Origin: Saccostrea cucullata
Taxonomy: Eukaryota
Assembly (NCBI RefSeq): GCF_032062105.1
Contig: NW_026937195.1
Location: 1 to 64,000, forward strand
Length of the DNA stretch: 64,000 nucleotides
Reading direction: 5' to 3'
Part shown: positions 1 to 64,000 of the stretch, piece by piece
Position numbering within the stretch: the stretch's first letter is position 1
Layout of the letters: each line of letters starts with the position of its first letter
Made by a program: the position numbers and the translations under genes
Notes under the pieces: generated by a model
Seen by the model: the letters and a program-made list of their open reading frames with translations, nothing else
Told to the model about the DNA's origin: nothing
The model's database searches: none

Positions 1-863
1 AAATAACTATGTGTGCAACCAGTTATTCATAACACCCACGTGTCCCACTATCATTGATGCACTGGCATACTATAATAACTAGACAGTGTTTCCTTTAATA
101 ATTTTTTGTCTCATATGCTCGACAGGCTCACCGCAGCTATAGTTTCTGTCTTTTTCTTATTCGACAATTTAAAAGTAAAAAAGAGAGTTAGAATTTAAGT
201 ATTTTGTGCATTTGTGAAATTTTGAATGACTGTGTGTCATGAGACATAAATATTAAACTATTTTTTATTCTTTGTTTCTTTGCAATGAGATATACAGATT
301 TAATCAATACCGGGACATGAGCTGATTTTTTTTTTCAGTTTAAATGTGTAATTAAGGTATTTTTATGAATTTTAAATTATTATGATCTATTAAACTAAAG
401 TAAACCTTTTCCAGTGGCGTATATTCCATATAGGAAAAAGGCTGTAGCCTACACATTATTTTCTCAAGAATAAAAATTTGGTTGAATGAAGGAGCGGGGA
501 GTTGAAAATAAATCGTACCTATTAATTATTGTGTTGGGGGGGAAGCATTCTTAATTATCCACACTTTTATACCTATTTGATTATGTTTACAGTTTTGCTT
601 TATAATGAAGGACAAAACTATTCCCTTAGCTTGACATTTTTTAAGCCAAACTTCAAGTGTTATTAATATCAAGTCTGTATCAGAAAATTTAATCAAAAGC
701 AAAATGATCCCATAATATGTACAGGAAACGAAACTGATAACTTGCATTATGTTTGTTAGTCAACATTTTGATCGAATTTTGATTATTTAGTAAGGAAGTT
801 TCCATATTTTCTAAGCAGATCTCGAGTCTAAGGATAAGGACTCAGTTTTTGTTAAGTTATCTT

Positions 864-2886
864 CACTCTAAAAAAAGTTTTACTTGTTGTTTTTAAAATA
901 AGATATTAGATTGAGAAAAACTAGTAATTATTAGTAATCCATTTAGTCAGAATAGCAAGTAAATGACTATCATGGTTAGTAATTGTAAACATAATTAGTA
1001 ATAAGGATGAATTCATTTACTTATAAAATGATTTACTAAGTATCAATAGAGTTACTTAAATTATAGGAATTGTATTACTTTAAGTTAGTAAATGAACTAC
1101 TCATTTTTGTTAAATTATTATTACTTAATTCAGAGATAATATGCTTTCTATTTACTAAATTTTATGAATTATTACTAAGTAAATGTAATTCTGAAATTAA
1201 TTAAAATCTAGAATATTATTACTTAAAAGAATACTAAGTAAATGAAATACTTATCATATTTACTAAAATCGACATTATTTACTAGAAACACTGCAAGGTA
1301 CCCACCCTCTGACATGTGAGTACTACTTACAGATTTCTTTATCAGAGTTCCCTAATTGGGCCCTCTGAATGGTTAAATAGAAGAAATCTACTTATGATGG
1401 AAACAATTATACTTTCCATTTCTTTTGCCAATTTCTTTGTAACTGTTTTATTATATATAACAATAAAACATTTGATTCCAACTTCGAAAGCCTTAAAAAT
1501 TGAATAAGTTGTATTTTTTAAGGACCATTTTAAAAATGGTTAAACATTTCAAGTACTTAATATCGCATTTTTATTAGTGTGACTTTTTTTTTCACATGAA
1601 GGTATATTTAGATGAAAGATAACTCCTCCTCACAGACAATTAGTGATAAGACTACCATATTTAAGTAATTACTGATCTGAATTCTCCTTGATTTAGTAAA
1701 TAAATTTTTGTTTTAAGTAAATCAATTAAATACAATTCAAACATGCAAGATGTGTTTGTGAAACACCTATATATGCCACTGTATGGCAACATAGCAAAGG
1801 TTAAACTTTTCTTAAATGCAAATTTAATTATTGGGATTTCTTGATATCTCCAAGGTCAAAAGGTCAAGGTTATTGGTATCTAATGAAAGGTCTTGCTACA
1901 AAAAAATACATATGTGAAATATGGAAACACTTGCCTCAACCCTTCAGAAGTTATGGTCAAGGTTACCAATTTTGAAATGTAGGTCAAACTCCAAGGTCAA
2001 GGACAAAGGGACAGAGTTGGTGGTACCCAAAGAAAGGTCTTGTCACAAGGATGAACTATGTTAAGTATGAATGCACTAACCCTAATCCTTTTAAAGTTAC
2101 AGTCAAGGTTTGCTTTTTAAAAGTGGGTCAAACTCCAAGGTCAAAGTCAAAGTTCTTGGTATCCTATAAATGGTCTTCTCAAAATGATTACATATATGTA
2201 AGTATGAAAGCACTTTTCCCTACCGTTAAAAAGTTATGGCCAAGGTTAAAGTTTTTTCACAAGGATGGAAATGTCCAGGGTCAAGGTCAAAATTTCATAG
2301 TTGTTGGTATTCAATGAAAGTTCTTTCAACAAAAAATATATATGTGAAGTATAAATGTCCTGGTATTTACTGTTAAAAAGATTTGGATAAAGAATAAGTT
2401 TGAATTTTTTGTGTATAAGGTCTTGTCACAAGGAATACACGTGTGAAATATGAAAGTTATAGCTCCGCTAAATCAAAAGTTATGGGCAAGATTACAGTTT
2501 CTGCGGATAAACAGAGAATCAGAGAGACAGCTAGATAGACAGACGGAAACGACAAAAACTATATACCCACGAAACTTCGTTTACGGGGGCATTAAAATAT
2601 TAATTATATAGTAAATAGTGGTAAAATGTAAGTATTAAAGACCAAGTAAAGTTATTACTTATATACACAAATTTAAGTAAATATAAATTACTAAGTAAAA
2701 CTTTTTAGTGTGTAAGTAAAACAATTTTTTAAAATACAAAAATCAAGTAAAACATTTGAATCTAGTAATTGACATATATTTCAGTAATTGATTTTAAATT
2801 TTAAGTAAATGCTTAGTAATTATCTATTACTTATGTTTGTTGTTTCAAGTAAAAAATGACTACTAAGTAAAACTTTTTTAAGAGTG
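864..2886. mobile_element. Non-autonomous TIR DNA transposon with CACT termini (EnSpm/CACTA-like), containing a nested HINE-like element
   Basis: Starts CACTCTAAAAAAAGTTTTACTT and ends AAGTAAAACTTTTTTAAGAGTG (inverted repeat); 2-bp TT direct repeat on both flanks; interior full of TTACT/AGTAA subrepeats. Confidence 0.65.
1746..2592 (+). mobile_element. Helentron-associated (HINE/Helitron-N-like) non-autonomous element with TCAAGGTCAA tandem subunits
   Basis: CAAGATGTGTTTGTGAAACAC head, repeated CAAGGTCAAGGTCA units, GACA microsatellite and CCCACGAAACTTCGTTTACGGGGGCAT hairpin tail; several more copies in the window. Confidence 0.75.
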
Positions 2887-3393
2887 TTCACATCACGATA
2901 TAAACTATAATATATGTACAATATTATTTTCACTGGTCAAATTAAAATTGCAGATGTCTGAGTTTGCAAAAGTTGTCCCTTAGAACCCCCCCCCCAATAT
3001 CTATCGAGAGGAAGCTCCTTGTTTACCCACACTTTGCAGCTCTGGAATTAAATACCGTGACTTCACCACTGTTCACACAAGCCTACACATCAGCAGAAAG
3101 GAATATACGCCACTGTTTTCTAAATGTCAGATTAAATACATCTGTACATGAAATATATAGTATTATAAAAGGGTTTATATTGTACAGGACGACAATAATG
3201 TAATTCTGCTTCTATCAAAGCTTATAAAAAGTTCTTCCTTAGGAAATATTAACTATAGATATTAAAAAAAAGGTCTTTTTTGTCATTCAGATTGCTACAA
3301 AATTTTCTGACATCAAAATTGTAGCTCATATTGCTTTAAAATATTATATGGTATTCTGGCATCTTTCTATTTTCCCTTGTATAAGGTACTTAC

Positions 3394-4026
3394 GTTGACA
3401 GTTATAACCTCCATATCCGGCACAACATGTCCGTCTATAGGACACGCGATATCGCCATAACGTAGCATAGTGAGTACTGTAAAAAACGTAAGAAACCATT
3501 TCAAGATGAAAAGTATGCCGTTTAAAAGAAAGAAACCCGACTTCACCTCAAAGTACTAAGAGCTTGGTGAAAATTAAAGGCTGTTAGATTAAATTTTTAA
3601 TCGCGATTTAGTTTTGTTTGACCCTTCCATCTTCCATTCACTGAGCAATTAAAACCATCTAACGAATAAATTATCGGAACAGAAATGACATTCATCTTGA
3701 AGTAATAACGATAAGAAAACAAGATGAGTTTGTGAAACACTGATGCCCCCGTATGGCAACATCAAGCGAAGGTTAACCTTTCTCAAATGCAGATCAAATA
3801 CGCTGGTACCTAAAGTAAGGCCTTTTCACAAGAAATACAAATGTTAACAAGATGTGTTTGTGAAACACTGATGCCCCCGTATGGTAACATAGCAAAAATG
3901 AAAGTTTTCTTTAATGCAATGTTCTTGTTATCAAATGAAAGGTCCTGTCACAAGAATTAAATATGTTAAGTATGAAAGCACTAGCCATAATACTTTAAAA
4001 GTGATGGTCAAGGTTTTTGTTTTTTT

Positions 4027-4057
<31 letters not shown>

Positions 4058-5491
4058 AAGGGTCTGAATTCTTGGTATTCAATGAAGGGACTTCTCACAA
4101 AGATTACATATGTGAAGAATGAAAGCCCTATCCCTTACCGTTCAAAAGTTATGGCCAAGGTTAAATTTTTTCACAAGTATGGAAATCTACAAGGTCAAGA
4201 TCAAAGGGTCAAGGTTGTTGTTATCCAATGAAAGGTCTTTTAACAAAAAATATACATGTAAAGTATAAATGTCCTGATATCTACGGTTCAAAATAAAATA
4301 AAAGTTTAAACTTTTCATGTAAAAGTGAGTCAAATTCCAAGGTCAAAATGTCAAATTTGGTGGGACCCAAAGAAAGGTCTTCTCACAAGGAATACATATA
4401 TGTGAAATATGAAAGTAATACCTCCACTAAATCAAAAGTTATGGGCAAGGTTAAAGTTTTTGTGCACAGACAGACAGACGGACGGACTGACACGACAAAA
4501 ACTATATTCCTTTATATTCTATATAAAAGAAACTGACAAATGAAAATGATTATCATAGTTATTTTTAAATCTTTCGTAAAATATGTAATGCCAATTTATA
4601 AAATAATATAAATGATTATATCAGTGATAATATTAAATATATATATATTGAAAAACAATAACCAGTTTCATTCTATTGATTTTTTCTTGTATTTAAAAAT
4701 CTCACCATTTTCCCCAAATGCGACTTGTGCACTCTACGACCTCGTAAGGTTCTACGTTTTTAATTACTTTCGTACAAGGGCTAGCATCAATTCCAGTTCC
4801 AGTGATCCTTAAATTAGTGTTTTAATAAATATAAATTCTTAGAGCAATATGAGCTGCATTTTTGAAAATTTTATTTTACTGTTGTAATTTTGGTAAATTT
4901 GTATGTAACTTAAATCTTTATGATCTATTTGACTAAAATAAAGCAGAAGAAAGACTTCTATGTACAATCCAATATGCAGTTTTATATAAGACATCATCAT
5001 TGTACAGGACGACAATAATGTAATTTTGATTCAATCAAAGCGTATTAATAGTTCTTCCATCGGAAAAATGAACAATGAAAGTTTATTAACGTTAGTTTAT
5101 TCTGTCATTGTGGTATCTTTTTGTAATATTGCAACAAAAAATTCCAACATCAAAGTTACAGCTCATATTGCCTTAAAAAGAAACTGAAATATGAGGACAA
5201 TTTTATTTAGATGTATATATTGTCATTATTATTTTTTTTTTATTTGAAATGTTTACTGAAGTTAGTCAAAAAATTATTTTATTTTTGATTTGAAATATTT
5301 CATTTTTTTTTTAGCTTACGTGTACTATAGCAATATGGACAGAAGAGAGAGAAAAAGAGAGAAAGAGAGAAAGGTATAGAATTACTTTTAGAACGGTTGA
5401 TTATTTTCTTTCCAAAAAAATAACAAGATAGCTCTAGTGTTACTTACAAAAGGAGGAACCAAATGCAGCTGGTGTACATAATGATCAACAT
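3394..5491 (-). CDS. Spliced gene, 5' part: signal peptide + EMI domain (MEGF10/CED-1/EMILIN-type cysteine pattern). Exons 5491-5448, 4807-4706, 3476-3394; 3' end unresolved
   Basis: GT-AG borders with matching phases (2,2,1). Joined translation MLIIMYTSCIWFLLLITGTGIDASPCTKVIKNVEPYEVVECTSRIWGKCTHYATLWRYRVSYRRTCCAGYGGYNCQ has a hydrophobic leader and the EMI C...C...WxKC...CCxGY...C pattern. Confidence 0.8.
3718..4510 (+). mobile_element. HINE-like element (same family as 1746-2592) with a duplicated ~130-bp head, inside an intron of the EMI gene
   Basis: Two consecutive AACAAGATG(A/T)GTTTGTGAAACACTGATGCCCCCGTATGG heads (3718, 3847), CAAGGTCA units, CAGA/CGGA microsatellite tail. Confidence 0.75.
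4840..5176. mobile_element. MITE with GCAATATGAGCT terminal inverted repeats (TTAA-type); partial second copy at ~3135-3340
   Basis: GCAATATGAGCTG ... CAGCTCATATTGCCTTAA; internal TTGTACAGGACGACAATAATGTAATT shared with 3180-3206. Confidence 0.55.
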
Positions 5492-5663
5492 AGAAACTCA
5501 GTTTTAGGACGCTGTGAATTCTCTGTAACTGCAGAGGTCTTTTATTGCAACAGGATGCGGAAGTAAAGCCTTAACCACCGATTGACTGATACGTATTTAC
5601 AAGGCTAGTGATCGTACTGTATTTAAATTTACATATTGAGTCAAAACCATGTCTTTCTCTTAA

Positions 5664-6849
5664 GGGGGGACCTATGTCCGAAAAGTCTTTGTGTGAAATT
5701 TTCAAAACTTTGACATATCTTTCCTGACCACTTGCTTTTAATTTTTAGGCATTAAAAACAATACCTTTATGTGCTTATTTTTGCACAGGAGCACGTGCAA
5801 AAACAGTGTGAAACGCTAAAAATAGATTATCTTCAGACATTATTGTTTTACTCCAAATATGCACTAAAAAGAACCAAAAATGTCAAATCACAATCGAAAT
5901 CAACATGTATTTAATTTATATGACTTGTATCTTTAAAATGAAGGCAAATTCATTGTAATTTATCTCGCATGAAAAATTATAAAGGAGCACAATGTAAGTA
6001 TCACCCCGTTTTTCTTGTCGTATTTTTTACAATTCCGACATGCGTAACAGGTAATATCTTAAAAAGTCTTTGTGTGAAAATGTTGTAATTAATTTTTTTT
6101 TAAAGAAGTCACCCCTCTCTTTATTTTAACAAAGAAAAAGGTATACCTTTATGATATAATAAACGAGAAATATGACGTTTTCTTTTATTTCCATTCTCTT
6201 CTGTCATAAATATTGACCTTTCTGCACTATAAAAAGGTAAGTTAGCACTGACAAACATCTGAATATAAATCTATTTTGCAAAAAACGAGAATTTTGTTTT
6301 GATAAGAAATAATTTAAACAGATAATCTCTTTTCTTCTTCATTCTAATCATTCTGCCCCACCCTTTCCCCGTCAACAACCAACACCCAATAGAACCTAGG
6401 AATGACTTTATACAATAGACTATAAATCAATAAAATATAGGTACAAGTACATTTCTTAATTTTTTTTTCAGTTTCATCCAGAAAGTATAATTAATGGTAA
6501 TCATAAAATTAAACATATTTCCCTGATTAAAGCCGCTGTCTTTGTTGAATTTCATCTTATAATTTTTGCATTTTTATATCAGCATATTATGGAGGTATTT
6601 CTTCACAACTGAAATTGCTATGAATTATCAACCAAAGGAAGAGAATTCTAATATTAACAAACTCCAAAAATCAAATAAAACTGTAATAAATGATGAAAAA
6701 AAAAATTCTTATTGTAAACTGTGTACGTTATTAATTGATAACAATGTTATGCCTATAATCACAGTTGCAAAAGTCAGCGGGAAAAATCAAACGTCGCTAT
6801 TGTGACGTCACATAACGCTGCTTTGACGTAGAACGACATAGGTCCCCCC
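5664..6849. mobile_element. Non-autonomous TTAA-target DNA transposon (Kolobok-like)
   Basis: Perfect 15-bp TIR GGGGGGACCTATGTC / GACATAGGTCCCCCC flanked by TTAA at 5660-5663 and 6850-6853. Confidence 0.8.
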
Positions 6850-7927
6850 TTAATAAAAAAAAAATAATGACAATGCATACATCTAAATAACATCGTCCTT
6901 ATACGGTATAAATCTCAGTTGATTCGATACGCAAGGGTATGTTCTACGTATGTACAATTTCTACAACGAGTTGATGAAACAAGAATATCAGTAGTCACGT
7001 TTAAAGTCGTCATTTCACAAGTTCTAAGGTCGATATAATGACCTTGTCAGTAAGAACAATTTATCATTGAGTTAAATGCTGACTGACATTTTTCATATTT
7101 ATCGGTAGTCTATTATTTAAACACAGAATTGACGACGGATTTTTCGTTATTTTCCGATCATGACAAGAAGCACACGACGGTAGATGCTCACTCCTCCATG
7201 GCACCTGATCCCACCTCTGATGTTTTGTAGGTTTGTGTTTGCTCTGTTTCTATTTTGTATTGCTTAATGGACTTTCTACAATTTCATCTATTGATGATTC
7301 TGAAATACTACCACAAATGTAATATAATTGTAATGACACAATATGCAACATCAAAATCGACGAACATGAAGTACTGTAAAATCACATATTTTCGTGAGAT
7401 CAGATTTTTGTGGTTTGAGGGAAAAAATGTTTGTTCGTGGGGATTTTATTTCGTGGATGAAGAACTTTTTAGTGGTTGTGTATATAAAAAATTACATTTC
7501 GTGGTGGGCAAATGAACAGATGTATATACCACTCATGGTTGTATCAATATTTAATGAATGATGGAAGATTCGTTAAACTGATCATTTTTAATTTGTCATT
7601 AAATTCAGTTCTATCAATGTTTTAATGAACGAATCCGTGCATTAAACCTTCATTTAATTCCTCAATTTTAATGAAGGTACATGTAAGGGGGCTTCATTAA
7701 GTGGTCATTAAGTATGGTGGCCTACATTATGTTTTGCCCGCTTTGAACAGTAATTAATCTTAGTGCCCAGAAAGCCCTGAGAGTTGAAACCTTTCATTCC
7801 CGAGAATGTGAATTTAACTTGAACATATTTTCTCTTTTGTTCAACAAAAAAGATTTATAAGAAAACATTCTGGACTGTTGGTGAGCTATCTGCTTGAAGT
7901 AATGTTTATTTTAAATGTTAATTCCAG

Positions 7928-10900
7928 GGTGTCTTATGTAACAAATATGGAGGAAATTATGAAAATAGAAGCTCACGACCAAGAAATTCTTTGTGTCCAA
8001 TACTCAAATCTAATTACAGGTGGGTGAGTTTGTTTTTTTTAGATCCTTGCATGGAAAAAGAAGTTATATTCTATAAATTTATTAATGACATGGATGTTAA
8101 ATATTATAGACTTTTGCTTTCATACTAAAAAGAATTCCATTAAATAAATCAATTAGCAATATAAATAATAGTTTCTTTTAAAAAGGTAAAGATGATGAAC
8201 AGTGTTATATAATTCTATATAAAACAACAACAAAAAACTTTACAAATAGATGAACAGGGCATAATTGTGATAAATCACAGACCCATGGAAATTCCAAAAG
8301 CGGAATCAGGTGACCAAGATAAGAAGGCATCCCCTGTAGACCGGTCACACCCGCTATATGCCCTTATAACTGATCAGATAGACGAAATATTCATTGTTTT
8401 AATGAAACAAAGGCCTAACAATACTTATAAGTATGAAAACTGTCACTCAGAAAGTCCATCAAAATAAGGAGGACTAGCTTTAAAGCTTTCAAAATTTTTA
8501 TTTCATTTTTGAGCCTCACGTGAGGCAAACAAGTACAGACAACATATAAATCTTAAAATTAATAATGAATGAACATAGAGTTAGTATACAGTATTATTTT
8601 GAGCTCTCAAGAGTGATAAATGAAGGAATGACTCAAATATAATGTTTGTCTTAAATCCCCGAACTTCTGATCCATACATTAAATCTTGAACTACAATTGT
8701 ATCAAACAATTTTACAGTAAAAAATTTTCCTGAAAATAAAATGCCATAATATTGAAACTTTCTACAGATGACAATTACCATCATTGTAAACGAGGAGGGT
8801 ATTTTCACAATGTCTCTTTTTGAAAAAAAAATACAACATTGGCTTTTGGTGCAGTTTGGAGCATTCCTTGGCTTTGAAAGAGAGAAAAAGATATACATGT
8901 AGATCCCAGTATATATTACATTACACGTACTTTATAACTTTACTAAAATTTTTCTATTAAATTTTAGTTTTTATGTTTTAGGCCATACGCTAATTGCGTC
9001 GGACAGAAGGGGTTGTAAAGGAATATTTTTACATAAAATAATAGTTTTTCTTGATAAGGTCCCAAGATGATGGCGTCTGGTAGTAGAGATCGCCTCATTC
9101 ACGTCTTTGGCGTGGATCAGAGTTACAAATGTATGCAAACCCTCGCTGACCATTCCAGCTCTGTTACTGCCATCAAATTCACGGAAAACGAAGAACAAAT
9201 TAAGCTGCTTAGTTCCAGTACAGACAAATCTGTTCTCTTCCGAGATGCACACAAGGTATAATTCAATCAGCAATACATTAATTTTTTTATTGTATTAAAA
9301 TATGCATTGAAGTTTGATGTTGGCTGAAGAAGCATAATTTGTTTGTTTGAATACCATTTAAACAAGCTGGTTTTCAAGCGTTTTATTTCTGTTGCAGACT
9401 CCAGAGTGTCAGTTTGAAATTTCTAAACATCAACATGTCGTAGGCACCAATACATTGTATGAAATAGATATCGAACCCACACAGAAACACATGGCAACCG
9501 CATGTCAAGACCGAAACATCAGGTAATCTGTGTTAACTTTTTAATAATTCCAGAATTTACAGGGCAGTTGAAGTTTGGGCTTCTTGTTCATTTAAAAGTA
9601 GACAAAACACCCCTTGATATACTTTAGGATCAGGTTCACTTTATCAATACTCTTGGAAACACACCTTTTTTGAACGAAACACTCACCTAATCACTATGAA
9701 TACGAAAAACAAACATAAAGATTTGATCCTAGGTCTCGATTAAATGAAATATTGTGATCTAACTTACCTTTTTGCGTTACACATGAACGTTATATAAATT
9801 CTATAGTAATCTGAAATATGCTTTTTCTATTCTAAATTAATGTTCATAAAACAATAAAAAAAGAATAAGAGCAGAACAAACACGGACTTCCGAAACATCA
9901 GAGGTGGGATCAGGTGCCACGGAAGAGTAAGCATTCCCTGCTGACCGTTTACGCCCGCCGTGCTTCTTGTCATGATCAGAAAATAACGGAAAAATCTGTT
10001 GTCAATTTGGTGTATAAATAATGTATTAACAATAAGTACGAAAAAGTCAGTCAGCATTTGACTCAATGATAAATTGTATTTGCTGACGAGGTCATTGTAT
10101 CGACCATAAAACTTAAAAAATAATGACTTTAAACGAGACTGCTGATATTCTTGTTTCATCAACTTGTTTGTCACTAATCTACCTAGTTATAGAAATTGTT
10201 CATAAGTAGAGCATGCTCTTGCGTATCGAATCAATTGAAATATATATACTCCGTATGCAGGTGATGGTATATTGCTGCATAAGCAAGGGAAAGTTAAAGT
10301 CATCACGTTTATCATAAAAGCTTTGTGTTTAGATTGCTATTATTGTCTTTTTCAAGTAAAATATCCAAGTATGAAACATATGTGTCAGACATTGTGGTAT
10401 CTTTTATTTCAAGCTCACTAGGATATATCGTATCCACAAAGGAATGGAAATGACCATTATTATTTGACAATACGTCGTCGATATATCTAAATGTCGAGTT
10501 GAAAGTCACAACAAGTGTTTTATTCTTATCACGTATAAGATTTTGCATAAATTCTGCTTCATTTCAATACATAAAGGTCTGCTAATAACGGAGCGCAATT
10601 GGTACCCGTTGGAATTCCACTAGATTGTGGAGGACCTTGTCTCCAAAAACCACAAAGATATTGTCAATCATAAACTAAAGCAACTTTTCGATGGCAACTT
10701 CAGAATTCTTATTTGTGCAATCAGAATGTGTTTTAGCAAAATAATTTTGACAAATGACCAGGTAAGTAAATTTACGAAATTCATTTTTATTGAAAAAGCA
10801 GCTGTCGATGATATCAAAAAGCCTGGACTTAAATTATCATGGGGAAAAACTTTGTGTACAAAGTTGAAATGAAAAGTCATAAGTTTTTAAGCTGTTGATT

Positions 10901-13900
10901 TTGGTAAATTTCAAACTGTCCAAAAGTCATTTGGAATTTTTGAGTATCCACATTGATTCAAACCACTTCTTGAATATATTGTTGCACAGTTCACGACGTT
11001 TTCCCCTCACTACTGTCAATATCTTAGTAGGAGTAACAAAAGAGACTTGGTTGAACATTTACTGGAGCCCGCAATGTATCTTTATTTGTAATGATTCTTA
11101 TGAAGTTTTGGAATCCAATATATCTGTGGAAGTTTAAAATACTGCTCATTGTACATTTTAAGTTTTAACTTCACAGTGCTTATAGTAAAACCCTTCTCCT
11201 AAGCACTTGATATTATATCTATAGTGTTCCTAGGGATCTGCCTCACTATTGATATGCTCTAACAGATTTATGAAATTGAACATTGTTCCTTATGTTAAAC
11301 TTTTACATAACAGTGATCATTTCTTTGATGTAACAAATGGAATTAAGAGATACATATGACTGCCTGCAGAACATTTAATTTGACATCATACATCATTTTA
11401 GTTTATCTTAATGGATTGGATCTCTGACCCTCATTAAATATGTTTTCATTTAGTGCGAAATACTACAGAATTTTTTTTGAGGGATTAATATACATTATGT
11501 ACGAGGTCACAAATTTTCCACAGAAAGATTCTTCATCAGCATGTACTTAAATACATTTTATTAGTACAATAATTTCAAGAAATCGCTGTGTTTTTCTACA
11601 AGAAGATTGATTAAAAATTGACATTTTCCGGAATTGTGACCCCACGGTCAATGCATTTACAGTGAATGTAAAATATGGTTAGAATATGTTTAGAAACCAG
11701 TAAATTGAATTGTACCTGGCCACCACGAAGTCACAATGTTTAGTTGGTATGGCGATATCATTCGAATATTTTGTTTATAACAAAAAAAAAAGAATTCATA
11801 AATATCAAATACGTAATCTTAACAATGTACAATTCAATATAATCATTTTCATTCAATAATAAAAGTTTCTGCATTATATATGGATAAATGTACCTTTTAT
11901 AGAGTATACAACATTGAGACAGGGAAGCAAACGCAGTGTTACAGAGGAGCAGAGGGAACTAAAGGGGTCTACTAAAGCTTCATTTAGACCCTTCCGGTCA
12001 GTACGCGTTCACTAGTTGTTCGGACAAAAGTCTGTGTCTACTGGACTTCAAGTCGGGGGAAATTCTGGCCACCATGATCGGCCATTCGGAGCAGATCAAT
12101 GGCGTGAAGTTCATGCCGGACCTGAAGCGTCTGGTGTCTGTGTCCAGCGACGGCTGTATCTTTGTCTGGAGGCTGCCTCCCGAACTGACCGAGTCCATGC
12201 GAGGCCTCCTGGAGGAGATGGGGAGACTTCCGTTTGAGGCCATCAACGGGGAAATCAACAGGTTAGAGAATCAATCAAAGTTATACAGAGGAATAGGTAG
12301 AATTTTTCATTGACAACATACTTTGATTTACTAGTATTAATAATTTTTGCTAGTCAGCTAATGCAGAGAAATGCGTAAAGTTTTGAGAGCGAATGAGGGT
12401 TTCATTCACACATCTCGTTTTCTGTGTTTCGCCTATTTGATGATATTGAACATTGTACAATTTTCTTCGATTGAACTATTCTTAGCTTTCTCTGTCTTAT
12501 ATACTTAAAATCATATTATAAAACATATAATGAACAAAGCTGAGGTTAAATATTAGGAACCACGGATCAATCTGGAGTAAGACTTACCGGATTGCTGATC
12601 CCGCCCCTATCTCACTAGAAAAAGCTCTGGAGGAAGCTGTTAGGAGCCCCGGTGAACGGGTAGCTAAACCTAAGATCAAGGAGGAACTAGAGCCACAGGT
12701 ACATAAAGAGTCACCTAGTATCCAGACAGAGGTACAGACCGACAGAAAGGATGAACTGTCTGACTTCAACAGCACCATAACCGGACTACCCGACTGGATA
12801 CAGGCGAAGGTGAGAAAGGGATAACAAGGCAGGAAAACTTTAGACAAGATGGGTCAACGTGATCAAGATTATAATGGTGATGGCTTATATGGGTCAACGT
12901 GATCAAGATTATAATGGTGATGGCTTATATGGGTCATTATCATATTGTTACAAATTTATATTTTACCTTTGAAGTAAAGTTTTGTAACTCTATATCCTGA
13001 TAATTGTTTAATGATCTAATTTTACAGTAGTGAATTGCTGTGTTAATACATTGCTTAATGTTTCTTTGTTAATTTGTATAACTTCCCAACTTCTATTTAT
13101 TCACAGTGGGGTGCCGTCTGGTAGGGGGAGTTTCTTAGCCAGCATCTCTATTAATTCGCAGTATATAACTGTCATTGAGGGGATGACCAGTATAAATAGG
13201 GTTCAATTGGTTAATTGCTCTGTAGACTTGTTGATTATTTTGAAGATGTCGGAGGCTCAGTTAAGACGGGCTAGAGAGGATTTGGTAATTAAACATTTAT
13301 TATAGTTTGGTTAGGATTTACCAAGTGACACCTGATATTTCACCGAGATCTTTGGTAAAATTATTACACACCAAGGGCTTTCGGAGAAATTATTGGTGAT
13401 AGCCTAAATTATTAAACGGCTATTACTTCTCTTATTCCTGGAAATTAATACCAGCACCAATTTTACACCGAAATTTACCAAGGTGTTGTGTATTGGTGAC
13501 TTGGTTAATCTTGGTAAACACCGAGTTGCACCGAAATATTTACCAAGGTGTAGCTCTGGTGGTTGGTTAAAATATTAGGGATTTGTAATAAATATAAAGG
13601 TATTTATTGGTACATATAGTTTTAATAGGGAATTATTAAGTAAGCTAGGAGAATAAAAGAAGTTTGGTTGATTTATTTTTATAATTTTACATGACTTTCA
13701 TTTTCTTTAAACTGTAAATAAATAGTAGAATAGAATTGGTTTTATTACTTAAAAAAGGTAAAGGTTTAATACAAGGTTTACTTTAACAAATTGATACATT
13801 GGGATTTATATTTTGGAATTTACTAGTGCGGTGGATTATAGTGTTACAGTGTGTGATTCAATATGGAGTATTAAATAATTTTCACAATAAAAACCAACGT

Positions 13901-16900
13901 TCCCTATAAAAATTGTGTTGACGAGTTCGCCTCGCGTCACAATATCAATAAAGAGATAAATAACCAATAAAAGTTAGATATCTTGGATCTTAGATATTTT
14001 GCTGTTTATAATTAATCAAATGAAGATTCTAAATGTAGTAAGCCTTTTGGGTCTAAGTGAATGTTTTGCAAATGTTATATGGGGAATAGTCGGTTGAGGA
14101 GAAAATAAACGAATATTAACACAGTAAACAAGATTTCGACCATGCAGGGGCTCTTTCATAGAAAGGATTATCACTTTAGATGAGAACTAAGGATTGTACT
14201 TTTTGAAAAATAAATAAGTGTTTCTTAGGGTAAACTTTATCGGGAAGGAAATGACCTTTGTTACCTATAATGACTGGCCATTTGTTTCCAGATGGGCAGG
14301 GATATCTCTAGTTCTCGGGAATCTGACCACCAACCACAGCCGCCTTCTGGTCGTTGGGCGGTAAATAATGACAGTTTAAAGCCATGGATAAGTGGAAGAA
14401 AGGGTCCGTGTGTGCAGGGCGAGCCTGTGGATTATGACAGTGAGTAGTAACATGTAGATATCTATAAAGTAATCTATCTAAATTACCGTTTCAGATTGTG
14501 ATTCATAGACATACATTCAATGTACTTTGTTTTTGAAAATATAAATTTTAATTTTGCTGAGGATTATTCAAATTACATGGGAACATGTTACCTGTGAAAA
14601 TCTTGTTGCCTAAATGTTCCAAAGTACTGATACTGAATAGTATTGTTGCCAGAGCCGTCCGGCGAGGAAACCTTGTCTGTGGAAGATGTTGAGGATAACG
14701 TGGACCAAGAGGAGAATCCAGAATACTCCGCCGTTTCCGGGACTGACCCCTCAGTCGAACCGATAGACACAGTGAGTGATGAATGGATTGAATGCTGTGC
14801 TTTACATCCAAACCAAATATTTCAGTAATTGTAGAAAAGTGCCAAATTTAGAGTACTATTATGAGATATTATCAAGCCAATTGATTAGGAATTAGGTTCA
14901 TCATTCTGCAAACATTTACAAGGGTATTTGTTATGAAATACATCTCTTCACTTGTTTTGTTTGTTGACCATTTTGGCGAATGAACAGTCGTTATCTATAA
15001 TGAAGTCTTTTAAATGGATTAAAAATTAAATCAAAGTCGGCAAGAGTTGTAAACAAAACCGTCTGCGCAAAAATACAGCGTCCTAACAACTGAACAGGCA
15101 AAATGTTCTTATTTCAATCTGACACGGAAGAAATTGATCAAGTATTGTTAAAAGAAAATGAAAGCCATTGAAGAAATATACACAACACTGATGTGGATTT
15201 CTTCCAATTTTCAAAAAAAAGACATTGTCCAAAAATCCAGTTTGGATCAATTTTGAAACGTTATGATATATTTATAAAGTATTAAATAACAAAGAAACAA
15301 ATTTGTGACGAACGTCCTATAGATTTAGGAGACAAATAATGGCACAATTGGAACTTGTGTCCAGTCCCTTTGACATGTTGTCAATGAATATGATCAAAAC
15401 AAACAAACAAGACACAATTAAGTAGCGCTCTGACTAAATCGAGAGAGGGGGTAGAGAGAGAGAAACAATACCCAAATATATATGCTGAAACTGAACATTT
15501 ATAAAATCAGACAATATTACTAGTCCAATCCTTTATTGCCAATGTCTAAGGTCTAGGTTTCCCCGTCCTCTGTCTGTCTAACTGGCTGTTAGTCTGTCCC
15601 ACTTGGCTTTCTGTGTTTTTAACACTTATAGTTACTAAGCTGACGTCCATTTTGAGAGTGTAACACGATGAGTTGAGTTACAGATCAGATTTGCGTTTCT
15701 TTCTGCTTCCATAACTTTTTACAGAATTATGACCATTTTGATTTTTGAGAGTAACCAGATTATACTTGTTGGTAGAAGACAAGTATATTACAGTACTCAG
15801 TTTGTTAAAGTTTACTTTTATAACATAAAAAGACTCTTTGTAGGAGATGGAAGAGGGAAAGACGGAAAATGAAGAAAGTCTGACTTCCATAAATCCGCGA
15901 GTGAGCCTCTCCTCCAAGTATTGGTCTAAGTCACAACTAGAAAACATCAGGTTAGTGATTCTGACTGGATTAATAAAATATATATACTCTAGATTTCAGT
16001 CTCAGGTCCAGTAGAGGAGCATCAGTTTAATGGTTGAAAATGGTGCACATAAATTGAAACGAAGGCTCTTGAATATTTTGAATATTTGAATATCAAAAAG
16101 AAATGTAGCCAGAAAAATGTATTTTTTTTTTTGGTCATTCAACATGTTCAAGTGAAAAAAAAATGCTGATTTTTAAAAAAAATTATAAATACCAATAAAA
16201 TTCTATTGTTTGATAATATAAATTCAAAAGGCATTATCTATTTCTTACATGCAGTGGACTTTTTTTTCATTCTAGTAAAATGACAATGCAGATCTGTATG
16301 CAGCAGCAAGACTTGCTTAATGTGAGTTTACAATCATTTCTAACTAGTCTAATGGTAGCCCATGGTCAGATTTAAATAGTACTTGTGCAAAGGTAGGTAG
16401 TATATGATAAAATGTAACTTGTTGGATGGTATTTAGTGGTAAATTTTGATTTTCTGATACCATTCGATGGTCAGATTTTACAAATTTGAATTGCCTTTAT
16501 AATTACATTTGTCCTATATATTTACTAGTAATAAGTGTAGCATATAAGTTCACGTGGTCAGTTTTTAGTTGGGTACTTTTTATAAAACACATCTTTTACT
16601 ACCATGCCCCGTTCTGAGGTCATGAGGTATATTTTTACAGTAGAGACTTATTAGTATATGATTAAATGTTAATTTTAGTAGAATTTTTACCGACCTTGAG
16701 AGTCAAACATGTCACAATAGACTTGAACTGTTGATAATAGTTTTCTTTAAATATCGGAATATTGTATTTTGATCCATAACCTTAACATTTAAAAAAAACA
16801 TTCCATCAAAATATTAGGTCTATTTATTTTTACATATCAAATTAATAATAAGAAAGTTTTCACTGGTTTTATGTTTGATAAATCTTAGATCAAACAAGAC

Positions 16901-17293
16901 AAAATGCAAGAAAACCTCACCCAGGAAAGTGAAGAAACCAAAGAGTCATCATCTGGAACGAAGGAGAAGGAAATCATGCTTGACCTGCCATGCATCTTTC
17001 CTCGGGAGATTTCCTTAACTTCAGGACAACAACCAAACGTAGCTTCAGAGGAAGACTTTGATGATACCTCAAAAGAAAAGAAAGATGACACTCTTACACA
17101 AGGTATCCAAGAAAGAGATGAAATTTCTTTAAGGCGGGAAATGTTGAATACACTTAAGGAATTACTGGAAGCAACAAGACAGAATGGACGTCTGTTGATG
17201 ACGTTAGACTCCAGTATTAAGAAGAATACAATGGTACTACAAAACTTAGCTGACTTACAAAGGGAAAAACTCAGGGAGGAGGAGAGTTGTTAA
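7928..17293 (+). CDS. MAPKBP1: MAPKBP1/WDR62-family WD40 protein, 3' half. Exons 7928-8019, 9059-9255, 9398-9522, 11903-12261, 12557-12809, 14292-14439, 14653(or 14641)-14771, 15844-15950, 16276-16321, 16889-17293; 1-nt frameshift at ~11964-11967
   Basis: Phase-consistent GT-AG exons encoding KIEAHDQEILCVQYS, MASGSRDRLIHVF, TLADHSSSVTAIKF, TACQDRNIRVYNIETGKQ, DPSGQYAFTSCSDKSL, GHSEQINGVKF...VSVSSDGCIFVWRL, GLPDW, PSGRWA and NPRVSLSSKY, collinear with remembered human MAPKBP1/WDR62; AATAAA at 17623. Confidence 0.85.
9860..11240 (-). mobile_element. Degenerate Penelope-like retroelement (RT fragments) in an intron; short tail copies at ~7020-7260, ~8270-8360 and ~21000-21200
   Basis: Minus-strand GIPTGTNCAPLLADL, FRYIDDVL, IYPSELEIKDTT, AYGVYI.QLIRYARACS and KFYGRYNDLV; tail motif GGCACCTGATCCCACCTCTG. 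Confidence 0.75.
12849..12936. repeat. Exact ~40-bp tandem duplication
   Basis: ATGGGTCAACGTGATCAAGATTATAATGGTGATGGCTTAT twice, followed by a third ATGGGTCA. Confidence 0.85.
12983..13848 (+). mobile_element. Probable solo LTR in an intron
   Basis: TGTAAC...GTTACA termini, TATAAATAG at 13191, AATAAA downstream; flanks GTTT/GTGT give only an imperfect 4-bp TSD. Confidence 0.5.
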
Positions 17294-20200
17294 AAGACTA
17301 CCCTCTCCAAGGTGAACATGCTGATGAAATTTAAAGGACACATATTCAAAAGCAGAACAATCATCCCTTTTATTACAGAAGATCAATTTAATTTGTACCT
17401 AAGAAATGAGTATTTATCTCCATATTTTCTAAATGTAGACTGTATATTTATTTTAACGCATTGTTAGGAGTTTATATATCATATTGATATATTTTGATAT
17501 ATGAATAGCATGTTTACTACTTAGTACTTACTTCTTAACAATGCAATGCTCTTAACCATAAGTATCAACCTACATCGTAAAAAGCATTGTATTTATAGCA
17601 AAAGATTGTGATTCCTACATGTAATAAAAGTTTTCATTTGTTTATAGTTTAATTCAACAAGTGTCAGTATATCATTTAGATACGGTTTGAAAACAGCATA
17701 AAACTATGTACATGTGTAAAATAAAGATATAATTAATAAACTTGGAGGAAATTTTCCGAGAACATCTCAGAATTTTTGGATGAATAAAGTACATACGGAG
17801 AAAAGAAAGATAGGGTTCATCCAAGATCAGTCAGGCCTCAAGACAATTTACTGAGAAATCAATAAACTTAAGCCAAAATTTTGATTCTCAATATATCTTA
17901 TTATTATCTTACTAAGTATTTATAATATTACAAACGTTTAAATATTTCCATTTCTATTTTTTTTTTCTCTGTTATAACTCTTTGTAAGTATGAGGAGGAT
18001 ATTTCTTGATAATTCTGCCGGAATGTAAATTAGGCAGGTCGATAGGTCAGGAGCAAAGGAGGCCTAATACGCTTGCAAATCTGGTGCGCATCTGTCTCTG
18101 TGTCTGACTCTTAGGAGGCCAAATATGCATGTAAATCTCGTGTAACTGCCTTTCTGTTTGACGGCAGTGGGCGAGGAATAATAAAATTGGGATGGAAGTC
18201 CTCGTGTTATTTAAATCTATTAGTCTACATTTTTAAAGTCTAAATCTACAATTTTTTTTCGCCCGTTATGCAAATTATCCCATGTTTCCCACTATCGTTG
18301 ATGCTCTGGCATACTACACTAACTAGACAGTGATTCATTAAATAATTACATACTATCAAATGACGAAAAATTTCTCGAATGATCAAAACTATTTTAAGAG
18401 TTATCTTTATTTTAAATGTTTTAAGTATGTTCTTAGTCTTAAGGCGGATAACCTCTGTACACTTCTTTTCTCAGTGTACCTTTTATTTCGGAAGTTATTA
18501 ATTTAAAAAATTTACAATTATTTTTCCTTACGAATACAGAAGACTGTGAATTATATTAATGAGTCATCTGAACCAAAATATAGCCATTGTGACGTCATAA
18601 AACTGTACTTGAATTTAAAAAATAGAATGAAATCTTAAATGATAGTTGAATTACATAATTTGTGGCCTATCATCAGATATATAATTTATATATACGATTA
18701 AATTCTACTTAACTTTAAATTCTTCAATTTGTGAATATTTGTGTGGTACATGAACAACTCTTCAAGTCTGCGTATTTATCATACCGAGATGGAATACTTC
18801 TTGACATAAGTCTGCAAGAAGCGTCATAGTTAATGCCTTCATACATAAATGAAAATTCAATTTCTTAACTATTTTAATCTTGAATACTTGATTTATAATT
18901 TGAAAAGGATTTGACACTTCATAAGAATAACATCCCATGAAGAATATTCTGTCTTAGTATATTTCTGCAATTTCCAGAACAAGTATATTAGTAATTTTAG
19001 GATGATCGATTTTTTCTTTTGTTTCACTTACATAAAAAACTAGAATGTGTGGAATAGTTGACATACTGATAATAAAAAAACATGAGAAATTTCCAATACA
19101 ATTGCCTCAGACAGACATATATGCTGAGTTAGATATGATTTAACATATTTATATACCTTTGATGTGATCATGGTGATATCTATAATATATGATGCCAATC
19201 TTGAACAAGTCCAGACTGTCCTCTTGTGCACACCTTTGGTCTGTGTGTTGAACACACCTGTAGAATTATATTATTGAAGTTATATAATTAGGACTTTCCC
19301 AAAAAAATCAATTGGTCTCTCTCTTGCTTGAAGATATTTAAAAACTCCCCAAAAAACTAAATCTGCATGCACTCCAAACTTAAGTAGCTCTGAAGATTTA
19401 TTTATACTGAGAAATTAAAACACCTTTAATGTATTGACAGTATTTAGCACGAGACAGCTGAATTATTTACTAAATCGATATATTTGAAAAAATAAAGAAA
19501 CATCAGTTATAATTTCTCATTGTATTATGCATTTTTTTTACTCTGCCAAAAATATACTTGACATTACAGAGAAGTTTGGTTTATATCTTACCTCTTCAAG
19601 AGACAGAAGAAACCATTTTCCACAATGACCTCAAAATGTGTATGAAAATGACACTCATCCTCTTTCAACCCAAGGACTAGCTGGATACAAATGCTAATTT
19701 CATAAGCGTCGGAACTGGAGGGGGTGGTTAGTCATCCCCCTTTTTAAAAAATAATTTGCACTGAAAAAAGTTCGAACCACCTTGAGGTAGAATTGTCATG
19801 CGGCAATGCTCTAATTTGCGACTTATTAAACATTCATTAATTCTAAAATTCTCAAGAATTCACCAAATTTGTGAGCATTTTGATTTTTTTTGGCCAATGT
19901 CAAATTATTTCAAACAATTGTTTTTTTCTGAATAGAAGAAAGAAAATTGAGAAGTGGAGAAATTCATTTTTCAGCAATGGGTCTGTCTTGTGTTTACTCT
20001 GTCAACTTGTTTGTTTTTTAGTCAGCAAATGTGCGAATGAAATTTCGCTTTGCGTCAGTGCAAACAGAGCTCAGGTAGACCATATAAAGTGACAGAGGAC
20101 AGGGTTTTTTCTAGGGGCAATCAAAATGTATGGCTGACTTTTTCCGTAAAATTTAGCTGATTGTAATATTTATATTGGAAAATCTGAAAAATTTCACTAC

Positions 20201-21408
20201 ATGAAACAATTATTATAGCTTTATCTTGCTACTTCAGGATTTTGGGGCTTTTTAGGAATAAAATATTTAAGTTTTACAAATTGAGTCAATATGATGACAC
20301 AGGGACAGTCTCAAAATTTTATAAAAATTTAGACTATTTTCTATTGTCATCTTCCCATATTTCTTTAGTAATTCATGTATACCCTTAACATTTAAATGCC
20401 GTTTGAAGTTAGCATTTCGCAAAGTCTATGGTCGATCGATACAATGACATCCATTCTAAGTGAAAAACATCTTCTTTCTCCATATTATAACTATGAGACA
20501 ATATCTTAAACGAGTGTGGTGATTCGGAAAGTCGGATCACGACGTCGCGTGATTGCATTAATTCAACAGTAAAATTGAGTAATACACAAATGTGTATATA
20601 ATAAATGGAATTTATCATAAATAAGTTAGGAGTTTTGAGATTTTTACAGGTGAAATATATTCCATATTCAACTAAAAAATGCTAAATTTTCTGTTTATTT
20701 CGTTTTCTTCGATTTTCTCATTGCCACCATATTTTCTTAACACACCGTCATAGACTGTGACGACATGTAGTTGAGTGAAAAACATTCATAGCTTAGCGAT
20801 TTTGAGATTGAAAAAATTATAATATTATAATCATGGATTCCCGCAAAATATTTGGAGAACCTTTGGCGGTTTTATTCTCTTATAGGATCGTTTATTACTC
20901 TCCGTATATTATGGGTCAGGGAGACTTTTTAACGACAACATGAGTGAACAAAAGGAAAACCGAGAGCTTTGCCTCGCCCCTGATTTTCCTTTTGTCATTG
21001 TGATAAGACATTACTTTGATATTTTGTTACATCATTCACATTACTCAGTGTGATTTCTGACAGCAAACCTTTATATGAAGTTGGGATCTTTCTCAACTTG
21101 GACAAGTACGGTAAATAGTAGATAAATGGAGATAACAAACAGTATTCAAACTCAAAAGTCCCTAAAACAATACAAAGTAGAAGCAGAGCAAACACGGACC
21201 TCTTTTATTTGCAACAATTTTTACAAGCAGCTTGTCAGGCTACGACTAATTTTTGTGACAGAAAAAATATACTACGTAAATACATCATAACATAAATAGC
21301 GCGAGTACTGAATACCAGGCAGTTTGGTCAACATTTTAGGAATTCGTTTTTAAGTGCATCGTTTAAACTTTCATCATAATACTAGAAATATACAGATCAG
21401 GAATGGTT

Positions 21409-23085
21409 TCATTGCAGATACTTGATTTTCTTCACTTGTGTGGTACTATATTGAACAACGAACGGATTGTCATTTGTATCTATACACAGTCCATGGGGAT
21501 CACTCAGTCCACAGTCTATGTAACAGAGGAACTGTCCATCCTGGTCTATGATGTGGACACAGTCATTGTAATAATCAGCTGTGAGGATGTGACTCTGACT
21601 GTCTGTAGTGATTCCTACCGGATCGAACCATTGGTTCTTTGGAGCAGGAGTATGTCCAGTGTACCTGAATCTGAGTTTCCCGGCCTGATTGACCACCACT
21701 ACTGCTCCAGCTCCCTCATCAGACACACAAATATCAAGGTTTTTATTCTCAGTTATGTACTTAGGAAATATACAAAAACCAAGAGAGTAAAGAGATTTCC
21801 CTTCATCATCAAACTGAATGGTTTGTTTCTCTGTTGAGCCAGAGTAACGGACAACTTTAGTTTGTTTGTCATCATCACTGCGCATGATAACCAGGAGGTC
21901 ACCAGAGGAGGTAGTACAGATACTCTCAGATACCCAGTTCTGCTGTATTCTGATCAACTCTTCTTTCTCTTCATTCTTCATAATGTTCATAGTTCCATCA
22001 CTTTGACAGTAATTAATGTAAATAAGATTTTTTGTCACTGCTATGTCTATTGGTGTGTTTTCTGGCTTGGTTGTGATTGACTTGAGTAGTGATCCCTGAT
22101 TGATGCTGTAGAGTTTCATAGTGCTGTCACCTCCACTTGTCCAGATTTCTTCATCACTCAGGCAGGCCAAATATGAAAGTGCATATCCTGTGTCTATGAA
22201 GGTTACAGTCTCTGGTTCATCAAGCAGCTGTTTGACAGGAGGAGAGGATTCAGCTTCTGGTGATTTCTGTGTAGTCTTCAAGCTGTAGCTATCTTTATTA
22301 AAAGTTAAAGAACTTGATGATAGAGCCCCAAAATTTTTACTAACTTCTTCTCCTTGAATTTTTCCTGGCATGAATTTTGGTAAAGATGGCACGATTTTGT
22401 ATGGAAGCTTTCTGTATATGTCTACATCAAACTCAAGACTGAACAATTTTGAAAAGTCATTAAATTTTACGATAACATTGACTCATTCAATGTCATTCTC
22501 CATGTTGGAAAATTTCTGCTTTATTTCATCCAGATGTTTTTGTAGAGTTGTAACAGTGAAGTTTTCATCTCATCAACTTCAACTTTAGTTTCTTGACAAG
22601 TTTGTCAATTTATCCGTGCCAGTCCTCTCCATGTTTTGTTATGGCTGCTGACAGATCTCTATATTCCTTTTCTAACTGACTCAAAGTGTTTTGTACATCA
22701 GAGGCAATGTCCTGGTAAATGGGATAAACTGTTTCTTTAAATTCAGTTTGTTCTTGAATTATTTTGTTCTTTTTTTCATCCAGAATTTTCAAAATTGTCG
22801 AAGATGTATGACCTAGATGTTGATCAGAGGCTATGCAAGTTTTGCAGATAGGAATGTCACATTGATTACAGTACATGCTACATTTTTCTTGGATATGAGA
22901 GATGCATCCAGGGTGGATGGGGCGGATTTCCTGACTTTGTGATCCTTGGATTCTTCAGATATGATGTGTTCTCCTACACAGGCCTTACACAGGTTGACAA
23001 GACACGTATCACAGTGCACCTGTACCATAGCAGTCACACACAGGTCACATCGCATCACACCCTGGGTACTGGTACTGGGATCCAT
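21409..23085 (-). pseudogene. B-box x2 / coiled-coil / NHL-repeat TRIM-like (RING-less) pseudogene, paralogue of 43218-44867
   Basis: Three ORF pieces collinear with the intact paralogue: CDLC..HCDTCLVNLCKAC, YCNQCDIPICKTC, PVGITTDSQSHILTAD. Lesions: ~15-bp deletion plus frameshift near 22920, GAA>TAA at 22610-22612, frameshift near 22560. Confidence 0.85.
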
Positions 23086-23568
23086 TATTAGACGTTATGC
23101 CCTTAGAATATAAAGAAATCTTAAGAATATTACCGAAATGTTTTCAAGTCTAAAATTTATCGCTGATTTTACCTATATGAAAAAATTATTATCGCACTTT
23201 TTGTCGAAAGATTACTTATTCATTTTTTTATTGAAAAGAAAGCAATCTTTTAGATTTTGCTATGATTAAATGACTTTGCATATTTCCCCAACCCAATATT
23301 TAAAATTAATAAAAAGCTGTGAACATTTGTGAGAAAATGATGTATGCAATTGGAAAATGCAATCAGTCATTAGGAAACAGATACATGTGCGATATATTTG
23401 AGTGCCTGTAAACATGACAAGCCCCTACATTAAAAGTTTCTGGATATAAAATTTAAAAAAATGAATTTTTAATTCAATATGTTGAAAAAACTATATAATG
23501 ATATACAGTGTATGTTGTTTCAGAAAATTAGATAAAATATAAACAACATTTTAAAGGAATATCCTACC

Positions 23569-23650
23569 TGATTGTTACAGCTGTAAATGAATCAAAATGG
23601 CCACCTCCCAGTACACGTATATATTCTTTGTTTTTACTGAGATCATGACT
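23569..23650 (-). other. Probable 5' UTR exon of the minus-strand TRIM-like gene
   Basis: Ends AG|GTAGG and shares AGTCA..AGTAAA..TGTACTGGG with the equivalent exon of the paralogue at ~42594-42664. Confidence 0.5.
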
Positions 23651-24884
23651 ACCCAGGATATACCTGACAGTGTCTAAAGCTTCATTCTGCCTGATTTAAA
23701 AGCAAGATTTTAAAAACGCAAACATTTTAATGTATTATGTACTTTAATGTCCCACTTATAAGGAGTTGCACCTTGCACAAAACATTTAATACCATGAATT
23801 CAGCAGAGAATCGAGATTTAACTTGGAGCTCGTATTACGTTGAATTTCTTTCAGGACTTGACAGAACTAACATTGTTGCAAATAAAACAGGAGTACATTT
23901 ATGTCTAGGACCAGTATTTCCCATTTGAACTTCAAATTTCTATCATACCGGCGCCCCCCCCCCCTCCTAAAATTGTCGAAGTTAGAATAAATCAAAGTTT
24001 CGTCTAGAAAATGTAATTATGTCTACTTGGTAGACCTCATTTTTACCCTACAAATTCTCTAGAATCCAGGACCCAGACCCCTTGACTACTTTTGGCGCCC
24101 CATCTAACTTTAATTCCTGGATCCGCGCCTGTTATGTATTCGTTATTCTCACTCCTTTTACCCGCTTTTAACCATTTATTTTGTCTTGCAATCTGTAGAG
24201 CATGATACTAAAGGGGGATAAGAAAGTTCGTTCCATGATGAATAATTTTCAAAAAAATCAAACTAGTGCTTAACTATAGAGATGAATTTTCAAGTCTGGC
24301 AAATCATGAGAGTGTGCTTTAGATTTTACAGCAATTCATTTCTAGCAGGAAGTTATAGGAATTGTTTTGCCATATGAAAATATATGTGACATCTCTAACG
24401 CACCCGAATGAAGGAAATGCTGGTCATTTGTAAAGAAAATAAAGGACAATTTACTTTTGTTTTCTCATAGCTTATCTTGCATCAGATTAATATGATGAAC
24501 ATAGGTATAAGAACAATAGATAATTTCAAAAGAATAGGTTTTTTTATTTTAAATTTTCCACCTATTTGATAACTTTTGCATAATATTTGAAAGGATGCTT
24601 TGACATGTGTGCTCAATATATGTCACAAACATGGGTCATTCCTAATTTTTTTAAGATAGTTTTGCTTTACAGCTCAAAAGTACTCTTTAAACAAATATGC
24701 TTTTGTGAATTAATGAAATACACATTTTAAAAATAAACATTTTGCTACTAAACAAAGGCGCAAACAAAAGACTTACTAAATTTTGCAATTCTAACATTAC
24801 TCAATTTAAAGAAATTTGCATTTTTATTGATAATTTCCTTTATTTGAAATGCCTAGTTGGTCTCCTTATTTAAGGAATGCGCTT

Positions 24885-25880
24885 TTTATGTAACTTATGC
24901 CTGTTCGCTCTTTGGTGAGCATGGGGTCACAACCACGCTGCGCAATCTGACTCTGTTTTGGGCTGTGTTATTTCAATGGGTCCAGGTAAAACCTACCTCT
25001 GTTGCCTCCATTTTCAGTGACCTTCTGCATGTTTGCCCGGGTCTCCAAACCCCCCTCTCTTTCCTTGTATATTCAGAGCCTGTTTTCTAATGTTGAGGAT
25101 TTGCGTAAAGTTTGGCCTATCCAACCCCATTTTCTCTTCATGTCAATATATATTGGATACTGGTTGAATCTCTCCCATAAGCTGTTGTTTGATAATATTA
25201 ATGTTAAAGTCGTCTCTAAAAGAGACATGGACACAGTTTCAACTGAATTTTTTAAACCAATTTTAATGCTTACAATTCCTAACCAAGGTCCTTCGTTTTC
25301 TTTCCTAGAATTTCACTGCCTGCACTTTTTGAAATGTCTTGGAGCTTTACCCAGAGATCTTCTTAGGTTTTCTCTGCCAGACACTCTAGTGCCTCAAACT
25401 TGTTGTTTATTTCAATGTATTAGTTCTCCTTGTTTTAAGAAACTAGATGTTAAACCTGTAGTGCGGTGTTTTAGATTTGTCTTTGAATGCTCCGAGTTCC
25501 ATCCTCAGTGTAGTTATAACAAGTTGGTGATCTGAGGCTTCATCTGCTCCTCGTCTTGTCCTGACATCTAGCAAACAATTTCTCCACTTTTGCATGATGG
25601 TGAAATGATCTATTTTATTTTCTGTATTTCTATGTGGGGAATTCCAGGTTGTTTTTTGTATCTCCTTGTGTGGAAAGATTGTACCTCCTATAACTAGATC
25701 ATTGAAAGTGAAGGAAACGTTTCCATTTTCATTCGAGTTACCGATGCCATGTTATCCCATCGTGAGTCTTTGTTCGTGTTGTCATCTTCGACCTTTGCAT
25801 TCAAATCACCCATCACAATCTCTATATTTCTGTGAGGTACACGGTCTATCAATAACTGTAGTGCAGAATAAAATTCTAAA
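24885..25880 (-). mobile_element. RTE-clade LINE remnant (APE endonuclease piece joined to the 3' end; RT deleted)
   Basis: IVMGDLNAKV, IGGTIFPHK, TW.SP...N.IDH endonuclease motifs; C-terminal AQNRVRLR..V..PCS typical of RTE ORF ends. Confidence 0.75.
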
Positions 25881-26022
25881 ATTTTGAATGAATAGCTGCC
25901 TTTATTCATGTTAGGAACGAAATTTTCTAAGACCCGTTTTGCAACCGAGCAACGTTCTCGCAAAATCAAAACGTTTCCAAGAAATGGAATGAAAAAATAA
26001 TAATTCATCTCAGATTCTAGTG

Positions 26023-26992
26023 TTTTTATGCCCCCGTAAACGAAGTTTCGGGGATATATAGTTTTTTTGTCGTGTCCGTCCGTCTGTCTGTCTGTCTGTT
26101 TGTCAGCAAAAACTTTAACCTTGCCTATATCTTTTGATTTAGTGGAGCTATAACATTCATATTTCACATGTTTATTCCTTGTGACAAGACATTTCTTTGG
26201 GTACCACAAATTAGACCTTTTGACCTTGACCTTGGAGATTGACCAACTTTAACACAAAATTTTCAATTTTTACTTTGGCTACATATTCTGAATAATATAT
26301 TCCAGGAGATTTATACTTGACATATGTATTTCTTGGGGAAAGACCTTTCATTGAATACCAACAACCTTAACATTTGACCATGATCTTGGAGATTTCCATA
26401 CCTATGAAAAACCTTTAACCTTGCTTACACCTTTTGAACAATGAGAAGTAGGGCTTTCTTACTTCACATATGTAATCCTTGTGAAAAGACTTTTGATTAG
26501 ATATCAAGAACCATGACCCTTTGACGTTGACCTTAGGGTTTGACCTACTTTAAAAATACAACATTGACCACAATTTTTTTTACAGGTTAGGACTAGGGCA
26601 TTCATACTTCACAAATTTAATCCTTGTGACAAGACCTTTCATTTGATATCAAGAAACTTGACCCTTTGACCTTGACCTTGGATTTTAACTTCTTTTTACA
26701 AACTTTAACCTTGACCATAACGTTTGAACGGTAAGGCCAGTGCTTTCATACTTCCCATACGTAATCTTTGAGACAAGGCCTTTCTTTAATAACCAACAAT
26801 CTTGACCCTTTGACCTTGACCCGGAGTTTTTCCTATCTTATAAAATGTTTACCCTCGTGGTCATAACTCTGGAACAGGTGTAGCTAGCGTTTTATATTTG
26901 GCATTTCTTGTGAAAAGGCCTTACTTTTGGTACCAACATATTTGATCTGCATTTTAGAAAGCTTAATCTTCGCTATGTTGCCATACGAGAGC
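26023..26992 (-). mobile_element. HINE-like element, head truncated at the junction with the virus-like cassette
   Basis: Reverse complement of the 52521 family; lacks the first ~25 bp (AACAAGATGTGTTTGTGAAACAC). Confidence 0.8.
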
Positions 26993-27141
26993 TCATGAAT
27001 GGGTGAGAAGACATCACAATGGGAGAATGGCTGCGTCAGTAGTAAACAAAACGTAGATGGAAATGTAAAAAAAAAAACAAACAAACATAAGTAATTCATG
27101 TTTTTTTTTTTTGCACACGACCCTGTCTTATCCTCCAAGGG

Positions 27142-27177
27142 TATAAATACAAGGTGTAAAGGATGATCATCATCAGT
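27142..27177 (+). promoter_or_regulatory. TATA box + TCAGT initiator upstream of the Rep-like/macro ORF
   Basis: TATAAA 27142-27147, TCAGT 27173-27177, ATG 27184. Confidence 0.5.
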
Positions 27178-27183
27178 TGGGGC

Positions 27184-28073
27184 ATGTGGTTGAGTAAAAG
27201 ACAGTTTTGTAAGAGAATTTCTAGAATAGAAGAAGAAGAAGAAGATATGGAGATGGATATAGACAAATTTACCTTATTAGAAAAGAGAATGACTGAACCT
27301 ATGGGGGATCATGAAGCTCCTCAACAAAGAAGAATAGAGTTGAAAAGGCTGGATGCGGAACCTCGAGTATTTACCCATGCATGAGAGCGTTCATGATCCT
27401 AAATTTCCAGACAGATGTCACAGGATTGCCATCAATTGGACCTTTATCATTTCTGAGGTGAAAGAAGAAGAAGATATAGAAATGTTTCTGAGCAATGAAG
27501 AGGATTTTCAGTATTTGATTTTACAAAAATAAAGGCATCCCTGGACAGGAGAAATGCATCAAATCCGGGGATTCATTCAAATGAAAAAACAGGTAGGGGG
27601 ATTGGAAATGTGTAAAGTTCATTGTACTGCCAGATTTGCTATGTCTCACATTACCCTAGAATTAGAAAGCTTGTTTTACAAGCAAGGGGTTGACTATGAA
27701 GAATGTGGAGTTGTAAAACCTGAGGAGAGAAACAAAGAATTGGACCCCAGAGATATAGGAATTCCAGGCACTATTAGGGTGTTTACCTCACAAACACCTG
27801 TGGTCATTTGTTTACTAGCTCAATGGAATTATGGGAAAGCAAGTCACAGACCTAAAAGAATTCCCATTCACTTATCAGGACACAGAAGAAAACAGAGAGA
27901 AATGGTTTCAAGCTTGTTTACAAGAAATGGGAACTTTACCTTACCAGATTTATGCTTTTCCTTATCAAATAGGGTATGGACTAGCCGGTGGAAACAGGAC
28001 TCATTATAGACATTATATTGAACAATTTGTACACACTTATGACAAACAGGTGTACATTCTTCATCAACATTAA
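27184..28073 (+). pseudogene. Disrupted ORF (~295 aa): acidic N-terminus, CRESS-virus Rep-like endonuclease domain, TARG1/DarG-type macrodomain (C-terminal two-thirds)
   Basis: Reconstruction across frameshifts (~27343, ~27868) and TAA 27530: AINWTFIIS...FQYLILQK*RHPWTGEMHQIRGFIQMKK...FYKQGVDYEECG, then PGTIRVF..VICLLAQWNYGK..DTEENREKWFQACL..AFPYQIGYGLAGGN. Confidence 0.65.
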
Positions 28074-28271
28074 GTGAATGTGTGTATGTGTGTATGTGTG
28101 TTGTTGTTGTTGTTTTATGTGCTATACAAAAATGTGTCTGTTATATGAATTCAATGAAAAGAGGGACTCTTTTTTTTCTTTTGTATTCTTTTCAATGTTT
28201 ATTATTATTATTTGAAAGAAAATATTAAAAAAACAAAAAACAAAAAAAAAAAAAAAACAATGACCTGGTGT

Positions 28272-28547
28272 TTTTGACTTGAAACACAAAACGTTTCTTT
28301 TTTACCACTGTATAAGAAGGTAATCTTATCTTTTGACACAAACAAAAAGTTTCTTTTTTTTTTACTGTATTCAAAGGTAATCTTTTCTTTTGACACACAC
28401 AAAACGTTTCTTTTTTCTTTTTGACTATATTCAAAGGTATTTTTTTTCTTTTGACACACAAAAGTTTCTTTTTACCCCTGTATAAAAAGGTAATCTTTTC
28501 TTTTGACAAACGTTTCTATTTTTTTTTTTTTGGACTGTATAAAAAGC
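28272..28547. repeat. Five imperfect ~50-60-bp tandem units between convergent ORFs
   Basis: TTTTGACAC..AAAACGTTTCTTTTT..CTGTAT.AA(G/A)GGTAATCTT repeated at 28272, 28331, 28388, 28449 and 28501. Confidence 0.8.
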
Positions 28548-29418
28548 TTACTCCCGGAATGGTCTCCCTCGGAACTCCCGTCGCTCAAAGAGGGGTGGCC
28601 GCTGATTAGAGCTAAGCGGCTCCATGAACTCCGGTCTTACGGGTGGTGGTGGCGGTAGCGGCGGCAGCGGTCTGGTTGGGAGAGGCGGTCTTCTGTGGCG
28701 TGTTCGCCTCAACCCTCTTACGCCGCGGGGGGGCCAGGTTTCTGGGTCGCCGACTTCTACACAAAGGGTAGCAGGAGGGGGGTGATGACTGGGCATCCAG
28801 CACTTCGGAGCAGCGGTAACAGGCGGACCTGTTCCTGCACTCAAAACATATGTAATTAGAGGGCTGGTTCTCCTCCAAACACACAGAACACTGGTCGATT
28901 CTGGCCTCTGGAACCTGGATCGCCCAGACCGGTACGTGTCCCCTCGGAACCGGTGATACCCACACAGCAGATCTGGCTGGGGATGGCTGCTCCTTCTTCT
29001 CCGATGAATCGCTGGTAGATCAGTCGGAGTTCACGGGGGGCTCCCAGTCTGACTCTGATCCTCCGGCCACTCCCTGGAGTTGGCTAGGAGACCAGGTCTG
29101 GGTGGTCGGTCATGGAGGGGGGAACGGGCTCCTCGGAGAGTATCCAGGTGGGGGCGACGGGTTTCTGTAGGCCTCCGGGCTACTCAAAGGGGCCGAGTAC
29201 AAGGCAGCTGGTGACGTAGACCTCTCATCTTCTTCTGATCGTCTGTAAGGCGTGGGCCTCCTCGTCTGCCTTCTTCTTCTTCTCCTCTCTCGTCTTCCTC
29301 TCATGCTCGGAATGTCTCTGGCTAGCCCCAGTGTCACAAACGGCCATCTGGCCAGCTCCCGGCCTGTCGCTACATCCCTCACTATCCAGACGTTGAGTAC
29401 TTCAACACCATTAATCAA
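28548..29418 (-). pseudogene. Disrupted Arg-rich / Ser-Pro-rich protein with an all-cysteine RING finger (28758-28890)
   Basis: ORFs 29110-29418 and 28612-28965 are in the same frame, separated by stops; CSVC-x10-CFEC-x5-CYRC-x12-CYPLCR; Pro-rich tail in a shifted frame; 5' end interrupted by a HINE. Confidence 0.65.
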
Positions 29419-29429
29419 ATAATAGTTGG

Positions 29430-29862
29430 AAATCGATAGATCCAGAGCTTATATTATTTTGTCCTGTCTGTTTGTCTGTTTGTCTGTTTATCTGTTTGTC
29501 TGTCTGTCTGTTGTCAACTTTAACCTTCGCCATAGTTTTTGATCCATGAGAGATAGAGACTTTATATTTGGTATACATACTTCACTAATTAAGCTCTTAA
29601 ATTAAAATGACACCAAGTTTAATGGCCTTGTGACCTTGACTGTGACCTATATGCTAAAAATAGATTTTTCCACTTTTTGCCATAACCTTTGAACCATAGG
29701 AGATAGTGACTTCATATTTGGTATGCAAACTCTATTATTAAGTTTTTTCAAACGACACCAAGATCAATGACCTTGTGACCTTGACTGTGACCAATATGCT
29801 AAAAATAGATTTTTCGAACTTTGTTGCCGCCGGGCGCATAGTGTTTCATAAACACATCTTGT
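29430..29862 (-). mobile_element. Short HINE-like insertion inside the virus-like cassette
   Basis: Minus strand ACAAGATGTGTTTATGAAACAC head, two GACCTTGAC units, CTGT microsatellite. Confidence 0.8.
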
Positions 29863-30038
29863 TTTGCATTATTTATTTCTTAAAGACTGACAAATGTTCT
29901 AACTGTGGAATTCTCCTCCGGAATCGTATTCGATCGGCTACTAGACTCATCCAGGAACTTCTCCGGTCTTCGGGGGCAGATCATAGATTTGATTGAGGCT
30001 GGTATTAAAAGTCACTGATTTCCTAGCCTGTGTAAATT

Positions 30039-30410
30039 TTAACCCATTCCGTATTGAATACATACTTTCTCCATCGCATCTAATTCTGCCACAGTAAAAT
30101 CACTTTTGCCGCTTGGGGATGGGTCAGGAAACTGTTCGGCTATCCGAAATAATGGGTCAGGCTCACTCCGTAACATTGTTTTCATACGTTGACATAGGAA
30201 ATGTAGTGTAGCTAGATTCCTCACGGTCGTATGATGTGATAAGGCCAGGCATTGTAACCACAAATTCTGAGTTGTTTCCATTATAGTGGTCGCTTTCTGA
30301 AATACTTGTTCTGCCTCCGGGGGGAGAGCTTCTTTGTTGTTCTCTTTCCATCGCACTAAACAATCATACCCATCTAAAATCAAAGACTGGGTGTGTGTAA
30401 GGGTTGACAT
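30039..30410 (-). CDS. Orphan 123-aa ORF of the virus-like cassette
   Basis: Intact ATG-to-stop ORF with protein-like composition; TATAAA on the minus strand at 30451-30456; no family recognised. Confidence 0.55.
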   Translation of the reverse strand: MSTLTHTQSLILDGYDCLVRWKENNKEALPPEAEQVFQKATTIMETTQNLWLQCLALSHHTTVRNLATLHFLCQRMKTMLRSEPDPLFRIAEQFPDPSPSGKSDFTVAELDAMEKVCIQYGMG

Positions 30411-30603
30411 GATAGTCAGTTGTGAAGAAAGAACCAGATTTTTTTTATCATTTATACCTCCCTAGAGACGTACACAGGACGCATAGTTCAGTGAGTCAGG
30501 GAAAAAAAGGTAAGTAAAACTAGCGAGGGTGATGCGCACGCGAGGGGGGGGGGCAAACGTAAGTCCAACTTATTGATGCACACGGCCTTACAGATCCTAC
30601 AGG

Positions 30604-30636
30604 TATATAAACCAGAGCAGGGAATTTAAGATCAGT
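30604..30636 (+). promoter_or_regulatory. TATA box + TCAGT initiator (one half of a divergent promoter, 30411-30673)
   Basis: TATATAAA 30604-30611, TCAGT 30632-30636 (30-nt spacing), ATG 30674. Confidence 0.55.
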
Positions 30637-30673
30637 CTTCGTTGGCACTTTGAACTTGACAGACGTAAAAAAT

Positions 30674-31283
30674 ATGGCAAACATGCCTGAGACACAGGGT
30701 CCCGTCGGATTTGATTTGGGAATGTTTAATCTTCCAGAATTCATGAATAAAGAAGATATGGGCATCTTGACTACAATTCTGGATGGGATTGTCAACGTGC
30801 TGACTGATCGGAAAAACTACAACGTCAGTGAATTTTGTTTGATCCGTGGCAGATTGTCCAGATTAGAAGTCACCAACATTTCAGAGAAAGTGAGAGGAGG
30901 CTCTTACCAGGAAAAAGAGGACAAGGGTCCGGAGATACCAAGAAAACAAGACAGACGGACCCATGCTTCATCTGTAAAGAATTAGGGCATTGAAAAAACA
31001 GGATTAGTGCTACAAGTGCGGTAAATTAGGACATTGGGCTAATAAGTGTCCAGAGGAAGAAGAGGATCAACAATTCTTGAAAGAAGTAGAAAAACTGAAG
31101 AAAAAGCCTCAAGAACACAAGACCCCAGGACACCATACCAAACCATTAGTGAAAAAAGCAGAAAAAAGGAGAAAAAGTCTCAGGAACACAGCAGAGAGAT
31201 TCCCAGCACCCACAAGAGGAATCTGCCCGCCCCAGACGGAAAAGGCACAGAAGAAGAAAAGTAAAACTATGTATGTATTTTGA
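30674..31283 (+). pseudogene. Disrupted protein with two CCHC zinc knuckles and a basic tail
   Basis: CFICKELGH* at 30964-30993 and CYKCGKLGHWANKC at 31008-31049, the latter in frame with ORF 31077-31283; frameshifts relative to ORF 30674-30985. Confidence 0.65.
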
Positions 31284-31498
31284 CTTTGATTAAAATATGT
31301 TTTGGATTGTGTATTTTTGTTATTGTTTTTTTCCGTTTTCAGAAAATGCTGCTCGGCTGGCTGGCTGTGAATGAAACGTGACGTCAAAATCACATATTGG
31401 AATCGCTGCCAACACGTAGTAGCAGCGTATTTACCTAGTGTAAAAGGCTAAGATTTTTTAAGTCTATGCCTCTAAGGAGGAGTCCCCCCCACTCATCG

Positions 31499-31707
31499 GA
31501 CCTCCCTATCCCCACCCAGTGGCTGTCATTAGCTGACCTCCCTATCCTCACACAGATGCTGTACTTAGTTGACCTCCCTATCTCCCCCAGGGGCTGTACT
31601 AAATTGACCTCCCTATCCCCCTAGCCAATCAGAATCCAGCTTTTTCTACTTCATTTGCATAAAAAGTGCACTCAGTTGACCTCGCCAGCGCGGCGCCGAG
31701 TACTACT
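31499..31707. repeat. Subterminal 36-bp-period repeat array plus CCAAT and octamer motifs (putative TIR/origin)
   Basis: GACCTCCCTATC at 31499, 31535, 31571 and 31606, GACCTC at 31678; CCAAT 31625; ATTTGCAT 31653-31660; ACTACT 31702-31707. Confidence 0.8.
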
Positions 31708-31922
31708 CATAATCACAAGACATTGTGATCTCACTTTCCGGATCACCACACTGTGGTTTTCTGAATCCATATCACCACTCTCTGAAACTGACGACGTAGT
31801 ACGCAGAAACATGATATAAATTATTATTTTTCTTGCGCATTAAAAAGTCCCTTGTTATTATGCTTTGTTTCATGGATAAATGTTATACAATTGATCTCTA
31901 AAAGTTTTATTTTGCTATATTT
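31708..31922 (-). repeat. Interspersed repeat (inverted homologue of ~41360-41570; also ~20510-20605), interrupted at 31708
   Basis: Shared CAGTTTCAGAGAGTGGTGATAT..GAAAACCACAGTGTGGTGATCCGGAAAGT. Confidence 0.8.
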
Positions 31923-32069
31923 NNNNNNNNNNNNNNNNNNNNNNNNNNNNNNNNNNNNNNNNNNNNNNNNNNNNNNNNNNNNNNNNNNNNNNNNNNNNNN
32001 NNNNNNNNNNNNNNNNNNNNNNNNNNNNNNNNNNNNNNNNNNNNNNNNNNNNNNNNNNNNNNNNNNNNN
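31923..32069. other. Assembly gap
   Basis: N run. Confidence 1.
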
Positions 32070-32674
32070 AAGGTCAGAGTTCACATTCCTTGTACATCGT
32101 ATTGGAAGTTTAATTGTGTCGTCATTGAAATTTAACAAGCTACAAAAATTAATTAACGACATGATCATGCGTAAATAACAACTTGAATTTATCTGTGTTA
32201 TCGATTATTCATAAAATCTTGTAAAATTGTTATACTTGATAGCGATACAGTCGAGTAATAGAAGAAAGCCTTTTGTCAAATATGACGTCATCAGCCTTGA
32301 CATGACGCAGCACAAGTGATCCGAAGGAGTAAATTCACTGGTTTAATAATTACAAGAATGCTTAAATAAATATAATACCATTGCTAATTTTAAGACCTAA
32401 TCATTCAAACTAAAAGAAAATAATTTATTAAATACAATGTGTATGGAATATGAATTTATCTAGTAGCATTGAAGCTGCACAGGGATAAGGAATATAGAGA
32501 ATATCGCTAAAACGATGAGCGTATTCGTGATATACATCATAAGTGCAAGGGCATAGACTATTTTGTTTGAGCTGAAATTTGGAATATTTATTGCTCATAT
32601 TGTGTATATTTTGAAAAGTGCTGGGAGCTGATCCTGGTCTGCATAACATTAATTTTATTTATAACAGAATTTAA

Positions 32675-32990
32675 GGTCAGACGACACGTTCCTCAAATAT
32701 ATGTTTTGCATCCCTTGGTATTGAAAAAAAATATTCATATTTGTCATTCTTTTCCGATTTCTACATTGTTTTTAAAATGTTTTTAAATTTAAGTACACCA
32801 AAAATTATGTTTAAAGCCATTTAGAAGATTACCCATAAGGGTTATATAAGAAATATGACCATATGGTATCTTGGCCAAATGCCTGGTAAGGTACCCTAGT
32901 TTTTTGTGAGAAAAGTTAATTAGATACCTCTACTTCAATGGCAAATTCTTAAGAAAAGTTATATATTTTTGAGGAACGTGTCGTCTGACC
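32675..32990. mobile_element. TTAA-target MITE (Kolobok-like)
   Basis: 23-bp TIR GGTCAGACGACACGTTCCTCAAA with TTAA on both flanks. Confidence 0.85.
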
Positions 32991-33981
32991 TTAAGCGAAA
33001 TGGAAATTTTTAGCTATTATAAGCATTTTCGGCAAATTTTAAGTACTTCGCAAACAGCACTGACTAGCTCCCAGCACTTTTTGGGTAGAGGATATAAACC
33101 TCTTTTAATGTGTATCAATTATTTTCTTGAAAAAAAACAAGCGTATGCCCTTGCACTATCCACATTTCCTACATTCATCTTAACAATTCTATTTTTATAC
33201 AAACGTGACAAACAGCTGATACGTGCGATATAACTGGTAATAACTACGGCCCAGTCCTATCCATTATTGATAGCTATATTACCTTTTCTACAAGTATTCA
33301 GTTGCTTTGTTAAATTTTTTTAAAAAGAAGCAATACATATTAAAACGGTGCAAAGGTAACATTTTCCATATCGGTCCTTAACATAGCTGTGTAACGTGGA
33401 ATGAGCCAGGATTTCCTTTTCAAATCAAAACAAGAATGTCTTCAATGAAAACAAGAATTTATTTACAACAAAAATTAAGAAAAGACAAATCAAAATAATA
33501 AATCACACAATCACATTCACGCACACTCACTCAAATGATCGAACAAAAAAAATATTATTTACAATGAAAAAAAAAAGGTTTTAAACAACTGTTTTCAACA
33601 CGTGTTCTCAACAAGTCAAACCTATCAACATTGCCAGTATTGTCCACATCAATACGAAAGTCCACACAATTCAGATCAACACTATCCTCCAAACTTCCGG
33701 GGCTGTAGTCCTAGACTGTTGTTTGAGGATCAGTAGTATTGATTCACGACTGCTAGTGATTCCCGCGCCTAAACATCATCATCGACTTCGTCTTCATCAA
33801 CATCATCATTGACATCATCGTCGTCATCAACACATCATCGACATCATCGTCGTCATCAACACATCAGAGTACCCATAACACCTCAGCATGGTGCTAATAT
33901 ATTAACTATCCTTTATCAGTAAATAATTATGTACTCTATATATGGCAATACTATAATACAATTATACTGGCTTTAATTAAT

Positions 33982-35245
33982 CAGGTTGGGCACAGCCTAC
34001 CAAATGGTACTTAATCCCCCGTTTGGTAGATAATCTACCATATCGGTAACGAATTTTACTAACCAAATGGGGGACAAAATTGGTTGTGTTTAATTCCATG
34101 GAGTGGAGTGGAATTTCGCATAATTTAAACCATGTGGAATAAAATATAGATATTTATCGGTGGTCTGGGTGAAAAAAATAAAAAATTCTATGTGCAATTT
34201 TTTGCGCATAGTCGTTCAAAAATTTGAAAAAAAAAACGTAGCTTATGTAAGCAAGTTCAATGTTTCTCCGTTTTTTACTTTAAAAGAAAATTCTCTCCTT
34301 CTCCAACGATGCTGCACCTGTCAATCATGTCCTTTACTTTCTTTTTCGATTATCCGGGCAACCAATCAATTAGTGCAAACCAATAAAACGATGATCTTTT
34401 TTTTAAACCTAATGAAAAGTCGGATTTAACTACGGAGGCACATTTGTGTTAATTTTCAACTAGGAAATCAGAAGAAAAATAAGTTTTGCCTTTATTTCTT
34501 TTTATTTTGAAAACAATGGCTTTGTTCTTCATAGAAATCGTAAATGTAGTTGGAATTAGACATAATTATTGTTTTAAAAACGATGTACTTGGAACAAAAA
34601 CAGAATTAATGGCAAACGTCAATTTGTACATCTTTTATTGAATATTATTTTTCGATTTTATTAAATTCACCAGTAAAATGCATATTAAACCCCAAAAGGT
34701 CGCATGGAATCTGCAACTTCATCCTAAAAGAAAAATGACAACAAATATTACGTACAACTCTGGAAAAAATTAACTTTATAGCAGGAAGTGCCCACCATAC
34801 CGGTAAGGCATGAGGAGCTCGTGTTTAACAGGATTTTATGGAGATAAACATTGACGAAGATCCAAAAAGATATTGAAAGTTAACTCATCAAGAGTTAAAT
34901 CACTGTATAAAATTGGATTTTTATCCAACAAGACACAATAAAGATTTTTGTTGATCGTTTGATCAAGAAGTTCGGCTGTCACAGACAACTATGCGTTTTT
35001 TTTTTGTTTTTACGAAGTTACGGAGAAATAACACATAGAAATTCGACCGATTTATGTTAATTGTGCGAGGAATATATTCACAAAAATCTCCCGGTGCCTA
35101 AATAAATCCGCTTTTGTTTTATTTTAATAAACATTTCAATAGAATAAAAAAGTCCCCCATTTGGTTAGTAAAATCCGTTACCGATATGGTAGATTATCTA
35201 CCAAACGGGGGATAAAGTACCATTTGGTAGGCTGTGCCCAACCCG
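33982..35245. mobile_element. MITE with ~95-bp TIRs nested in the 3' LTR
   Basis: GGTTGGGCACAGCCTACCAAATGGTACTT..ACTAACCAAATGGGGGAC and its reverse complement; TTAAT direct repeat on both flanks. Confidence 0.85.
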
Positions 35246-36036
35246 TTAATAACCACATAGTTATGTTTGAGTTCAATATAACATAAACACTAAGATACTT
35301 TCAATATCTTCAGTTTGTTTACAGTTGACATAGATACAAAATGGCTGACAACACTTCCGGTCACTTACTTCCGCTCAGACATTTAAATGAAAAAGTAATA
35401 CAGCGAACAAAAATACAATAAAATAAAGAAACAGGCTGTTCTTTAAATGTATAGAATAACACTAACAGCGATAAAACTTCTGACGAGAAAACCTATTCAA
35501 ACACTCTCGCTAACGTCACACCTGAACGCACACACAGGTAAGTCATTGATGACTGCCTGCCAAGGTGAATTAATGTAACGAATTTTAAAGGTACATTTAA
35601 CATAACTAAAAATACTTGCAAAATATACTTACCACGGTCTGTTTTCCGTGCAAAGATATACTAAAAAGTAGACTTGCTGTAAGTCATAGGCATATGCTGG
35701 TGCAAAACTTAACCAATCTGTCCTGACCCATTAACGTGTCTTACACGGTGGACAGCTCTGCCGGGAATACCTTGCTATTGTTACCTGTCCTGTCAGCCCA
35801 AATTCTGCAAGGAATTCTGGGTGCTTTACCAAAGAGGTGCCGGAAGGGCAATACTTGAAACAAAACAAGGGGTACCCTATAGGTTTAAACTAGTGATTGT
35901 TACACACCTCCCTCCTTTAAGAAAATTGTCATACAATTTTTTCTAGAACAATCACTATAAGACAAAAATTTGGAAAATGCTGAACGTATTCAGAGTATAC
36001 ACTATATAAATACCTTGAATTGTCTACTACTGTCAT

Positions 36037-47925: not shown

Positions 47926-48649
47926 CTCTTCGCCCTTTTGCCCTTGTCACAATTAAGTTGGCAAATTTAAAACGGGGCGAATTCAAAGAACACTGTATAA
48001 ATTCTTAAATAGAACTGTTACTGGGCGAATTTAAATCGGGGCTTTGTAAGCAAGTGTAAGAGGGCGAAAATTACACGGGTGAAAAAACTCTGTGCACAGT
48101 ATTTATAGTACTGATATGTTCTTCAAAAATATTTTGTGTTAACAAGTATTCTCTAAAAAAAAATCTGTTCCCTTATTGGGGCCCCACCTTATCCCCAGTG
48201 CCAGTATAAAATAAATTAATCTACTCTGCCTTAGGCATGTTAGGATGCTTATCAGTATGACCAATCAAAGCCCTGCAGTAACTTGAGGAATTCACAAGAT
48301 TCTATTCTACATTTTTCCATTTTAACATTTATCCTCTTCTGTGTGACTGCAGCCTATGCACAGGGACCATGATTTAATAAATATATTTTTATCTTCACTA
48401 TGTCAAATAAATTTCAATTTTTCTGGCTTATTGATTCTGGAGGAGGAATCTTTTAATATAATCTTTGTTATTTTTGCCTTTTCTTGATTATAGTCACTAG
48501 CTGTCATTCATTTGAAAAAAAAATTGGAATATCCTTCACCCAAGGATAATTGGCTGCAAGTTTGATTAAAATAGGTCCAACGTTCTTGAGAAAAAAAAAG
48601 ATAATCTGAAAAGTTTATAGACACACTTAGTTTATAACATTATCACAAG

Positions 48650-49002
48650 TTCTTGTGGACAGGACCCCCCCCCCCCCCCCCATCCCCCCTTTAAATATTC
48701 AACCCCAGGGTTTGTTTAACATTCTTTTTTTACATATTATCTTTATTACACTTATTCGTCATAAGTACAATAGAAAAAAATCGTTAAAACCAAAAATAAT
48801 TGCTCCACAAAAAATACCCCCACTATACATGTCTGCCTAATAAAGAATAGAGAGGCATTTTTGTGGAGCTATTGTTTTGGGGTTTATACATTTTTTTTAT
48901 ATTGTACATATGATGAATAAGTGTAATAAATATAATTTGTGAAAAAATGTCCAACAAACCCTGGGGTTGAATATCAAGGGGGGGGGGGGTCCTATCTATA
49001 AG
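48650..49002. repeat. ~350-bp fold-back MITE
   Basis: AGGACCCCCCCC..ATATTCAACCCCAGGGTTTGTT..GCTCCACAAAAA mirrored by TTTTTGTGGAGC..AACAAACCCTGGGGTTGAATAT..GGGGGGTCCT. Confidence 0.8.
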
Positions 49003-49172
49003 TACCTATGAACTTTATATGCACACTTGCACATTGACAATCTGATTAAAATTAGATCTTTGTCAATGCTTCAAAAGACCACATTGGTCACAATACAAAG
49101 ACCATCACAATATCAGAGCGTAGCTAAGATCTGGTTTTTATTCAGATATGCATGGTGACAAAAAATAAAAAT

Positions 49173-52100
49173 AAACAAGAGATGTTTGTAAAACACTCAG
49201 GCCCCCTTCTCAAAATAATTGTAATTTTTCTAAGTCCAAGGAGCATACTAGTATCTCTGTCCACAATGGTTCGATAAGTAACATTTAAGTGAAAAATGGA
49301 TGCACAATCCAAGCTGGCATACAACATTGAATAAACTTTGAATCAACGATGTTTTTCTATGTTGATTCAACATTGATTATATGTTAGATTTTGAAAATTT
49401 GTATCAACGTTGAAGTCTTAACATTGAATCAACATTGATAATCAACGTTGATTATATGTTGAAAAACAGTTGATTCAACATTTATTCAATTATTTATTTT
49501 GGAAAGGGGGTGTCATATAGTAATAATATACTAACTTAAAATTTCAAGTTTTATTGCACGGTTGCTATGAAGCCTCATAATTGTTGAAGGGATAGTGACC
49601 CTCTGATAAAACAGATAACTTTCAAAGTACCAAATAGTAATACTACTCTCAGTACTTTTAATCAATTCCTGAGACCTCTGAGTAGTCAATTTGGTGAGTT
49701 TGAATTTATGATGGAAATATAGCTTTCTATTTCAAATTTCTTTGTAATTGTTTTATTATATTTAACAATAAAACATTTAAATCCAACTTCAAATGCCTTA
49801 TAAATTGAATAAGTTGTATCTTTTTAAGTACCATTTTAAAAATGGTTTAATATTTCAAATACTTAATGCAGTATTTTAATTAGAATGACTTTTTTTTCAC
49901 ATGAATAAATATTTAGAAGAAAGATAACTCCTCATCACAGATATATTTTTTCTTACAACCGCATACAACATTGTGATTTTCTGACTTAGGAAACGTCACT
50001 CCATGATGTTTTCTAACATGATTTAAATAGGTTTAAGAGTAAGTATTATTTTTCATATGCACCTCATATATTATATTTAATGTTGTAATAAATCGGTACT
50101 CTTTCTATTCTCTGTGTTCAATTTCTTCATTTCTTGATCTGCACAAAAAAATAATTTCTGAAAAAAATAAACAGCGCTTTATACATCAAACTATTTTCCA
50201 TGTGGCTCTAATGTTATCGTTGTTTATGAAAATCAATATTACAAATTTAAAAATTTCTAAGGTGAAAGTTATAGCAGAAGGTCGGGATCCCTTAANNNNN
50301 NNNNNNNNNNNNNNNNNNNNNNNNNNNNNNNNNNNNNNNNNNNNNNNNNNNNNNNNNNNNNNNNNNNNNNNNNNNNNNNNNNNNNNNNNNNNNNNNNNNN
50401 NNNNNNNNNNNNNNNNNNNNNNNNNNNNNNNNNNNNNNNNNNNNNNNNNNNNNNNNNNAATTTCCTATCAATAGTTAATTGTGTTACAATAATTTCAACC
50501 AAAATACATTTTATAAATTAGTCATATTACAAAACCTGAGCATTTATAAACGTTTTGTATTTTCACATGTGGTCATGAAATAGTCCAGAACATGAAACCA
50601 TTCCAAGGTAAGATGCAAATCTTATACGGTAAAACTTTTGATGCACCATGAAGATATGCATTTCGACACATTAATATCTTTTCAATGGTACTAGTACTCT
50701 GACATGCCAAAATGTTTTCTTTAAAGAGTATTTTTTTTTTATTAAATCTTGGTGTTGAGTCCTGAGGGTTGTGTTATGCTGTCTTTTTGAATATTTTCCT
50801 ACTGCGTATCCTCAGCGAAGATCCGACGTTGAATCAATGTTGGCAATTTAACTCAACTTGAATTCAATGTTGAATCAACGTTAAATTTTCAACGTTGAAA
50901 AGTCAACGTTGAATCAATATTGTATCTAGATTTATCAACGTCTAAACCCAACTTCAACTAATATTCAACGTTTAAACAACGTTGTGTGCCTGCTGGGATA
51001 TTTCTCCCTAAGAAAATTATAGACCTGAATTTTGCCCAGTTATATACCATTGATCTTGAATAACACAAAAGAACCTATTGGGTCAAGGTAGAATACACCA
51101 TCAGGCCATGAACAATTTTTTTAACATTTCACAAGTATTAGTTTGCAATGTTTCTCCACTGTTAGTTGTATTGCCTTGACAATGATTCCATCTTTTTTTC
51201 TGCCAGTGCTGGTATAAACTTGCCATAATAAATTTGGGTCAAGGTCATGACACACTCTAAGGTCAGAAGAATTTTTGTACAAGTACGAGTTTCGAAATAT
51301 TCACCATTTCTAGATTACCATTTTCTATCACTGAACTTGAACTTGCCAAAATGGCCTTGAGTCAAAGAACCACGAACGAAAGTATTGTTCTCCCGCCTAC
51401 CTCTTAGTCAATTTTCAAAAGTTAACATATTCGAATGATTTTCAAAACTTTTATAGATATTTAAATGAATATTAATAAAACGTTACTTTTTTGGGATACC
51501 AAAGAGAGATAACTCTATAACTTTGGTAAAACTTGAGTTTTTCACAATAGAAATCAATGGAAAACGGAAAATATTTTAAAAACATCTTTCCCCCCGTGAA
51601 ACAAAAATTCCTTTTTACAGGTAATATAGACTGTCATTTTACAAATTTATGCCAAAGCTTTTTGTGTTTCACGGGGGGGGGGGGACATATGTTTATAGAC
51701 AAAAAAAACGGAAAAATGCTGATTTTTCACCAATTCTAAAGCTATCTACAACTAAATAATTGTATTTTATTAATTTATATATGTTTTATTTATTTGCGGA
51801 AAACATTAGAGAAGATATGAGATACATTTTATCATATTTAAGACTATTTCAAAATATGGTGGTTCTTGAAAGTTCGATTTCACTAGAAAATAGCGTCTAC
51901 CCCCCTTTTTTCGAGAGCTGAAATTAATGATAATTTACTATCAAGCGCTGGAATTAAAATGATTAATCAATTACCATAGAACTGTTCTTTGTATGAAACA
52001 AAGATTTAACGGCCAAATTGCCATTAAAATTGAATTTAATGGGTGTAAAATGTAGGCGGGAATCAAGAGTTAGAGTACGTGGTTCTTCGTGACATACCCT

Positions 52101-52400
52101 CAGGTCATAAACAATTTTTAAAGCAAGAATGAGTTTTCAATGATCCTGCATTACAGAGTTATAGACTCGATATGGATAATTTTATATTATTTTTATGTCA
52201 GTAATCTTAAACTTGCTGGACCCTTGCTCTGAGGTCATGACCTGGACATAAACAATCTCTCTACCAAGTATGAACTTCCAATGATTCTCTATCATCTCCA
52301 TCACAGAGTTATAGCCAAGGCAAAAATTTTATACATTTTACCATGAAACTGCTGAAATGGCCATAATCTGTATCTACAGTACATGTGTGTCACAAATTAT
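49173..52400 (+). mobile_element. Second HINE-like family copy with nested MITEs (CCCAG-type ~49308-50997; AAGAACCACG-type ~51366-52088); inverted homologue at ~56960-58190
   Basis: AACAAGAGATGTTTGTAAAACAC head; body matches the reverse complement of 56960-57510; nested TIR pairs visible. Confidence 0.6.
50296..50458. other. Assembly gap
   Basis: N run. Confidence 1.
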
Positions 52401-52520
52401 AAATATTACAACTGCAAAAACAGTTTCTTATTTGCCTTCCTTGTTATAACTCTTCAGTTTTGGTTTTTATTTTTGGCATTAACTGAGTTACTGAGGTGAA
52501 TTATTCGAGGAACATAATGA

Positions 52521-54665
52521 ACAAGATGTGTTTGTGAAACACTGATGCTCCCGTATGGCAACATAGCGAAGGTTATAAGCTTTCTCAAATGCAGATCAAA
52601 TATGTTGGTGCCAAAAGTAAGGTCTTTTCACAAGAAATGAGACATGTATATAAAATGGTAGCTACACCTGTTCCAGGGTTATGACTAAGGTTAACATTTT
52701 ATAAGGTTGGACAAACTCCTGGTCAAGGTCAAAGGGTCAAGATTGTTGGTTTCAAAATAAAGGCCTTGTCTTAAAGATTATGTATGGGAAGTATGAAAGC
52801 TCTGGCCCTTACCGTTCAAAGGTTATGGCCAAGGTTATAAAGTTTGTAAAAAAGTAAGTCAAACTCCAAGGTCAAGGTCAAAGGGTCAAGATTATTTTTA
52901 TCCATTGAATGATCTTGCCACGAGCATAACACATGTAAATTATGAAAGCTCTAGTCCTACTGTTCAAAAGTTATGGTCAACGTTAACGTTTGTAAAAGTA
53001 GGTCAAACTCCAATTTCAAGGTCAAAGGGTCAAGGTTCTTGATATTAAATGAAAGGTCTTGTCACAAGGTTAAAATTTTTGAAGTATGAATGCCCTAGTT
53101 CTAACCCTTCAAAAATTACAGTCAAGGTTGTATTTTTTAGTAGGTCAAACGCCAAGGTCAAAAGGTCAAGGTTCTTTGTATCCAATGGAAGGTCTTTTCT
53201 AAAGAATTAAATACGTAAAGTATGAAAGCCCTAATACTTATTGTTCAAAAGTTATAGCCACGTTTAAAGATTTTTAATAGGTACGGAAATCTCCAAGGTC
53301 AAGGTCACAAGGTTAAGATTGTTGGTTTCCAATGAAAGGTCTTTCAAAAAAAAATACATGTTTCAAGCATAAATGTCCTGGTGTTTACAGTTCAAAAGAT
53401 ATGGCCAAAGTAAAAGTTCAAAAGTTTTGTGTAAAAGTGGGTCAAACTCCAAGGTCAAGGTCAAAAGGTCAAATTTGGTGGTACCCAAAGAAAGGTCACA
53501 AGGAATACACATGTGATATATAAATATCATAGCTCAACTAAATCAAAAGTTTTAGGCAAGGTTAAAGTTTTTGCGGACAAACAGACAGGTATGCTTCAAC
53601 CACTATTGAAATAACGACACTACTAACTTAATAATTTCAATAATGGTCGTTGATATTACCTCTGTTGAAATTGGCTAATGTTCACTTCTGAAATAAATAT
53701 TTCAAATGTGATTAACATTTAAATTTTAAAAGTGATTTAAATATTGATTTCAGCAGTGCTTTAAATATGGTTCCTATAGATATTTAAATAATTAATAGTT
53801 ACTGACAATGATTTCAATAGTAAAACCACTTTGCAAGCTCTATAGAAGTAGCCCATATATTAAAACAAATATAAGTATGAATTTCACATTCTGTTTTCTA
53901 CCACAATAAACGAATTTATTGAGTTTGACATTTGTTATAACATACGATAACTAAAATGGTTCTGTTTTCCTTTTTTGTAGAAAGTTCAATTAATACTATG
54001 ACACTTTTTATTATACTGACCTTTCTATGATTCAAACAAGTATGGGAATGTTATAAGCAAGTTTAAGCTACAGACAATATAATATATGCAATTTTGAAAT
54101 AATTTGTTAAGAAATTAAAAAGCAAAATTTCTAGGGAAGTTAATATTAGGTTTATTAAAATGGTAGGTGTTATTTCAGTAGTGATTAAAATGCAGTGGTA
54201 CGGTGTTTTGAAACGTATTTTTAGGTTCTTTATAATTTAGTCATTCACAAGTAGTCGTAATTTTAATAGTTAACTCAATAAATGAATGAAAAAATTTTAG
54301 AGAACATAAAGAACCATCAATCCTTGTATTTTTTAATAGTTAGGTTATTTCAACAAGTCTTGCAGTGTGGTTTTGCTATAAATTATCAGCAACTATCAAA
54401 GTAGTTATTTAATTCAATTTTGAAATAATTGTTTCACTACTATGTTTGGTATTGAAATGCACTCTAAACCACTATTGATATAAATATTTCAATAGTGGTC
54501 GTATTTCAATAGTGGTTGCATACTACGTTTAATTGTTATTGAAATTCACTCTCAACCAGTATTGAAATAATTATTTCAATAGCATTCGTTATTTCAATAG
54601 TGGTTGCAACACAGCTAGACAGACAGACAGAGAGATAGACAGAAACTTCGTTTACAGGGGCATAA
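52521..54665 (+). mobile_element. Full HINE-like element with a TIR element (~53590-54611) inserted in its CAGA microsatellite
   Basis: Complete head and GAAACTTCGTTTACAGGGGCAT tail; nested TIR CAACCACTATTGAAATAACGA. Confidence 0.8.
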
Positions 54666-55429
54666 TGATATCCCAGCTCAAAATCCACAGACAGACAGAC
54701 TCACAATACAGATGTGTACAATACAGTATTCTGATATTGTCAAAGCTGGACAATTCACAAGGTACCACACCACAGGTACATATATATTACTTGACCTACA
54801 TACCACATACTTAACAGGTCAGTTATTGTCAAAGGGTTTACTAATTAGACTGTGTGGGATACATACCCAGCTACACACCATTATAGTCAGACAATTGTAA
54901 TTGATGTAAGGAACTTTTTCAGTAAAATAATTTCATTTTGATTGCACTTTTGTGACCAGTGACCATATCATCTGGTCAGTGGCTGACTCAGCATACCGGT
55001 ATTTCTGTCATTCAGAAATTACTTTTTTATGTTTATTGACAATTTCTAATAAATAATAGTAAATCATCCCCATGTCAAAATAAAAATTAACTTTTCTTCC
55101 CGGCCTGTCTGTCATAATCATGATAATAGGGAAACAAGGGGGGATGAAACATCCTATAGGTTTTATAGTCATTTCATGGTCATTTCAGCAATTTCATGGT
55201 AACTGTCAATAAAAGAGTATAAAATTCTTGCCTGGGATATAACTTTGTGATAAAGAATCGATGGAAATTCATTCTTGGTAGAGAAATTGTTTATTTCCAG
55301 CATATCTATACCCCAAAGGTCATTCTAGCAAGTTTAAGATTACTCAGTCTGATATAAAACCAGAAGTCTCTGTCAAGACTGTAGCTCTACTGGTTTGTAC
55401 TTATAACAAAGGATGAGAAAAAAAGCCAT

Positions 55430-56845
55430 TGTCATCAGACCAAAACTGTAGGAGGAGTAACGTTTTAAGGTAGTCCGATACTCAGATTTATATAATTAGC
55501 AGTTAAGTAATCAAAAATACTCATTAAAGTATCTCTGAATCACCAAAGTTATGCAAATTTATCCGCAGTATTTCTTTAAAGTTAAAGATTAAAGTTAATC
55601 ATATTATATAAAAAAAAAAATAGCCAAATCTCCAACGTTTTTGTAAAAGAAGCGAATTGGAATATCAGCAATGCATTTGATTTTCTAATAGAAAATTGAT
55701 CAACAAATATATTTTAGGTTAAGAAATGATAGGAATCCATGCATTTAGAGAAATCGTCATGATTTTCATACTTATTTGGTATTTTTTGTCTTCTATTTCC
55801 ATCATGTGTTCTATAATACATAGTGTAAAAGACTTTGCTATCATAACAAGACGCCACAAATCAATTTTTATTTCTTATCATGCTAATAAGCATTTGTATC
55901 TTTGGCTGGATTCAAGAAAATCTCATTTCTCTAAAACTGCATGAATTATTTTTCCTTTTATTGGGTCCAAATGTCAATTTTTATAAGACTTTTTCTAAGA
56001 CTTCAAAAAACATTTAATTTTATAAAGATGGATAAAATAAAAATTGTTGAATGAAAAAATTAGTTTTTAATTCAAATTAAATACTAATTTTTGGAGTTAT
56101 CCTTCCTAGCTGAGGATCGGAAATCCTTAAAGGAATTTCACAGACATTTCTATCTCAAGTAACCATGGCAACACCGTTCATAGAAATCAAAAACTGATGC
56201 ACTGAAATACTAGTATGTATCACACTGTAGTCTACTTGTTGCCAAGTTATATTGAATTCAGACCAAAACTGTAGAAGCAGTAGCGTTTTAAAGGAATTTC
56301 ACAGAAAATTCTATTTTTAGTTACCATGGCAATACTATTCATCAAAAAACCGATGCACTCTTTTATGTATCTTAGTGTAGTCTACTCGTGTGCCAAGTTA
56401 TATTGAAATCAGACCAAAACTGTAGAAGTTGTAGCATTTTAAAGGAATTTCACAGAAAATTCTTTTTTTAGTAACCATGGCTACAATCAAAAACCTATGC
56501 ACTAAATAATTTATCTTAGTGCAGTTTACCTGTGCGCAAAGTTATATTGAAATCAGACCAAAACTGTAGGATGAGTAGCATTTTAAACGAATTTCACAGA
56601 AAATTTATTTTTAGTAACCATGGCAACACCGTTCATCGAAATAAAAAACGAATGCACTATTTTATGTATCTTAGTGTACGCTACTTGTTGCCAAGATATA
56701 TTGAAATCAGACCAAAACTGTCGAAGGAGTAGCGTTTTGAAAAATTGTTTACAGTCAGATGGACAGCTAGACGGACGGACGGATGATGGACTCCTTACTA
56801 TTGCATAAGCTCTTCTGGTCTCTGACCAGTTAAGAGCTAAAAATA
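55430..56845 (-). mobile_element. HINE-like element with ~135-150-bp tandem units, interrupted by a TTAA MITE (~55469-56126; inverted relative at ~57510-58161)
   Basis: Repeated CAGACCAAAACTGTAG..AGGAATTTCACAGA..AACCATGGCAA; GACG microsatellite and GAGCTAAAAA end. Confidence 0.7.
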
Positions 56846-58913
56846 ATATAAATTATTTTCCAGTCTAAATCGTTGTAATGCAGAATTATTGGAAACTGGT
56901 CTCTGACCAGTGAGCTAAAAAATAATATTAAATTATTTTCCAGTCTATATCTTTGTAATGCAGAATTATTGGAAACTCATACTTGCTACAAAAATTATTT
57001 ATGGCCTGAGGGTATGTCATGAATTTGACTCAAGGTCAATTTGGCGAGTAAAGGTAAGTGATAGAGAATGGTGAGAAAATATCTTGGTTATAACCTAGCA
57101 GAGGCGAATCTTTGGAAACTCGAATTACTTGTACAAAAATTTCCTCTGACCTGAGTGTGTCATGACCTTGACCCAAATTCATTTTCGCAAGTTTGAATAT
57201 TCTCTGGCAGATAAAAAGATGTGGAATTGTTGTCAAATCAATACAACTTAGCAGCGGAGAAACATTGCAAACTAATACTTGTAAAATGTTACAAAAATTG
57301 TTCATGACCTGATGGTGTTTTCTACCTTGACACAATAGGTCTTCTGTGTAATTCAAGGTCACTGGTATAAAAAAAGGGCAAAATTAAAGTCTTTAATTTT
57401 CTAATGGAGTAATATTGTGCGTCCATTTTTCAATTAAATGTTACTTATCGGACATAGTTATGCCTCTTGGACTTAGAAAAATTACAATTATTTGTGGAAG
57501 GGGGCTTAAGAATAATATCCAATCCTAAGCCAGAAAGAATTTCTCCAAAAATTAATATTTAATTTTAAATGCATAAAAATTAAGCTTGGAAATGAAATTT
57601 TTTCATGCAACAATATTCATCTTTATAAGATCCAAGGATTTTGAAAGTCTTAAAAAAGGTCCTATAAAAGTTGAAATTTGTACCCTATAAAAGAAAGAAA
57701 ATAAAGTTTTAGAAAAAATAAGATTTTCTTGATTCCAGCCTTAGATACCAATGCTTAATAGCATGATATAAAATAAGAATGAATTGATTTGTAGTGACCT
57801 GCAATAATAGCAAAAGCCTATTAGACTATGTATTATAGAATACATTACAGAAATATAAGACAAAAATGCCAAATAAGTATAAAAAGCGTGACAATTTCTC
57901 TGAATGCCTAGATACCTATATTTTACCTAAAATATTTTTGTTGATCAATTTGCAATTAGAAAATGCATTACTGATATTCCAATTCGCTTTTTCTGCAAAA
58001 TATTGGAGATTTGACAATTTTCCCAATATAATATGATTAACTTTAATCTTTAACTTTAAAGAAATACTGAGGATAAATCTACATAACTTTGTGGATTAAG
58101 AGATACTTTTATGAGTATTTTTGATTAACTGCTAATTTTATAAATCTGAGAAACAGACTACTTTAAGTGTTTTACAAACATCTCTTGTTTATTTTTAGCC
58201 CTTCTGTGCCAAAGGCTCAAAGAGCTAATGCTATGGCCATTTGTGCAGTGTGCGTAAACTTTTTAGTATATCATTCGTATATAGGTCGATGTAACAAGTG
58301 CAATATTTTAATTCCTACCATGCTCCAGAATAAAATAAATATTTATACTCAATGATTATTATTTACTGAGTATTATACAGATTTATACCTAAGTTATTTG
58401 AAAATAAATTATATTTTCTATCTCCTTTAAGGAATGGTGCATATAGACCTTCTAGTTTGTCATTTGACATTTGACCTGGGAAAGAATATCTCCTAAAAAG
58501 ATATTTGGACCCATGCTGAATACAATTTACTGCAAAACTTAGCTGACTAAGAGGGAGACACTGAGAAAGGAGCAAGATATGGACAGACAGACATGGTGAA
58601 TACAGTATTTTCCCTTCAAATATTTTTAATGAAATAAAAAAAATACTTGTTTTAACAATTTTTATTTTTCTAAAATTGGTGATTTTCTTCACAAACATTT
58701 GTATGTAATAAAGAATAATAAGAACTTGAAAATCTCGAGATCACGTGACACCAACCGGAGATGGACGCTTAAAAATTCTGTCCGGTGTTTGGTCTGTTTT
58801 TGGTGCTAATTTGTTGGGATTTTTATTCCTGTCACTTGAATTTTGGACAACATACGTTCGTGAGTGTCTGGGATACCTTTTATATTATATTCTGTGAATT
58901 ATATACCCCGAAA

Positions 58914-60125
58914 ATGCAAAGGAGAGGAAGATCAAATAGTACAAAGAAAACGGCTGATAAGAGTTCACCTATGGGGGCAGGCAAGACTATTGATACGAAC
59001 TCACTACAAAGCGAAAGCCTTCCAGAGTCGGTCCCGTTAGATAGTGAAAAGGGCAGTGTAGCGAGATCACGGTCTGCTAATAACAAAACTGACGATCATG
59101 ACGCTGAAGAACACAGCCTAAATGCACAGCTTAAGTATGTCTGTGAACAAGCAGAATGTAATTATAATGAAATATCTACACTTAGGTCAGAAAACGCCTA
59201 CTTGCGCAGAGAGGTAGAGCTGCTGCGATCAGTGGTTATCAGGATTGACAGAAAAATGTCTGTGATGGACAATGAAATCACTGATTTGCGAGCTAGGTCT
59301 ATGCGTGACAATATTTTAATACATAACTATCCATATTCCCATAATGAAGATCTTGCTTCTACTATGCCAGAAATTTTTAAGCAAACACTAGGGGTAGACG
59401 TCAAATTCGTTAGAATTCATAGAAACGGAGTTCGTCCTCAGCACTCGGATCGACCAGTGTCTATCACGGCCAAGCTGATGGACGGTAAGAAAAAAGACGA
59501 AATTCTCAGCGCCCAGAAAATTAAAAAAATAGCGAAGGTTCCCTTGCCGTTTTACATTACCCCACAATAACCTCTGTCCATTGTTTCTGCCAGAAATAAA
59601 CTTTTTGACAAATCAGATTCTTTCAAAAAACAGAACATTACTGTGAAAATGTCAAGAAATAGCCTCACTTTACCAAATGGCGATAAATATAGCGAGGAAG
59701 TTCCGCTGCTCACCAGTGCAGATGTTTTACAAATCGAATCGTCTGAAACACAGAAATTAGATGACATTCCTACAAAAAGCGTAGATCCTGTACGAAAAAA
59801 TGGATCTGAATTCTTTGCCATTGGATCTGAGGTAGACTCGGTGGAAAGTGTTCAAAACTTCTACAAGAAGGCCTGCATCGACCCCTATGTCGCCAGTGTC
59901 GACAGCAGAATTTTAGTTTATAGATTCCGAGAAAACGATAAAGTGACTGAAAACTATCATGATGATGGTGAACATGGAGCGGGTCGACGCCTCCTTAAAT
60001 TCATGCAGGACAACCAAATCTTCAACGCGGCTATCATTGTGACGAGATGGATGGGGGATCATATTGGACCCGAGCGTTTTACCATCATGGAGAACCTCCT
60101 GAACGATGTTGCGAATCTACTATAG
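58914..60125 (+). pseudogene. LINE ORF1-like protein (coiled coil, RRM-like, CTD) fused to an IMPACT/YigZ UPF0029 domain; single in-frame TAA at 59568-59570
   Basis: ORFs 58785-59570 and 59643-60125 share a frame; EITDLRARSMRDNILIHN, FVRIHR.G, RPVSITAKL ORF1 motifs; DDGEHGAGRRLL..IIVTRWMGDHIGPERF IMPACT signature; intronless; GGAGATGGACGC-type 5' UTR from ~58739. Confidence 0.8.
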
Positions 60126-60260
60126 GAACAATAAAAAAAACTATGTGAGTGAACTAAAGTGTGAATAGGGACTTTCTCTAATTCATAACATCAATATATT
60201 GTTTTCTTTGGTTCAAGTGCTTTTTATTGACTATTGCGGAAAATGCCACCGTATGGTTCT

Positions 60261-63200
60261 GGCTTCGGGGCCACCAACCCTGAAATTTTCTCACATCTGA
60301 GATTTTACAGAAAATCAGAGATTTTCTGACCAAACTGTGCCACCAAATAAATATTTTTCAAACTCACACTATTCTTTTGAGTTTTTTTCTTATATCTTAT
60401 ATATTTTCAAAAGCGCGTGCCACCAACGTTTTTTCCGACTCTGGTGAGAAAAAAATCAGAGTTTTCTCTGAAAATCTTGAGTTTGGTAAACAGTAAGCTC
60501 AAATAAAAAAACTCACGTGAAATCACTCACCAAAATGGCTGCAAGCTTTGTGAGAAGGCGTCTGCAACGTCGTCGGCGAAGAACTATACGTGTGCCTAGG
60601 AGGATCTTGGATCGTTCAAATCCACTGGAAGGTTTAGGGGATGGAGAGATATTTGAGAGATATAGGTTTTTCCCTGCGACTATTTTCTTCATTGTTGACA
60701 TGTTAAAAGATAACCTTGCTTTCACGAATCTACGAAATAATCCACTTACACCCCTTCACCAAGTCTTGGTCTCGTTGCGATTTTTCGCAACAGGGTCTTT
60801 CTACATCACAATTGGAGACACTTTGAATGTTTCAAAGAGTGCAGCTGGTAGGGCGATAAGGCATGTCACGGACCTTCTGTGCCAACTTACGAGGCGTTTC
60901 ATCAGCCTTCCCCGTGGAGAGGAGCTGCTGCATATCAAGGCAGCATTCCATAAGATTGCCGGTGAGAAAGCTTGTCTGCACATGACCATGACCTTCACTT
61001 ATTCTGTAGCTTGAGCCCGATCATTCACGCATTTCACCACATAATAGTAAATTTAAAACATAAACTAAAATATAACACAAATGTATCATGCAGTCTATTC
61101 ACACGAAGTTCTCCATTTGTACCTAAAGCATGCACATTTTTACAAGCACAGAAAAATCCATATATCAATCGTAAACAGTGCACTAGTACTATTACATGTA
61201 CCATAATAAATTAATCGTCATATAAAGCGCCTCAGTACATACCGAAAAATGGGATTTAATGGGAACGCTTGAACTAAATCTGCCCTCGAAGTAAAATGAC
61301 GTTTTGTTACAAGACATGTATAATTTATGAAGACAAATTAAAAACATATACTTTACACAAAGCACCCTAATGCCAAATGAGCTTAAAAGTGGTGCATGGC
61401 CCGTAGTGACATGCATTATTAAAATTTTATAAAAACCATAATCAATGTCAATATTTTGATGAAAAATTAGATCAAGGCTTTATATCATTAAAAACAAAGT
61501 GGTTTCATTCTGTTGAATTACATGATTTAATTGTGGGGGCTTTAAAAACAGGGGAAAGGGGGAGGGGCTTTATGCCTTAGTCAAAGGGGCGTATTATGGG
61601 GCAAATGCGGCATTAAAGATTTTTCTCATCTTCATACACAACTTCACAAATTATTTCATTCTATATACATATATTAACATCATGATAGAATTAATATGGC
61701 TTGATTAAAAATTACGAAGATGAAAATGCATACTTTTATTCATTACACATGTTAAATACCATATATTCTGGATTTTTTTTCTTGACTTTTTAAAAAAAAA
61801 AATTATTTGCAATTAAGAGAAATTTTTCATAAAAATGTAAAAAAAAAAAAAATCATGATTTTCGAAAAACCTTTCTCAGTTAAAACTTTGTACTCTGTCT
61901 CCTTTTCTTTGAGGATTTTTAAGATCAAAGGACAGGATATTTATATCCAAACCCTTACATGTACCTCTTTTCTCAGGATTTCCAAGTGTTGTGGGGTGTG
62001 TTGACGGGACAATGGTCAAGATAATAGCACCAAAAGTGAACGAGGCTGATTACATATGTCGCAAAGGTTATTATGCCATCAATGTGCAGGTACTTTGAAA
62101 TTTCAAAACTGAATTTCAAAAGATTGATTGCACTTAGTGTACAAAAAGTGGCCCCCGGTTAATTGCGCAAAAATAATATATAGAAAGTAACCCAAAATAG
62201 ATTAATAAAGCTATTCTTCTAGGTCTTAATTGCAACTTTGCAAAATTACAGGAATTAAAAGTAATTAAAAAATAAAGAACGAGGCTGTGTTTTGTAAGAG
62301 GGGTCACTGTAATTCATGAATTTCCATTGTATTTTTCAAATATATTTTTTTGATCAGTTACGCCATATATGGCTTTAACTCGAAAACATCTTAGTTGGAT
62401 ATAATTAATTTTTTTCATTTTATTTGAAAAAATACCCAAAAAATTCATATAAAATAGCTAAATAGCTTAAGAGCTAGTATCGACCTTTCAATGCTAAATC
62501 CCTTGTTTTAAAAGGATGACTCAAAGATCTATAAAATAAAAAGTTGGTGTGGCATTCCACCTTAATGTGACACAATTAAAACCCAACTCGGACAAGCGCA
62601 ACATTCCGGAATTAACACCCACTAGAGGGCTTACTTAATTACCTTAATTAAAACTAAAGCGCCGTTTTCAATGAAAATTTTTGCAAGTAATGTATCACAC
62701 TGCTAACAAGATATCGGTTAGGTGTAAAATTATTAAGATTTGAGTTAATTAGATAAAGTTAAAGGGGTTCAAAAAGGGACCACGGCACTATGCTCAAGTG
62801 GAATCATTCTTTTCTTCAAAATATTCTATAAAATCGACTTCTTTCGCCACAGTGAATTCTTAGTAACACTTTTCTCTCTCTCTTTCGAAAGGTTTATGTC
62901 TTCACATATATAAAATGATTTCAAAATATTTAAAATAGAAATTAAAAACATGCATTGGCTCCCAAAAATAAATCAGACTAAAATATGATTCCATGTTTAA
63001 ACAGTACTTAAAAATTTCACCATTTCATACAGATGATGTGTGATGCTCGATTTAAAATCAGGGACGTGGTTGCTAAGTGGCCTGGTAGCGTCCATGATTC
63101 CAGAATTTTCCGGGAATCACACCTCTGCAGAGTTATGGAGGAAGGTAATTAGGCCAATAAAAATGAATTTTTTGGTTCTCAGACCCTCCCTCATCTCTTA

Positions 63201-64000
63201 CAAGTGTGCCTCATTGACCCTCTCTATTGCTAAATTAATAAAATTAAAAAAAGAAATAAACTGCCTCACCATTTTTTGAGGTATTGTACAATTTAAAATG
63301 CCTCCCTCCCTCAACATATTCTTTAAAAAAAAAAAAGGCTTGAGAACCAAGGAATTAAATTTGCATGGCCTTATGAAATGGAAATCAATTAAATTATTAC
63401 TGGATATTTCCAATCTGTATCCTTATATAATGGTTTGCTGAAGAATTTCTTGAATTTAATTTTAAGGACAGCTGCAAGGTGTGCTGTTGGGGGACTCAGG
63501 ATATGGGTTAAAACCATATTTATTAACGCCATACTTAGCTACAGAGACATCAGCCACACAAAAGTTTAATGCAGCTCATTGCAGAACCAGGTTGGTACAA
63601 TGATATACTCCCCCCCCCTTTTTTTAAATTGAGCATGCATTCAAATATTTGTATCATCACGTTCACATCCATTTTTTAATGCACAGAGTGACAATAGAAC
63701 AGGCCTTTGGAGTCTTAAAGAAAAGATTTAACGCCCTGCATTCAGGCCTGAGAACCTGCCCAGAGAGGGCTTGCCGGGTGATCACTGCATGTGCCGTCCT
63801 CCATAACATCGGCCTGGATAGGGGAGACATATTAAGAGATGTCCCTGAGATCACTGCAATAAATGAAGCCTGTGAAGTGCCCCTTCCAGAGGATGTCCAG
63901 GGTCGCACAGTGAGGGATCACATTAAAGACACATATTTCAGGTATAAAATACACATCAAATTCTTTCATTCTGAGTGTCCAGTCCATGAAATTTCATACT
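60261..64000 (+). mobile_element. PIF/Harbinger DNA transposon, 5' part (runs out of the window)
   Basis: Subterminal (G/C)CACCAA and TCAGAG/TCTGAG repeats at 60261-60480 directly upstream of the transposase; second TIR not in the window, so the boundary is approximate. Confidence 0.6.
60535..63941 (+). CDS. Harbinger/HARBI1-like DDE transposase. Exons 60535-60961, 61977-62089, 63033-63144, 63467-63590, 63687-63941 (last few codons probably beyond the window)
   Basis: Phase-consistent GT-AG exons: [89 protein letters not shown]; no stops. Confidence 0.93.

Follow-up and report, generated by a model that had tools for sequence, protein, structure and literature searches.

The closest case described for the locus presented here is found in avipoxviruses, where the genes apvRep-1 and apvRep-3, together with apvRep-4, represent CRESS-virus rep genes carried by a double-stranded DNA (dsDNA) virus; they encode the endonuclease only, have lost the HUH motif and the catalytic tyrosine, and occur as several paralogues (PMC10193959). 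According to the parts of that paper drawn on here, apvRep-1 is under purifying selection (0.23), and a decoy role has been proposed, which is weakened by the cytoplasmic replication of poxviruses, the purpose of the genes being left open (PMC10193959). The locus described below differs in belonging to an integrating invertebrate Maverick rather than to a poxvirus, and in being known from its genes alone. U94 of HHV-6 is a further nuclease-dead HUH domain in a dsDNA virus, as cited in the same source (PMC10193959), and differs in being derived from a parvovirus and in having kept its helicase. Among Polinton-related dsDNA viruses, HUH genes have been reported from Gulliviroviridae virophages, as circovirus Rep-like nickases (bioRxiv 10.64898/2026.10.13.758929), and from mriyavirus-like PLVs, as HUH endonucleases (10.64898/2026.06.19.733378). 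In the available portions of both texts they are treated as the replicase, whereas the present element has a pPolB, and its HUH domain is a predicted dead, accessory one.

The window is a stretch of 64,000 nucleotides from Saccostrea cucullata (contig NW_026937195.1, positions 1 to 64,000, forward strand). A preliminary description made from its letters had reported a Rep-like endonuclease domain fused to a TARG1/DarG-type macrodomain, with the Rep domain steering the hydrolase in cis. The best explanation overall, with a probability of roughly 0.8, is that the fusion is an artefact, that a captured and catalytically dead Rep has been kept as a DNA binder, and that the macrodomain is a separate protein. 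Capture of this kind was known before in avipoxviruses; what is new is a dead CRESS Rep independently captured by a Maverick.

The Maverick element and the junction between its genes

In the extracts consulted, pPolB, a packaging ATPase, an rve integrase and terminal inverted repeats (TIRs) are listed among the hallmarks of Mavericks, with AGTAGT//ACTACT as the end motif (PMC8097293). The features of the window are given below, those of the element first.

26989–31707, no strand: decayed Maverick/Polinton right arm; matches to other copies run from 26989 to 31707
27184–27366, plus strand: N-terminal 62 residues of a RepA-type gene, frame +1 (tblastn, translation); a frameshift separates the rest
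27365–27754, plus strand: RepA remnant, frame +2, with its HUH domain at about 27428–27709; stop at 27530–27532
27751–27757, plus strand: deletion junction where the Rep-like gene continues into the mid-part of the macrodomain gene; copy-specific, with extra bases in sister copies
27757–28073, plus strand: macrodomain remnant from about residue 63 onward, in frame +2 as far as about 27869 and thereafter in frame +3, with its stop at 28071–28073
28551–29019, minus strand: RING-finger accessory gene, frameshifted and in two frames (Pfam zf-C3HC4_3, E 3.3e-4)
29143–29445, minus strand: Maverick accessory ORF, its 5' side cut by an inserted repeat; 58% identity to another copy, no Pfam match
29446–29861, no strand: secondary insertion of a host repeat (family D20, ~145-bp units), seen as a gap in the matches to other copies
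30018–30461, minus strand: Maverick accessory ORF with one stop; 62% identity to another copy
30677–31259, plus strand: coiled-coil and CCHC zinc-knuckle accessory gene (zf-CCHC, E 8e-7), broken by stops and deletions
31499–31707, no strand: right TIR with the end ACTACT; four other copies match it in inverted orientation at their left ends
36037–40462, minus strand: decayed Ty3/Gypsy-type LTR retroelement with RT, RNase H and integrase
21409–23118 (minus) and 42978–44867 (plus): inverted B-box, coiled-coil, NHL (TRIM-like) paralogues, ~84% identical, the first broken
58773–60125, plus strand: ORF with a coiled coil (which we take to be LINE-ORF1-like), a stop, and then an IMPACT/UPF0029 domain (E 6e-15)
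60490–61014, plus strand: transposase fragment (HTH_Tnp_4, E 0.02), presumably of Harbinger type

None of five core-gene queries (pPolB, ATPase, integrase, capsid and protease) matched 26989–31707, these genes being missing to the left, and the remnant keeps only the right end of the TIR pair. Sister copies carry DNA_pol_B_2 (E 6e-58), a Pox_A32 ATPase (E 1e-5), an rve(-chromodomain) integrase (E 3.5e-11) and a BIR-RING gene, and one of the four copies examined has both AGTAGT//ACTACT ends, 22.7 kb apart, together with an exact 6-bp target duplication. The element therefore agrees with known Mavericks/Polintons (adintoviruses) in pPolB, packaging ATPase, rve, TIRs, 6-bp duplication, a length of about 22 kb, and IAP and RING genes, and the preliminary description was right to place the Rep-like stretch inside a dsDNA element. 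It differs from them in its dead Rep and macrodomain accessory genes, which go unmentioned in the papers searched as far as their accessible text extends: the available parts of the adintovirus preprint, and of the journal version with one supplement, make no mention of macrodomain or HUH genes. Literature searches outside RepBase, subscription journals and bioRxiv supplements turned up neither a dead Rep nor a macrodomain described from an animal Maverick.

The capsid and protease genes of the element are presumably such, having been named from motifs in ORFs of fitting size and place. The protease candidate reaches E 0.077 to ASFV S273R and has no Pfam match, and the capsid candidate has no match in PDB or Pfam. 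As a separate observation, an A/T-rich array of imperfect ~40-bp repeats occupies window positions 28100–28550 between convergent element genes and varies among copies. The coiled-coil gene is gag-like, with tandem CCHC motifs, and is open in sister copies (e.g., L031:5696–6565), while two Mavericks lie nearly head to tail in L027:3900–9901, where a right end at about 4250 is followed by the next left end at about 6500 and a new pPolB. The terminal repeat in the window holds, at 31620–31665, AGCCAATCAG and ATTTGCAT, which we take to be reminiscent of the sites for NF-I/CCAAT and Oct-1 in adenovirus termini.

The peptides quoted in support of the fusion had been presented as one in-frame series, and this stands for the larger part of them. 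In frame +2 of the window, NWTFIIS (27434–27454), YLILQK, the claimed hidden stop (27530–27532), RHPWTGEMHQIRGFIQMKK and LFYKQGVDYEECG are followed in frame by PGTI..LAQWNYGK. The block REKWFQACL..AFPYQIGYGLAGG (..GYGLAGG) lies instead in frame +3, at 27870–28070, which reveals a frameshift that had been overlooked, and the Rep-like gene has its N-terminal 62 residues in the third frame, +1. The fused frame is thus damaged by one stop and two frameshifts, and the first ~60 residues of the macrodomain are absent, as the preliminary description had correctly observed of the macro fold.

Comparison with other copies of the element has clarified the origin of this arrangement. Of 40 candidates scored among 360 found, the window alone aligns end to end with a 951-base query, and the other matches break at query 605–611. 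When 25 distinct copies were examined for extra bases at window 27751–27757, both anchors could be placed in 19, and all 19 contain extra bases (range 283–1,219): 364–385 in 11 one-Rep copies, 283–293 in six, as measured from a second Rep-like gene, 1,050 in one and 1,219 in one. In sister copies the Rep-like ORF (~235 aa) is closed by its own stop codon, and a separate start opens the macrodomain ORF (~167 aa); of the 27 matching ORFs from 15 further loci none matches both domains. A 27-base junction probe, allowing up to three mismatches, detected the window alone in the 1.17-Gb genome. The junction is also missing from the 15 RNA-read joints listed for an oligo-dT run with a sister copy as reference, which had 256 further joints. 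The search for the fusion in intact homologues, which had been recommended, therefore returned two separate ORFs; this refutes the reading as a functional fusion, and cis-steering of a hydrolase along with it, and bears out the caveat, already voiced, of an in-frame deletion joining neighbouring genes. The fusion is, with near certainty, a deletion artefact in one decayed copy, and the stop and the two frameshifts mean that no fusion protein can be made from it. A deletion of about 370 bases took place after this Maverick copy integrated; the last part of the Rep-like gene was lost together with the spacer and the initial ~60 macrodomain codons, and the reading frame was kept by chance, a 1-in-3 event. 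Alignments overlap by 4–10 bases at the junction, which suggests microhomology-guided joining, and the junction may alternatively stem from local misassembly.

A functional protein in which a dead Rep aims a de-ADP-ribosylase at DNA could still be argued for from the in-frame junction, from the genuineness of both domains and from the activity of SCO6735-type enzymes on ADP-ribosylated ssDNA, as described in the sections used of PMC9411070. This interpretation retains a negligible probability, considering that 1.17 Gb of sequence contain the junction a single time, that none of the 19 other placeable copies has it, that the stop and frameshifts interrupt it, and that the macrodomain segments GDL and HQCN, including the Asn required by SCO6735, were lost with the deletion. 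None of the nine profile matches of the Rep domain (see below) carries a macrodomain, and no longer macrodomain relatives were found among 77 candidates, which is weak evidence. The fusion amounts to decay in a single copy and serves as a useful caution: a chimeric ORF met with in an old copy of a repeat needs comparison with sister copies.

RepA and RepB as probably captured Rep domains

The Rep-like gene is a genuine stand-alone CRESS-virus Rep endonuclease (HUH) domain, without an oligomerisation or helicase domain. The window piece with X at the stop matches Pfam Viral_Rep at E 0.0024 and 18.5 bits, against a curated cut-off of 26; with X at the two breaks the Viral_Rep result is the same, the Macro family is matched in neither reading, and neither piece has a match in PHROGs. 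The resemblance to Rep that had been claimed is thus above chance in the window itself, with firmer support from other copies. Rep copies score below the Pfam cut-off, and two RepA copies have no Viral_Rep match. A profile of 13 natural sequences searched against 1.84 billion proteins gave nine matches, namely two family members and seven CRESS Reps (E 5e-7 to 1e-3), all seven of which pass Viral_Rep and four of which carry a helicase. Word-based protein searches, covering forms up to ~400 aa, returned the same four family members, longer forms being covered by the length-free profile search, and the ESM Atlas ranks Cressdnaviricota clusters first (0.95). A direct PDB sequence search gave no significant match for RepA; with the Rep profile, the top two PDB matches are the nanovirus Rep nuclease domain (E 0.84). 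No Rep relatives were found in viral contigs or metagenome contigs.

In Foldseek the predicted Rep model (pLDDT 72.6) finds, with E 7e-6, the Rep nuclease domains of circoviruses, as expected from the HUH fold that had been proposed, and aligns with PCV2 Rep at Z 14.6 and an rmsd of 2.2 over 99 residues, a match that is partly circular since the seven CRESS Reps stood in the folding alignment. With the circovirus and nanovirus Rep nucleases (PF02407; 6WDZ, 7KIJ, 6H8O), RepA and RepB share the fold (Z 12.4–14.6), the order and spacing of the motifs, and the Glu. They differ in the replacements Gln to Arg, Tyr to Phe and Lys to Gln, in an acidic, low-complexity N-terminal extension, and in having no oligomerisation or SF3 domain. 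The ORFs stop 10–50 residues past the domain and no helicase match follows it, in agreement with the lack of an SF3 helicase noted earlier.

The cores of RepA and RepB are 54–59% identical. At least three layouts of these genes exist among copies (L020:2449–3138, L063:2582–3325), taking Rep matches of at least 62% identity for RepA or at least 70% for RepB: RepA only, RepA with RepB, and, at one locus, RepB directly in front of the macrodomain gene, the 5.5 kb read there holding no match to RepA. Two RepB subfamilies, ~84% identical, have been distinguished.

In the RepA remnant of the window, motif I lies at 27437–27451, motif II at 27560–27568 (Q-I-R) and motif III at 27674–27685 (F-Y-K-Q). 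The H-U-H/Q of motif II is absent, with Q-I-R in RepA and H-V-R in RepB; the His is placed with an uncertainty of one residue, and on the ungapped register it is kept only in RepB, while the register of the Arg is firm. Motif III reads F-Y-K/R-Q in place of Y-x-x-K. The Arg of motif II and the Phe of motif III are invariant in all 13 aligned sequences, and all 14 motif III matches to an unconstrained pattern carry the Phe. The metal-binding Glu has been retained, and an invariant Tyr comes right after the motif III Phe. These replacements agree with the degenerate catalytic motifs of the preliminary description, and the HUH domain of RepA and RepB is, as predicted from its motifs, catalytically dead. 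That Tyr, the invariant Glu and the motif II His of RepB might be taken to indicate a nuclease still active through a tyrosine beside the canonical position. Such activity is highly improbable, as the Tyr aligns with the Cys of Y-C-x-K and not with its Tyr, the Gln ligand has been replaced by Arg and the Lys by Gln; in the text consulted on DCV Rep, Glu44, His52, Gln54, Tyr91 and Lys94 are all needed (PMC9973303). A circovirus (DCV) Rep with Tyr changed to Phe still binds its own origin, according to the same text (PMC9973303), which makes binding without cutting plausible for RepA and RepB.

The element showed no stem-loop origin. The canonical circovirus nonanucleotide TAGTATTAC occurs once, between genes and without a stem, in five copies of one subfamily (L031:4740–4748), the chance expectation being 0.36 per element; it is absent from seven other copies and from the window. 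A captured CRESS origin has therefore been rejected, given the lack of a stem-loop round TAGTATTAC and its chance-level count.

The same genome contains two decayed endogenous CRESS copies (L053:1–1824 and L054:1–3246, both on the minus strand), with a Viral_Rep score of 60 bits, pieces of a helicase and a capsid-like ORF rich in Arg, which indicates that CRESS viruses reach the germ line of this host. A second capsid-like piece is present in L054, as in a tandem insertion. Their Rep is 21–25% identical to RepA and RepB, compared with 22–34% for unrelated environmental Reps; as the lowest identity of the Reps compared, this led to their rejection as the donor. No Maverick genes were found beside them in the three stretches read.

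Selection has been assessed both between the paralogues and among copies. RepA and RepB cores give a dN/dS of 0.16–0.22 (Fisher p below 2e-7) at a dS of 1.3–2.0, which is near saturation, and 0.27–0.38 with flanks included. Among copies, dN/dS spans 0.24–1.25, with pooled values, from pairs that are not independent, of 0.51 for RepA, 0.44 for the macrodomain and 0.15 for the protease; among RepB copies it is about 0.5–1.0, with none of 10 pairs significant. Judging from these ratios, purifying selection has probably acted between the two paralogues and is weak among copies. Decay after insertion pushes copy-level values towards 1, and relaxed selection may also lie behind them. Among 150 RepB matches scored, 20 are 100% identical over 127 aa and without a stop, some of which could be duplicate haplotypes. 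Over the genes, one raw oligo-dT run reached a depth of 0.2–4 reads per base in either mate direction, like the rest of the element, and thus gave no gene-specific RNA signal; contigs from three other RNA runs do not distinguish RNA from DNA.

These data bear on whether RepA and RepB are near-neutral passengers, or act via protein contacts apart from DNA. The dN/dS among RepB copies, the RNA result and the finding of relatives in this family alone speak for this possibility, which is nevertheless rather doubtful: a paralogue dN/dS of ~0.2 at a dS above 1, with open frames and an intact fold over that distance, argues otherwise, and post-insertion decay may account for raised copy-level ratios.

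The macrodomain gene

On sequence grounds the macrodomain likeness is genuine and its class is ALC1/TARG1. The stand-alone protein of the element matches PHROG 335 (E 7.5e-13) and Macro clusters in the ESM Atlas (0.96), and 147 phage protein records match it, with 27–31% identity among the 15 listed. A profile of two Maverick and four phage proteins ranks Bt_1257 and SCO6735 above TARG1, DarG and Poa1p, its best PDB matches being 5E3B, which is SCO6735, and 2FG1 (E 2e-20 to 4e-16). A direct PDB sequence search gave no significant match for the macrodomain, DarG models score 12.7–15 bits against it, and its predicted model (pLDDT 37.5) is unusable.

The TARG1/DarG type originally assigned holds at the level of the class, the nearer relatives being SCO6735 and Bt_1257. 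In the available text on these enzymes, TARG1 and DarG have Lys at the catalytic position, and SCO6735 has Gln85 together with Asn27 (PMC9411070). Mapped through a phage relative, the macrodomain described here has Gln at the place of Lys84/Lys80 of TARG1/DarG, which rules out TARG1 or DarG proper. Q86 and N24, the equivalents of Gln85 and Asn27 of SCO6735, are invariant in the macrodomain alignment, the window copy keeping the Gln alone. The Gln, the supporting Asn and the profile order together point to an SCO6735-like subgroup. With SCO6735 and Bt_1257 (PDB 5E3B, 2FG1), as far as the source describes them, it shares the H-x-C-N loop, the Gln at the catalytic position and the P-x-I-G-C-G-L-A-G-G loop (PMC9411070). 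It differs in being Maverick-encoded, in having phage proteins (27–31%) as the nearest sequences found, in the truncation of the window copy, and in being known from sequence. Taking these features into account, it is reasonably likely that the gene encodes an SCO6735-type hydrolase, which would remove host-added ADP-ribose and work independently of the Rep proteins.

Possible roles of the Rep proteins and their significance

The history proposed for RepA and RepB would begin with co-infection of the host nucleus by a Maverick and a CRESS virus, whose rep gene the Maverick captured. Nicking would then have been lost, since cutting would harm the linear genome of the Maverick, and the invariant Arg may replace the metal and hold the phosphate. 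Capture of this kind, followed by loss of nicking and retention of the fold as a non-cutting DNA binder, is probable on present sequence data. RepA and RepB could occupy the origins of co-infecting CRESS viruses as a decoy, blocking the viral Rep. A decoy against CRESS-virus Rep is tentatively taken as the most likely target role, ahead of the displaced strand or termini of the element, although its chance is well below even. Mavericks work in the nucleus, and the compartment objection raised for poxviruses does not apply to them.

RepA and RepB may instead serve the replication or transcription of the Maverick, by binding the displaced strand or the terminal repeats in protein-primed replication. 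The model for this is origin binding in polyomaviruses and papillomaviruses, by the nuclease-dead HUH domains of large T and E1, respectively. The origin-binding domains of these viruses are nuclease-inactive and share the fold (Z 8–10), differing in that the helicase is kept. The duplication and retention of RepA and RepB fit such a role, as does the position of the Rep genes next to the capsid and protease genes. It is nonetheless somewhat unlikely: the predicted fold lies much nearer to ssDNA-binding CRESS Reps (Z 12–14.6) than to origin-binding domains, the element has no stem-loop origin, and Mavericks without such a gene replicate, to judge from the core gene set in the text consulted (PMC8097293). 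The remaining probability falls to binding of some other nucleic acid by RepA and RepB. Extending the decoy role, the Maverick could carry a counter-defence cassette that combines a duplicated non-cutting Rep decoy against nuclear ssDNA viruses with a phage-like SCO6735-type DNA de-ADP-ribosylase; this is a speculative combination and an unlikely one.

The nuclear Maverick represents a convergent second case beside the avipoxviruses, and with a domain of 110 residues the decoy idea becomes testable in vitro. It is implied that Mavericks and CRESS viruses encountered each other inside cells of this animal, in keeping with the view of Mavericks as real viruses. If the decoy role is true, the host could gain antiviral protection from dozens of young, open germ-line copies, a gain that would parallel the situation of protists with endogenous virophages.

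What the first reader, a model, noticed from the sequence alone, without database searches (positions are those of the whole stretch)
58739..60260. LINE ORF1p that has captured an IMPACT/YigZ ancient domain
Seen: one intronless 403-codon frame with a single TAA, running from a disordered N-terminus through a coiled coil, RSMRDNILIHN/RIHR/RPVSI motifs and a CTD into a complete UPF0029 domain (S.F.A..V.S...ASVDSRILVYR...DDGEHGAGRRLL...VTRWMGDHIGPERF). Known: these N-terminal motifs are typical of L1/CR1-type ORF1 RNA chaperones. IMPACT/Yih1 antagonises the eIF2-alpha kinase GCN2 mainly through an RWD domain, which is absent here, while its ancient domain is poorly understood. ORF1 accessory domains I know of are PHD, esterase and CCHC, not UPF0029. 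Inference: a retrotransposon family displaying IMPACT domains on a trimeric ORF1p, possibly to engage ribosomes or nucleic acid, or to modulate the GCN2 stress response. The His of the usual ATH motif is replaced (VDS). ORF2 is presumably displaced by the Harbinger insertion at ~60261.
Basis: partly seen in the sequence, partly recalled or inferred. Interest (0 to 1): 0.82.

Follow-up and report, generated by a model that had tools for sequence, protein, structure and literature searches.

The report
Oyster LINE ORF1 carrying IMPACT domain

Summary
Window 58737-60261 is the 5' part of a LINE. It holds one frame (ATG 58914, TAG 60123-60125) with a single in-frame TAA at 59568-59570.

- **Domains.** The C-terminal piece matches Pfam UPF0029 (E 6e-15). 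A model of the intact sister protein matches YigZ/Yih1 (Z 16.2, 15.6 and 11.7) and human L1 ORF1p (RRM Z 10.9; coiled coil-RRM-CTD Z about 10).
- **The TAA is private to this copy.** All eight closest copies have a sense codon there.
- **The family is large.** The genome (Saccostrea cucullata or very near) holds at least 150 matches in many subfamilies. Dozens have one open 396-482 aa ORF1-IMPACT frame, followed about 450 nt later by an APE-RT ORF2 (open frames of 1258-1314 aa).
- **It is recently active and constrained.** Three copies are 99.7-99.8% identical. dN/dS of the IMPACT domain is 0.09 in the two informative pairs, as low as the coiled coil.
- **It is not the host gene.** A separate multi-exon IMPACT gene exists. 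All LINE-borne domains form one clade.
- **A second clade exists.** A distant, probably molluscan clade keeps the canonical ATHN motif but has a very different ORF2.

No paper linking UPF0029 to retrotransposons was found. The mechanism (ribosome docking?) is inferred only. This scan noted the same family earlier on other DNA of this genome.

The parts
58737..60261 (+). 5' fragment of a LINE copy: 5' UTR, ORF1, and the start of the ORF1-ORF2 spacer
   Evidence: blastn against sister copies. Seven distinct closest copies (each held as two loci) align from 58737, six of them through to 60261, at 86-92% identity. Several others also end at 60261.
58737..58913 (+). 5' UTR. 58737 is the common 5' end shared with sister copies
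58914..59567 (+). ORF1 part 1 (218 codons): disordered N-terminus, coiled coil, L1-type RRM
   Evidence: Translation. AF2 model of the 404-aa sister protein: residues 1-59 disordered, helix 59-130, RRM 134-218. RRM against human L1ORF1p 2w7a: Z 10.9, rmsd 2.2 A over 85 residues.
59568..59570 (+). In-frame TAA, a nonsense change private to this copy, at the RRM/CTD junction
   Evidence: All 8 closest copies have a glutamine codon at the homologous position. Intact single frames occur in many copies.
59571..60122 (+). ORF1 part 2 (184 codons): CTD, linker and the UPF0029/IMPACT ancient domain
59802..60104 (+). UPF0029 (IMPACT/YigZ ancient domain) as matched by Pfam
   Evidence: PF01205, E 6.1e-15, residues 78-178 of part 2. 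Fold of the sister protein, residues 286-404: 2cve Z 16.2, 1vi7 Z 15.6, 6bqi Z 11.7.
60123..60125 (+). TAG stop codon of ORF1
60126..60261 (+). Remnant of the ORF1-ORF2 spacer. Homology to all sister copies stops at 60261
   Evidence: In intact copies the spacer is about 450 nt.
60262..61014 (+). Unrelated sequence that interrupts or replaces the rest of the LINE. It holds an ORF (60535-61011) resembling the N-terminal exon of a PIF/Harbinger transposase
   Evidence: HTH_Tnp_4 at E 0.017 only. No matching terminal inverted repeat lies inside the window. No LINE ORF2 homology lies in 60262-64000.

Best explanation
Window 58737-60261 is a decayed 5' fragment of a non-LTR retrotransposon (LINE).

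**What the family encodes.** ORF1 encodes an L1-type ORF1p: a disordered N-terminus, a trimer-forming coiled coil, an RRM and a CTD. Its C-terminus is fused to a UPF0029 'ancient' domain of the eukaryotic IMPACT/Yih1 type. The fusion lacks IMPACT's RWD domain. In intact family members this is one 396-482 aa protein. About 450 nt downstream lies an APE-RT ORF2 with open frames of 1258-1314 aa.

**State of the window copy.** It is dead. It carries a private nonsense codon at the RRM/CTD junction, and everything after the first 136 nt of the inter-ORF spacer is missing or displaced.

**How firm the identity is (about 0.95).** The domain was captured once, since all LINE-borne domains form one clade. 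It has since been kept under purifying selection as strong as on the coiled coil, so it is a working part of the retrotransposon and not a passenger.

**Mechanism (inferred, about 0.3).** The three IMPACT domains on the ORF1p trimer dock it to the translation machinery. Cellular IMPACT/Yih1 associates with translating ribosomes. Docking would favour co-translational loading of ORF1p onto its own RNA (cis-preference), or translation of the distant ORF2. An RNA- or nucleotide-directed binding or enzymatic role is about equally open.
For: **Shown by tools**
- Frame and motifs.
- UPF0029 above Pfam's cut-off in the window copy and in all 53 aligned family members.
- Fold: residues 286-404 of the AF2 model (pLDDT 82.8) match TT1547 and YigZ at Z 16.2 and 15.6, and Yih1 at Z 11.7. 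Residues 132-219 match the human L1ORF1p RRM at Z 10.9, ahead of all other RRMs (at most 7.5). Residues 87-263 match the L1ORF1p trimer chains at Z about 10.
- Family member P0203 passes Pfam Transposase_22 (28.2 bits, cut-off 22.4) together with UPF0029. It aligns to the window's N-half at 30% identity, E 1e-13.
- At least 150 genomic matches per half. Many have a single open frame spanning both halves.
- ORF2 with Exo_endo_phos, Exo_endo_phos_2 and RVT_1 lies downstream in the same genome, in Saccostrea echinata, and on three complete metagenomic elements.
- The nearest sister copy, on C3960, has an open 404-aa ORF1 and an open 1263-aa ORF2 frame.
- Three copies on different contigs are 99.7-99.8% identical over 2.87 kb.
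- dN/dS of the IMPACT domain is 0.09 at dS 0.33 and at dS 0.69. The coiled coil gives 0.05-0.09 and RRM/CTD gives 0.11-0.16.
- The host has its own multi-exon IMPACT gene on C1292.
- All 53 LINE domains form one clade, support 100/100.
- Homotrimer prediction: ipSAE 0.89 against a best control of 0.00. Runs agree in at least 98% of contacts and partner pLDDT is at least 87. The interface lies along the heptads of residues 73-130.

**From the literature**
- IMPACT and Yih1 associate with translating ribosomes, and the function of the ancient domain is unknown (PMC7140605, PMC4503747).
Against: - The window copy's N-half gives no Pfam Transposase_22 hit. None of the 53 aligned members reaches it at E 0.1. 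Only P0203 does.
- No ORF2 of this particular copy was found in the window or among the best genome matches.
- The trimer pass may come from the model's memory of the solved human L1ORF1p trimer.
- There is nothing direct for the mechanism. The Yih1 region mapped as sufficient for ribosome binding overlaps the inter-domain linker and is not clearly the ancient domain (PMC4503747).
- In the oyster clade the ATHN and S.F..H.A motifs, invariant in cellular IMPACT, are relaxed. The His position is H, N or S. The ancestral biochemical activity may therefore have been altered there.
Confidence: 0.85

Rival explanations
1. These are cellular IMPACT paralogues, a host gene family expansion as NCBI's names imply ('protein IMPACT homolog', 'IMPACT-like'), and not transposon proteins.
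For: NCBI and UniRef name several members this way in Saccostrea cucullata, Ostrea edulis and Magallana gigas. The domain is a bona fide UPF0029.
Against: The frames are intronless and multi-copy, with a shared 5' end. In intact copies they are followed by an APE-RT ORF2 at a fixed distance. The N-half has an L1ORF1p fold and no RWD domain. Near-identical copies lie on different contigs. The true host IMPACT is a separate multi-exon gene with 62-88% identity to C. gigas IMPACT.
Confidence: 0.02
2. The TAA is functional. Either the family encodes two separate proteins (ORF1 and an IMPACT-domain ORF), or it uses programmed read-through.
For: The window copy has exactly one in-frame TAA between the two halves.
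Against: All 8 closest copies have a sense codon at that position. At least 10 subfamilies, and annotated proteins in 5 bivalve genera, have one uninterrupted frame. The stop falls inside the ORF1p fold, at the RRM/CTD junction, and not at the boundary of the IMPACT domain.
Confidence: 0.02
3. Alternative mechanism: the domain blunts the host GCN2/integrated stress response, as cellular IMPACT does, which would protect LINE translation.
For: Cellular IMPACT/Yih1 inhibits GCN2 (PMC7140605). The captured domain is of the eukaryotic IMPACT type: the profile hits Yih1 at 2.9e-14 and no bacterial YigZ by sequence.
Against: GCN2 inhibition works through the RWD domain competing for GCN1 (PMC7140605). 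No RWD is present in any of the 53 members.
Confidence: 0.07
4. Alternative mechanism: the domain is an RNA- or nucleotide-directed binding or catalytic module acting within the LINE RNP (for example on the RNA or its ends), or mainly a structural brace of the trimer.
For: The residues invariant in all LINE versions (Y-R, D-D-(G)-E..A-G, R-(W)-x-G, G-x-x-R-F) are the signature loops that cluster on one face in YigZ/Yih1 (PMC4503747). In the predicted trimer, residues 323-331 and 381 of the domain touch the neighbouring coiled coil at 105-111. This fits a docking role, and it fits the relaxed ATHN motif of the oyster clade.
Against: No biochemical activity is known for any UPF0029 protein (PMC7140605, PMC4503747). 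The contacts are predictions only.
Confidence: 0.3

Closest known systems
L1-type (Type II) ORF1p: coiled coil, RRM, CTD (human L1ORF1p, PDB 2ykp/2ykq/2w7a; Pfam Transposase_22)
   Same: It has the same domain order and fold over residues about 87-263 of the sister protein (Z about 10). The RRM is the best structural match among all RRMs (Z 10.9). It carries the R-x-R-x-N and R-x-H-R...P-R-P-I-type motifs. A homotrimer through the coiled coil is predicted. It sits upstream of an APE-RT ORF2 of L1-like length, whose RT hits human ORF2p at E 4e-34.
   Different: It carries an extra C-terminal domain of about 115 aa (UPF0029), which is not among the ORF1 accessory domains listed in the surveys read (PMC5203782). 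Its sequence is too diverged for Pfam Transposase_22 in the window copy. The ORF1-ORF2 spacer is about 450 nt.
Eukaryotic IMPACT / yeast Yih1 (RWD plus ancient domain; PDB 6bqi)
   Same: The ancient domain is homologous: profile E 2.9e-14, fold Z 11.7. The signature YR, DDGE..AG, RW.G and G..RF residues are kept. As in IMPACT, the domain is the C-terminal end of the protein.
   Different: It has no RWD domain and no acidic linker. It is intronless and multi-copy. It is only 26-44% identical to oyster IMPACT. The ATHN motif is lost in the window's subfamily. It is not an orthologue, because the host keeps its own multi-exon IMPACT gene.
Bacterial YigZ / TT1547 (UPF0029 plus DUF1949; PDB 1vi7, 2cve)
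   Same: These are the best structural matches for the domain: Z 15.6-16.2, rmsd 2.0-2.2 A over 110-115 residues.
   Different: There is no DUF1949 C-terminal domain. Sequence similarity is weak: NCBIfam YigZ gives 22.7 bits against a cut-off of 168, and there is no hmmsearch hit to 1vi7 or 2cve.
LINE ORF1 proteins with accessory domains (esterase in CR1/L2, PHD, CCHC knuckles; Khazina & Weichenrieder types, Metcalfe & Casane modularity, as summarised in PMC5203782)
   Same: The principle is the same: a host-derived domain is bolted onto the ORF1 scaffold, and ORF1 evolves in a modular and possibly reticulate way.
   Different: The domain is different. UPF0029 has no known biochemical function, and it was not found in the searchable literature as a retrotransposon domain.

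Membership tests
LINE (non-LTR retrotransposon) | An ORF2 encoding an APE endonuclease and a reverse transcriptase lies downstream of ORF1 | tested here: met
   Met for the family. Sister and other copies in the genome have it, as do S. echinata L061 and the complete elements L062, L063 and L067. Not met for the window copy itself: no ORF2 lies in 60262-64000 or among the top genome hits on its contig.
LINE (non-LTR retrotransposon) | Interspersed multi-copy element with young, near-identical copies | tested here: met
   At least 150 matches per half. L010, L011 and L013 are 99.7-99.8% identical.
LINE (non-LTR retrotransposon) | 3' tail (poly-A or microsatellite) and target-site duplications | tested here: inconclusive
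   Elements of the distant clade end in AATAAA followed by (TATC)n. S. echinata L061 has an A-rich stretch about 300 nt after ORF2. Target-site duplications were not examined, and the window copy lacks its 3' end.
L1-type (Type II) ORF1p / Transposase_22 | Long coiled coil that trimerises | tested here: met
   AF2 gives a helix at 59-130. Homotrimer prediction: ipSAE 0.89 against a best control of 0.00, with a heptad interface at 73-130. This is a prediction only and may reflect memory of the solved trimer.
L1-type (Type II) ORF1p / Transposase_22 | RRM followed by CTD with the L1ORF1p fold | tested here: met
   2w7a: Z 10.9, rmsd 2.2 A over 85 residues. 2ykp/2ykq: Z 9.8-10.1 over 164-168 residues. 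Foldseek 2yko: E 1.5e-6.
L1-type (Type II) ORF1p / Transposase_22 | Sequence match to Pfam PF02994 above its cut-off | tested here: not met
   Neither the window copy nor any of the 53 aligned members hits it. The family member P0203 does: 28.2 bits against 22.4. The link is therefore transitive.
L1 clade (by ORF2) | The RT groups with L1 in a reference phylogeny, and ORF2 has a C-terminal Cys-rich domain | tested here: inconclusive
   The RT of L061 hits human L1 ORF2p at 3.7e-34 and R2 at 1.9e-14. zf-RVT scores 21.3 bits, below its cut-off of 27.5. ORF2 is 1258-1314 aa long. No reference set of LINE clades was available for a tree.
UPF0029 / IMPACT ancient domain (PF01205) | Pfam match above the gathering score | tested here: met
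   55.6 bits against 27, E 6.1e-15. All 53 of 53 aligned members match.
UPF0029 / IMPACT ancient domain (PF01205) | YigZ/Yih1 fold | tested here: met
   Z 16.2 (2cve), 15.6 (1vi7) and 11.7 (6bqi) over model residues 282/286-404.
UPF0029 / IMPACT ancient domain (PF01205) | Full set of signature loops (S.F..H.A, ATHN, DDGE..AG, RWYGG.HLGP.RF) | tested here: inconclusive
   YR, DD(G)E..AG..L, R.(W).G and G..RF are kept in all LINE versions. S.F..H.A and ATHN are kept only in the distant clade. The window's subfamily has VDSR in place of ATHN.
IMPACT/Yih1 protein (orthologue) | An N-terminal RWD domain that binds GCN1 | tested here: not met
   No RWD (PF05773) occurs in any member. Cellular IMPACTs carry it. 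The host orthologue is elsewhere, on C1292.
Bacterial YigZ | A C-terminal DUF1949 domain and the TIGR00257 equivalog score | tested here: not met
   The protein ends with the UPF0029 domain. TIGR00257 scores 22.7 bits against a cut-off of 167.95.

The most novel reading that the evidence does not exclude
The UPF0029 'ancient domain' is a portable module that docks proteins onto the translating ribosome or its RNA. Mollusc LINEs exploit it to keep the ORF1p trimer on the ribosome that is translating their own RNA, either for cis-preference or to promote translation of the far-downstream ORF2. The same ORF1-IMPACT cassette has been exchanged between two unrelated ORF2 lineages: L1-like elements with an ORF2 of about 1270 aa, and elements with an ORF2 of about 1000-1050 aa that end in a (TATC)n tail. 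If so, the cassette would be a self-contained selectable unit, and the first genetic system in which the function of this universally conserved domain can be read out, as retrotransposition frequency.
Probability: 0.2. Interest if true: 0.85.

Novelty: new variant of a known kind. Interest (0 to 1): 0.64.

Why it matters
1. It adds a new accessory domain to the known repertoire of LINE ORF1 proteins. The example is clean: one capture of a host domain, kept under strong purifying selection in an element that is still, or was very recently, active.

2. UPF0029 is conserved from bacteria to humans, yet reviews still call its function unknown (PMC7140605, PMC4503747). A retrotransposon that depends on it offers an assayable phenotype. 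It also offers a natural mutational scan, showing which signature residues stay invariant and which are dispensable.

3. There is a practical consequence. Gene models named 'protein IMPACT homolog', 'IMPACT-like' or 'Impact N-terminal domain-containing protein' in oyster, pearl-oyster and ark-clam annotations include transposon ORF1s. These can contaminate gene-family, expression and selection-scan analyses.

Tried and rejected
- **Pfam and NCBIfam on the N-half of the window copy.** Only coiled-coil noise came back. The L1 relationship had to be shown by fold and through P0203.
- **The fetch from genomes for 11-kb contexts.** A later attempt to cut loci failed for the same reason. Full ORF2s of this genome were therefore never read; only open-frame lengths are known.
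- **Literature.** UPF0029, PF01205 or 'Impact N-terminal' together with retrotransposon gave nothing relevant. Broad searches with 'IMPACT' and 'YigZ' were swamped by unrelated words. Ivancevic 2016 and the gastropod non-LTR paper do not mention such a domain. The term searches sent to the bivalve TE paper (PMC10294476) failed on term format, so that paper was not read.
- **Bacterial YigZ as an outgroup for the domain tree.** It could not be fetched. The donor lineage is unresolved, and the placement next to nematodes is probably long-branch attraction.
- **Atlas search with the distant clade's ORF2.** It gave no clade name.
- **Harbinger terminal inverted repeats.** None pairs with the sequence at 60262 inside the window.
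- **Host IMPACT exons on C1292.** C. gigas and O. edulis IMPACT were used as the mollusc cellular references instead.
- **The window protein.** It was never read through its stop. Its two pieces were searched apart, and the intact sister protein (L003:1501-2712:-) was used for folding.
- **The search of protein representatives.** It was not used: it is costly, and no claim here rests on the absence of relatives.
Full report
**1. Observation**

On the + strand one frame runs from ATG 58914 to TAG 60123-60125. It holds a single internal TAA at 59568-59570, which splits it into 218 and 184 codons. Because read-through proteins may not be passed by reference, the two pieces were searched apart.

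- The second piece matches Pfam UPF0029 (PF01205) over residues 78-178, at E 6.1e-15 and 55.6 bits against a cut-off of 27.
- It matches the bacterial YigZ equivalog only weakly, at 22.7 bits against 168.
- The first piece gives only coiled-coil noise.

**2. It is a transposon copy, and the TAA is private to it**

Each half finds at least 150 places in the window's own 1.17-Gb genome, at 22-100% identity. Many lie in single open frames of 396-482 aa that span both halves.

By blastn, the closest copies align to the window from 58737, most of them through to 60261, at 86-92% identity. The element's 5' end is therefore 58737. The homology breaks at 60261, 136 nt into the ORF1-ORF2 spacer.

At the position of the TAA, all eight closest copies carry a glutamine codon. 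The stop lies at the RRM/CTD junction of the fold and not at the boundary of the IMPACT domain.

Eleven distinct intact ORF1 proteins were extracted from the fetched loci, falling into four subfamilies. Further subfamilies with intact frames of 405-475 aa appear in the genome tables.

**3. ORF2**

In intact copies a second frame opens about 450 nt after the ORF1 stop. It starts with Exo_endo_phos and Exo_endo_phos_2, the APE endonuclease of LINEs.

A genome search with that APE segment shows open ORF2 frames of 1258-1314 aa in many subfamilies. The nearest sister of the window copy, on C3960, has a 1263-aa frame and also an open 404-aa ORF1. No hit falls on the window's own contig, and there is no ORF2 homology in 60262-64000.

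In Saccostrea echinata (L061) a 421-aa ORF1-IMPACT is followed by APE, RVT_1 and a sub-threshold zf-RVT, spread over four broken frames. Its RT hits human L1 ORF2p at E 3.7e-34 and R2 at 1.9e-14.

Three copies on different contigs (L010, L011, L013) are 99.7-99.8% identical over 2.87 kb. The family has therefore moved very recently.

**4. Fold of ORF1p**

An AlphaFold2 model of the intact sister protein was built from a 53-sequence alignment. It has pLDDT 82.8 and pTM 0.71. It shows:

- a disordered N-terminus, residues 1-59;
- one long helix, 59-130;
- an RRM, 134-218;
- a CTD and linker, up to about 285;
- an alpha/beta domain, 294-403.

Foldseek finds Yih1 (3e-7), the human L1ORF1p trimer (1.5e-6, target TM 0.57-0.59), TT1547 and YigZ. 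The structural aligner gives these matches:

| Model residues | Matched structure | Z | rmsd / aligned residues |
|---|---|---|---|
| 286-404 | 2cve (TT1547) | 16.2 | 2.0 A / 110 |
| 286-404 | 1vi7 (YigZ) | 15.6 | 2.2 A / 115 |
| 282-404 | 6bqi (Yih1) | 11.7 | 2.9 A / 112 |
| 132-219 | 2w7a (human L1ORF1p RRM) | 10.9 | 2.2 A / 85 |
| 87-263 (range taken from 2ykq and 2ykp) | 2ykp, 2ykq (L1ORF1p trimer chains) | 9.8-10.1 | 3.3 A / 164-168 |

All other RRMs score at most 7.5.

One family member, P0203, passes Pfam Transposase_22 (28.2 bits against 22.4) together with UPF0029. It aligns to the window's N-half at 30% identity and E 1e-13.

A three-copy complex prediction of residues 72-404 scored ipSAE 0.89, against 0.00 for the best of three controls. 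The runs agreed in at least 98% of contacts and the partner pLDDT was at least 87. The interface follows the heptads of residues 73-130. The tool's calibration: 21 of 30 proteins solved as pairs of one chain reached the mark, and 0 of 23 solved as single chains did. That calibration held two copies, not three. A solved human trimer exists, so the pass may be from memory.

**5. The domain is a selected part of the element**

In the two informative comparisons, Nei-Gojobori dN/dS for the IMPACT domain is 0.09:

- window against the C3960 copy, dS 0.33;
- L013 against L014, dS 0.69.

The corresponding values are 0.05-0.09 for the coiled coil, 0.11-0.16 for RRM/CTD and 0.3-0.7 for the disordered N-terminus. 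Very young pairs give noisy, higher values, as expected for neutral decay after insertion.

Across 53 proteins the only invariant columns lie in the IMPACT domain: Y337, R338, D351, E354, G386 and R389.

Compared with 20 cellular IMPACTs, every LINE version keeps Y-R, D-D-(G)-E..A-G..L, R-(W)-x-G and G-x-x-R-F. The S.F..H.A and ATHN motifs survive only in the distant clade. In the oyster clade the His position is H, N or S, and the window's subfamily has VDSR.

**6. Origin**

The host has its own IMPACT gene: several exons on contig C1292, 62-88% identical to Crassostrea gigas IMPACT. The LINE-borne domains are only 26-44% identical to that protein. The exons were not joined.

The family profile hits yeast Yih1 in the PDB at 2.9e-14 and hits no bacterial YigZ by sequence.

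In a maximum-likelihood tree of 73 domains over 121 columns, all 53 LINE domains form one clade (100/100) on a stem of 1.28 substitutions per site. There are two deep sub-clades. Their position among cellular IMPACTs, next to nematodes, is not trustworthy, and no bacterial outgroup could be included.

A single ancient capture of a eukaryotic IMPACT-type domain is the simplest reading. ORF1 relatives without UPF0029 also exist, namely P0214 and P0216-P0219, which fits accretion of the domain onto an existing ORF1.

**7. Distribution**

Named relatives come from Saccostrea, Crassostrea/Magallana, Ostrea, Pinctada and Tegillarca. Several are annotated 'protein IMPACT homolog' or 'IMPACT-like'.

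Four proteins from the window's genome are identical in the domain to S. cucullata entries. The genome is therefore that species or one very near it.

A second clade, P0056-P0066 and P0188-P0213, is known only from metagenomic and Logan contigs. The nearest Atlas clusters, of 57 and 242 members, are molluscan where a phylum is recorded. Three complete elements of this clade (L062, L063, L067; 5.4-6.4 kb) have an ORF1-IMPACT of 354-385 aa and an APE-RT ORF2 of 999-1050 aa. L062 and L067 end in AATAAA followed by (TATC)n.

**8. An unexpected discordance**

| Comparison between the two clades | Identity | Pairwise E |
|---|---|---|
| ORF1-IMPACT, collinear over about 320 aa | 24-31% | 1e-24 to 1e-40 |
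| APE segments of ORF2 | 21-30% | 1e-4 to 1e-9 |
| RT segments of ORF2 | 21-23% | 1e-5 to 1e-9 |

The distant clade's ORF2 has no hit to human L1 ORF2p at E 1e-5. Its best hit is R2, at 1e-11. RT is normally the slowest-evolving part of a LINE. The cassette has therefore probably been exchanged between different LINE lineages (my estimate is about 0.6). A reference RT phylogeny is needed to settle this.

**9. Mechanism**

Shown: the domain is a conserved, selected, C-terminal part of an L1-type ORF1p that is predicted to trimerise.

From the literature: cellular IMPACT/Yih1 associates with translating ribosomes, actin, GCN1 and Cdc28. GCN2 inhibition needs the RWD domain. The ancient domain's function is unknown, and its invariant loops cluster on one face (PMC7140605, PMC4503747).

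Inferred, in order of my odds:

- **About 0.3.** The domain docks the ORF1p trimer to the translation machinery, which would help cis-loading onto the LINE's own RNA or translation of the distant ORF2.
- **About 0.3.** The domain has an RNA- or nucleotide-directed role, or a structural role, inside the RNP. The predicted trimer places residues 323-331 (the ATHN-equivalent loop) and 381 against the neighbour's coiled coil.
- **About 0.07.** The domain antagonises GCN2. This is unlikely without the RWD domain.

**10.

The sequence after 60261 contains an ORF (60535-61011) with only a weak HTH_Tnp_4 match, E 0.017. No terminal inverted repeat partner lies in the window. A PIF/Harbinger insertion is plausible but not shown. 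Whether the rest of the LINE lies beyond it could not be checked.

**11. Novelty**

No paper in the searchable library couples UPF0029, PF01205 or 'Impact N-terminal' with retrotransposons. The broad L1 survey lists many ORF1 variants but not this one. Repbase and Dfam could not be consulted.

This scan had already noted the same family on other DNA of this genome (s1-700994, s1-716660). All of that note's claims that are used here were re-tested independently.

Noticed in passing
L062:2114-5233, L063:2233-5229 and L067:2452-5601, compared with L061:9825-13586 and L003:1-1056: The ORF1-IMPACT cassette sits in front of two very different ORF2 types. One is L1-like: 1258-1314 aa, RT E 4e-34 to human ORF2p. 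The other is 999-1050 aa, has no L1 hit at 1e-5, and ends in a (TATC)n tail. ORF1 is better conserved between the two groups (24-31% identity, E 1e-24 to 1e-40) than RT is (21-23% identity, E 1e-5 to 1e-9). This suggests the module was exchanged between LINE lineages.
   Followed up: partly
G000 contig C1292, about 494.5-503.5 kb (L064, L065): This is the host's own multi-exon IMPACT gene. Its exons are 62-88% identical to Crassostrea gigas IMPACT, including an RWD exon. It is distinct from all the LINE-borne copies.
   Followed up: partly
Proteins P0009, P0012, P0018, P0038, P0054 and others: Public annotations name LINE ORF1 proteins 'protein IMPACT homolog' or 'IMPACT-like' in S. cucullata, O. 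edulis and M. gigas. 'Protein IMPACT homolog(ue)' appears as a differentially expressed transcript in S. echinata (PMC12564202) and as a high-FST candidate in C. gigas (PMC5989259). Whether those are the real gene or the transposon was not determined.
   Followed up: no
window 56214-56738 (and 56815-56977): A tandem repeat of about 144 bp, 3.5 copies, 81% matches. Related repeats lie in the flanks of two other LINE loci (L045:2955-3618, L052:2813-3409) in inconsistent orientation. It is probably an unrelated satellite or another element.
   Followed up: partly
window 60535-61011 (+): An ORF with a weak HTH_Tnp_4 match (E 0.017), typical of the first exon of a PIF/Harbinger transposase. The element's ends were not found inside the window.
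   Followed up: partly
G000: C1275:8438-8980, C2032:51084-51695, C1849:60851-61456 and others: Open frames of 354-430 aa match only the coiled-coil/RRM part (residues about 15-211) of the distant-clade ORF1. These are related ORF1 families in the same genome that appear to lack the IMPACT domain.
   Followed up: no
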